Shown: in pieces, positions 1 through 64,000 of the stretch
Layout: every line of letters begins with the position of its first letter
Position numbering within the stretch: the stretch's first letter is position 1
Assembly: GCA_023515725.1 (NCBI GenBank)
Contig: JALDTO010000235.1
Location: 62,001 to 126,000, forward strand
Length of the DNA stretch: 64,000 bases
Direction of reading: 5' to 3'
From: Amoeboaphelidium protococcarum X5
Taxonomy: Eukaryota > Fungi > Aphelidiomycota
The notes under the pieces: generated by a model
What the model saw: only the letters and a program-made list of their open reading frames with translations
Database searches by the model: none
Told to the model about the DNA's origin: nothing
Made by a program: the position numbers and the translations under genes

Positions 1-1
1 T

Positions 2-388
2 CCAGCCGCATATCTCACCACGCCTGCTGATGTTATCAAGACACGACTGTAAGTAGAGGCGAAGAAGGGTCATTAGTCGTATCATGGTATACGGGACGCG
101 TTCACAAAGATTCTGCGAGAAGAGGGTGTGAGAGCCTTCTTCAAAGGTGGTCCTGCTAGAATATTTCGAAGCTCGCCCCAGTTTGGAGTTACTCTGATGT
201 CTTATGAGCTATTCTAGTAATGGCTACCATTTCCATTTGATAGTTAATACTAGAAGCAACGCGGGGCTATTGTAGCTGAGAAGACTGATGGTTTGTTCAA
301 AATTGCAAACACTATACGCCTCCTTAAAGATATTGATCAAGACTTTGGCCGTGTCTAATCTATTGGTAAGGGCGCATTATCACCATGA
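2..388 (+). CDS. AGC1: Mitochondrial aspartate-glutamate carrier, C-terminal part (5' truncated by window)
   Basis: [16 protein letters not shown][TAA=Q]VEAKKG...[26 protein letters not shown]; carrier signature PxDxxKxRxQ; ends TGA 386-388. Confidence 0.9.
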
Positions 389-837
389 AGGCGCTGGCTA
401 ATTTATTCAATAGAAAGTTACATTTATTTTTATTTTGCTTTTATTGCATATAAATTTTGCCATTCAATTCTATTCTAATAAATAGACATGATAATTGTCA
501 CGGTAATCATCTTCATCATGAAATTTTTGTAGTCATTGCTGACGCGATGTTTATAGGCGCAGCTGGTAGCTCAAGCTGAGACTCAGCATTCAGCAGGTTC
601 GCTGTCCATTGAGTGATTTTGAAAGTACTCAACCAGCAAATTAATTATCATTAGTAAGTACAACATAAGAACGTGTGCATCAATCAAACCGTATCAATAT
701 CACCATGGTTACTAAGAAGTCAGGCTGGACACGGCGATAAAAGAAGACAAAAACTTGGGAACCTCCCACTGAATGTCAAACTTTGCATCACCAGGTAATT
801 TGTATTAGTATCGAGTCAAAACTATATATAAGCTATA

Positions 838-3558
838 ATGAGAACCCAACCCAGACAAACTCAGCTGGCGGCAATCCTTCTATTGGCTCTATGTCTGATA
901 ACTTTTGCTGTCATTACTCTGCCGGCTGGAAGAAATTTGTCAGAGTCGTTTTTCACGCAGAAGGAAAGGCCGTTTCAAGATTAGTCCTCCAAGAATGTTA
1001 ACGCTTCAACTCCAGGTAATGGTAATGGTAGTAAGGTGGACACATCTGCACCTCCCTCTGCGCCTAAAGATGATCAACAACTTGCAACCACTGGAAAAGT
1101 GTGGACCGCTGTCAAGAGATTTGACTACACGGGAGTAAGTGCCCAGGATTTTGTAAAATCTTCGTTGACACCTGAAACATTTGCATCTAGTGTATTGTCT
1201 CCTGCAGATGGTCACTTATGCTGCAAAAAGTGGGTTGTGATTACAACTATTTTTGATCCATCAAAGACTATATAGCAAGTGATCAGATTATCTGGATGGT
1301 GTGCCGTTATTGTTGGTGACAAGAAAACGCCTGAAGATAAGTATCAGAGTTTGGTCAGTCAGTTCAAAGATAAAGTTGTCTATCTTACTGTAGAGATGCA
1401 GAAATAGTTGCCATACTATATGAATAGCAAGATACCGTGGAACCATTTTGGTCGCAAGAATTTGGGTTATCTCTATGCTATACATCACTGTGCCGTTGAT
1501 ATCTATGATTGCGATGATGATAATGAACTCACGTCTGATAGTCTCAGGACCGTTGGGGAATTTGTAAACTTGTCTGAAATCAAGATTCCAGGTACCGCCT
1601 CAAAGAATATTAGTCACACATTCTTTAATCCGTACGCTAGTTTTGTTGATAGGAGTGTCTATAATGCATCCGCGACATGGCCCAGAGGATTTCCTCTATC
1701 TTTGATCAAGTCACATTAGAACGCAGTAAGTGCGGGTGAAGTACAAAAGTTGACAGTGTCGAATAGACTCGCTCTTGTCCAATCTTTAGCCTCGATTGAT
1801 CCGGATATGGACGCCATTTATAGGTTGAGTCAGCCGCTGCCATTGTTATTTGATCAGACGGTCACACCTGTTGTCATGAATGAGCGTTAGTATGCGCCGC
1901 TGAATGCATAAGCGCTAATGACTACGAGGCAGTCCTTCTTCGGCCTTCTTCTACCTATTAGTGTTCATGGCCGAGTGACTGATATCTGGCGATCTTACAT
2001 TTGGATTCGTATTCTGCATGATATTGATGCTGGTTAGGTGGCGTTTGCAGCTCCTTGGGTCGAGCATAGACGCAATGAACACTCTTATGATGCCGATTTT
2101 GTTGCCGAGTACCCTCTATACACTCAGACTAAATCATTTGTTCAGTTTTTGGATCAAATTACATTCAGGCCAGATGCATCAATCCCAGAGCGATTATTGT
2201 AAATCTATATTAAATGTTATGAAATTGGTGTAATTGGATAATCTGATATTGATCTCGTCATGGCGTGGCTCAAGGATTTACATTCTGTGGGGTATCAGTT
2301 CCCCGAGCCTGTGATTTTATCAAAATCTCTATCGATTTGGAGCTCTGACTTGCATGATGGAGTTCGCGCAGATATCTCTTCGGTATTGTTGAGTATTGGT
2401 TAACGCTATGTGAATGCTGGAGCCAAAGGACTATCTGGCCCTTATCCAGAAGTCCTTGTGCATCCTCATTCAAGTATTGCACCAAGAGTTCCATTGATTG
2501 AGTAAAGAACTAAGCATACAATGTAACCATTGACGGAACTCGAAGTTTAGCAGTTTTACTAGGATTATACGGGAAACGAGGGGATGCAGTAGACAAGCGC
2601 GTTTGTATGCTCATTTGTAAGCTCCTTCTGTGAAGCTTACATGCCCATGAATAGATCAATCATATTCCTGCCTGCTCACAGATTTACTATGGGTAGATGC
2701 TCAGAGAATTCTTGGAAGAGATTGATTGAGCATGTCTAGATGATGGCAAAGCCAAAGCAAGGTGCCCCTACGAATATTATTGCTGCAATGGGTAAATATG
2801 ATGCCGAGTACATCAAGTATTATACAGGCGTTGAACCTTTGATTCTAGCGGCAACTTCTTTTGCTTATACTCAGAATACGCGATACTACCCAAGGAGAAA
2901 AGAGATTCTGGTTGGTCCGTTGTAACTATAGAGCTTACCTTATGAGAGTGAGTTCAATATTGTTTCTGCACTAGGACAGTCTGAGAAATGGAAATTTGTG
3001 ACCGCAAAGCAATTGTACGGAAGGTACACATTAGACAATATTGCTGATCATCGAGCCGTTGTTATTTTGCCATACGCCGTCTTAAGTTACGGCTTGACTG
3101 AATTGGCCGCTATCGGAGTTCCAATATTTGTGCCGTCTGTAGATTTTCTGCTTGAGTTGGGCCTGATCACGGACAGAGTAATATTGAATAGTCCGCTATA
3201 TTGTAGTTTGGGACAGGACCATTTTGTCATCCCTCAACATCTAAATTCCAGCCATAAGTTCAGTCCGGAAGATGAATCTCCTGCAGCAAAGAAGTACTGG
3301 TTGCAGTATGCAGACTTTTACCAGTGGAAGAATGTGATTCAATTTGATTCGTGGAAACATTTGGCAACTATGCTTGATAAAACTGATTTCCAAAGTGTCC
3401 ACAAGGCAATGGTGCGATACAATGTCCAAAGGAGACAGGAGTTGTATAAAAATTGGCGCCATGTCATTGACAAAGTTGGTCCAAATGTGCGCGACTATCC
3501 CAAGTCTTACCAAGACGCGTTGCAAATGTGGGGCGTCGAAAGCTTCATGGCTGATTGA
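838..3558 (+). CDS. STELLO-like (DUF288) type II membrane glycosyltransferase with an additional C-terminal domain, ~906 aa
   Basis: N-terminal TM (LAAILLLALCLITFAVITL); KWVVITTI, VIVGDKKTP, GRKNLGYLYAIHH..IYDCDDDN, DPDMDAIYRL, LLPISVHGRVTDIWRSY; track ORFs 1036, 1408, 2740 and 2998 share one frame joined by TAR=Gln. Confidence 0.8.
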
Positions 3559-3747
3559 TAGAATAGAATAGATAATTAAATTTTTTTACCTGTAATAATA
3601 ATGTACTTGCTGTATTTAAGTGTTTATGGTCTTTACGATAAGTGCGGCTCTTTAAGCTCTGTCCGCAATCTGAAAATTCGAAACTTTCTCCCTTCACACA
3701 CGCTCTTTAAAACACTAAACAGTGATCAGCCAAAAGAAGTTGTGACC

Positions 3748-4395
3748 ATGACCCAGAATGTAAAGTATAATGAAAGTGGTATTCCTTAGGCGCCATTTGT
3801 AGTAAGAATATTGAATAGCATAAAAGATCAATGATTTTAATCACTGGGATGTAATTCACTTTTGTAGGATGAGGTTGAAAAGTTCCTGAGCCCAGAGATG
3901 GATGCACAGGCGCTGTTGCGAAAATTCGATGAGATGCTGTCCACCTATAAGAGAATGGAAGTGTAGCTGTAGGCAAAGAAATAGAACTTGAACACCAAGA
4001 TTCCAGAATTAGAAAAGTCGCTAGAAGCTGTGCGTAATCTAATAGCCTCTGCGTAATCAGAAGATACTGGCAATCAGCATAGCGTGAGGTATGAATTGAG
4101 CGATGCCGTTTATGCTATGGCCACTGTGGATAAGCCCGTACTTGGTGATGGTGAATCAGCTACAAAAGTTGGTATTTGGCTAGGTGCCAATATAATGGTG
4201 GAATACACGTTGAAAGAGGCTGAGGATCTTCTGGCTGACAAGAGGTAGCGAGCGGCACAGTCTTTGGAGCTCATCAATTCCGATTTGGAGTACCTGCGTG
4301 AATAGATCACCATTGTTGAGGTGAACCTGGCGCGAGTCTACAACTATGAAGTATCGCAGAGACGGCGCAAATCATCGCAGCCTATATCTACCTGA
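3748..4395 (+). CDS. PFDN3: Prefoldin subunit 3 (intron 3802-3867)
   Basis: GIP[Q]APFV-DEVEKF, KIPELEKSLEAV, YELSDAVYA, KVGIWLGANIMVEYTLKEAEDLL, LRE[Q]ITIVEVNLARVYNY. Confidence 0.92.
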
Positions 4396-4571
4396 ATGAA
4401 TTATTATGACTATGTGAACTTAATACGATTATCACTGTGCTTTTTACTTATATTTCGAGCTTTCATTGAACTTATCTTTGCGCCGCTTTCTCTTTTAACG
4501 TCTCTGATCGCTTATTACTTAGATCGCTGTTTTCTCTCAAGTTATCACATTAGACACCGAACATACATAAG

Positions 4572-5192
4572 ATGAAAAACTTACTTGCTGTGGTGACTTT
4601 CAAGTCGAATACTAGCGGAATGCTGGATCCATTTGTGTCTTTTAGTAGACAGGCAGCACAGGCATTCAAGATTCCTGTTAGCAAGACGATTTACCCAATT
4701 GACAAGACTTTGACGCGTCCTCACTCGCTGACTCCGGATGGATAATCAGCTGATATTTATCCTCATAATATTTCATCTGCTATCATAAGTGGTGATAGTG
4801 ATTAGTAGTCGCACGGATCTAGTGCTGCTGCAAGATATGAAAATACTGAAGATGTATCGTATTAGACGCGTTCTTTTATTGTGAATAGATCGCCGTTTGT
4901 CCATGGTCGGCATCAAGACACGTTCCGTATCAGGACATATCATCGCTAGCTGGCTCTATTTAGGTCAGATAATGAGGCTGGTGTATAAGGGAGTTCTGTA
5001 CCTGGGGCGAAGAGTCAGAACCTCAAAGCTGATAGTCAAGTCGTCAGTAAGTGGCTTCATTACATCTCAATGTAAATGCCTGCCGGTATCGGAATGGACT
5101 ATGAACTAATTGATCATGAGCCTCAGTTACTGAATATGAGCTAATCACTGTAATCCTTAATTGAAAAGTAGTAGAATGTGCATGAACAATGA
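4572..5192 (+). CDS. RSM10: Mitochondrial ribosomal protein uS10m
   Basis: VNRSPFVHGRHQDTFRIRTYHR[Q]L and WLHYISM[Q]MPAGIGM resemble uS10 motifs; single frame to TGA. Confidence 0.7.
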
Positions 5193-5219
5193 GTAATTAC
5201 TGAGATAGTTATAGACTTT

Positions 5220-6164
5220 TCATTTATTATTATTATTACCAATATTACTGATGGAGTGTACCGTTAGGAGCGATTTGTCTGATTAGCTCACAAGGACATC
5301 GACTCCGCTAAGTTCACGTTATAGATACTATTGTAGCACTTTTAAATAGCCACGTTCGGAATTATCATGTCCAAGCAGTATAACATCGACACCTTTCTCT
5401 TTGTATGATAGAGTCTCATGATGAGACATTTCGCCAGTAATAAGTAGACTAACCTGTGAGCAACGTAACTTTGAGAACACCCCAGATCCAGATCCAACAC
5501 ACACTGCAATTCCCTTAACAATCTTATCTTTATCTTCCATGGATGATGCTGTACATTATAGGTACTAAAATTCTAGATTCTATAATAGATTTTAGACAAC
5601 CTTAGTAAGAGTGAGAGTACTACCGCTGTGGTCATTCTAAGATTACAGAACGATGAATCTTCCACATCCATATTTGACGCCGCTTAAAGTGTCCGTCTTG
5701 AGATCTATTATTTCAGACGGGCGCACATACTTTAATTTGGACTCAGCATACGAATTTAATAAAGTTGATTCGCCAAGTGCGGAGCGAAGGAGCCATTCGT
5801 TAATGTTGTACTCTACTGAGGGTGTCGCGTCAAGGGCTGAATGAGGACAGAATACAGAGATACCATTAGTCAGGCAGCTGACAACTTGTCGCTCTTTAGG
5901 TGCAGCAGACTCGCAATTCGTAGACTTCATACCGCGAAATATAATTGGATGATACGACAATATGACACCAGCATTCTTCTAAATCGCTTCATCAACCACT
6001 TGATCAGTAACATCATTGGTCAGAATCACCGTATTTCCTCTGCATGAAGGCGACTGCACAAGCGTACCTACATTGTCCCACTCCTTCTCCGCATATTGAA
6101 GAGGCGCAATTTTATTTACGGCATCTTATACACGCTGCACGAGCGAATAGTTAGAGCTGCTCAT
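5220..6164 (-). CDS. NIF3: NIF3-like (NGG1-interacting factor 3) protein
   Basis: APLQYAEKEWDNVG, SYHPIIF, HSALDA, AVCVGSG, ITGEMSHHE, GHDNSERGYL. Confidence 0.92.
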
Positions 6165-6285
6165 CTTCAACTTTTGAGTACACGGTGCTAAATTTAATCT
6201 GCTCGTACTTTTAAGCATTTAACACGGTGGTAGAAAAGAAGAAACAAGATTCAAACTCTATTCGGAGACCAAATCAAAATCAACT

Positions 6286-9204
6286 TCATTTAGAGTATGG
6301 TCTATCATATGAGACAAGTTGTTCAAAGGACAAAGATCTTTCACAAAAGGGACACTAATTGGAGCTTTGCAAGTAATTCGCTATCGCCGGTCTGTTGAAT
6401 GTATATTTGCAATGAGGACAATAGACGATAGATTCTGCGTCGCACCATAATCCAGAGGCAAAACATATAGTCGCTTGTACCTTGCACTAGCTACAATTTA
6501 TGGCATCCTGAGGATTAGACGCGTTACATTAGAGACAGCGAGCAGAAGGCATTTGACGTTCATCACCTTCCGGTCGTCTTAGTATACGCTCAATAGTCTT
6601 TTAGTACTTGTCATCAACTTCAGAGATATCCTCTATTGTCTCCATTAGATGAGACGCGTACTTGAATGACAGCTTCTTAGCACCATAGTTGTAACATTAA
6701 ACAGATGCTAGTGCTAGGAGTTTTCTTTTTGCTTTGCCAAACAATTCCACTGACTGACATAGACGGCTCAGTAGCACAGCTTGCGTTTCTATATCAGAGA
6801 TATTAGAATGCATTGGCGATAATATAAAGGATTAACATAGAACTAAATATCTTGATACCTCTTGATTCTAGATCTCTGCATGATCTTCCGAAAACTTACA
6901 CAATAATCTTCGAGCATCATTAAATTACTCATCTTTCATCAGATCAGTAGACTTTGTAATGACAAAACTAGTCATCACATCATGTAAACCACTGACAGAT
7001 AGGAATTAGTATACCAAATTGTAATCAAAATTAGATAAATGATTTTAAAGCGAATTCCACAATTTAATCGCAGCTTCCTTGTTCTTTGTATTGGAGAAAA
7101 GCTCAGCACAGATCAATAAATACGAATCATCAATAGCAAGTCTCGGCAGTAATCTTTCCACTCGACCAAAATCTTTTAATCTCAAATGCAGTTTAGCTGC
7201 AACGTTATACAACTGTCGCTACTCCATTTCTTCAGCCATACTCTTTATATTATCAGCTGATTCCAAATTCACCAGACGATCGGCATAGATATCCAACTTA
7301 TTATGATTTTTGGCCATAACAAAAGCCAAATCATGTTGACCAATCCCTAATGCAACGTCAATGGCACTTTGAGAATCATTCAACTCCTCTGTCAGATACG
7401 TGATGAGATACTTTCCAGCAGTCTAATCTTTGGATGATTTTACTAAATCAACAGCTTCATCGACAGAGCCTAATTTGAGGACAAGAAGCTAGACTAAAGC
7501 CAAGTGATCTAAAGCCTTGGTGTAATACTGTTTCGCTTCACTAAGATTTCCTTATGCTTCTAGATGCTTTCCATAGTCTGACAGAACTTTAGTGTCTTTA
7601 ACTTTAGAGATTATCTTTCTAGCTAGCTGATACTTTCCCAACTTCAGCATCAGAGCCGCAGCTTTATTAAGATCTTACGCTTTGACGTACATATGAAGCG
7701 CTTCTTCATTATACGCCAACAACTCAAGTATCTCGCCGCATTCGCCACTGAAAGCTGGGTCATTCAAAGATAAGGCTTATTCCACGGCACTTTATACCTG
7801 ATTACATCGCAACATCATCTTAATAGCGCCACGAACTGCTGCACTTCTAAATGACTCTGAGAGGCCGTCTTACGCTTTCTTATAAAGCTGCAACGCATCT
7901 TAATACTACTTTTACGATGCTTTCTTATCCGCTTATAAGAGATACAAAGTACTTATATCATAATCCGGCAAAGTTTTGGCAACTTAGTACGCACGGTCAA
8001 GATTCTCTAACTCAATCCACATCTCAACGGTCTTCTGAGGAGTAAAGCAGTGTAAATAGTGCATCTCAGCCAACTCGTATTATTATAAAATACGACAAAT
8101 TTCCCCTTAAACGTACCTCTTGTCGACACATTTTAACAATGCTAGTAAAGTATAATGTAATTGGACGATAGAATAGCTAGAGTTAAATTGAACTATAGGC
8201 AGCTTCCGTTAAATCAATAACTACATAATTTCAACTGCGAGTTGAATCGTCATAAACTCGAGAGCAATCTTAATCACAGTGAGCCATTCAACAGCAGAAA
8301 ATTGCTTCTACAGCAGAGTGCTATGTTATCCCAATAGAATCAATGATTAAACATTCAGTTCAGAATCTTGTTCAAACAATAAAACACGCATCTGGTTATC
8401 ACCAAAGCAGAGTATGCCACTTTGCTGAATGTCCAATATCTGATATTAACGGTCCACTGTGATATTAGCTACCACTTCTATAAATTCACCTCTAACATGA
8501 TTTAAAGTGGACGCAAGCGTTAGTAGTGAATCTTCAGTCTATATAAGAAAAAGTGAGCAGCATGACTGCACCTTTGATTAGAACAAACAATCTATCACTT
8601 GCTGGTTGTCTGGTATAGGCAACTTTATAGATATATTCTAAAGACTATGATGAAGATATGCATTCTAACTTTCATCAATGATAATAATCTTGGTACCATA
8701 GTCATTACAGTATATCTTTTCTATCGAACACTTATGCTGATACTTACCAACTGGAACCATAGAAGGAAGTAGATAGAGATTTATTATATCGCCATTCACT
8801 ACAGCTAATAACTTTTAGGCTAGAACATATAAGTCTCCGCGTAAACCAGCAGAAATCTCAGTATGAGATGCTAAATCATACAGGTAAATAACACTATTCT
8901 TAGATTCTTAATAGACAAAGTATAAGTCATTAAGACAATAATGATAAAGCTCTTCGTCAAACTATTATTCAAACAGCTTATCATCTTTACGATCAACAAC
9001 TTGGTAGAAATTATCAAGATATCGAATAAGTATTACATTCTTATAGCCAGAAGATGATATAGGAGTCTATTTCAGACTAAACTTTTGTGACTAAGTAATC
9101 TTTGAATCAACTTTACTATTATCAATGCGGGATACATCAACCACCACGATATCCTTTCCAGAGGACAGAGTTAAGTACCGACCGTTCTTGGCTAGAAGAT
9201 GCAT
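6286..9204 (-). CDS. WDR19: Divergent, N-terminally shortened IFT144/WDR19 (IFT-A subunit), ~972 aa
   Basis: YQHKCSIEKIYCNDYGTKIIIIDE in the propeller region, TPR-like helices, C-terminal VDDKY[Q]KTIERILRRP + CxxC/CxxC/CFASG/CPHC/CPFC zinc-finger tail; start is the first in-frame ATG after an upstream TGA. Confidence 0.75.
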
Positions 9205-9393
9205 CAAAGTGGATGAAGTATCAAAATGTGAACTGAACAGTTGAGATAATATATAGAGAAACAAGATGGAACTATAAAATTAACGATTGTGTAAAGGTGA
9301 AACGAAAAATCAAATAAGTCGCCAAAAGATCTTCTCGAGCTTTGACAACGATGAGTAGAAGATATCAGAAATTTCATTATTGCCTCATTAATC

Positions 9394-9734
9394 TCACTTT
9401 CCACCTCCATGGATTGGACTATTAGGATCCTGATTAACCTTCTACAACATTCATAAAAACGGTAATTGTTACTATTATAATTCCATAAGAAAATGAAAGA
9501 CTTACAAAAGCCATCGAGTAGAGCATCCAACCAGCCCACGACACAGAGACTGCAGTGGCAGCTAGGGAGAAAAAGTAGCGTGGCTTTCCCATCTTGTGCT
9601 TCAGATACACTGGCAAATTGCCACGGGACTACACATAAAAAATTGGAGCGGTATATTACAGTAAAATCATTAAGAACGTATATTCCTACCATGTAGAATT
9701 TTTAATACGCAATTTAACGATCTGGATTCATCAT
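9394..9734 (-). CDS. COX7: Cytochrome c oxidase subunit VII/VIIa-like, 71 aa (introns 9629-9689 and 9442-9505)
   Basis: Spliced MMNPDR[Q]IAY[Q]KFYMSRGNLPVYLKHKMGKPRYFFSLAATAVSVSWAGWMLYSMAFKVNQ...; QK..LPV.LK motif plus one TM helix; three exons are exact codon multiples. Confidence 0.65.
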
Positions 9735-9996
9735 TATAGTTTACTATTAATCGTCAGTACGTTCGTTAGCTTTGCAGAAAAGACGTTCAGGGAAAGGAAA
9801 CCGTTCAAAGAAGAACGCGCGACACCTTTAGAAAGTTTGAGTTCGCGTTCCAACACTGTGATAGTTTACTGATGAGAGTGGGCATAGATTGTGAAGAAGA
9901 CACTTGTTATGACAACATCAAAGCCGTATAAGGCATCGCTAATAATCTATCACCATGAGACTTCAGCAAACAACGTAAAAAGTGTATTAATTACAT

Positions 9997-10905
9997 TCAT
10001 TTGGCTACAATTTCGAGCTGATCAAAGTATTTCCTAGCGAGCATAATATTCAGTTTGACTGCGGCCGGCTCCACATCGGGATCAGATAGAATCACCATGA
10101 TGAACGTGTTCGCAGTCAGAGTCTCAACACACGCAGTATAGTTTGAATTAGAAATCTCCATAGACTGGAATGATGTCTATAACTTCGTACAGCTCAATTT
10201 AAACTGCTTGATAATGTTAGAGATCTTCTCGAACCTGTGTGCATCATTGTACTCACGAGTGTTGGCGTGACTAATCACCAGGAACGTGGTCCTCTCAAAT
10301 AGTACAACTTCATCAGCATGGCAAGTCTTACAGAAGGATGCAAGATTATTCTAGAGATTATCAATGTCCGGAATGAGAGAATGTACTATGGAGCTCCAAG
10401 CTTTGTACAAGGACTCATCCCAGATTGAGGTGGCAAAATACATTGCATCTCCCTTATCTACAACCTTTAATCGATTCAACCACATGGCCATAGTTGACTC
10501 TCTGTCCATAAGATTAACTAGATCCATCTTGTGTATGAGAACGAATACTTTTGCCTATGGGCTGTTGGCCTTGAGAGCATCGATACACATTTAGTAATTA
10601 TTCAAGTCGCGATCAACATCCTCCTCCGCTTTAGTCTCCACATCCATCACGTATATCAACACCTGTACATTCTTGAATATATGGTCCTTCTGGCTGGTAA
10701 AGTAACTCTCCATGAATGCTTCCTACCCACCACAGTCCCAGAGATTTAGTACCAAGTTGCCCATAAATCTAACATGGCTATGCTCGACATCGATCGTGGC
10801 ACCCAGTCGACGCGTGTCACCTGCAATGTAATTGGCAAATATGATGCATCTCATGGACGTCTTGCCACTACCACTCTTGCCCATTAACAAAACTTTGCGT
10901 TTCAT
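9997..10905 (-). CDS. GTR1: Rag A/B GTPase
   Basis: [33 protein letters not shown][TAG=Q][35 protein letters not shown]. Confidence 0.97.
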
Positions 10906-11038
10906 GTTCTTATCGCGCGGCGCCTTGAATTGATTCACTACAGATTAAACAAGTGAACTGACGATATGAGGGGACTAAGGGAATTCTCCTAGAGAATTGA
11001 AAGTTGGTTGAAAAGAAGCGCGCGAGATTGAGAGAGAA

Positions 11039-13391
11039 ATGCAAGTGTCCGGAACCGACGTTGAGTAGCTGGCTATAGTGGATACGCCAATACTTATTAA
11101 TGTACACACTGAAGGCAAAAAGTTTTCCAATGTCTCAACTGTTGCTATACTAGTTTTTAGTGTTGGCTTATTGCTAAACTTGCTTTCAAATAGTGGCACC
11201 TCTCGCCTCGGTATAGTTATTTTAATCGAGACTGCGAATTTATTTATTGTATAGAGTCTTTGTAGGGAGTCTCTTGGAAATACCATGCACTGTACTATAG
11301 AAGGGATTCTGGTTTAATGATAGGTGGAATACTGCTGGATGTTAAATGACTTAGTATAGCCAGCTCAATGCGCGTCAATGCCTACGTGATCGGAATTTGA
11401 CTATCATTGGAGATTCCTAAGGTAGACATTTATACCTTGCATTTGCATCTCTGTTTGAATAAAATCCTGTGATATAACATCATCAATCGTCTTAGTTTAC
11501 GACTGCAGATGAGAGTTTAAAAATTTAGTTTATATGGGATCCTTTTCTGAATTCAACAGAGAGCTTTCAGTCTATAAGTGGTTAATCAATCACCATTATT
11601 AACTATGGCGCTTGGTATATGCGATATTCAGACTCTTTTGCGCGAGCCAAGAGTCAATACTAGAGTTCTCTGAATAGATTAAGTGCTGTCAATAATATCG
11701 TCTTTGTCTCTCCTATACTACCAGTGGTCAGTGAACTCCTGTCACCGGAGAGAAGTCGGACAATGACAAATGATCGTATAGCCATTCTGAACTCTATTCT
11801 AAAATAGAAAGCTTTATGGCATAAATAGCTGCATGTCAGCAATGTATTCCTTGAAATGTCCAAGGGTCGTAACTTTTAGTCTGTAGATGGTTTGCATTAT
11901 GAATCGGCTCTGTACGAGACTCAGCGTGGTTTACTGCTTAATCAAATATGCAATAAAGAGTTGCACTTGAGCGGTCGCTGCTGTACTAGATACTAGAATG
12001 CTATACCATACAGCCTGGTCTTTGTCATGATGCTAATCGTCTCTCTGTGCTTGTTGAGTTTTAAATCGGTCTCAATATCGCGTACGATTCCTGTTCCACG
12101 GTGGGCTGTACTAATTCTACAACTTATTGGAGTCGTATGTTTGGCGTATATATGTGATAGATTAAATTTGATATCAAAGCAGGATAAGTTTTACAATCAG
12201 AAGCTATTCGTATCACTCATATGTATCATATTAGTCGGTGGACTCTCTACAATCAAACGTAATGACTCAAGTACAGATGGTGGGTTCATGAATAAAAACA
12301 TTACACAGGAGTGGAAAGGATGGATGTAACTGGTCATCCTAGCTTATCATTATGCAGGTGCATCCTCTGTTATTGGAATATACAACTTCATGCGCATCCT
12401 CGTCGCATCATACTTGTATTTGTCCGCGTACGGTCATTTCATGCAATTCTACATTAAAGCTGACTTTAGCTGGCAAAAGCTGGTTAAGACTGTCCTAAGA
12501 CTGAATCTTCTCTCTATTCTTCTGTCTCATATCACTGGACTTCCGTATCAGCAGTATTATTTCACTCCGCTGATAACGTTTTGGTATATTGTATTATACG
12601 TGTCAATGCGGTTGCTGAGTAAGTACAATTAGAATGTTACTTTCTTGCTATCCAAACTTTTAGTTATTCAAGTTCTGCTCAATGCAAGTGTATTGCATTG
12701 TCCATAATTCATCACTTGGCCAGTGTAGTGGATTTTCTCTATTGCAGGCATCTAATGGAACAATGAAGAGTGGCTATTCAGACTTTCGCTGGACGTTAAT
12801 GCCTGCTTCTTTGGTGCTCTTACAGCCTTATTAGTATAAAAGTATTAGGATAATAATTGTAAAGTCTAGTAAACCTTACAAAATCGACGATATTCAGTGC
12901 AGAGAATATGGACTGCTTTAGGACTCGCGCTAATAGTCTGGTATATCAATTTCTAGTTGAGCTTCACTGACAAACTGTCGTATAACCAATGGCACCCGTA
13001 CATCTCTGTAATACCAATACTCGGATACATCATGCTAAGAAATTGCAATTCCACAACTCGTCAGTACACCTCGAGATTGTTTGAGCACATTGGCGGTATA
13101 TCATTGGAAACTTTTGTACTGCAATACCACATTTGGTTGGCGAATGATTCCAAAGGTTTGCTTACTTTAATCCCGGTATCTGGCGCGGTTACTTTCTGGC
13201 TCAACCTTATAGCGACTTCATTTGTATTTTGGTATACTTCAAGGCTAGCGGCACGTTGTACTAATGATCTGGTTGCGACAGTCGCTAAAGCTCTGTAACG
13301 TAAGCAAAACTTTAAAATCGCTGTTAAATATGTTTCTGTGTCTCTGATTGTAATGCTGCTACTGAACCATTTGATATTTGCGAAAAGATGA
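11039..13391 (+). CDS. CAS1: Cas1p/CASD1-family O-acetyltransferase (esterase domain + multi-TM domain); probable intron 11211-11265; start uncertain
   Basis: C..G.W...W...GC..CL...IIGDS motif; TQEWKGWM[Q]LVILAYHY, RILVASYL, YYFTPL, EWLFRLSLD, ILGYIMLRN, GGISLETFVLQYHIWL. Confidence 0.88.
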
Positions 13392-13455
13392 ATGTAAACA
13401 CCTGTAAGTAAGACTGTCTATATAAATATATACAAAATCCTTACTCAGTGACAGA

Positions 13456-14043
13456 TCATTCTGTCTTTTTCATCAAGTCTGAAGACTGCAAATCATTTTG
13501 CTTTAGTAAATCTTGATCGTAATCAGCACCAACATATCCAGGCTGTGAACGTTCTAAAGCGCGATAAATTAGAAAGCATTCCGCTGCCAAAATGAATATA
13601 CCACTCAACAATCCCATCAATATCTAAAATTCCATCACCTAAGTAATATGACTAGACATTTTATAGCCAAAGAATCCAATAGCCACGGCACTAAACATCA
13701 AATTGGTCAAAGTGAGAACCAATCGCCTGATTTACTTATCATCTATCCTAGAAGAAGATTGTCCAACAACACCAGCACTTCCAGTCAGGCCAGTCGGATC
13801 GAATCCAAATCCAGGATTATCTAATTGACGTTTCATGGGCGACAGACGAGCGTACTCTTTCTTTCGGTAATCAGCCATTGCAGGGTGATCATCTGGCAGT
13901 CGTCTCCGGGATACACCGTTGATATTATCAGCATCAGAATACCTTCCCGCATTCTTTATCACAGGTTCGCTCAACCATCCGCTAAGTCTATAGCCATAAT
14001 TCAGAATGTTGAAATCTGACGCAATCAATTTATCGTCTGTCAT
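13456..14043 (-). CDS. VMA12: Vma12/TMEM199-like V-ATPase assembly factor
   Basis: KEYARL helix followed by two TM segments (LVLTLTNLMFSAVAIGFFGY; ILMGLLSGIFILAAECFLIY). Confidence 0.6.
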
Positions 14044-14379
14044 AATACGATATTTTGTCTATTAAAATGTCGTGACTCAAGCGTGCTTAGATGATACTGT
14101 ACCGCGCGAAGAAAAGCTTGTAAGGTGAGACCAATCTGGTTTCGCAGCATCTCAGAAGAGACTGATTAGATTTGTCCCAGACCGCGTTGTAGGTTGATTA
14201 CTATCTCGGGACCAAACTGGACCGCCCGGACTGTGTGGAGTGGTGCATTTAACAACTAAATTTCCTATCAGGAAAATTATGAATCAAATATCCACATGAC
14301 GCAATTGTTTCACAACACTCAGTGCTGATCACGCGCTCATAAAGGGACTATTGCTTGCGAAACGAGCGCTACCTCCGAG

Positions 14380-14436
14380 TTTCCTAATCGGGAACATCCC
14401 GTTCCAATCAGAGCTGTTTCATAGATTTATTACCAC
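14380..14436 (+). promoter_or_regulatory. Conserved upstream element (CCAAT-containing) of coiled-coil/2-TM paralog 1
   Basis: tttcctaatc...gttccaatcagagctgtttca..agattt..ccac; the 21-nt core (14401-14421) is identical to the reverse complement of 19860-19880. Confidence 0.65.
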
Positions 14437-14515
14437 AAATTCTAACCTTTTCTTCTACTTATTACATTACACATTTCTTTTCATAGCCAAACATTTATCT
14501 ATTCTTGCGTTCAGT

Positions 14516-15093
14516 ATGGCTTAATAACCTTCTATAGATCTGCAGGAGTTAATTGAAAGATTGAACGCGTAGAGCTTGTAAAATGCTTAAATTATAAACT
14601 AAAATGCAAAGTTGATAGAAGAAAATGCACAGATAAAGGCTGAAAATGCACAGTTAAAGGCCGAAAATTCTGATCTCAGAGAAAAAGTCGACATGATTGC
14701 AGCTGATGTTAGAGATATCAAAGGCAAAATGAGAGACTCGCGCCTTGCCATTGCGAAATCCGCTGCATCTCATGATCTAGCGCTTCAAATGGTAAATTTA
14801 ATTTCCACTTTCCTTTGATAGATCATAATTCCATTGCGTAGATACTATTTATGAAATATGCGTCTGGAGTTGTTGGTTTTTTGTATATAGTCGCCCTAGG
14901 ACTAGCGATAGCAAGTGGGAATCTGCTCGGTATCGCATAAATGTTAGTAGGCTGGTTCTCAGTGATCCCTTCCTTGATGGCCCTATATTTGTTGGCCAAG
15001 AAGAACATTGAAGATCACGAGGCCAACTTATATAACGAGACGGAGCTATTACGCTCATACGATGATTTGCTCAACTCGAAAAAGACTGATTGA
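14516..15093 (+). CDS. Uncharacterised coiled-coil protein with two C-terminal TM helices, paralog 1 (intron 14792-14841)
   Basis: Heptad ENAQIKAENAQLKAEN, MRDSRLAIAKS..SHDLAL.M, GT-AG intron, hydrophobic exon 2; homologous to 18987-19760. Confidence 0.75.
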
Positions 15094-15315
15094 TAGTATC
15101 ATGTTTCGTATTATTAATGTACTATTCGCGTCCCAATTATCGTCCACCCGCGCTCGCTTGGAGTCAGTCTTTCCTTTACTTTAAAAGTCGCGCGTAAAAC
15201 ACTCGCTCGTTAAACTTCTTCGCCTTCCTTCTTTGTTTTCGATAAAGCAAGCCAGGTGTTGTTACACACACTTTTGAAAGTAATAGTAGTAGTAGTATAC
15301 AGAAACATATCATTT

Positions 15316-18106
<2,791 letters not shown>

Positions 18107-18213
18107 ACAATCAAGAATAAGAATAGTGATTTTAAGGTGAAGGCAAGAGTTATAATATCATAATGAACAATCGAGTATATACTTACGATTCCTGAACAAT
18201 ATTCACGCTGTGT

Positions 18214-18759
18214 TCAACGAGAGAATTTGAATTTGATGTTAACGCAAGTCAACAGGTTGCCATCCTGATCGTAAGCTTTGACGTTACCTTTGACAGCCAA
18301 TGGAGGAATCTCTCTAGGGATGTGCTGTCTCACAGTAACCACATTATTTCCCTACTTTAGAGGACAATTAGTATCAGTGTACTAGCCGAGACTATCACAC
18401 AGATCAACTTCCTGTCTAATGCGGATGAATCCAAGCACCAAATCCAACTTGACCTTACCAGAGGTCACTTCCTTCTTCACGTCGCCATCCAGCTTGATAA
18501 CTATGTCCTGATCAATCTTTGGAGGATTAGGATCCAGAGTGATGCTCTTGATAGTCATCACATGGCTAGCCGGATCATCACACAACTCATACAGTGGATC
18601 ATCCAAAGTATCAACAGCATCGTTGAATCTGTTGAATGCATGCTGCAACTGGGGTCTGACGAAAAGGCTATTCAATCTCTAATCAAGAGCGAAACCACAA
18701 GCCAGCTGGATCAATAGTAGCTGCAGCAACAAAACACTAACCGCTGTAAATCTAGACAT
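18214..18759 (-). CDS. NPC2: ML-domain lipid transfer protein (NPC2 / PG-PI transfer protein)
   Basis: Signal peptide, YELCDD, ITLDPNPP, VDLCD...CPLK, LTCVN. Confidence 0.85.
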
Positions 18760-18986
18760 ATTTTTAATACAAAATAATTTGACGATTTCGCTAAGCTAAA
18801 GAGTCGATATGATATCAGTGACTGGAGCGATTATTCTCTTTGGTGGGAAAAGGGAAGAGTGCGTTGGACAGAAAATCTCTAAAGATGATAAAAAGGAGTC
18901 AACTGATTCACACGGGGCCAATCACAGCGGCGCTGTTTCAAGAATGGAAACTTTGGTGGTCAAATCCGGATCGCCGCCTAAATTGT

Positions 18987-19760
18987 TCAAGCAAGATGTA
19001 GAAGAATTATTTATACTCGATTTTAATCATTAATTTTCACGTTACCATCGATATCGGTTAATAACAAATCTTCAGATTCTGGATTTGATCCCCGATAATC
19101 AACCAAGCTGTCTGATACTAGTAATGAATATCCATCCGATTGACCAGAACCATGATCTTCTCTCAAATCTTCTACACTTAGACACCGTGTTCTGATATCT
19201 AAAAGGCAAGAATCTATTACCATTTTAACTTGCTTTAATAATAGGGAATAAGTTAATGAGATGCAGCCAACTAATATTTGTGCAGTAGAGGCCAAACTCC
19301 CGCTCGCGACTGCTAAAGCTAGAGCGATTACGTAAAAGACTACAATAACTCCGGACACAGATTTGAGAATTAATATCTACGCATGAAAATTTTCATCTAT
19401 CATATAAAATCACAGGCAATTGGAAGTAAAATTTACCATCTTTAGAGCGAGATCATGAGACTCAGTGGATTTCGCAACGGCAAGGCGAGAATCTCTCATT
19501 CTGCTTTTGATGTCTTTGACATCTTCAGCAATCTTGTCTACTTTATTTCTCAAATCTTCATTTTCTGCAGTAAGCTTTGCAATCTTTTGATCATTCTCTT
19601 TTCTCAACTCTGCATTTTCTGCAGTAAGCTTCGCGATCTTTTGATCATTCTCCTTTCTCAATTTTGCATTCTCTAGCTTCAAATCTGCATTCTCCTCGGC
19701 TAACGCGTCTAGTCTTCTTTGAAATATAGTTTTCCAATCTTCCGAATAAAATTAGCTCAT
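18987..19760 (-). CDS. Uncharacterised coiled-coil protein with two TM helices, paralog 2 (one intron at the same position as in paralog 1)
   Basis: MRDSRLAVAKSTESHDLALKM / gtaaattt...tgcgtag / ILILKSVSGVIVVFYVIALALAVASG. Confidence 0.75.
19561..19668 (-). repeat. Two tandem 54-nt repeats (18 aa, ENAxLRKENDQKIAKLTA)
   Basis: Units 19561-19614 and 19615-19668 are nearly identical. Confidence 0.9.
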
Positions 19761-19844
19761 ATTATTAATCAGATTAATACAACAAATAAATGACGGGGAG
19801 TGATAGTAGTAGGAGAATAGAGAAGTCATGCTGATAGCGGAAAA

Positions 19845-19900
19845 GTGGCTAAAAATCTCTGAAACAGCTCTGATTGGAACAGATATACCTGATTAGGAAA
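19845..19900 (-). promoter_or_regulatory. Conserved upstream element of paralog 2
   Basis: Reverse complement matches 14380-14436. Confidence 0.65.
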
Positions 19901-20159
19901 TGATTAAAGTCCGCGCGCGGTTTGAGCCTGTTTCACCAAGCATTGGATTGTTGGGCGGTAACGTCTTATACTGTCTATTGTAATACTTGGAAAAGGCTGT
20001 AACTCAACAATTTATTCGGGGTTTCTAAGCCATATTCATTAATTTTAATCTCGCGTGATATTGCAAAGCCGCGGGAGATGCATTGATGGTAGAGTCGAAA
20101 GCGATCCACTTTTTTTTGGCATAAAATTCTGTGATGATGCTGGTCTAGATCTATGGCTA

Positions 20160-20420
20160 TGATGGGCTCAGCTCAGGATCAGTTCCGGCCGTCAGTAAGC
20201 GGCTTCGGACCAGAAAAAAGTAGAATATTGATTCGTGCGGAGTGGAACGATTGCAATGATGAGATACAAGATTAAAGTATTGGCGCCTAAAACTTTTACC
20301 GCGCTGTACTCTTTGCGATCCAGTCACTACTGCTGATATATCTGATCAGGGCCGACGGTGCTCCCACGGTAGCCCGGGAGCGTAATGAAACGGCACCGTG
20401 TGCGTCGCTCGCAGTGCCTT
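20160..20420. other. GC-rich intergenic region with multiple hairpins; candidate structured ncRNA
   Basis: Stems gccgt/gcggc, cagt/actg, ctgat/atcag, gctccc/gggagc, acggtgc/gcaccgt, tgcg/cgca, ggcac/gtgcc; no recognisable coding frame. Confidence 0.3.
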
Positions 20421-20518
20421 TGCGTTAAGTGAATAAGAATGGAAGTTAGGCAGAAGAGGTCACTTATGACTTTAAATTGGACATTTTTTGAGAAAGCATT
20501 ATATTTATAACATTATTA

Positions 20519-21246
20519 TCATTCAGCAGAACGAGAGAAAATTTTATTGTGTGAATTGATGAGTTTCTTGACAGTCGAATAGCCTAATGTAGCTTGAATT
20601 AACAACATCATCGAGTACCAACCATTCAACGAGTACTCGAAAGGGAGCACAGACTATCTGAACGGTTCAACTAAAAAGTACACGGTGATAAAAAGCATTG
20701 GGCAAATAGAAGCTATAGAGAATCCAACAAGTTCGGGCACCTACACTATAATATTAGTTTGAATTACATTTAGATGACCGGATATAATTAATTTCTTACT
20801 CGTTCCAGTAAGTTTCCGGTGTAACCTAATTAAAGGCGATAATACTCGCAGATGCATCCCAACAGGAGGAGAATGGCATCAGTTGTTTAAGTCGTTTGCC
20901 GCGTCTAAGACAGCGTATTCCTGTAAATGATCATTGCGGCAGTGTATATAATCCAAATCACAGTCAGCACAATGTTGTAGTTTACAAGTATTTACAGTTA
21001 AAGATTGGACATGACTTCTCTGGCTACACGAATTGAGCTGTTTAAATACAGAAATGTTGTATGCAGCATTATACAGTATATCCCACCTTGGTAGTTTCGA
21101 GAAGACTCGGTGATGGGATGAACTCTGCCACGATACTCGGGGAAAGCTACCTGTGTCAATCCATTCAGAAGCTAACGAGGTAGAATATTTACACCACCAT
21201 GATGTCCATAACCATTTGAGTCTTGCACCATTTCTCTCCGTAACAT
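20519..21246 (-). CDS. TMEM17: Ciliary transition-zone protein TMEM17 (intron 20741-20799; probably a second in-frame intron)
   Basis: EVMSNL[Q]L[Q]ILVNYN...CEYYRL[Q]LGYTGNLLER/VPELVGF...LPFEYSLN matches TMEM17 EMVSSLALQ..YFN, RLYLGY.GNL.EKVPELAGF, LPLE. Confidence 0.8.
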
Positions 21247-21419
21247 ACCAAGTTGTTAAAGCTTTATACTACATGAAACAAACGCGACTTTTCCCGACGC
21301 GCGTTTTCATATTTTGACACTGCAGCGTTTGCAGAGCTCAGCCCAGCTTTATCCATTCCTCAGACGTGGGTTCATTGTCATTTACTGTATACTACTGACG
21401 GAGATTGATAGATTTAAAC

Positions 21420-21807
21420 ATGAATTCTTAGTTTGTAAAGTACATTTGAGCTATTATTTAGAGAGTATACTCAACTTTCGGTTATAATATGTAGGTGGAC
21501 TGGGAGAATGCTAGAGAGTTTGAGGAATTTGTACCTCAAGCATACTTTAAAATCTTGAATATTCTCTTGCTGTCATTGGGATTCTTACTTGCTTCATCCT
21601 TCTTAATGTAAGTTACATGTGTTAATTGACATTTCTAGAATTAATTTACTTGAATAACTCCTCTTTTATTCAGAAGGTAGATATCAAGTGAACACTGTCC
21701 CAAGTTAGCGATCCCTGCTAAGAGAGTTGTCCATGGCGGTACCTGCGTCTGTCCTACTCGGTTTTGGCTCTCTCTTTCTCATGCAATCTTTTGGCATATA
21801 CCTGTGA
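21420..21807 (+). CDS. OST5: Oligosaccharyltransferase subunit OST5/TMEM258 (two introns)
   Basis: ILLLSLGFLLASSFL..YQV..RSLLRELSMAVPASVLLGFGSLFLMQSFGIYL-TGA. Confidence 0.85.
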
Positions 21808-21901
21808 TATCTGTATTAATGAGACACTCACTATATAACTTGAAGGGAGAATTTTAAAAACAACTTTACTTTGCAATATACTATATATTAAAATAGTCAA
21901 T

Positions 21902-23515
21902 TCACTCAGCCTTATTCGACGGCTTCTATTATTGCTATCTTCCTTTGGCTACAAACTTTTACAATTTCCTTCTCTTGGCATCTTTCTCCCTGGGCAACTT
22001 CAACATCCACTCGGGAACTTCACAGCCGCTACTCTTCATCACATTGGCGATGCTTCGTAATTTGCATGCGTCAGACTTCAAGAAGAATGTCACAGCTGTA
22101 CCGCTCTGCTTTCCGCGTCCTGTGCGCCCGATGCGATGGATATATGACGCCGCGTTGGGTGGGAAGTCATAGTTGATCACCATGCGCACACCTTTAAAAT
22201 CAATTCCACGACCGAGGAGATCAGTGGTGATTAGAATCCAAGACTCTTACTTTCGAAACTTCTTAATAGCCAACTCACGTTCATCAGCAGATAGTTCAGA
22301 GTGGAAAACATCAACGTGTAATTCCGCTTTCTAGCTCAAACTCTGATAAAGCATCTTGGCACGTTCAATAGTCTCCACAAAGATGAGAACGGGAGGCTTG
22401 ATTCCATCATGGATCAAATTGCGTAATGCCATCATTTTGCCTTCTTCTTGACCGACATAGAGCAATTTTTAGTCAATCTGGTCATTAGCCGCGTGTCTAG
22501 TACCAATAACGACGCGCACAGGATTCTTCATAATACCCATCGCCATTAGCTCTACATCAGAATTTATAGTGGCACTGAACAGACACTTTTGTACATTCTG
22601 TCTATTGCAAGCTGCCAATATGCAATCAAGCTATTTCAACAGACTGTCATTAAACATTTTATCCGCTTCATCTATAACAACGCATTCAACACTGCTCAAA
22701 TCTAGGCTGTCATTCTTTAAGGCGTTCATTAATCTAAGCGGTGTACTCACAAGTAGATGAGGAAGCTGTTTATCTACTCCCTGATACTAAGAGTAGGTTA
22801 ACTTCGAGCTGAATGGAAGAATCTTGGCGATTTCGCGTTCAATCTATGATGCCAACTCTCTTGATGGTGTAAGAATAAGGGCTTTAACGCGGTTATTACT
22901 CTTTATATCATCACCACTCTCCTCAGATGCTCCCAAGATGGCAAACTTGTGCAATATAGGAATTAGATACGCCAATGATTTTCCACTTCCTGTAGGAGCA
23001 CAACAAATCACATCTTTTCCCTATAAAAGCAGTGGGATAGCTTATAACTGAACAGCACTTAACTCGTGATATCCAAACCTCATCATAGCAGATACAACTT
23101 CATCTTGAATCTGATACTTTTCCTAAAGATGCATCAGACTTTTAACCGGATCAACACCAGCATTATTTCCATATATGCGAATCTATTTCCGCTTTTTAAA
23201 TAATGCCAGCTCTTCCTAGTCTTTAAAATCCTCTATATCTTGGCTTTTAATCAAATGCAGAGTATCATTGGTATCACTTCCAAGCTATTACTGACTCTTA
23301 GATTATAATTCAGAGGCCTCCACATTTGTTTACTTTTACTACTTGCTAGCAAAGAAATCGGGCAATTACGCGTCATTTGGTAACTGGAACACAGAACTTG
23401 ACTAGATATCATTGGCATTTATCCTCTACTTTTTATTCTATTGCTTTTAGAATAGCTCAATATCAGATTTGAATCGCTTCGTATCAAACTTTATGCCCGT
23501 AGTTAATTTTGTCAT
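21902..23515 (-). CDS. ROK1: DEAD-box RNA helicase Rok1/DDX52
   Basis: [13 protein letters not shown]-terminus, [56 protein letters not shown]. Confidence 0.92.
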
Positions 23516-24178
23516 TTTTTACTTTCTCTGTGATTGATGTTCACTTGTAAGAGAAAATCTGAGAGAACGCGATTTAATTGTGTCGATCAATGTAGTAAAT
23601 TAGGGAACGCGTATTACAATGAGTTCTGTTTCAATGTTAAAGAGGTCTATCTCTTTTAAAGCCTCCTCTGAATTAATATCTAAATACAGATAGGATGCAT
23701 AAATAAATGAAATTAAATTGCGGTATTACAGAAATGATGATTTGAGATAGTCAATCAAAGTGTGAAATACCGAAAAGCTTTGATCAATTTTCAACGTCCG
23801 TCGTTCCGATCGCGCTCTCTCCATCAAATTGTCATCATTCTTCATCATCGGCGATCGGGATTCCCTTTTAGTTTGATGTTGTTGTTGTTGTTGTTACACT
23901 CTGATTCTATTCTCATCACTTGGTTATTGTTGGGAAAGTTTAACCTCTTTCAGTCAAATCTGGGTAGATTCTTGGTGTGGCAAACAAACAACATTCTAGT
24001 TCTGGCTCAGTTGCTTATAAAAAGTAAAGTTTTATTCCCACCATTTCCGATCGGTAATACAGTAATAAACTGTGTGTTAGTTCTGTAACGACATTTGATT
24101 ATTCTCTGCTTTTAAATCTGTTTGTGAGATTCTTTATTTATTCCTTAGTCTTAATAAATAAAACTGATGGTGGTTGCA

Positions 24179-25351
24179 ATGCCTAAAAAGGGATCAAGAT
24201 TGAAATAGTCATCGACTGCTAGCGATAGTGCTGATGGTGTAGATGATGGTGAGTATGTTAATCTGCTAGATTAGTAGAATGATGATGACGGTCAATCTTC
24301 TGCAGTCAACAAGGCTCAAGATTCATCGTTTAATCGTGGTAATTCATTGAGGAGGAGAGAGATCCATTTATCATCACAGGATATTCATAAGTTGGTGGCT
24401 AGTGGTGTAACAGATGTTCTGCCAGATGAAGAAGACATTAAGGTGAAGAGATGGACAGAAAAGTTGAATCTGGAGCGATAGTGCTGCAAAGAGGAAGGCA
24501 GGATATACGTTCCACCCACATTTGCGTATAAGGATGTACCTACTTTCTTGCAGGACAATGAGTACATTCGCTCTGGTTATCGTGCTTACTACACCTATTT
24601 TGAGTTGTGGCACTCCATATTGAGACTCCATAATGAGTCTATGAACATTTGGAGCCACTTGTTCGGTCTCTGTCTGGTGCTCTATCTGTTCATCTAGACT
24701 GTGGGTGGGATGAGAGGTGAAGATGCACTTGTGGGTGATAAGCTGGCAATGTCCATGTTCTTTTGCTGTGCCATCGCCTGTTTCCTATTCAGCTCTCTAT
24801 TCCACACTCATTACTCTCACTCCAAGTATGCATTTGTAAAGTTTGGATGTCTTGATTATGCCGGTATCAGCACGATGATCTGTGGATCTAACAGTATTAT
24901 CACCTACTTGGCGTTCTACTGCGATGCTATCAGTAGACGAGTATGGGTTACGCTGACCATTATGGTTGCCTTTGTGGGTGTTATTGGTCCATTTCATGAG
25001 AAGTGGGCGCATCGGAGCTTTCGTAAATGGCGGGCCATTATTTACACTTTGAGCGCTGTGACTAGTGCAACACCCTGCTTCCAGTATCTGATAGAGTACG
25101 GATTCCCAGAAACTCTAGACTACCGCGCGTATGTTGGCATTGGTGTGATGACCTTCTTCTATCTGGGTGGTGCTTTCATTTACGCTAGTCGTATACCGGA
25201 GAGATGGTTCCCCGGCAAGTGTGATATTTTCGGTCACTCACATCAGTGGTGGCATATCGCTGTTGTCTGTGCCACCTATGCTCACTACTGCACTGCCTGC
25301 ATTATGCTTGACTGGCGCCAGAATATTGCCACATGTGACAAATAATAATGA
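24179..25351 (+). CDS. PAQR family (adiponectin receptor/Izh) membrane protein
   Basis: P.FLQDNEYIRSGYR, HNESMNIWSH, SSLFHT, LDYAGIS, RIPERWFPGKCDIFGHSHQWWH; ends K[Q][Q]-TGA. Confidence 0.92.
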
Positions 25352-25441
25352 AATCTTGTGATTTCTAAAGATTAATTAAACTCTACTTGGATACTTTTCA
25401 CACTATATCTATAACTATTAAAACTATATTTAGAAAGGATA

Positions 25442-26115
25442 TCACGTATCAAGAGGCTTTGCACATTTTCTCGATTCAACCATACCAGATTTTGTACATT
25501 ACATGGACTACCAAGAGACTGGTTGCATAGCAGCATCACAGTCTGAAGATCTAGCATACACCACACCATACTCATTCTTGGCAGTGGACAGGTAATAGCT
25601 GCGACTATCACCAAATGATATAATCTCTGCGCGAAGGACATCATCAGGCCGGAAGCAGTCACTCATCACCACCTGATCAATGTTATGCAATCGCACATCC
25701 TATTTCCGGAGTACGCCTTTATACGGCTCAATGAACAGTCGTCCATCCTCGCCAATATTGTCACTCAATGCCAGAATATCGATATTCGCCTGCACCGGAG
25801 TGACGCGTGATACTTTACCCAAAATCACCGAACCGATTTATGGTGTAGAATTAGTAGACCTTGATCCTATAACAGATATTTACTACTTGGAATTATTCTA
25901 CCTGATTTAATACTGAATGAGCTTAGTATATCATTAAAGATAATCGGTAAAAATATTAAAAATCTTACCTGTTACTTCTTAATCTCAACGCTACCAGTCA
26001 GCGATGCGTATATACCATCTTTGAAGCAGTAAACATTATTCCCAATGGCATATTCTAATGCATTACCCAGTCTTTAGCCAGCCGCAACGTGCTCGTTCTG
26101 TTGAATCTTGGACAT
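25442..26115 (-). CDS. CSL4: Exosome cap subunit Csl4/EXOSC1 (one intron)
   Basis: G[Q]RLG, IYASLTG, GVLRK[Q]DVR, CFRPDDVLRAEIISFGD, YYLSTAKNEYGVVYA, M[Q]C...ESRKCAKP. Confidence 0.92.
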
Positions 26116-26299
26116 TTGATATTTTCACTACTTCTTTTCTCTCTCTCTCTCTATTTTGATGAGAAATCTTCTTATCTCTACAAAGACGAGAGAGAGAGAG
26201 AGAGGCGCATAACGCGTTGATCTTCCTTAATAATGGCTCAAGTTCCAACTTTTGACAGATCTTGATAAGTCACAAAATATATTAAAGTCCTTTAGCAGT

Positions 26300-28630
26300 A
26301 TTTAAAAGTACTGAATATGTCGCTAATGCAAGGACAATCAAGGAATATGTCATTTTGGCGATTGATGTCATGATTAAGGTTAAGTGTTAGTCTTGTGCGT
26401 TCCTGGTGCTAATTAGTATTAATTAGTCTTTTGGTCTGTCTGGTCTCACTTAATACTACTGATTTGATCATTTTTATAGTGAATTATCTCATTTATTGTT
26501 GCCCTAGGAATATTAAGCAGTGCAAGTCTGCGTACGAAAATGTTAATGTTGCGCTGAGAGAAATATTCCATTGTCGCTTGAAGGATCAGATACCTAGCTA
26601 GATTAAGAAAGAGCAAGTGGTCCGCAATTGGCGCGGCCACTAAAAGGCAAAGTTTGATACAGCGATGGTGAATATTCCTGTGTGTCTATTTAATTGTTTG
26701 CATATATATATATATATATATGGTACGTACAGTAATAGCGCCCAGGTGACTTAACTGCGCGACTTCCTCCAAGTAGTTTTGTCTGCTATCTTTAATCGCA
26801 TTTACTGAAAAAGAGTGAGTAGAAAGGAAAGCACCATAGGCAGATTAGATAAAGTTATTATCAGAATTAATGATTACAAGTTAACTCACTCGGCAGCTTA
26901 CGTAATATCACTGAAGCAGACTCCGCAGATAGATCCATCGGTGGAAGACTGGAATATGGAGCGTTGATTGATAATGTAACTCTGTTGTATCCTGATGCCA
27001 CTAAATAATCCCAAAAGTAGTAGTTCTGAGAGCCGTAGAAGAGTGATACCACCTAGTCTGTGGATCCGAAGAAGTTAAATCTTAAGTCTTAGAGATAGTA
27101 GTTAGTTGTCATGCTCGATCTCAACACTATGACTTGGGGGGAAACGAGAACTGTCTGACATTTTAGAGTACGACTTGGACGCGTCTTGACTTTTAGTTTG
27201 TATACCTCGTGGCTGTGAATTTGTCAACTCTATTATAGAGTACGTTAAGTTGGGCTTTTATTTGGTGCATTGTACATGTTAAGCCCTTCTGCCCATAGAC
27301 GTAAGGTGTCGTTGAGCGCATTTTTAAGACGATCGGTATGTTCATGTCCGAATATGAAGCTGAGTGTCAACCAGATCTCTTGATGTCGCGATGTTTTTTA
27401 ACGGTATCCTGAGTGCAATTAGAGTTGGTAATAATTTATGACATACTCAAATTAGTCACGATGACTAATGCGAAGGTAAATAAGAAGAATCTCTAATATT
27501 GGAAACGCGGACTCAACTCCGCTGTCATGGTTGTAATATCTACATCACTGGCTTTGGAAAGTCTTATTTGCTGAAGATGTAGTTCTTGCGGCACCAATGG
27601 GTCTCGTCTCTCCAAATCAGATTCTATGGTTAATTCTAAAGTTTTTGGCTGATATATTCACGATTAAGGGAGTGCGTGTGACAGAACAACAAATTTGCAA
27701 TTTAGTGGCGAGGCTTAACAATGCCTCCGATACTCCTAGGTGGTATCTGTCAGATGAATTGATGAAAACTTGCGGGTTTGATAAATGGAGGAGAAGAAAG
27801 GCCCGCGGTCTCTACGGCATATCCACAAGCTCAAACTTGTGTCATAGGCCGCGGATGCAAATGTTCCAGTATCTTGGGAGATGGCTGTATGTATATTCAT
27901 AAGTTTGAGAGAATATCGTAATTGGCTTGGATGAAGATGATTAGGTATTCAGGATTGAAATATTTAACCATCGCGCAAGCTATTAGGAAAAATCACGAAG
28001 AGGCCGATACTCATAAGCGTTTCAACTCAAGTAACATCATGTTCAACATTACTTTCCCAAGCCAATTCTTTAGGGTTGCATCAATAGCAATTCACGTCAG
28101 TATCGTTAGAAGTTATCATCATCAAGCGGCAATGTAGACCAAGAATGTATATTAATGGTTAAGTGCTTAAAGTGATTGGGCCCTTTTACGCTATTATAGC
28201 ACCAGCATAAACGTTCTGTGAAGGTACTTATCTTTCCTTTTACAGGCGGCTATAATGCAATGTGTTGCGGGCTTGAGGATCAAATGAGAATCGGCAAAGG
28301 CTTGTACCCTTTTTGTTTTAGATCTTTGATCATGACAATTGACCTAGTTTGCTAGCACATGCTTATCGCGTAATTGCTCGTGGCGAATTAAATTCGTAGT
28401 CTCAAGACTTTCTATTAATATGACAATGCAACTGCTAAATATATATAACGTTATTGTAATTGGCTGTATTTACACAGAATTTAAGAGGTGGACAGACTTA
28501 GTGAGCATAGCGCTATGGAAGCAGCACACCATTAATTGAGTTCGAAACCTTTAAATTTTGTCCATGATCCGGCAAATCAGATGCTAATTGAGCACTCCCC
28601 GAACAATGATTTGCAGTTGTGTCTATTCTG
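26300..28630 (+). pseudogene. Decayed, frameshifted gene remnant, possibly a P-loop NTPase
   Basis: Protein-like fragments in changing frames with multiple TGA stops; relic YITGFGKSYLL near 27540-27575; intron-like segments; boundaries approximate. Confidence 0.3.
26702..26721. repeat. (AT)n microsatellite
   Basis: atatatatatatatatatat. Confidence 0.9.
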
Positions 28631-28812
28631 ATGATTTGCAAATCAGCTACGTTTGTTTGCAGTAGAACAAGGATGCTCTTGATGACTGGCGTCTGATGAT
28701 CATTCGAGAAAGAGATCTTATGCGTAATACTTTATAAAACTGTAATCTTTGATCATCATTAAACTTTCCCTTATCTAGTTTCTAAGATCAATTATCATGT
28801 ATTTAGAGTAAC

Positions 28813-30933
28813 TCACTCAGGTATAAAAGCGCACTTACGTGTAGTTTCAATCATATAAAACAATTGTTGAGAGTCAACTATCATTGAAGTGGAGATTGCG
28901 TGGCAATACTCAGCGGCGAGTGAGACATGAGAGGAGTGTTGTTAGCATGGTAGAATATCCCAAATACCGTCATCATCTGTCGACAATATGACGGGAATAT
29001 CCAGCTTTCCAAAGTTCTTGATAATCGTATCGGATCTGGACATGATGGCAGAATCGTAAAAGTCGTTCAATAGATACTGATTGCTTGTCAAGTTAAGCTC
29101 ACACACAATCTTATATCTTCTCAGAATTTCTTATATGGCAATGCATGACGGCGAGAGGAATGCAATTCCATGGCCGACACGCAATCCACGACAGACATCG
29201 TGTGGAGATTATGCTGGCTGTATACCCAGTTTCATGATCATAGATTCCAAAACAATTTACGTAATTTGCATGTGACGGTCATAGTACTATTATAGATGTC
29301 GGCCACTAATGATGCTAGAACTTCTGGGGATATATTCTCCACAATGAATACGGAATCCAAAAGACTTTCCAGCTACGCCATGTTGTCTAAAATACTTCGC
29401 CACCGAGATAAACTTGTCATCGACAAAGGCACAATACGGAGCTCCCTTCTCGTTACCTACCCAATCGAATCCAACTACCCATGAGAGTATGATGTTTCTT
29501 AGGCTATTCTTAGTGTCACGCAATACGTTTGAGAGTTGTTTCACTTGCTTGAATACTTTGAGATAGAGCGATGATGGAGATTTTGCCAGTTTAGAAACTT
29601 CCATGTCAGATAGCTGCAGAATCTGATGGACGGCATAATTCGCATAAATCAGAGGATCAAGATTATAATCAGATACAGACTAGGTACTTCTATTGAATGA
29701 CGCCAAAAACTTCAATACAAAACCTCTTGGCTTATCGTGATAGAGCGATAATCTCTAACGCCAGAATGGCTTCTATGATGATGCCTTCTCTTGAGGTGCA
29801 TGAGACATCTTATTGGCGCTGTTCTTATTCGACACAGTTCTCTACCTCTTACGGCTTCGTTCACTTACATCTTTGCCAGTAGAGATATCATCTCGATCAC
29901 CATCGTCGAATGATGATGTATCAATTATCGGCTCTTTAATGGACTGGCTCTCTCTAAAAGAATTGTTAAGCAAGTGGTGCCAGACATGTTCCCGAAGACA
30001 ATCACTGATACCCAATGAAAATTCTACATACCGTACTCCAGCCTTGTCATAGTTATGAACTACGTGATTGAGTAATATTCCTAATACCTCAAGCTTTTAT
30101 TCATATATACAATCACGCATCTTAAATCTACTATCGAATTCCGGAGTGAAATTGGATCTAATTGTAGTCTCCAAGAGCAGATTATGTTCATGGTCTACAA
30201 TCTGTAATCCATCTCCATCTAGAAAAGTGAATGCTGATCTAATCTAAGATCTCAAGGATTAACAGTGAACATTCTTATCATTAGATATCAGCCTTACCAG
30301 GTCCGCATTTCTAATACCATACTTTATATACTGGAATTACTTCTCCCTTGAATTCAGGACTACGTACGGACGCATAATGTCAGCAAACTACATCTCTTAT
30401 GATATCAAAGCAGCTGAGAATCGCTTCTCTAATTCTGCCAATAATTCCTCAACTTGCAATTCTTATAATTGTTAATTTTTAGTATCCCAACTGTACTTGC
30501 TATGTATACCCAAAGCAGCTGCAAGAGCATCATACTTGTACACAACGTCGTCTGCGAACAATGTCCTAAAACAATCCCATAAAGTGTCACTCCTCAAATC
30601 TAAAATATCCTACGAGACTGAAACATCCAAGATTGATTCAGCATGAGGAGTGCATTGTAATTTCTTTAGCAGCTCATCAATGGTGATATCAATATTCAGC
30701 TGCTCTTTGAGTAGTCTACTTAATCGACGGCTGAGTTCTTTTACTGTCAGTACTTTTAAGTTTGGCGGAAAGCAGACAGACTTTGAATGCAGCAAGTATG
30801 TACTCATAATCTATCCCACCCAAAAGTTGGCATTGCCCATACCTATCAGATGAGTGTGCAGATCATACAGAGATTTTTTATGGATTTTCTCATTGAGCAA
30901 CTCTATCAATTGGCCTTTATCACTACTGTCCAT
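28813..30933 (-). CDS. Large adenosine/AMP deaminase-superfamily metallohydrolase, ~706 aa
   Basis: YDLHTHLIGMG, GVRYVEFS, VVGFDWVGNE, RIHCGE, LRVGHG, CELNLTSN, LSTDDDG all in one frame. Confidence 0.85.
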
Positions 30934-31315
30934 TCAGTGTCCCTTTATTGTTGAGTTGAAACAATGACCAGCGCCGATGAGTGAAACAAAGCTACTGTTT
31001 TGCGTAAAATGTTTGGCGAGTTTCTCCAGAGTATTGGCACAGCATACAGTACTATGCTGTGCCACCACTGGTCGGAGATAGGACTTCAACAAAGCAAACT
31101 ATAAGTAGAATAATTTGAATGGACATGTATTATTTGCGTACTTATTCGTCTGATTCGTAAAAAACCTTACTCTGACACTCAGCCACTAACCTCGGTGAAA
31201 AGAAGTTCATTGATCGACAGAGTTGGATATCGAACGATCTACAGCATCACAAAAATCATTCTTAGAGCATGTAAAGATCACGCACAAAAAGTCTGAGGTT
31301 GATCATTAGTCAATT

Positions 31316-33031
31316 TCAAAACTTTAAGCCGTAAAATTCGAGATAACGTCGTGGTAGTGATGACTTGACAGCTTTGGATTCTACATCATGCATATGCACC
31401 GATTTTACCAAAGCTCCGGAGTAGCGAGTAATGGGATCCGCAGTCCACTTTTCACCTGGCTAGATTTAATCAACTGAGAAAACTTTCCAGTTTAATAGCT
31501 TGAAAGCAAAATTTCTTTCTTCGGCAATTTTATCTTAATCTTCGCCAGTAATCCAGAGGTGAGAGACCCAAACAGCATCAAGAGCATTGTGAAATCCTCT
31601 GTTAATACCCAACCCCTGAGGCCAAAAAGGATTTTACAACGCATCACCGGCAGGACATATCAACGCGTACTGAGAAAGATCACCTTCTTTGGTAGGAGTA
31701 TTAGTGAGCCACTAAAAAGAATCGACACATAAACCTTTACATGAGAAATCAAAGACTTATACACCATTTTTCTTCGCAAATTATGCATGACTCGGTACTT
31801 TACAAGCATTGGCAATCTGACGCCCCATTATACGCAGCTTATCAAAGTTCATATTGTCTCCAGTCAGAGTTTCAGATACTTTGGATCTGATTTCATTGAT
31901 AATCCCGAACTCATGTAAGGCTTTCAGATTAGTTGTTCCCGCAATGAAGTGAGTGCTTCCACGCATATACTCCAAGTTCTCCAATTCTATGCCAGCAGTG
32001 TAGAGAGTACCAAGAACTGTTTACTTCCAATCCGCAGATGAGCGCCACACAATAAACTCGGGCAATTGTTTTTCACCTGATGTATAATGGTCTTTAGAAA
32101 ACTCTAAATTGATAACAATCCCAATGGCCTCACCATACTTCGCCACTTTGCGATCAAAGCCAAGACGCCTAATCAGCTTTGATGACTCGCCTTCAGCGAC
32201 TATTAAGGCATCAAATTGATACTGCTCCGCTTTACTCAACATGTCCAATTACTCTACAGACAGCTAGGCTTTATCATTGAAAACTGCGGAATCTTAAGAC
32301 TCGGCCTTTTCATAAAAATCAACTTTAGACGACTATTACAGTCGAGAAGTGTCAGTTTCGGACGGTTTAAGAGCTAGTTCTTACAAGATAGACGAAGATT
32401 ATCCTAAATACTATCGTGCACTGTCAGATGGCAAAGTCCAAACTCTCCAGCCTTAATCTGCGGAATTGCCGAGTTAAAGCGAGGGTCCCAGCACACCACA
32501 TACTCCACGCCCGAATTCGATCTGAGCACCCAATAATAACGCAGCTTTCAGAAGTGCGACTTGAATATTCCTGGTGCCCAAATGTAACTATCCATGCTTC
32601 TAAACTCCGCTAACAAAATAAGTGAGACCAAGAGAACTCAGATCGTCAAGAGTATTCTACCATGTTTTCAATATATTGTGCCTGGAACACTCTTGACGAA
32701 GCTCAATCAGCGTGACTTTATGACCAAGCAAAGCAGTTTCGACGCAAGCTCTCAATCCGCACGGACCAGCTCCACTTATAACAATTGATTTCTTAGACTC
32801 TTTAATCAATGACTTGTTCAGCTGCAATCTTTTATCCAGAACAGCAAAAACTTATTTGGCCTTGAATGGCAAATGTTTCAACAAAGAATCCCTAAATTAT
32901 CCATACCCATCATGCCGTGGATCTTTACCCAACAAACTCTGAACTAGAGATAAAGCGTCAATACATGGAAGGGAATCATCGGCAATAAGAAATGCCTAAA
33001 ATGCATCTTTAATCCTTGAATCTGAGCTCAT
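31316..33031 (-). CDS. Stand-alone MICAL-like FAD-dependent monooxygenase, ~571 aa
   Basis: VISGAGPCGLRACVETALLGHKVTLIELRQECSRHNILKTW, IQVALLKAALLLG, LENLEYMRGSTHF, AGDAL[Q]NPFWPQGLGINRGF, WTADPITRY. Confidence 0.88.
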
Positions 33032-33216
33032 AATTGAATACAAAGCAGATTATGCAGATACCGTAAAACAACACTAAAACAATAAAAAACAATTGAAATC
33101 AACGAGAAATGATCAACGTCGATCTTTGTAGTTTCTTCGTTCGAGCGCAAGTTACAGGCTTTAACTTAACGCGACTGGACACTACGACAATCTTGTGGCC
33201 CAGTAACACGACAATA

Positions 33217-34225
33217 ATGATCACTCAATGGAGATCTCAGCTCTAATAACGCGGCTACTTTACCATTAATGACATGTCTGTAATGAAGCCTTTTCACGTC
33301 CAACTAGAACTCAATATTGACTCACACGAAGCTGACTACATTTACTCTTGCATTTAGGAAGGTATTCATACTGATTGTATCTCTAATGGTGCATTTAAAT
33401 TATAAAAAATTATTAAGTTTCTAGTTGTAGACCTCAAGAATAATGATTTTAAGCCAACCATCAGTGTGTTTAAAAATACTTGCATCACTCTGAATAACTG
33501 CTTCGTGTCTGAGCTTCCACCTCTTGTTAGAATTGAAGGCAGTGCTAAATCTGGAAAGACTACATCAATGTAAGTTATCCAAATGAACACCCGTTCTTTT
33601 AATAAATTGAACGATGAAGTGTAGACTTACTTTAATACATAGCTTCTTATTGCAGTAGTAGAACGGACGCGTGCTTTGGCTGAATTGTGACAATTCGTTC
33701 TCTTTGATGAGGTTCGCGTAAATGATTGATGCGAACGGTAAGGATGGTGAGACCGCGACAGAGAGAATGTACAGCCTGATGAAACGTGTGGAGTTGATCC
33801 ATATCTCAACCTGTACATAATTACTTGCATCATTGCACTTAATTAAATCATAAGGCGGTAATAAGGAGGAATCACGAATAGTGGTTATTGATGGACTGGA
33901 AGCTCTTTTTCGACCTCTTTTGCAAAAGTATACCACAACTCAAATGGTGATTTAGGCGTTAATACGAGATCTTCCTCAGATAATTGGCAATAACATTTTA
34001 AGTTGTATCGTAAGTAGTAGACCGTTTGAAATGACTGGTAATCCTAAAGGTAATCGTAAACACTCACTCTCTATCGACCGTGGTGCTGCATCATTGTCCG
34101 CGTAGTGGCGCGATCTGTTTCATCTCACTATCGATCTCAATTATACTGATGATGGAGGTAGAAGTATTCACATCAACAACTTGTAAAAGTCATTATAAAT
34201 CTCTGATTAAGGTGTTATCTTATGA
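33217..34225 (+). CDS. Divergent RAD51-paralog (RecA fold), one intron (~33569-33623)
   Basis: IEGSAKSGKTT (Walker A), GRVLWLNCDNSFSLMRF, RIVVIDGLEALFRP (Walker B). Confidence 0.7.
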
Positions 34226-34601
34226 AATGATGATGATTTCTCTGGGCTCTAACTTCTTGATGTTTAATGCGCGTGTTTTTTAGCATGGAATTTTGCACAG
34301 TAGAGGTTGAATATGGAACTAAAGATGTTCCCGCTTTTTCTTCATACTCAGACTATGAGTAGCAAAGCTTAAGTCACTCATGTAGTAAACAAATATCATT
34401 TCAATTTGTATACTTCTACCGCTAGTTACTATAGCCATGAAACGTTCTTTTCTCAACGCTTTACTAATTAGACACGTCCTCAGCGCGAGGCATTCCGCTG
34501 TTTCACTTGTCGCAAGTTGTCCCTGTTGCAATAATCCCACATTTATATTAACGATAACCATCTGCAGTTACATTGCTTGCCATTTTTATTTGGAAGATAA
34601 T

Positions 34602-37600
34602 ATGAAGAGTTAAAGCGCTGAAATAAATAAGAACTTGTCCGTATTGCTTCAAAGTGTAAAGAAGGTTCAATTTGATTCTCAGTTCTTCTCCTAATGTCGT
34701 GACTTTATTGCTAAAGGCCCTCAGTCTACATCGTCTGCTAAAGCTTTGAATGTTGCCAGTGTCAAGTTGCTTGCTGCTTTGTAGCAAGTGCTAAAGTCAT
34801 AAGATGTGGTGCTGTCTATGGAATTGTTAAAGTTGATTGACTAGTTACTCTATGTCATTTACACCACAATGAAATACTCTAGCTATGACTCTGGTGATAT
34901 ATACAAATTGAATTATTCAGTCCTGAAAGTAGTAGTAGAGCGCGTTCCCGACGAATTGTTATGGAGGTTAAAGTAGAAAATGTTGTAAAATTTCATCTCA
35001 AGGATCAATTCTGACTTGGACTAGTCTATTGAAGATAAAGAGAATCAGAATGTTAAATCGCCATATGTCATTACAGATTCTACTGTTGACGTGAATTTAC
35101 AGCTATCCATCTATCTACTTGTTATCAAAGCTCAGTATTCTGCTGGATAGGATCAAGAGATTCTGAAAATCTGGTAGTCATAAAGTTAAAGTCTGATGAA
35201 TACATTTGAAAGTTCCCATGAGTGTCGTGATAGGTACGCTACCTCATTTGTTCAATTATTGTTGAAGTCTGCTAGAAGATGTAATAAGCCTTCTGTTTTG
35301 GATTACATTCCAGTCTTGAAATCAGTTTCGCGGTTAATTAGTCTCTGCTAGAATGGTATTTTGGTCAGGTAGTTTTTATAAATACTTTGCCATCTCCTTC
35401 AACAGCATCCAACTTTAAGTGAGAGAAACTTGAATGATATTGGTAGAATCTTTGAAGATTTCTTACTCCTAGTGGATAACAAGACTGGAGAAGATTCTGA
35501 ATTTATGTAAATGCTGATAAGCGCGTATAACTCTTATTGCTTAAAGGTAACTTTTGATCAATTGGATTCTCTCGCGATGGCCCTTAAAAAGTCGTCATTA
35601 ATAAGTTATCTCAAACTCCTGATGTCTCTACTCATAGATTCTCATAAATTCTGTGCCAAGTCGACGTCGAGATTACTCAAATCTGCCACCTTTGTACTGT
35701 AATAGCTCTAATCATTGTCTTTGGATCAAGTGATAGACTAAGAAGCTATTCTGCTTTGTGTTCAAAGTTCCTTACGATGCCTGGATAAACGTGGCTGCAG
35801 TGATGTATAAGCTTGCAGAGATTTTATAATTTCGCTGGTTGATTAAGTCGGCGATATTCAGTCAAAGCATATAGTATTATCGTATTTAGTACTTATCAAA
35901 TTCGCTGAGGTTGGTAACATTTAAACTAGATGGGATAAAATAATTGGGGTATTCAAGTCTTTCAATCTTTTAGAAAAGTTGTCTGATGCGCTCTATAATT
36001 AGTTTGTGGTGTGTGTGCGGGGTCTCAAGGAAGCGGATGCGCAATAGTATTTGAGTCTCTCAATACTGGGTCTTTGCGAAATTGGATAGTCCCTTAGTAG
36101 TGAATAAGAGCAAAAGCTCTTAAAGCATTATGTGTTAATGTCCAAGTAAATATCTGATCAATAAGAAGATTCAACTGATAGCTTCACATAGCTGTACATT
36201 AAAGCGAGTTCAATTCTGGCGTTGCAAGACAATCTAGTCGCATTGACAGAAGCGTATTTGCTGAATGATATTGTCTCAATTTCTATTGACAATAAATGTA
36301 ACTACGTGTTGCGGTTAGAAGTCGTTCTTTGCATCTTACTCGGCGTGTAAAAGGAATACGCGGTAAAGATTTGCCAGCGCATGATAAATCTAGAGTGTTT
36401 GGACGTCTGCTGGAGAATGTACATTACCGTTTTGGATAATGATTCTGAAGGCTGTCTAGCATTAAAAAAGTCGCCTTCATTGGATGATCCTATTGAGTTG
36501 CTTTTGGCTAATGCTCTTTTGGTTCGTTGTAAGCTGTCTGATGTCCAGCAATCCAATACCGTAGCGTCTAGTATTGACGTTCTTGAAAAAATTGAATCGT
36601 CTACTCTGTAATATCTTTTGGTTAGGAATCTGTTCAATGCGTGCCTATTCGCTGGCTTGATTGAATAGAGTTTGAGCTGCCTTGAGATTATGAAAGAGTT
36701 GAAATCATCTGATTTTATTGAAATGCAGATTTGGTGGCTTAAATTGAAGAATAGATGTCTTGATAGGTAGTGTTTGGAATATAAAGCAAATTCTGTGCAC
36801 CTACTCACTTTAAAAAGCCTGGTTGCTATTATTGATGGCGACTTAGATGCTAGTGATTCGGCGTACAATGAAGCTAGTTTGATTTATGAAGGACTGCCAA
36901 GCAAAAGCAGATATCTTTCTCAGGTGTTTTGCTTGATGTATAAGTCTTTTGCCTCCTTTTACATTGGATTGTTGGGAGCTGCTATGGATGAATGTAAATC
37001 TGCAATGTAACTCATACGCTCTATGCTGCAACATCCTGTTGTTGTGGAGCATTGGATTAAAGTCACTGACTTGACATTTCTTCAGTACTGCCTATGTGAG
37101 ATTTATTTATGGAGATGTTATTTGCTGTCGGCTATCGGATCTAATTTGGAAGCTGAGTATCACCTTGATAAATGCCTTGAGCTGTGTAAGTCTTTCCAGT
37201 TTACTGCTTTATCTACTATTTGTGATTACATGTTACAACTACTATTGATATAATCTGGCAAATCATAGAACGAGCTTATCTTGGGTGAATTAAGATTATT
37301 GCAGCTTCAAGCACCTTTGCCTATTTAGTAGAGAATTGTTTAGTAGTTATCCAGTTCTAGAAGTGATTCTAACTAAGGTGAGTTGGTATCTTAATAGCTG
37401 CAAGATTACCATAATAGTCTTAGATCTAATTTGCAATTATTCAACTATCTCCGAATGCACAGCAGTCTGTCTCTCCTCAAACTTCCAACAAAGATCAAGT
37501 TGAATGATGACAGCTTGACTTGCCAAGAGAAGATTTATCTAGAATGGTTTAAATTTAAGAAGGACTTGTAAAAGTCTCGATTTGAAAATGGCATTAAGCG

Positions 37601-39368
37601 GTGCGGACTTTTATTTTCTGATACTTAAATTGGCACAAAGGCCGACCGTGATGTCTATATGCTGCATTTATTCAAATAGGCTTTCATGATTTGCGAACCA
37701 GATTAGATCTAGAGTCTTGGCTTTGAAATGCTATAGATCATGCTATAGCTTCAGAGTAGTAATGAAATTTCATGGCAATCAGTTTTTGAGATTATGCATC
37801 TTATGACTGGTATATCATACTGGAGGATGAAGTTTCTGCAGATTTGCTCTCGATTGAAAATGGATACTTCTCCTCTTTAATGGCCTTAACTGGATAGTGC
37901 TGCGACTCTCGATCTTACCTCTGGTGATTAAGCATCATTACGGCTATTTCAGAGTTATTAAGAGATGAAGTCTTTGGTTGTAGATATTCCTACCAGCTGG
38001 ATGATCTTTTCTTGTGCTTATGATTCTGAACATTCTGTATTGTACATTTAATGCTGGATGGGACCACAGAATTCGTTTCTATTTCATAGATAGATCAAGC
38101 CTGATGTGATGAAGATCATTTAGGACTAGTATCGAGAGCTTATGACTGCAAATGATAGACTTAATTCCAGCGGCAAGACTATGACATCTAAACAGGACAA
38201 GATGTTATGGTGGGACAAAAGAGAATAGCTAGACTTGAAACTGAAGGATTTTCTACGCCAAGTGTAAGAGCAGCTGTTTGGTTGCCTCGCCGGGGTTATA
38301 AGAGGAGTTGGCGATTCTGATATCCCTCAGCTTGAGAAGTTTAATGTTTAACTAACCAATCTTTTTGTCAAATTTGAAATTCGTCTGGTTTCTGGAGAGG
38401 GATTCAACCTCATAAGTAGGATTTGCGTTTAGATGTAGGATGATATCGACGATTTTATTCTGGTTGATTTAGTGCATTTAGTACAAGCAATGCTACCTGC
38501 GAATCGCATTAAGGCGTTATCATCCTAGCGGAATCTGTCCATGTTTAAGTAGTAATTGCGCTCAATTCTTCCAGGTAGATAAATAGAATCTTGTCCTTCT
38601 CATGAGCACATAGTTTTAATTCTGGACAAACACCTTCTCTAACTACCTTTAGAGTCTATGCCAATGTTCCGCCACTAGTCGGTCAGCCGAGCTATTTCTA
38701 TGCGACATTTGTAAGACTTGTTGGAACTATCGCGCGACTCTGGCAAGTGGTCATTTTCACCATCCGACTCTGCAATGTTATGCCAAAATCCAAAGTCTTC
38801 TTATGTGCTTAATCCATCTGGAGATTTGAAAGCTACCGAAGAACGCTTAAATTTTATACTGAGTTCGTCTTCTGACTTGGGCAGATTGGCCCATTTAAGT
38901 GACCATAGTATTGGCGAGTGTTTACGAGACAATCATCTGTATATGTACTTTGGTCACGGAAATGGTGACGCTTTTTATAAATCTCAAGCTTTGACTCATG
39001 TCATTTAGAGTGCAGTTGCGCTATTTTTTGGATGTAGCAGTGCTCGATTGAAAGATTATGGCTGCTTTGATCCTTACGGATCCGTTATGGATTTCATTAT
39101 GGCCAACTCTCCGCTAGTTGTTGGAAATCTATGGGATGTCACTGACAAAGAACTAGATAAGTTGAGTGTTAACATTCTCCTCAGAGCTGGAATTTTGAAG
39201 AATTCTGATATCAAAGGAACGTATTTTGAATCACTTTAGATGGAAGAGAACTGCCAAGTTGTGTCTATTACTCAGGCGCTAGCATTATCAAAGGACCAAG
39301 TTCGACTTCCGTACCTCACTGGCGCTTCAATGATCTGTTACGGCATCCCCGTCAAGTTTACTCGTTGA
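34602..39368 (+). CDS. ESP1: Separase (~1590 aa; start uncertain)
   Basis: WWDKRE[Q]LDLKL, LILDKHLS[Q]LPLESMP, YVLNPSGDL, YMYFGHGNG, LFFGCSS, VVGNLWDVTDKELDK, LPYLTGASMICYGIP. Confidence 0.92.
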
Positions 39369-39634
39369 CATTCTCTTTAGTATTTATTATCTATCTGCTC
39401 TTTCTCCTTCACATCAAAGAATAATTTACTGTAGTCATTTCTTCCCATGTGGGTTAATCGATCATTGGTACACTTTAAAAAAGCTCCAGCAATCTTTTCA
39501 TTGGGGTCCCCACATAGCCCCTTAATAGCAGAGTAACAGTATAGTACGAGCATAACGATAAGCAATTACAAAACACTTCTATGATTTAGTGATCAGATGT
39601 TAAGCAAGGCGCAATAGAGTCTCTTGCAAGACCT

Positions 39635-41875
39635 TCATATGGACATCACGAACTCCTTGTATAGTGTCTAATCCGCTTAGTTCGCAGTAACCAATTTCAC
39701 TTCTTCCTTAGAAAAACTTCGAGACATAACATTATATGATCCAACATTATCCCGATATGCACGAAAATCACCCAACATGAAGTACTTATCAGCACCAAGA
39801 CAGTTATGTAGCACATTCTGAAACGGATGTTGTTTCGACGTAAACTCCTCCGTTGTCACGAGCACTTACTTTCCAGATCTAAATATATTAGCTTATGCCA
39901 TTGCAATAAGTTTCATACGACACTTGTAATGGCTAAACGCCAATAGAGTCTTCCGCGTATTTTTATGGAGAATATGCCCAGAATTTTATTAACCACGCGA
40001 GTGTGTTACCAGTACATCGGCCGTATCACTTAGAACGAGAGGTAGATTCAAGCGCTTTCTCCGTTTCTTCACCATCTTAATAGTCAGAAACTCGGGAAGA
40101 ATGATTAGATCATAATGCCGCATCAAAAAGTTGCCAATTCGGTTATGCAAATTCGATACATATGCAGAGAATTTGGTGTAAGCACGACTAATGCCAATAT
40201 CAGTGGGAACAACATTATTCTTTGATTACTTCCATGTGTGCCATAATTCTTTCTTCTACGCTTTAAACTCCTCCAGACTCAATTGTCCATTCTGTAAAGC
40301 AGCTGCGCGATTATCCATCTAATCTTTCAGAGACTATGCATTGGAAATCTATTCACTCTTATTCTTATAAAGCTACTTGAAATCAGGCGCAATCGCAATG
40401 AATGACCTGCGATCCAAATCGAAGACGGTCATGCTCACTCTAACACCTGGATCCACCGAGCAAGTGTTTCCAGTTTAACGGCAACGCGCATCACGGCGGC
40501 TTATAAATGATCTAGCACCTTCAAGATTCTCATCTGCATTATTCATATCTTGCACTTGCTAGTAATACCAATCAGTGAATGGACCTTATATACAGGAGGC
40601 ATCATACGAAACAATCACAAAGAACTTTTTTCTTCTTTTCACGAGCTTGAACTCTCTTCCTCAGCCATAGCCAAACTTGATGAAACCGGGCCAGTAGTCA
40701 ATCTTGCCAGGCTCTTAGAATAGAGGATCTTTGGCATACAGTTTCCCAAAGCTCTTGAGGAATGAAGGCAGTAGGCGGACGCGATTGCTATCTGGATCTA
40801 CACGGGCATCTTACGCTTGAAACTGGAGCATCTAAAACTAATCATCATCTCTATTTGGCATAAAGTTGTAGTCTTTGATATCACCCTTTGTATACTTCTC
40901 ATGAGCCGCATAGTAATACGTGCGAGTCGCATTAATAATCTCATCTTGCACTGTAGATGGCATTCGCATCCAACGCAATCTTGGGTCGTCATCAGGCACG
41001 CGGCACTTTTTGGCTTTGACTTAACTTAGCGCAACATGGTTCCCTAGCGCTTGTATTGACACCTTTTCTCCTTAATCTCTGGAATCATTCAAAATGTTAA
41101 TGATGAAATTGACCATTTGAAACTTGAGATCCAGCCATTCATTGAATTTGTGTATGAACTTCTTATCAGGGAATATACGAATATTAATCGAGCGTATCTG
41201 ATCATACTGATTCAGTTCGGCAATCTCTCGCCGATTTTTCATCTTGCCGATTTTTGGTTTCATGTTTTCCAACGCCACTAGAGATTATTCCGAAAGCTGA
41301 AGCACTTTCTTCTTCTTCTTCTTCTTCTTCTTCTTCAAACTCTTAGATGACGACTATTACTGCTTAGATTTCCATTTAGCCATTAGAGAGTCTGTATCTG
41401 ATGCAATCTACTGATTCCGCATTTTGGATTCAATGATATTCTCAATTTAATGCTGCACCTGACTAAAACTTTACTTCTCCTGGCTCTCACTTACGTTTTG
41501 TCCCATGTCTTTACGATTCAAATTAGGATTGAACTTTGCTGTTAAGGAGTGTTCTGTTTATTAAGATTACGGTATTTGCCAGTCCTTGTCAGTGCATTTT
41601 AACAACAGTCGTTAATTGAACGCGTCTGTGTTGCCATTCCAAACATAATGTCCAAACCATTCAGATTTAGTATTATACCAAGGGGCAAATACTGGAGCAA
41701 ATGCGGCAAATGATGATGCGCCAAGTTCTTTGACTATCCGAATATCAACTTCATTGATCACCTTAGCACACACGGAGAGAAATCCGGGAATATCTTGATG
41801 ATATGCTTAAGTTTTGAAATCTTCTAGTGCTGTCTTTGCAGCCGCAGATAATTCACGTTTTTGGCTTGGCTACAT
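39635..41875 (-). mobile_element. Fanzor (Fanzor2/IS607-TnpB-like) RNA-guided endonuclease gene, ~746 codons, interrupted by one in-frame TGA at 40661-40663
   Basis: IRIFPD..FNEW...N (TnpB N-terminal motif), RuvC-I SVDPGVRVSMTVFD, NLHNRIGNFLMRHYDLIILPEF, LHKNTRKTLLAFSHYKCRMKL, VTTEEFTSK, RuvC-III RDNVGSYNV; about 30 in-frame TAR=Gln codons; K10 tract. Confidence 0.88.
41306..41335 (-). repeat. (AAG)n tract encoding K10, a putative NLS of the Fanzor
   Basis: 9xAAG + AAA in the Fanzor reading frame. Confidence 0.85.
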
Positions 41876-42307
41876 TTTCAAATGATCAGTATTGCGATGA
41901 AAGAATTAGAACACTGTCAGTAAGCATTGAATACAATGCAATGATGAGATGTGACACGACCAGTCATCATTTCATTGTGATATCAATGAGGATGGTCGCA
42001 GCTTAAAACCACTCAGGAGTTATTGGTATTGTTAAGGTATTGAGACAAGCTCAGAAGATTGGCAATAAAGTAAACGAGTAATTAGATTATTGACTTGTAT
42101 TGAAGAGTATGTAAAAATATATAGAATCTCATTGATAATCGTATTTAAAATAAGACTAACTATCATACAAATACTTTATGGATAAAAAATTTCAAAAGGA
42201 CTTGGTGCACGAATGATTGATCCGCCCCCTTTTCTTAGTAACTTTTAACGCGCTTTTGTCCTTCGAGCTACCATCAAACTTCTATAAACTGTGATAAAAT
42301 CTAAACA

Positions 42308-43353
42308 ATGGTAAATCTTGAAATTGGACGCGTTATAAGATTCCAAGACCACTGCCAATCTATCCTTATTAGTGATACTGTACATTAAAGTAGTCATAGA
42401 CTTCTCAATAGCATGCTTTATTTGAGTAAATCTAGGTACGGCATTCTGAAGTACGAGCGATTTGATTATCTTAATCATTTTAATAATTTTGTAGATTTCA
42501 GAATGTCGCTTTAATTAGCTGTAGTGTCAGTCAGGCTTCAAGATTATATAATGCAGACGCTAATATTATTGATATCTCTGATAAGATTTATGATTTTGAG
42601 TCTATGAAGGAAGTTATACTATCACAAGTTAGTACAAGTAAATCGCTGATCGTGGTGGATTCTATTGATTTGTTTGCATCTCTGCATGGGGTTTATAAGA
42701 CATACACTTTTCTATGTGAATTTATTGCATAACAGAAACTCACGAATAAAGATAGTGCTATAATCGCGCTGTGTCATCGAGATTGTATGCACATAAAAGA
42801 CTATTAGACTGTATCATTCGCGTTCAACTGCAAACTTGATGTTGTGCCTATATACGATTTCGAGAATTCTGAAGATAAGAGGATTGCCGCTCTGCTAGAC
42901 TCTGCCAATGGTAATAGTGCATCGAGAAGTTCAAAGGATGATAATTTCAAACTGAAGCTAAGAGATTAAAGCCCTCGCTACTATGGAATCAAATCTGTAT
43001 ATAGAAAGTCTAATGGCAAGACTTATCACGAGGAATCTATAGTGACAATGGCAGATTAGCCTGCTCAGTCGGACACACCTATCAATATCGAGGATGCAAA
43101 ATTGTTTATGAAAGAGTTTTATGATGTGTAAGACAATAAAGGTGCATAGCAGCAGACGCAACAGGATCCTTTAGATGGGATGGAAGTTCCGTTCAATTTG
43201 GCTCTAACTGAAGATCAGAAGCGCGAACGAGATTAAGTCAATTTGGCCTATTTGGACAGGCAGGACCCCTCACTTCCCGTTCCTCAGTTTCCCGTGATTG
43301 AATACATACCTGACGCTGCTGATGACTTTGACGATGAAGATCCTGATTTTTGA
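42308..43353 (+). CDS. ELP5: Elongator subunit 5 (intron 42436-42494)
   Basis: ILISDTVH[Q]S, IVVDSI, C-terminal PFNLALTEDQKRERD[Q]VNLAY...IEYIPDAADDFDDEDPDF. Confidence 0.8.
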
Positions 43354-43530
43354 ATAGATTTACTCTATCGTTGCTATTGTCTTTATGCCACTATTTACCG
43401 AACAATCGGCGCGTTTGAATTTGATTTTTCGATTCGATTCTTCGCTGATCTTGGTCGCTTAGTGAATCCACACTTCTTTCACATTATTTATATTCAATAG
43501 CAAGCAGTCGGAGTATCATAGTGCAGAATC

Positions 43531-44749
43531 ATGTTAAAGTGTTTGAATAAAGGCTGCGGAAGGGAATTTATTGACAGCGATAACACTGACAATGCCTGCT
43601 CTTATCACTCTGGCCCACGTAAGTATCTTATCTATTTGATCAATACAAAAGTGAGATTACAACCACTGTTATAATATAAATGTAGCCGTGTTTCATGAAG
43701 GACTTAAGGGCTGGCAGTGCTGTAGTAAGCGTGTGATTGAATTTGATGAATTTCTGTAGATTCCTGGCTGTACTACTGGCAGACACCAATCATCTGCTGA
43801 TGATGATCAGGTAGAATCTCCATCCTAAGATCAATCTAATTCTAATGATTAAAAGTCTGTTCATTCTGCATTTCTTGAAAAAGAAAATGGCACTACTGAT
43901 TAGAATCTACAATAGAAGCCATCATCAGTAAGCAGCAATGGCAAGACTGAAGTTTACGGCATTGTATAATCATAATAAGCTGCTGAGTAATCTCCGCTGT
44001 CTTCACCTACCGTCAAGCTGAGTAATGCCAACTTGGAATCCGAATAGTAGATTGAGCGAGATCCAGTTGATGCGATTATAAAGGATGGAATGGTATGTAA
44101 GAGGAATGGATGTGGATATGCTTACAAGGTGGGTGATGACGAAGATGATTACAAGGAATTGAATAGAACTTGCCACTTCCACCCTGGCGCGCCTGTATTT
44201 CATGAAGGTTCTAAAGGATGGTCTTGCTGTTCGCGCAAGGTATTGGAGTTTGATGAATTTCTCAAGATTAAAGGATGCTAATAGGATCAGCACCTGTTTA
44301 TTGGCAGTGCAGCCGATAAGGCTTGTGATAAGTCATAGTTGAGTTAGAAGAATAAGGCCATAAATGTTAGACATGACTGGTTCCAATCTCCTCATTCGGT
44401 GACAGTGTCATTCTATGTGAAGAAAGTTGATAAAGACACTGTGGATTGTCGCTTCTTGGAATAGAGGTTGGAATTATAGTTTAAACATCCAGAGAATGGT
44501 GGAGTGTAATAATTTACTGCAGATTTATTCTAGCCTATTGTGGCCGCAGAGTGTCAATGTCGCGTAATGTCCACCAAGATTGAGGTCACTCTGCGGAAAG
44601 CTAATGGTATATCATGGCCGCAGTTGGAGAAGACTGATGCTCCCATCACAACTTGGACCACTTTTGGTATCACTGGCCGCACTGGAACTGTTGGAAGTAA
44701 AGAAATGCAGGTGTCTAATGACTCTCCCCTGCTAGCGTTAAATAGATGA
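43531..44749 (+). CDS. CHORDC1: CHORD-CHORD-CS domain Hsp90 co-chaperone (one intron)
   Basis: [82 protein letters not shown]. Confidence 0.93.
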
Positions 44750-45045
44750 CGCGAGAACAATACGCAATATCTTTCTTATTTATTCAAAATATACATTATA
44801 TATACATATCACGCTACTGATCTCAATGATCTTATAAACAATCACCCAGCAAACTAGTTCGAAAATGGTGTTTACCAACATCGACGAATGCAGTATCTGA
44901 TAGGAGCATTTTATCGCACAATTTGGCCTGTTTGATCACTTGAGGGACACAAGGGGGGGGGGGTCATTTTATGTTACTTTATCCTAACTGACTACATGAA
45001 TAACTATACAATATTGGTCAGGCGTAATTACATGAGACGTTAACT

Positions 45046-46833
45046 TCAAATAAAATCTTTGCTTTAAGATCTTCCAGTCATGAACCAAACATCATCGACG
45101 CGCCATTTAACACCAGAGTGATCATAATAATGACCCTTCTGAGCATGCGTAATGCCACCCAACGAATCATCTGGAGTCTCAAGGTAATCCACCACATCCA
45201 CAGTGTCCACTTAAGCGAGGGGCTACAACACCTTCACATTGTCTCCACTTATGAAGCCCAAATCGTAGCCATATAGTTGCAAGCATGCTTTAAGTTTTGG
45301 TAGAGACACCAATACGGACTTATTTTTAAGATTGGTAGACCTCACAGAACACAATGGCTAGGAGTCAGCTTCAATAGCCAACTTATGCAGAGCCTCAAAC
45401 CCGTTGGCGGCTTTGTATGACACTTTAGTAAATGGGCTCAATAGCCTATTACCAAATACTTCTTCAATGTCAATCTGACCATTGCCGTTCACATCCGGCA
45501 GAGCTAACATCATGTCGCCTCCGACAGCTCCGGCATGTAGTTCAGTCACATTACTAGGATCCAACCAGATACCGGTGCCATATTTAACATGGACATCCCA
45601 GTCCTAGTTCAAATCAAATACAAGGGGCGATTCGCCACACTCGAAAGGTACCGGATCTTCAGGAGCTGGTTATGGAGGAGGAGGAGAGGGAGTAGGAACT
45701 GGAGGTCTCACACGGCTGGGAGTGGGTTGAGGAGTATTAGCCGGCCGTGTACGCCTATCTGAAGGCGTACGACTTGTTGGGGCTGATGGCGATTCAACAG
45801 GAGTCTCGGGACGACGACGCGGTAGAGGTGATTCCGGTACATCAGGAGTTTAAGTAGGACGACGAGGTAGACGTGATTCCGGTTCAACAGGTGTTTAAGT
45901 AGGACGACGAGGTAGAAGTGATTCCGGTACAACAGGTTTTTAAGTAGGACGACGAGGTAGACGTGATTCCGGTACAACAGGAGTTTAAGTAGGACGACGA
46001 GAAGTACTTGTCAGAGATGAAAATTATGACTGTGGATTATCAGGGTTAGGATTACGCTGACGAGGAGGACGAGGAGGAGCTGGCTCGGGAGTAGATGGAG
46101 GTAGCTCAGGGGCCGGAGGCTAAGGTTATTGGGGATTCCAGGTGGCAGGTGTCTTGACAGCCTATGTCGTAGAAACACTAGAGGTGGATATCACAGTTGA
46201 GCGAGAAGACTCTACCGTGGTGCTAGTCAAAGCTTCTTAGGATGACCTAAACTAAGCAAGCGTAGATGAAATAGCTTGTGTCCTACTAGACGGAGTGCCT
46301 GAACCAGAGGAGGCTATTATTGACGATGGCGTTTGCTTAACGTCAGATGAATGGATACTAGACAATGTCGCAGGCTTTGCCACAGTTTCAGTTGTATCAG
46401 CTTTCGACGACTATCTAGCTACAAGAGATGAGATACTTGAAGCAATTTTAGTTTCAGTAGCTGGAATGGCAGGCGTAACATCTTAATTAGATGTTTTCGT
46501 GAATTGGCATGATGTGCACGGAGAGCTATCCACCATAATAGGAGAACAGGTAGTGCACGGCATCCCAGAAGTCACCTAATTTGACCCAGATTGATTGAAT
46601 ACCGTTGTAGGAGTTCTAGCTGTAGAGGTGCAAGAGGTAGACTAAGTTACACCAAACATTGACGATGAACTCGCAATATGATTGCCTGGGCAATGTTTAC
46701 AATTTTCAGATAACACGCCATCAGACACCTTGTCCCTCAAACGGCACTTCACAGGGGGATCTTCGTTCGGTAACGCACGCGCCAAGATCACAGCAGCGGC
46801 GGTAAGTATCGAGCTCAATTTCAGCAGTTGCAT
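45046..46833 (-). CDS. Secreted Ser/Thr/Pro-rich mucin-like protein with a C-terminal domain resembling the bacterial RTX/FrpC self-processing module, ~595 aa
   Basis: Signal peptide MQLLKLSSILTAAAVILARA; STP-rich stalk; ESPLVFDLN[Q]D...DMMLALPDVNGNGQIDIEEVFGN...NGFEAL...HAQKGHY..SG..WRVDDVWF. Confidence 0.75.
45814..46001 (-). repeat. Four-plus tandem 45-nt repeats (15 aa, PRRPT[Q]TPVVPESRL)
   Basis: Units start at 45814, 45859, 45904 and 45949, with a partial unit at 45994. Confidence 0.92.
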
Positions 46834-47432
46834 TATTATAGTATACAATACTTACTATGAATAGAAGGCAATGCTTGTTGTGTATTAGTTATAAGAAGAG
46901 GTGAAAACAATTAAGCTAATCAGACGAAATTGACAATGTCTAGAATGGAATTTATTGGTTGTTTGATCATATTCATATTAATGGCTTGATCAATCACTTT
47001 AATAATATACGGGACGCTTTGATTGGCCAGGAAAAAGATCTTATATGATCTGAAGCCCCATCTTAGAATGCCTTGTGTATTGGTGATTAAAAGGAAGGCT
47101 CGACATGCAATGGTCGGCCAGATGGTTATTTAGTTGGCGGCAAACCGTGTTCTACTGTAAATCAGCTTGAACTTTCTCTCACACTTCACCATGTGAATTT
47201 ACCGTAGATTGGAAAGTTATTAGAAAAATCGATTGAGATGGAACAAGATATTCCCATTACCTTCCACGCCACAATTTCTGTTTAACAATTAAAATGCTGC
47301 AAACTATGTAAGAATTATAAAGAATGCTTTCTATTTACCATTAGTAGTTTTACACATTTCTACTCCTTGTTATACTGATAACAGTACACGAATGGCAAAT
47401 CCGCCATGATTGCCATTATTGAAAGAAAGCAT

Positions 47433-48795
47433 TCAATTGTACAATTCTAATGGAATATCAGCAGGTATTGGCTTAATCTCCGTACCCAATTCTTGCTCAA
47501 TTCTAAACAGATTGAAGCGATCATCATATGTGACCAAGTTGATTGCCAGGCCCAAGTGACCAAATCTCCCACTACGACCAATACGATGCAAATACGTCTC
47601 TGCATTCTTGGGAAAGTCAAAGTTGATGACCACATTTACAGCCTGGATGTCAATACCACGCGTGAATAGATCAGAACTGACCAGATTACGACACTTTCCA
47701 CTTCGGAAATCATGAAAGACTCTATTTCTATCAGCCTGTGGCATCCGAGCATGGATATAGAAACAGCTATAGCCCAGTTCAGTAATCTTCTTGGCAAGCA
47801 ACTCTACTCTCTACGTGGAATTACAGAATATGATTGACTAATTAATCTTCAACTTGCTAAACAGAGTATTTAGACAGTGCATCTTCTAACGTTCCTCCAG
47901 GAAGGCATAAAATTGCGTTATACCACGTAGGGTCAAATCTTCCATCAAGTTGATCTCATACGCATTCTGCATAAAGTTATCCTTGAAAGTCTTGACTAAA
48001 AGCGGGAAGGTGGCAGAGAATAGCAAAATCTATCTCTCCTAATGCAATAGTCCAATCAACTTCTCAATCACCGGCTGGAATTCTGGACTCAGAAGCTTAT
48101 CTGCCTCATCCATCACAAGCATCTTGCACTTATTCAATTTGGCCAATTTCCGCTCACCCAAATCCAGAATACGACCAGGAGTGGCGACAATGATGTGCAC
48201 AGTCTTGTCCAATCTGATAATGTCATCCTTCAGCCCAGTACCTCCAGTAGTTGTCATAATCTCCAAATTAAGATGCTTACCGAGAGTCTTACACACCTAC
48301 GCAGTCTATAGTGCCAGTTCTCTAGTCGGCACCAGAATAACAGCCTGAATATGATTCTACGTAACGTCCACCTTTTCCAAAACGGGAATCACAAATGCTA
48401 CATAATATAACTAGGGAATAATAAATAATAATAAGTCATCGAGGTGATAATAATGATAATCATACCTGCAGTCTTTCCTGTACCATTCTTAGCTCTGGCC
48501 AAAATGTGTAGTCCAGATAACGCGATGGGAATGGCCTCCTCTTGTATAGGTGATGGCTTCTCAAATCCAGCCTCAAATATGCCCATCAATAGTTCCCTCT
48601 TTAGAAAATAATCTTCAAAATCATTTCCCTTCGTAACAGTGACATCCTACACTATTTCATATTATAGAATATTGTGTGCATTTAAATAAAATGGATTGAA
48701 TATGCTGCATCTCTCACCTCAGTCTTGATTCTGGCATCCTTCACAGGCACAGTCAAGCCCTGCTTCCAACTATTGTCTGCACTGCCGTTACTCAT
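47433..48795 (-). CDS. DHH1: DEAD-box helicase Dhh1/DDX6 (two introns)
   Basis: [70 protein letters not shown]. Confidence 0.97.
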
Positions 48796-50079
48796 ACTTT
48801 TAATAATGCACTAGTTCTGTCGTTTCAATAAATTAAAATGAGAAATTATACGATATAGCAACTGATAAATCACGACAAATACACAATGATATTAAGCAAT
48901 TTAGAAACAGCGTATGTCGATTGAATTGAACGGTGAAAGAACAAAAGGGGAACGACACTTAGTTCTGTGCAACAGACGAACGTTCTCAAAGAGCGTGCGA
49001 GAGATTTTCGTTTTACGCCAAATTAGGCGCGAGTGTTTTCAAAGACGCGCTGTCTTGTATCCTCCACCAATATTCATTTGATACATTTAATCTGTATTTA
49101 GTTTTTTTTAAGTACTGTATTATGTAATAGTTTAGCAATTATAAGCATTCACCATGTTTACTTATTGTTGAAATGTCCAGAATAGTAGCCAAATTCGCTG
49201 GCAAAATCTTCAGTGGTCCTCAACTATCATAAGCTATCAGGTTCATGGCTAGATATTTTGGAACTCTCAAGCAGTGATTGACTGCCTACCAACTATACAA
49301 CAAAAACATTAGCCACTCAATTACGCGATAGTGTTGATATTATTGATTGCACACAAGATTGACCACTCACAATGATGAGTGTTTGACAATAACTGAGACT
49401 CGCCGTGCAATGCCTTTACCCATATAGATTTATTACTCCTTTTCACTAAAGATTATTCATTTCAGTGTATAAGCTATGGACATAGTAATTTTTAACGTTT
49501 CATTACGCTTCCTCATCGAGTAAATGCTCAAACTAGGTGCAACCTGCTCTAGAGTTCCCAAAGTAGTCGCCACCTATTTTGGCTTCTGGAATCACGTGTA
49601 AAAGTGCTGCAACCGTCAGACAATGACTTAAACCTCATTTATAATAAATAAATGAAGATTCGTAGCAGTTCTTTGCGAAAATATTGAAAATAGTGGTTTT
49701 ACACTTGAATGATTTCAGTACACACGTCCGTCATGACGACACGTAAAGAACGGCATGTTTAGAGACAGGATCCACAAGCAAAAGATATTCTTTAGAACTG
49801 AGCCGCGTAGAAAAGTTTTCAAACTAGAAGATCGCCTCAAGAACGCGGCCGGTGCAAGGCGTCCGCTACTACAGGTGCCGCGCCTCAATATTCTAATCCC
49901 ATACTTATCATTTACATTTACGTCAGAAAGCATACAAATTAAAATAAAATCTAAAGAGAATCTTTTAATAAAAGTAAAAGCATAAAACAAAAGCAATAAT
50001 AATAATTGGGCAAATAGTGTTTCTATTGAAACTTGCATGGGGTGGCAAACGAGTGACATGTTCATATAGGCATCATCTC

Positions 50080-50662
<583 letters not shown>

Positions 50663-51271
50663 TCAAAACGTGACAAATGATGTAAAGCCTATTAAGCGTA
50701 AATCGGTAAAATTGTCAGCTGGCGAAAAAGAATGGGGAAATGCGGGCGCTCTTTGCGTATTGAATTGACGCGATCTCTCTCAGTCAATTTCTCTCGCTGA
50801 GGGCACATGAGGGAACGACGACGAAAAGAATAAGATGGAACTTCGAGATAGCGTCACACACGCTGAAGGACGGAGCTCACATGACGATTAAATGACATTA
50901 TGGTGTTTCAAGTTTGACGATTAAGGATTTGCAAAGACACTAAAAATATTTCTGTTTCAGAATTATAATTGTGTAAAAAGTGCCCTCATTGAATTTCCAA
51001 TTAAGCTATTGTCCATTTGGTGTATGCCCCCTATTTATTGATATCTTATTATGACCACGCCTTCTTAAAATACGCGTTGAGCCATACAAAAAGTATCGAT
51101 TTTCACTCACATATTAGATAGATAGACACATCACGGTTAAATTTGAGCTTAGACTCTTTTAATAATCCCAGATAAGAAAGTTTCGCGTGACATTTGCCTT
51201 TCATTTTTTTATTCATTTCTTGTGCCTAAATTGCTTTGCAGTTTCACTTGGATATATAGTAGAAAAGTGAG

Positions 51272-52867
51272 ATGACTAAGAGCGTTTTTCCTTCTCCTTA
51301 TTAGCTGGATGTTGGCGCATCTATTCCAGAAAATATAACCCATGCCGTGTCAGTGTCTTTGCCGACGTTCCAATCGACTGTGGATTATGAAGAAGGAAAA
51401 TTGAAGATCAAGTCTGGCTATCCTCGATTTGTACTATCTTCAAACATTGTCAAGCTAAGCTAGATGATTCTGGATGCGTAGTAAACTGATACTGGTGTTA
51501 AAAGTGCTTTAAAATCTGCATTTCTGTATCCAACCATGTAATCTGCCAATCGCTGTCTGCACTTTATTCAGTCACGACATGAACTCGGTGATGAAGATAC
51601 TGTTGAAATTTCCAAGTATAGCGACATGTGTTTTGCGGTGGTCATTAACTGTGGTGAATATAGCTCATATAACGCGTTGTTCTATCTTGCTAAAAGCTTC
51701 TGGTAGCATTGCGGTGAAGGTATATCTTCAAGGCTCGCAGACTACACTTTGTCGTTGGATGATGGCAATGGAAGAGTGGCGTCATCACCAATTTCTATCA
51801 GAGAGTCGTCTCTATTTATGCAACAAGTCAAAGAAATTTTGGAGAGATTATATTTCGGAGCAGATGATACTCAAAACTAGGTGTTCTTAGCTCCATCCGG
51901 GATGTCTGCCATCTACTCTGTTCACAGAGCTTTGACGCAGCATAGATGTCGCAATTCCATATAATACGGTTTTCCTTATCTGGACACGTTGAAGTTGTAA
52001 TAAAAGTTTAATATGAAGTGCCATCACATCATAGCTAATGATAATGTAAATGGACTGGAATCGTTGAAATCAGCTTTGTTAGAAGATGCGAATGTGGCGT
52101 TTGTTATTACCGAAGTTCCGTCTAATCCTCTGTTAGAGTGTCCTCCACTTGATAAAATTTACGCGTTGTGCCAGTAATTCAATGTCCCATTGATTGTGGA
52201 TGATACAATAAGTGGCCCTGTGTGTTTGCCTCTCGTTTTGAAAAATTGCGATGCGGTAGTGTCCAGTCTAACCAAGTTAGTATCTGGTGGATGCAATGTA
52301 ATGTCTGGTGGTATCATTCTAAATTCGTAAAGTTAACATTTCACTGCTTTAAAAGAGTTTATGCTTTAATATGAGCTGGAGCAGAACCTATGGTGGTAAG
52401 ATTTAGAAGTGCTTGGTTTACAGGCTCAAGATTATGAACAGAGAGCTTTACTATGTTCCAAAAATGCGGAGGCAGTTGCAAACTTTTTAACAAATCATCC
52501 AGCAGTAGATAAAGTATTCTATCCAAAGTTTAATAGTACTGACGAGTATCATCAGCTGAGTGGCGTTCATCGTTACTACGGTCCAGTTCTATCTGTAGTC
52601 CTGAAGCAGCCAGAGATTAACACTGCCAAGTTTTATGACGCCTTACCGGCCCCATACGTGTATAAAGGTCCATCTCTTGGTGCCAACTTTACACTCTGCT
52701 GTCTGTACACTTTATTGGCTCATTATGGCGAACTTGACACTGTCGAACAGTTCACCGATGGCAAAGTGTCGCGTTATCTGATCAGATTCAGTATTGGATG
52801 CGACGAGTTTTCCTCACCTCAGCAATTAATTCCCATTCTTAGACAAGTTCTTGACTCGTTATTGTGA
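51272..52867 (+). CDS. STR2: Cystathionine gamma-synthase (fungal Str2/MetB type)
   Basis: HAVSVSLPT..DYEEG..GYPRF, W[Q]HCGEGISSR, GFPYLDTLK, EVPSNPLL, SSLTKL, KGPSLGANFTL..YTLLAHY. Confidence 0.9.
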
Positions 52868-53084
52868 TTCAAGGTATACTTTAGTTAAAATAAAGTTTTC
52901 TGCCATTTAAATTTCTTTTTCGAAGTCTTACTCTAAATTCTTATACTCTGTTCAGCCAGAACTTGTCTTTGTTTCGCGTCGTCTAAAACGTTCGTGCATT
53001 CGATAACTCTTTTCGTCGCCTAAAACTTTCTAACGAACGAACAGTTCTCAGCCGGTACTTTCTTAGTAAAGAAACGACTAGCAT

Positions 53085-54728
53085 AATGGCCAACATGGAA
53101 GTTGAACAATAATAAGAGAAGAGTCAACAGAAGCAGCATACTTTTAGCTCTGGTATGTCGTTATTTGTTTCTTATTATAAACTTGAATGATTATTGTTAA
53201 TGCTTTACGAATGTATGTGTAGCTATGAAGTAGTGTGTCGAGTTGGTGGAGAAGGCTGTCACTCAGTTGGATAAAAAGTATGCGTCACGAGCTTTGCGTG
53301 GACTCCCATACTTGAGAAAGTAAATCACCTTGGAAAAGTTACAACATGCAGTCTCAGTCTATGTGTAAAATGAAGAAGTCTCTTCAGTTCTTAGTAGCAC
53401 TGTTCAGGTAATTATTGTCTAAGTATCTGATTGCAATTTTCATAAATTATTATTCAATTCAAGTATTAGTGTAGACGGCTGCTGCTTCTATGGATGTCGA
53501 CAATTCTTAACATACCACTCAGCGTGCTGCGGCAGAAGTATCAATGTTCGTAGCATTGGTTGCCTTGGTCTATTTAATTGATAGTGGAAAGAAGAGCGAG
53601 TCTTTGGCTCTGTCCTAGAAGTTGGTAAACCTCGTTCCCTCTCTTAATAGAAGAATGCTGGACCCATTTGCAGCATAAATCTTCTTCTATTATGCCAGAG
53701 CCGTTGAACTATTTGGTTAACCAGAGACTGTCCGTAATGTTCTATTGGCCGCGCAGAGATTCGCCGTGTTGCGTCATGACGAGCACTGTGAGGCGATGCT
53801 GATTAATCTGATTCTACGCAATTATCTTCACTATAATTTGTATGATTAGGCGGAGAAATTTGCTGAAAAGGCTCAATTTCCTGAAAAGGCTCAGAATGCA
53901 GAGTCTTCCCGTTACATGTTCTACATGGGAAAGATCAAGACGATCGGTTTGAAGTACAGTGAAGGCAGAGATTATCTGTTGCAGGCTATTCGTAAAGCTC
54001 CGTCTGGTATTTTGCTGGACAAGGTTGCTGATGCTGAAAAGTATGCACAGTCTGCCGTCAAGAGCAAAGGATCCATTGGTTTCCTTCAGACTGCTTAAAA
54101 GTATTATGTTACTGTGCAGTTGCTGATGGGAGAGATTCCTAGCCGTGCGGACTTTCGCGTTCCCATCTTGAAGCAGTGCTTAGAGCCGTACTATCATCTG
54201 ACAATGTCCATGAGAAGCGGTGATCTGAGCGGTTTTCAGAATGCTCTGTCAAAGTACGGTTAGTAGCTGTAGAAGGATGGTACTCTCTCCCTGGTGCAGA
54301 GACTGCGTCATAATGTCATAAAGACTGGTATCCGTATCATCAGCTTGTCTTACTCTAAAATCAGTCTGCGTGATATTTGTATGAAACTACGCCTGGACAG
54401 TGAGGAGGATGCCGAGTACATTGTGGCCAAGGCAATTAATGATGGTGTTATCGATGCCACGATTAATCATCAGCAAGGCTATGTGCAAAACAAGGAGAAT
54501 AGCAACATTTACTGTACCACTGAGCCACAGAAAGCTTTCAACTAGCGCATATAGTTCTGCCTGAACTTGCATCAGGAGACGGTGAAAGCATTGCGTTATG
54601 ACACTGAGAAGAACAAGAAGAAGGAAATTGATGAGGAGAAGGCGAACGAACAGGCCGTGCTGGAAGCTGAACTGGCAGAGTTGGATGAAGGAGATTTTGA
54701 CGATGAAGACGATGACATGGGATTCTGA
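53085..54728 (+). CDS. RPN3: 26S proteasome lid subunit Rpn3/PSMD3 (two introns)
   Basis: [21 protein letters not shown][Q][46 protein letters not shown]. Confidence 0.95.
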
Positions 54729-55404
54729 TTGTGAAGTGAATGCATTAAGTAAGCTGAGGTGTCTGTGTAGTGATTGCGAATTACGGAGCGATGCTAATTA
54801 AGTATCTATTTTTACTATTTTATGGTTAGAAAGAAATGGTTTATAATATTTGGGAAAATATTTATGCGCACCAGATTGTCAACGTGTCACGGTAGGTGAA
54901 TATCAATAAAGATATCGACACATTTGACTTTAATCAGATAACGCATCGCAACACGCCAGTACGCACAGAAGGGAAGCATAAGCAAGCACAGACATGATAA
55001 CCATAACTGGTGCTGCAACTGAGCGTTCCCATTCTTAAAATGTGCAACTACTAGACGCGTCACTGAGATTTTGCACAATAATGACCCATTCAACTGCAAC
55101 GGATAGCATGTAAGTGCTATTGAGATACATGACTCGCATCTCTGCAATTGGACTTAAGAGTTGTGCTTAGGGATATTTGTCATATATCACGTTTTCATTA
55201 ATCACATCCGATGATAAGTGGAAATGATAAATGATAAGAATGATCATGTTCAAATCTATATTGAAATGATTGAATGAAAAGAGTGAAAGAGTAAAGATTG
55301 ACGGGATAAAAGAGAGCAACAATAAGAGAGAAACAACAGTATACATACACATGACGGTAATCATGAAAACTTCCTTAAGCAACCACGAGTCGTTGTCCAC
55401 AAAA

Positions 55405-55818
55405 TCATGACGATTATGGCTATTCCTATTCAGCAGTGAATCCCAAATTCTCAAATTGATCAGGTTCCATCAGCTTCCTACACTAAAATACGGGTCATTA
55501 CGTTTATGATGAAATAATATAGTACGCGACATGCTAGTAACATCTCACCTATCCATTCTACATTACAGGTATTCTTTCGATATATCACGACATTTCTCAA
55601 TAGATCCTTTATTCTTCTTTATACATTTCATATATTTTTGTGCCAAATCTTTGCATAATCCTACTTAAACTTATCAAATTTCATAAGCATCATATCAGAT
55701 ATCACCGGACAATGTAATCAAAATTACCATTTTTATCTAGTGGAAATGATCCGCGCTATGGAGGTTTTGGTGTATATCGCTCAGACGCAGTTGAATACGA
55801 AATGATGGTAGATGACAT
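55405..55818 (-). CDS. COX19: Cox19 twin-CX9C protein (two introns)
   Basis: PKPP[Q]RGSFPLD..GLCK...YMKC......CRDISKEYL[Q]CRMDR.LM....NLGF. Confidence 0.9.
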
Positions 55819-55915
55819 GATACGTAATTAAAGTTCGCTTTCAATAACTTTTTGCATCGAAATAAGATTAAACCTATAGGAGTCGCTCTCTCTCTCGCTA
55901 GCGATTACAGCAGAA

Positions 55916-56857
55916 ATGAAAGTTGAATCTATCAAGTTAAGTAACGGCGTATCATTACCATAACTAGGACTTGGAACGTACCGATTAAAAGGAGAAGACG
56001 CGCATAGAGTTGTGTACGATGCTTTAATATTGGGATATCGGTGCATTGACACTGCGGCTGTGTACAGGAACGAGGAGCAGGTTGGACAGGCAATCCGTAA
56101 ATGGATATAAGATGATCCTGAACAAAATCGATACGATGACTTATTCATTACTACAAAGCTAGGTAAGATACATTCATCGACTATCAGAGACTATAATTAT
56201 AACGTCAGATGTGTAGCACCTAAAGATCATGGGGAGTTGGCATATGATGCTCTGCAATCATCAATCTAAAGGCTGGGTGTTCCGTATGTCAAGTGTTTGA
56301 TGATTCACTGGCCCGCTGTTAAAGGGCTGAAACATGATGACGCGAGAAACAGTGAGATGCGCGCACAATCTTATGCGGCCATTGAGCGGCTGTATACTGA
56401 AGGACTCTGCCGATGTATTAGTCTATCAAACTATGAGATTAGGCATATTGAGGAGGTTTTGCGGACGTGTACGATTAAGCCTCATTTGTTACAATTTGAA
56501 TTGCATCCTCTATATGTATAGACTGAACTAGTCTAGTTTTGTCGATAACATTAAATACATGTACAAGCATACTCTTCATTTGGTGAAGGCAAGTTGGTTA
56601 ATGGCGAGATCAATTTGAAATCTCTGTCTGAAATTGCCGTTGCTCATAAAGTAACCTCCGCTCAAGTTTTACTTGCGTGGGCTTTAACTTAGCATATATC
56701 AGTGATACCAAAAAGTTCTTCTAGTTAAAGATTACGCGAGAACTTGATGATCGATTGTGAATTGAGGTCTTTGACTGATTCACAAATGAGCCTCATCAAT
56801 GATGAATGTTAATTTATCCGGTAGAAATTCTGTTGGGATCCCTCTAAAGTTAAATGA
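55916..56857 (+). CDS. Aldo-keto reductase (one intron)
   Basis: LSNGVSLP[Q][43 protein letters not shown], ends FCWDP. Confidence 0.92.
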
Positions 56858-57092
56858 AATATATTTATACATACCTATATGCATATATATATATATATTA
56901 TTTTTAAATAGTGATAATCTCTGTACTTTAGTGATTAACGTATCATCATCTTTGGTTTCACACAACTGCCAACTCGTGATCGTTTCACCTCGAAATCTTC
57001 AGTTGTGATCTTTTTGTTCTGTTTCTTTGTTTCAATTTACAGCAAAGCTCTTGTTTCTTGTAAATTACCGGACGGCCATACACTTGAACATT

Positions 57093-58703
57093 ATGTCGAT
57101 ATCATCTATTAACAAGTCACCGAGAATTGTGACGGAGAACGAGTAGACTTTGGGGCCGCTGCCTAAAGGCTGGGAGAAGCACTAGACAGCTGATGGCAAG
57201 TCATATTTTGTAGAGTAGGGATTATATTTGATTGTTTCAAGAAGTATCATCATAATTATTTCAATGTAATCGCATATGTGTAGTTTTGCTAACAAGTCCA
57301 CCACCTGGGCTGATCCAAGAACTAAAAAGACTAGAAAGACTGATATGGCTCAAGTGTTGCATGGCGAAATTCCATACGGCTGGGAGGCTGCAACTTCCCC
57401 TCAATGTGGAGTGTATTACATTGACCACTTGACTCAGACGGTCTATTATGATCCGCCATGGGATAACAGAGTGCAGAAGCACAATGCAGCTCTGAGAGAC
57501 TATTTGTCGAAGGAGTAGAAACGTTTGGATAATTGGAACAAGGCACTGCTGGCACAGCAGGGTCTATCTCCTAGTTAGAATATTATGAGCTCATCTCCCG
57601 TTAATGCTTCATCTTCTCCTATGCTTTCCACATCAATCGGTCACACCGGACCTTCTAGCAGACAGCATCAAGGTGAGTCTAGTCCTCTCCGCTAAGCAAT
57701 GGTGGCCGCTACATCTGATTAAAGCTTGTCTCAGGATGCTGAAGATTCCCAAGCATCTGCATAGCCTGAGAGCAAGTAGCCTGCAGTAGTGGCTGCTTAA
57801 GATGAGGTGAAGTAAACTTCCGAACCAGTAGTAAGTAATGATTAGCCGGTCTCTGAAACGGCTAAAAGTGATGTCACAAAAGACACTGCTCCTGTTAAGT
57901 AGAGCCAATAGACTGAGGATATAAAAGCGGCCGATAGTAAGACTTAAGCCACACCAGTTGAAAATACGAAACCTTCTTCAGATCAACATCATGCAGAGGT
58001 ATAACAGGTTCAAATTGGCAAAGATTTTTTGCAAAAGAATGAGGATATTGCCGTTAAAGTCGCTTCTGATAAAAATGGTGTTGTTGTGGAATCTAAAGCT
58101 GTGGGTCAAGACACTACTTAGAATGTCAATTAGGAACAGTCAAAAGAGCAGAATGTATCTGATTAAAAACCCTCTGTGACCAATACTGCTTAGAACGACT
58201 TCTCTGTAACTGATAGTGTTCCAAACAATGTTGAAGAGGTTGATAGTAGTCCAGCTGTATAATCTCAACAGCAAGATGAGGTTACTAAAGAGAATGCCAA
58301 AAGCGACGCCATGCCTGTTATTGCAAGCACAGTTTAATAAGAAAATGAAAATAATTTGCCACCGAAATCTGTACCTGCTGACAGCTCTGCGTAGGTGGAT
58401 GTAAAATAGCCTGAAGTCTAGGTGCCTGAGTCTGTATTAAATGATTTGAGCCGCGATTTGAGTATTTTGATGGCCAAGAAGAGATTATTGAACAGCAGCC
58501 AAGACACTGCAAGCCCAGTTGAAAAGTCATTCAAGTTGAACGAATCTCCAGAGTGGATAAAGTCTCAAGTTGGTAAATTCGCTGGCGCAGATAATAACAC
58601 TGAGAAGGTGAAGATGGAAATTCAAGCGACTGAAATTGATTCTAATGTAATCTCTAAAGAAGCAATAACCATCAACATTGTTCAACATCAAAAGTCCAAC
58701 TGA
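57093..58703 (+). CDS. Tandem-WW domain protein (KIBRA/MAGI-type WW pair) with a low-complexity tail (one intron)
   Basis: LGPLPKGWEK..TADGKSYFVD.ANKSTTWADPR...GEIPYGWEAATSPQCGVYYIDHLTQTVYYDPP...LRDYL. Confidence 0.8.
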
Positions 58704-59218
58704 GCGGAATCTTGGGCGCCAAATAATGATATGATTTGTGGAATCTTAATTTTGTGTTAAGCCTTGAATACTTTGAATTTATTCTCAATTTGATTTAGAC
58801 ACCCTTAAATATCCACAGATTCATCCAGATTGTCCATGGGGAACTTTTCGATCAAGTTTAACAATTCATCTCTGAGTTTCTCTAATCGTCTACACATTCA
58901 AGATCAAAGTCGAGATTAGATGCATTAATTCTTCTGGATGCAAAATGCATTCAATATTACTCTTCGCAAGTGGGTAATAGAGTGAGATAGTGCTTGATAT
59001 ATCCAATCTGAGAGTATATGCCAAGTGATCGAGAATATCCCATCTGAAATCCGCTTTCCAGACCATTTACACGACCTTACTCTAATCCATCCTAGAATCC
59101 ACTCTCCATCAATCTACACACACATCACCTAATTATATTATCAATTTAGAATATTCTTTCTATACGGGCAATCAGTACTAAATTACTCTTCATCAATATC
59201 GAAATCCGCGTTATCCAT
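58688..59218 (-). CDS. LTO1: Lto1/ORAOV1 (GX3-repeat) adaptor, two introns
   Basis: ESGF[Q]DGLE[Q]GRVNGLESGFQMG...QIGY; LIEKFPMDN...LNQIENKFK; ends QLDF-TGA. Confidence 0.78.
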
Positions 59219-59445
59219 GATTAATTTGGTCTGACGGTGCCTTTATTGAATCAAGAGAGAGAACTAATCAATTATCTTTCGTTGTTTTTCAAATCTCAAA
59301 ATTTTTTTTCCGTCTTCTTTTGTTTCAACTCTTTTATTGTTATGCACAGAGCAGAGGCCTTTCATTATACTTTAATCGTCTACTTCCACATTAATTTTGA
59401 GACATAAGTCTTATAAAAAAATTCGTATAACTTATAATAATAGAT

Positions 59446-62400
59446 ATGCCTACTGCAACTGATACTGCCAAGAAGAATGTTGTTGATGAGTTTCAAGATT
59501 TGACTTACATCGAGAATGTGACCGATGGATCTGTTGCTGATGCCTTGGTGTCTAGATTCAACCATAATTAGATTTACACTTCCGTTGGGGATCTGATAAT
59601 ATCTCTAAATCCGTTTAAAGAACTGCCCATTTATGATAAAGATTATATGGAAAAGTATATGGGCAAGAATGTTCACTCCCTCCCACCTCACATTTACTAG
59701 ATTGCAGATAGTGCTTACAAGTCAATGAGAGATCGGGCGCAGGATCAGTGTGTTCTCATCAGTGGAGTCAGCGGTGCTGGAAAGACTGAGGCGAGTAAGA
59801 TTATCATGAAATACATGGCCCAGGTGTCTGTTAACAAGAAGACTGCCGGAACTGTGAGTAATCATATCCTGTCTGCGAATCCGTGTCTTGAAGCTTTTGG
59901 TAATGCCAAGACTGCCTCTAATGGTAACTCTTCCAGATTTGGAAAATATATGGATTTGCAGTTCAATTATAAAGGTGAGCCTGTTGGTGGTAAGATTTCT
60001 TGTTATCTCCTGGAAAAGTCTCGTGTTGTTCATCAGTCTGAGGGTGAACGTTCCTTTCATATCTTTTATTAGCTGGTTGCATGTAAAGATGAATAAATTA
60101 CGAGTATCACCAAGTTATCAGGCGGTATCACAGATTATAAATTGCTATCAAAGCATTTGACTGAATCGTCGTCTGCGAATGATTTTCTATTGAAGGATAA
60201 TGAAGATTTTATCAAGACTAGAGCTGCGTTAGTTGAACTTGGCTTGTCTGATGAAGAGTAGCGTTCTCTCTTTCAATGTGTCGCCGCTGTGCTTCACTTG
60301 GGAAATGTATAATTTGATGTCCTGAATACAGATGGTGGCTAGGCTGAAGTTGTCATTTCTGATGAGTAATCAAAGTAAGCCCTGAATCTATGTGCTGAAA
60401 TACTTGGCGTTGATGGTCAGGTGCTACAAACTGCTCTTATGAAGAGAGTGGTGAAAGATGCGAAAAAGAGCGGACAAGATATGGTGGTGAGTCTCAGCTT
60501 GCAGCAATGTATTAGTTAGAGAGTTGCTTTTACCAAGACTTTATATGGTAGAGTATTCGATTGGCTGGTCACGCGTATCAATTCCATAATATCCGTGCCT
60601 CATGAAAAGAATATGAATTATATTGGCGTGCTGGATCTTGCTGGATTTGAAGTGTTGAATCGTAATGGCTTTGAGTAATTATGCATTAACTATTGTAATG
60701 AGAAGCTGTAGCAGTTATTCATTGATCTCACCATTGTGCAAGAGTAGAATGATTATAAGTAGGAGGGAATATCATGGTAGGAGGTGTCCTTCTTCAACAA
60801 TCTGCCAGTGTGTGAACTGATTGAGGCCAAGTAGAAGAGTATGTTTACTATTCTGAATGAGGAATGTGTAAGGCCTGGAGATGTATCGGATGTCACGCTG
60901 TTGGATAAATTCAATTCTGCTTTCGGTAGTAATTAGTTCTTTGACAGTAGGGAGAAATCGAAATCTGACAAGACTTTAGAAGTTGATCAATTTAGAATTA
61001 CACATTATGCTGGTATAGTCACCTACACTGTTAAAGGTTTCCTGGAGAAAAATTCTGACAAGCTCTATAGAGATGTCCTGTTTGCTCTCAACACTTCAAA
61101 TAAAGCGTTTGTGCGTGATCTATTTCCAGAGAGTGAGCGTTTGGATAACACCAAAAAGTCTGAAACTTTATGTGTTTAGTTTAGATATTAGATTAATTCG
61201 CTATTGGATAATATCAAGTAAAAGACGCCTCACTACCTTCGATGCCTGCTGTCTAATAGTTCTCAGTAGCCTGATGTGTGTGACGTTGAACTGTTAACTA
61301 GTTAGATCAAGTAAATCGGCCTGGTATAGACGGTGTAAATTCGAAAAGTTGGATACATTTTTAGATAGAGATTGGAGGCTTTTCTTAACAAGTACAAGAG
61401 CTTGAATGACAAGACTTGGCCCACGTATAATGGGGAAGTTCGAGATGGAGTTTTACTTTTACTGAAGGATCTTATTCCCGCGAATTAGTATGTTGTTGGT
61501 AAGACCAAGCTGTTCATCAAGTCTCCAGTATGCTTGCAAAGACTAGATAAGCTACTAGCTAATAAGAATCACGTATTTGCAGATATTATTAGGCGTCGCT
61601 GGTTATCTCATCGGTAGAGGATCATCTATCTGAAATAAAGATAGGCTGCTACTAAGATTGCTGCCACCTACAAGATGCATCGATAGAAGCGAAAGTATCG
61701 AAAAGATTTGAAGGACATGAAGATTGTTAGTCGCACAATCAAAGGCCACATTGCGCGTAAGAAGTACATCTAGAATAAGCAGAAGAAGAATAAAAAGCAT
61801 GCCGTTACTGTCATTTAAAGATTTTGGAAATTGAGGTTGTTGCAGTTCTTCATCAAAGGCCCTGTCCGTTCAGCTGTTATAGAAGCAGGAGATCATTGGC
61901 GGTATATTCAATGGCCGTCTACCACCAAGTCTCTTAAATCAGCCAGTGATGCTCTAAATCACTTTTACCGGGTGGTCAAAGCACGTGAATACCGTAAGAA
62001 TCTAGGCGAAGAAATGAATGATATTCTGGAGTGGAAGTTTCATGCTTAGAGTCATCTCAATGCAAAAGCTGGATTCAAGACGACTGCTCTCACCTGTTTT
62101 CCAGCTGATGAAGCTGGATTGTACTAGATGAAGAAATGGCAAACTCATGAATTACATTCAACTGGCTTTATGTGTGCATATAAAGTCGCCAAACATAATC
62201 GTTCTAATCCAGTTACCACATCCGATCGTATATTATTGGTGAACACGTCAGATATTGTTGTACTTGAGACTGATTCCCTGAGGATTAAAGAGAAATTTCT
62301 GCTGAAGGATTTGAAATTCGTCTATATGAGTCCTTTGAGTGATTGTTTCGTGGTTTTAATTGCAGATACTAAATCTCCTAACTACAATGGCGATCTGGCT

Positions 62401-62643
62401 CTGAGTTGCAGGTCATTGATCAGTGCTATCGGTCTGGGATCGCGTATAACAATGCTGGCCAGGCGGTATTAAAGCACTCCACTTCCGCTGTCACTAGTCG
62501 AGAGTTGTGACGTGAACTTTTCAGCGACACCTAAAGAGGCTTAGCGGCGGTTCAAGTTTGTGAGTGACAAGTCAGTCAAAGGCGTCAAGCTGGAGTCTAA
62601 AGGCAAGGAGATTTTTGTAAAGGTTGAACCAAGAGTGAACTGA
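59446..62643 (+). CDS. Short-tailed class I-like myosin (motor, IQ motifs, TH1-like tail), ~1065 aa
   Basis: [53 protein letters not shown][Q][10 protein letters not shown][Q]QLF, HYAG.V.Y; IQ-like repeats; K.NR...DRILLV tail. Confidence 0.88.
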
Positions 62644-63048
62644 TATTAGAAGTGAATACTTTAACTGTTTTTATATTAAAGATACGTTGTTTTGTTTTCT
62701 CGATTACAGTAGATCTGTTGAGATTTCATTTTCCTATCGCGATACGACTAGCTCACACTCAGGTTAAGACGTCAAAGCAGTACATATCAGATAATTGACA
62801 TGGTATACAACTAATCAGCCATAAATAATGTTAAGAGTGCAAGCATCACTTCTCAGTTGCCATGCTTCTGTAATGCTCAGACACACTGCGCGACGATCAA
62901 CGATGAAATGTTAAGCTTTCAAACAACAAACGGATCTCCTTCTCTTACTCACTCAGCTTCAATATATAACACTTTTTGAAACAAATCGCCGCTTTAGTAA
63001 AATTGCCACAAAAGAGATCGTCGTTGTAAAACGTCAATAACAATAATA

Positions 63049-64000
<952 letters not shown>

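Follow-up and report, generated by a model that had tools for sequence, protein, structure and literature searches.

A predicted secreted stalk protein family of the aphelid Amoeboaphelidium protococcarum that ends in a homologue of the bacterial FrpC self-processing module, with serine or cysteine in place of the reactive aspartate

In bacteria, the self-processing module (SPM) cuts itself and glues proteins to surfaces. How, then, should we understand such a module at the end of a gene of Amoeboaphelidium protococcarum, a member of the aphelid lineage, sister to Fungi? The question is raised by a locus within a stretch of 64,000 nucleotides of this genome (hereafter the window). A previous reading of the DNA, without database searches (the sequence-only reading), had proposed there a secreted protein with a repeat stalk, ending in a domain akin to the SPM of Neisseria FrpC and perhaps acquired horizontally. 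We may take this proposal as a starting point and ask whether the domain is an authentic SPM, where it came from, and what it could achieve when the aspartate at which FrpC reacts has been replaced.

Translation establishes that positions 45046-46833 form, on the minus strand, one open reading frame of 595 codons and a TGA stop, so that the coordinates and strand first proposed, from 46833 down to 45046, were right. This frame is open only if TAA (11 in-frame codons) and TAG (nine) are read as glutamine, and it is because of these 20 codons that it is missing from the standard-code list of the window's open reading frames. The Rpb2 gene of the same genome likewise contains in-frame TAG and TAA, and these are therefore sense (Gln) codons in A. 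protococcarum. We translated the frame with table 6 (code 6), while homology searches used its stop-free pieces, alignments, and a paralogue, L020 (L020:1231-1767:-), chosen as a query whose domain happens to contain no TAA or TAG. The architecture of the gene is as follows.

45046..46833, minus strand: whole coding sequence, 595 aa and a TGA stop (45046-45048), a single ORF under the TAA/TAG=Gln code
46774..46833, minus strand: predicted signal peptide, residues 1-20, read from the sequence (a basic n-region and a hydrophobic core, with A-R-A preceding the cut)
46735..46749, minus strand: K-C-R-L-R motif, residues 29-33, about nine residues past the signal peptide and found in 22 of 26 distinct paralogues
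46144..46671, minus strand: mucin-like stretch of the stalk rich in Ser/Thr (residues about 55-230), by composition
45634..46143, minus strand: stretch of the stalk rich in Pro/Arg (residues about 231-400), by composition of the translated ORF
45795..46001, minus strand: tandem repeat with a period of 45 bp (15 aa), 4.6 copies and 89% matches, by repeat finding
45049..45630, minus strand: SPM-like C-terminal domain, residues 402-595 (194 aa), by profile and HMM matches and the fold of relatives' models

The signal peptide and the repeat stalk of the sequence-only reading are thus both present. Serine, threonine and proline make up 46% of the composition of the stalk, which is probably O-glycosylated; surface location, glycosylation, disulfide bonding and adhesion are all features that we infer. 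Neither the sequence nor a Pfam search revealed Gly/Asp-rich RTX nonapeptide repeats in the protein. This, together with its N-terminal signal peptide, separates it from the RTX exoproteins, which have such repeats and a C-terminal signal for type I secretion but lack an N-terminal signal peptide; here, in a eukaryotic host, a mucin-like stalk follows a signal peptide of the Sec type. The last 11 residues or so of the domain form a tail limited to the clade of the window protein.

The gene belongs to a large family. The genome (23.6 Mb in 346 contigs, about 40% GC, a size and GC content in line with published values; PMC10608142) contains 27 copies of the domain, clustered on few contigs. All of them combine a signal peptide, a Ser/Thr/Pro stalk and a C-terminal SPM-like domain, all are intact and end in a proper TGA, and all paralogues begin alike with the signal peptide. 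Database records of family members carry only the name 'hypothetical protein'; one of these (P0001, KAI3637404.1, from A. protococcarum) appears to be the same protein as the genome's locus L018.

The homology between the C-terminal domain and the FrpC SPM is genuine and lies well above what chance would give. An HMM derived from an alignment of proteobacterial RTX-type SPMs (A3) matches the window ORF with 52 bits (E 3.7e-15) over HMM positions 2-171 of 172, and this is its sole match among the 780 six-frame code-6 ORFs of the window. Comparison with hhalign of A3 and the profile of the aphelid family (alignment A1, which includes window pieces) gives 99.5% probability and an E-value of 1.3e-22 over 169 columns, and the A1 profile matches PDB entry 6SJW at E 1.1e-5. 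Paralogue L020, which is 51% identical to the window domain (E 8e-46), aligns from end to end with the two PDB entries for the FrpC SPM, 6SJW and 6SJX (E 1.6e-8). The motif order on which the SPM resemblance had first been proposed is all there, namely PLVFDLNQD, GDMMLALPDVNGNGQIDIEEVFG, NGFEAL and AQKGHYYDHSGVKWRVDDVWF. The homology to FrpC covers the full length of the module, yet identity to the aphelid domain is only about 20-23%. The stop-free pieces of the window protein, too short when taken alone, gave no significant match in the PDB (FrpC at E 1.5) or in Pfam. Searches of Pfam and NCBIfam with these pieces and with L020 produced nothing beyond sub-threshold EF-hand, dockerin and XopAW matches, the EF-hand models PF00036 and PF13202 scoring 14.0 and 13.6 bits on a window piece against gathering thresholds of 25.4 and 25.9. 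Precomputed matches to the Pfam SPM family (PF26745) are marked 'faint' for the closest orthologue (P0004), for P0008 and for P0011, and 'weak' for P0010; they are unmarked (E <= 1e-5) for the bacterial proteins P0151 and P0152.

The fold leads to the same relationship, by way of models of relatives that are 51% (L020) and 81% (P0004) identical to the window domain. For L020, the AlphaFold2 model (pLDDT 79.6) matches 6SJW at Z 13.3, with an rmsd of 3.4 A over 143 aa, the runner-up standing at Z 3.1; in Foldseek it finds, below 1e-3, just the two FrpC entries, at E 1e-6. The orthologue in another strain (P0004:362-559) has a model of pLDDT 93.5 and pTM 0.90, which matches 6SJW at Z 13.8 over 150 aa and 3.7 A (Foldseek E 9e-7). 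The SPM has been described as a novel fold of two perpendicular beta-sheets, eight antiparallel strands and one helix-turn-helix, its N- and C-terminal strands paired, without relatives in the PDB (PMC7078468), and the match to 6SJW is therefore specific. Judged on these models, the family of the window domain adopts the SPM fold. Sequence, profile and fold thus agree in upholding the homology that the sequence-only reading had put forward. A lack of any similarity by profile or structure, which that reading had named as the finding that would overturn it, is not what these comparisons show.

What has been kept of the module, and what has been lost, can be read by aligning the domain with FrpC, where four EF-hand-like Ca2+ sites (D419-G424 with D456; D462-E474; D499-D511; D521-E532) and, bordering the cleavage site, the residues of the port (L475/G477, G491 and D579-L582) have been described (PMC7078468). 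The positions that matter most are the following, all placed by alignment.

45625..45633, minus strand: E401-S402-P403 (then L404), aligned with the scissile bond D414-P415 of FrpC, Ser standing for Asp; S402 lies at 45628-45630
45598..45615, minus strand: equivalent of Ca site I, D407-x-N409-x-D411-W412, corresponding to FrpC D419/D421/D423/G424 (PMC7078468), with Trp for the loop Gly in this clade
45460..45495, minus strand: Ca site II, a canonical 12-residue EF-hand loop from D447 to E458, corresponding to FrpC D462-E474
45283..45351, minus strand: middle segment bounded by C495 and C517, which replaces FrpC Ca sites III/IV
45082..45102, minus strand: C-terminal strand from R578 to F584, in which D581 is the equivalent of FrpC D579 (PMC7078468)

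The first strand (P-L-V-F-D), the equivalent of Pro415, Ca sites I and II and the C-terminal Q-K-G...D-D-V-W-F strand are kept, the loop of site II fitting the pattern D-x-N-x-N-G-x-I-D-x-x-E. FrpC and the aphelid domain share a start of the form P-L-x-x-D-x-N/D-x-D, an EF-hand loop D-x-N-G-N-G-x-I-D, F-G and N-G-F/Y at the port and a Q-x-G...D-x-x-x C-terminal strand, and presumably also folding that depends on Ca2+ and takes place outside the cytosol. All paralogues conserve the port motifs E-V-F-G, N-G-F and D-D-V-W-F. The aspartate of the last strand is needed for SPM activity in FrpC, which D579A kills, while D478, the equivalent of which is Asn in the window domain, can be changed to Asn with only a moderate decrease in activity (PMC7078468). 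The aphelid domain has lost the nucleophile of FrpC, Asp414, where it has Ser or Cys. It has also lost the W451/W519 pair and two of the four Ca sites, III and IV. The middle segment, rightly seen as divergent in the sequence-only reading, is devoid in our alignments of the EF-type acidic loops of sites III and IV; in their place, and in that of the tryptophan pair, stands a segment with two cysteines, C495 and C517, invariant across 26 distinct paralogues, which probably form a disulfide. Finally, the SPM is internal in FrpC, whereas the aphelid domain is at the extreme C-terminus of its protein.

This last feature finds its counterpart in bacteria. An exhaustive HMMER search of 1.84 billion representatives retrieved 301 proteins at E <= 1e-3, 92 of them at E <= 1e-30, and the matches beyond the aphelid's own are mostly proteins of 350-870 aa with the domain at their extreme C-terminus. 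In GTDB genomes we found 65 loci with 39-50% identity, several per genome, nearly all of them from Gastranaerophilales, Vampirovibrionales or Caenarcanum (Melainabacteria), and the contigs that bear these Melainabacteria-type matches are bacterial. With two such proteins, P0009 and P0026, the window domain shares 42-45% identity, and in alignment A2 it displays the traits of the group: the C-terminal position, the loss of Ca sites III/IV, the G-D-K-M-L-A-M, S-P-F-T and L-G-F-I-S motifs, and Ser-Pro. The unnamed family of the Melainabacteria (Gastranaerophilales, Vampirovibrionales, Caenarcaniphilales) has in common with that of the aphelid, besides this identity of 39-50% and the missing sites, a module ending 0-20 residues from the C-terminus, a predominant Ser-Pro and a multicopy state. 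It differs in its N-terminal Gly/Asn-rich repeats (one relative has RTX nonapeptide repeats in this N-terminal part; PF00353, 26.6 bits), in its standard code, and in the absence of a signal peptide, of a Ser/Thr/Pro stalk, of the K-C-R-L-R motif and of the aphelid Cys pair.

Eukaryotic matches are few. Three come from the sequencing run SRR28148137, with genes for IFT, Rpb2 and ribosomal proteins as neighbours; one of the three (P0008) pairs a signal peptide with a Thr-rich stalk and contains K-C-R-P-R four times, and the Rpb2 of this run is only 64% identical to that of the aphelid genome. Further eukaryote-like matches lie on metagenome contigs carrying eukaryote-type genes. In a maximum-likelihood tree of 137 domains, the product of a quick search and rooted on RTX-type SPMs that form an outgroup on a long branch, 16 of the 16 eukaryote-like rows fall into one clade (SH-aLRT 98), nested within the Melainabacteria-type family through nodes with 83-88% support. 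As the eukaryote-like members make up one clade inside a bacterial family, horizontal acquisition from bacteria, already suspected by the sequence-only reading, is well supported, and the donor group can be narrowed to Melainabacteria rather than the Neisseria-type RTX toxins. The tree may be read as one bacterium-to-eukaryote transfer followed by expansion to 27 copies. Vampirovibrionales include predators of green algae, which A. protococcarum attacks too, so that a shared niche for the transfer is plausible.

The replacement of the reactive aspartate is what makes the function of the domain a difficult problem. We sought Asp-Pro among the 27 genomic copies and found none, 20 distinct copies having Ser-Pro and six Cys-Pro. 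In FrpC, D414A abolishes both cleavage and ligation (PMC7846742). The change of Asp414 to Ser in the window protein, together with this dead mutant, therefore excludes, as far as sequence can tell, the canonical aspartic-anhydride chemistry of clipping and linking, and the caution first voiced about the E-S-P-L site was well placed.

This substitution has nothing of a local accident. Over 192 domains the residue before the proline (position -1) is S in 144, D in 35, C in nine, T in two and A in two; among 132 non-redundant domains the counts are 102 S, 24 D, 2 C, 2 T and 2 A, and the entropy in this set is 1.0 bit at -1, as against 3.2-3.7 bits at -2 to -5, so that conservation begins exactly at -1. 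In the whole set about 75% of the domains have S-P and about 18% D-P, frequencies that among weak matches are biased towards S-P, the search profile itself carrying S or C at -1. On the tree, the D/non-D state switches at least 12 times within the Melainabacteria-type family; S-P is frequent, too, in canonical RTX-type SPMs with all four Ca sites, and one protein (P0123) contains one D-P module and one S-P module. These alignments indicate that Ser-Pro is a widespread, constrained state and no aphelid oddity.

It remains to propose what such a module does. Taking all this together, we hold as probable that the gene codes for a secreted aphelid stalk protein with a head of bacterial origin and SPM fold, kept uncleaved on its stalk for attachment. 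The product would be a surface or extracellular protein of A. protococcarum. An aphelid ancestor would have taken the SPM-like domain horizontally from bacteria of the Melainabacteria type, where the same variant forms the very C-terminal end of repeat proteins, among them some with RTX repeats; in the aphelid it would then have been joined to sequences for eukaryotic secretion and for a stalk, have come under the TAA/TAG=Gln code and have multiplied to 27 copies. The preserved strands, Ca sites I and II, port and D579 equivalent suggest that the domain would fold upon binding Ca2+, in the secretory pathway or outside the cell, and its N- and C-terminal strands would pair as they do in FrpC, which would put E401-S402-P403 at the port. 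The horizontal origin of the domain, its SPM fold, its place on a secreted stalk protein and the exclusion of the canonical chemistry are the firm part of this account. Beyond them, we favour a scenario in which the module remains joined to the stalk as its distal head, locked by Ca2+ and serving surface attachment, the conserved serine having a structural or metal-related role at the port. A role as adhesin or in attachment of the cyst, as advanced in the sequence-only reading, may be kept as a suggestion.

The tight limit to S, D, C or T at -1 nevertheless argues against a purely passive serine, and favours a rival view that we consider rather unlikely, if by no means negligible: the module would still process itself, by another chemistry. 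Folding upon Ca2+ binding would strain the site, and Ser402 (Cys in other paralogues) would be the nucleophile. The peptide bond before it could undergo an acyl shift, N-to-O or N-to-S, to an ester or thioester; alternatively, water could hydrolyse a twisted Ser-Pro amide. By either route the C-terminal domain would come free, and the stalk could pass to a nucleophile of the wall or of the host. Besides the narrow choice at -1 (1.0 bit of entropy against 3.2-3.7), this view can call upon the switching between D and non-D, at least 12 times in the Melainabacteria-type family, and upon the preservation of Pro at +1, of the D579 equivalent and of the port residues. Ser, Cys and Thr are moreover the nucleophiles of known acyl-shift autoprocessing, in inteins, Hedgehog and SEA domains. 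In the inteins, the Hedgehog C-terminal domain and the SEA domain, a strained peptide bond lies beside a nucleophilic Ser or Cys and the C-terminal domain cuts itself off; they provide a possible analogy for this mechanism only, and have no relation of sequence or fold to the window domain. The geometry is unfavourable, however: the strained bond of FrpC follows residue 414 and does not precede it, and attack of a serine on its own carbonyl would need a four-membered ring. Furthermore, Ser, Asp and Thr can also stand in for one another where the role is structural, for example in capping or metal ligation, and D414A simply inactivates FrpC (PMC7846742). Another analogy, and no more than that, is the GDPH autocleavage of von Willebrand D domains in gel-forming mucins and FCGBP, where a secreted mucin-type protein cleaves itself at Asp-Pro and generates a reactive anhydride that can cross-link (PMC8267560); fold and sequence are unrelated, the trigger is low pH and not Ca2+, and the window protein is without Asp-Pro. 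A bolder version, to which we grant a slightly smaller chance again, would see in the Ser-Pro and Cys-Pro SPMs a second, so far undescribed chemical class of Ca2+-triggered self-processing modules, working through an ester or thioester in place of the aspartic anhydride, with which the aphelid would graft its glycosylated stalk covalently on its own cyst wall or on that of its algal host while releasing the C-terminal head. If true, Ser/Cys chemistry would extend to most Melainabacteria-type modules and to many S-P modules of the RTX type.

Returning to the uncleaved attachment head of bacterial origin, its history would have to be told otherwise if the sequences were bacterial contamination, if transfer had gone from eukaryote to bacteria, or if the family were anciently eukaryotic. 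The identity to Melainabacteria proteins, up to 50%, might lead one to think so, yet we regard these possibilities together as very improbable. Contamination is rejected: TAA or TAG serves as a sense codon at 20 in-frame positions of the gene, the product combines a eukaryotic signal peptide with a mucin-like stalk, and the adjoining gene has a helicase domain. The SPM-like family is present, too, in the independent assembly of another A. protococcarum strain, with DNA identity of 95% and 85% to two contigs of the present genome, and the orthologue there lies between eukaryotic genes. As for direction, bacterial diversity is far larger, the outgroup consists of bacterial RTX-type SPMs, and the eukaryote-like members are one small clade among the 1.84 billion representatives searched.

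Could the domain be a decaying relic of the transferred gene, without present function? The loss of the catalytic Asp, of Ca sites III/IV and of the W451/W519 pair would fit such a fate, which is even harder to believe than the preceding alternatives and is rejected, being contradicted by the selection analysis. In the domain, dN/dS is 0.04-0.2 across many paralogue pairs, the mark of strong purifying selection, and the domain is therefore functional; in the stalk it is 0.33-0.56 across all family pairs, and 0.48-0.56 between the stalk of the window protein and its closest paralogues, so that the stalk evolves fast. Against decay speak also the 27 intact copies, all with a TGA end, and the fact that the same losses are common to about 100 bacterial clusters. 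Least credible of all, a convergent or chance resemblance, with EF-hand-like loops on an unrelated scaffold, could invoke the sub-threshold EF-hand matches in Pfam and the lack of significance of the window pieces alone against the PDB, but it is rejected by profile and HMM matches that extend from end to end and take in the N- and C-terminal strands, which lie outside the EF loops, and by Z-scores of 13.3-13.8 to a fold that has no other PDB relatives, the next match being at 3.1.

A literature search brought up no link between any aphelid and an SPM, and what we describe here is a well-supported eukaryotic SPM family, with 27 copies under selection. It is a clear transfer from bacterium to eukaryote: a module of bacterial origin has become part of a secreted stalk protein of eukaryotic make, written in a variant genetic code. 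The commonest natural form of the SPM, in the aphelid as in bacteria, appears to be the one with Ser and not Asp at the reactive position, and this Ser is tightly conserved. NeissLock, a protein-ligation tool, was built on the SPM. The function of the Ser-Pro SPM bears both on the biology of attachment and on the SPM-based tools of protein ligation.

The gene in the window, which lies on contig C233 of the source assembly of A. protococcarum, has a second copy in that assembly, at C207:596197-596745; the domains are 100% identical, the stalks differ by only about three amino acids (dN 0.003), and the contig that carries this copy is a duplicate, either allelic or homeologous. Duplication on a larger scale is seen on another contig, C155, where two clusters of five family genes apiece are found at about 115-162 kb and 843-897 kb (loci L013-L022 and L028-L036). 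Their gene order and spacing are roughly mirrored, and the identity within gene pairs runs from 89% up to nearly complete; this points to a large segmental duplication in inverted orientation, or else to a join of haplotypes in the assembly. At one family locus, L018, the public gene model (P0001, KAI3637404.1) lacks a signal peptide because its start was placed at an internal methionine, the genomic ORF encoding this peptide just upstream. As for the genomic setting of the gene in the window, the adjoining RNA helicase is an ordinary eukaryotic neighbour:

47433-47801, minus strand: ORF piece, helicase C-terminal domain (PF00271, 94.6 bits) of a DEAD-box-type RNA helicase

The family is present in a second flagellated eukaryote, witnessed by sequencing run SRR28148137 (L048, L115, L116), where its genes have IFT122/IFT80, Rpb2 and ribosomal-protein genes as neighbours. 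This organism has a GC content of about 44% and seems to follow the standard code; its Rpb2 shares 64% identity with that of A. protococcarum. On the bacterial side, the genes of seven loci (L052, L054, L063, L064, L070, L072 and L079), from MAGs whose records bear the title 'uncultured Muribaculaceae' or 'uncultured Gammaproteobacteria', are placed by the tree among Gastranaerophilales sequences, and these titles are probably wrong. Ser-Pro is found in many canonical four-site RTX-type self-processing modules (SPMs), and a bacterial, metagenomic RTX-type protein of 1281 aa, P0123, has two complete modules:

residues ~334-505: first SPM, Asp-Pro
residues ~1024-1195: second SPM, Ser-Pro

A short motif also follows the predicted signal peptide of the protein encoded in the window:

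46735-46749, minus strand: K-C-R-L-R, about 7-10 residues past the predicted signal-peptide cut

It is found at the same position in 22 of the 26 paralogues, and P0008, a protein from a different eukaryote, carries four times the similar K-C-R-P-R. K-C-R-L-R may mark where a pro-peptide is processed, or provide an anchoring cysteine.
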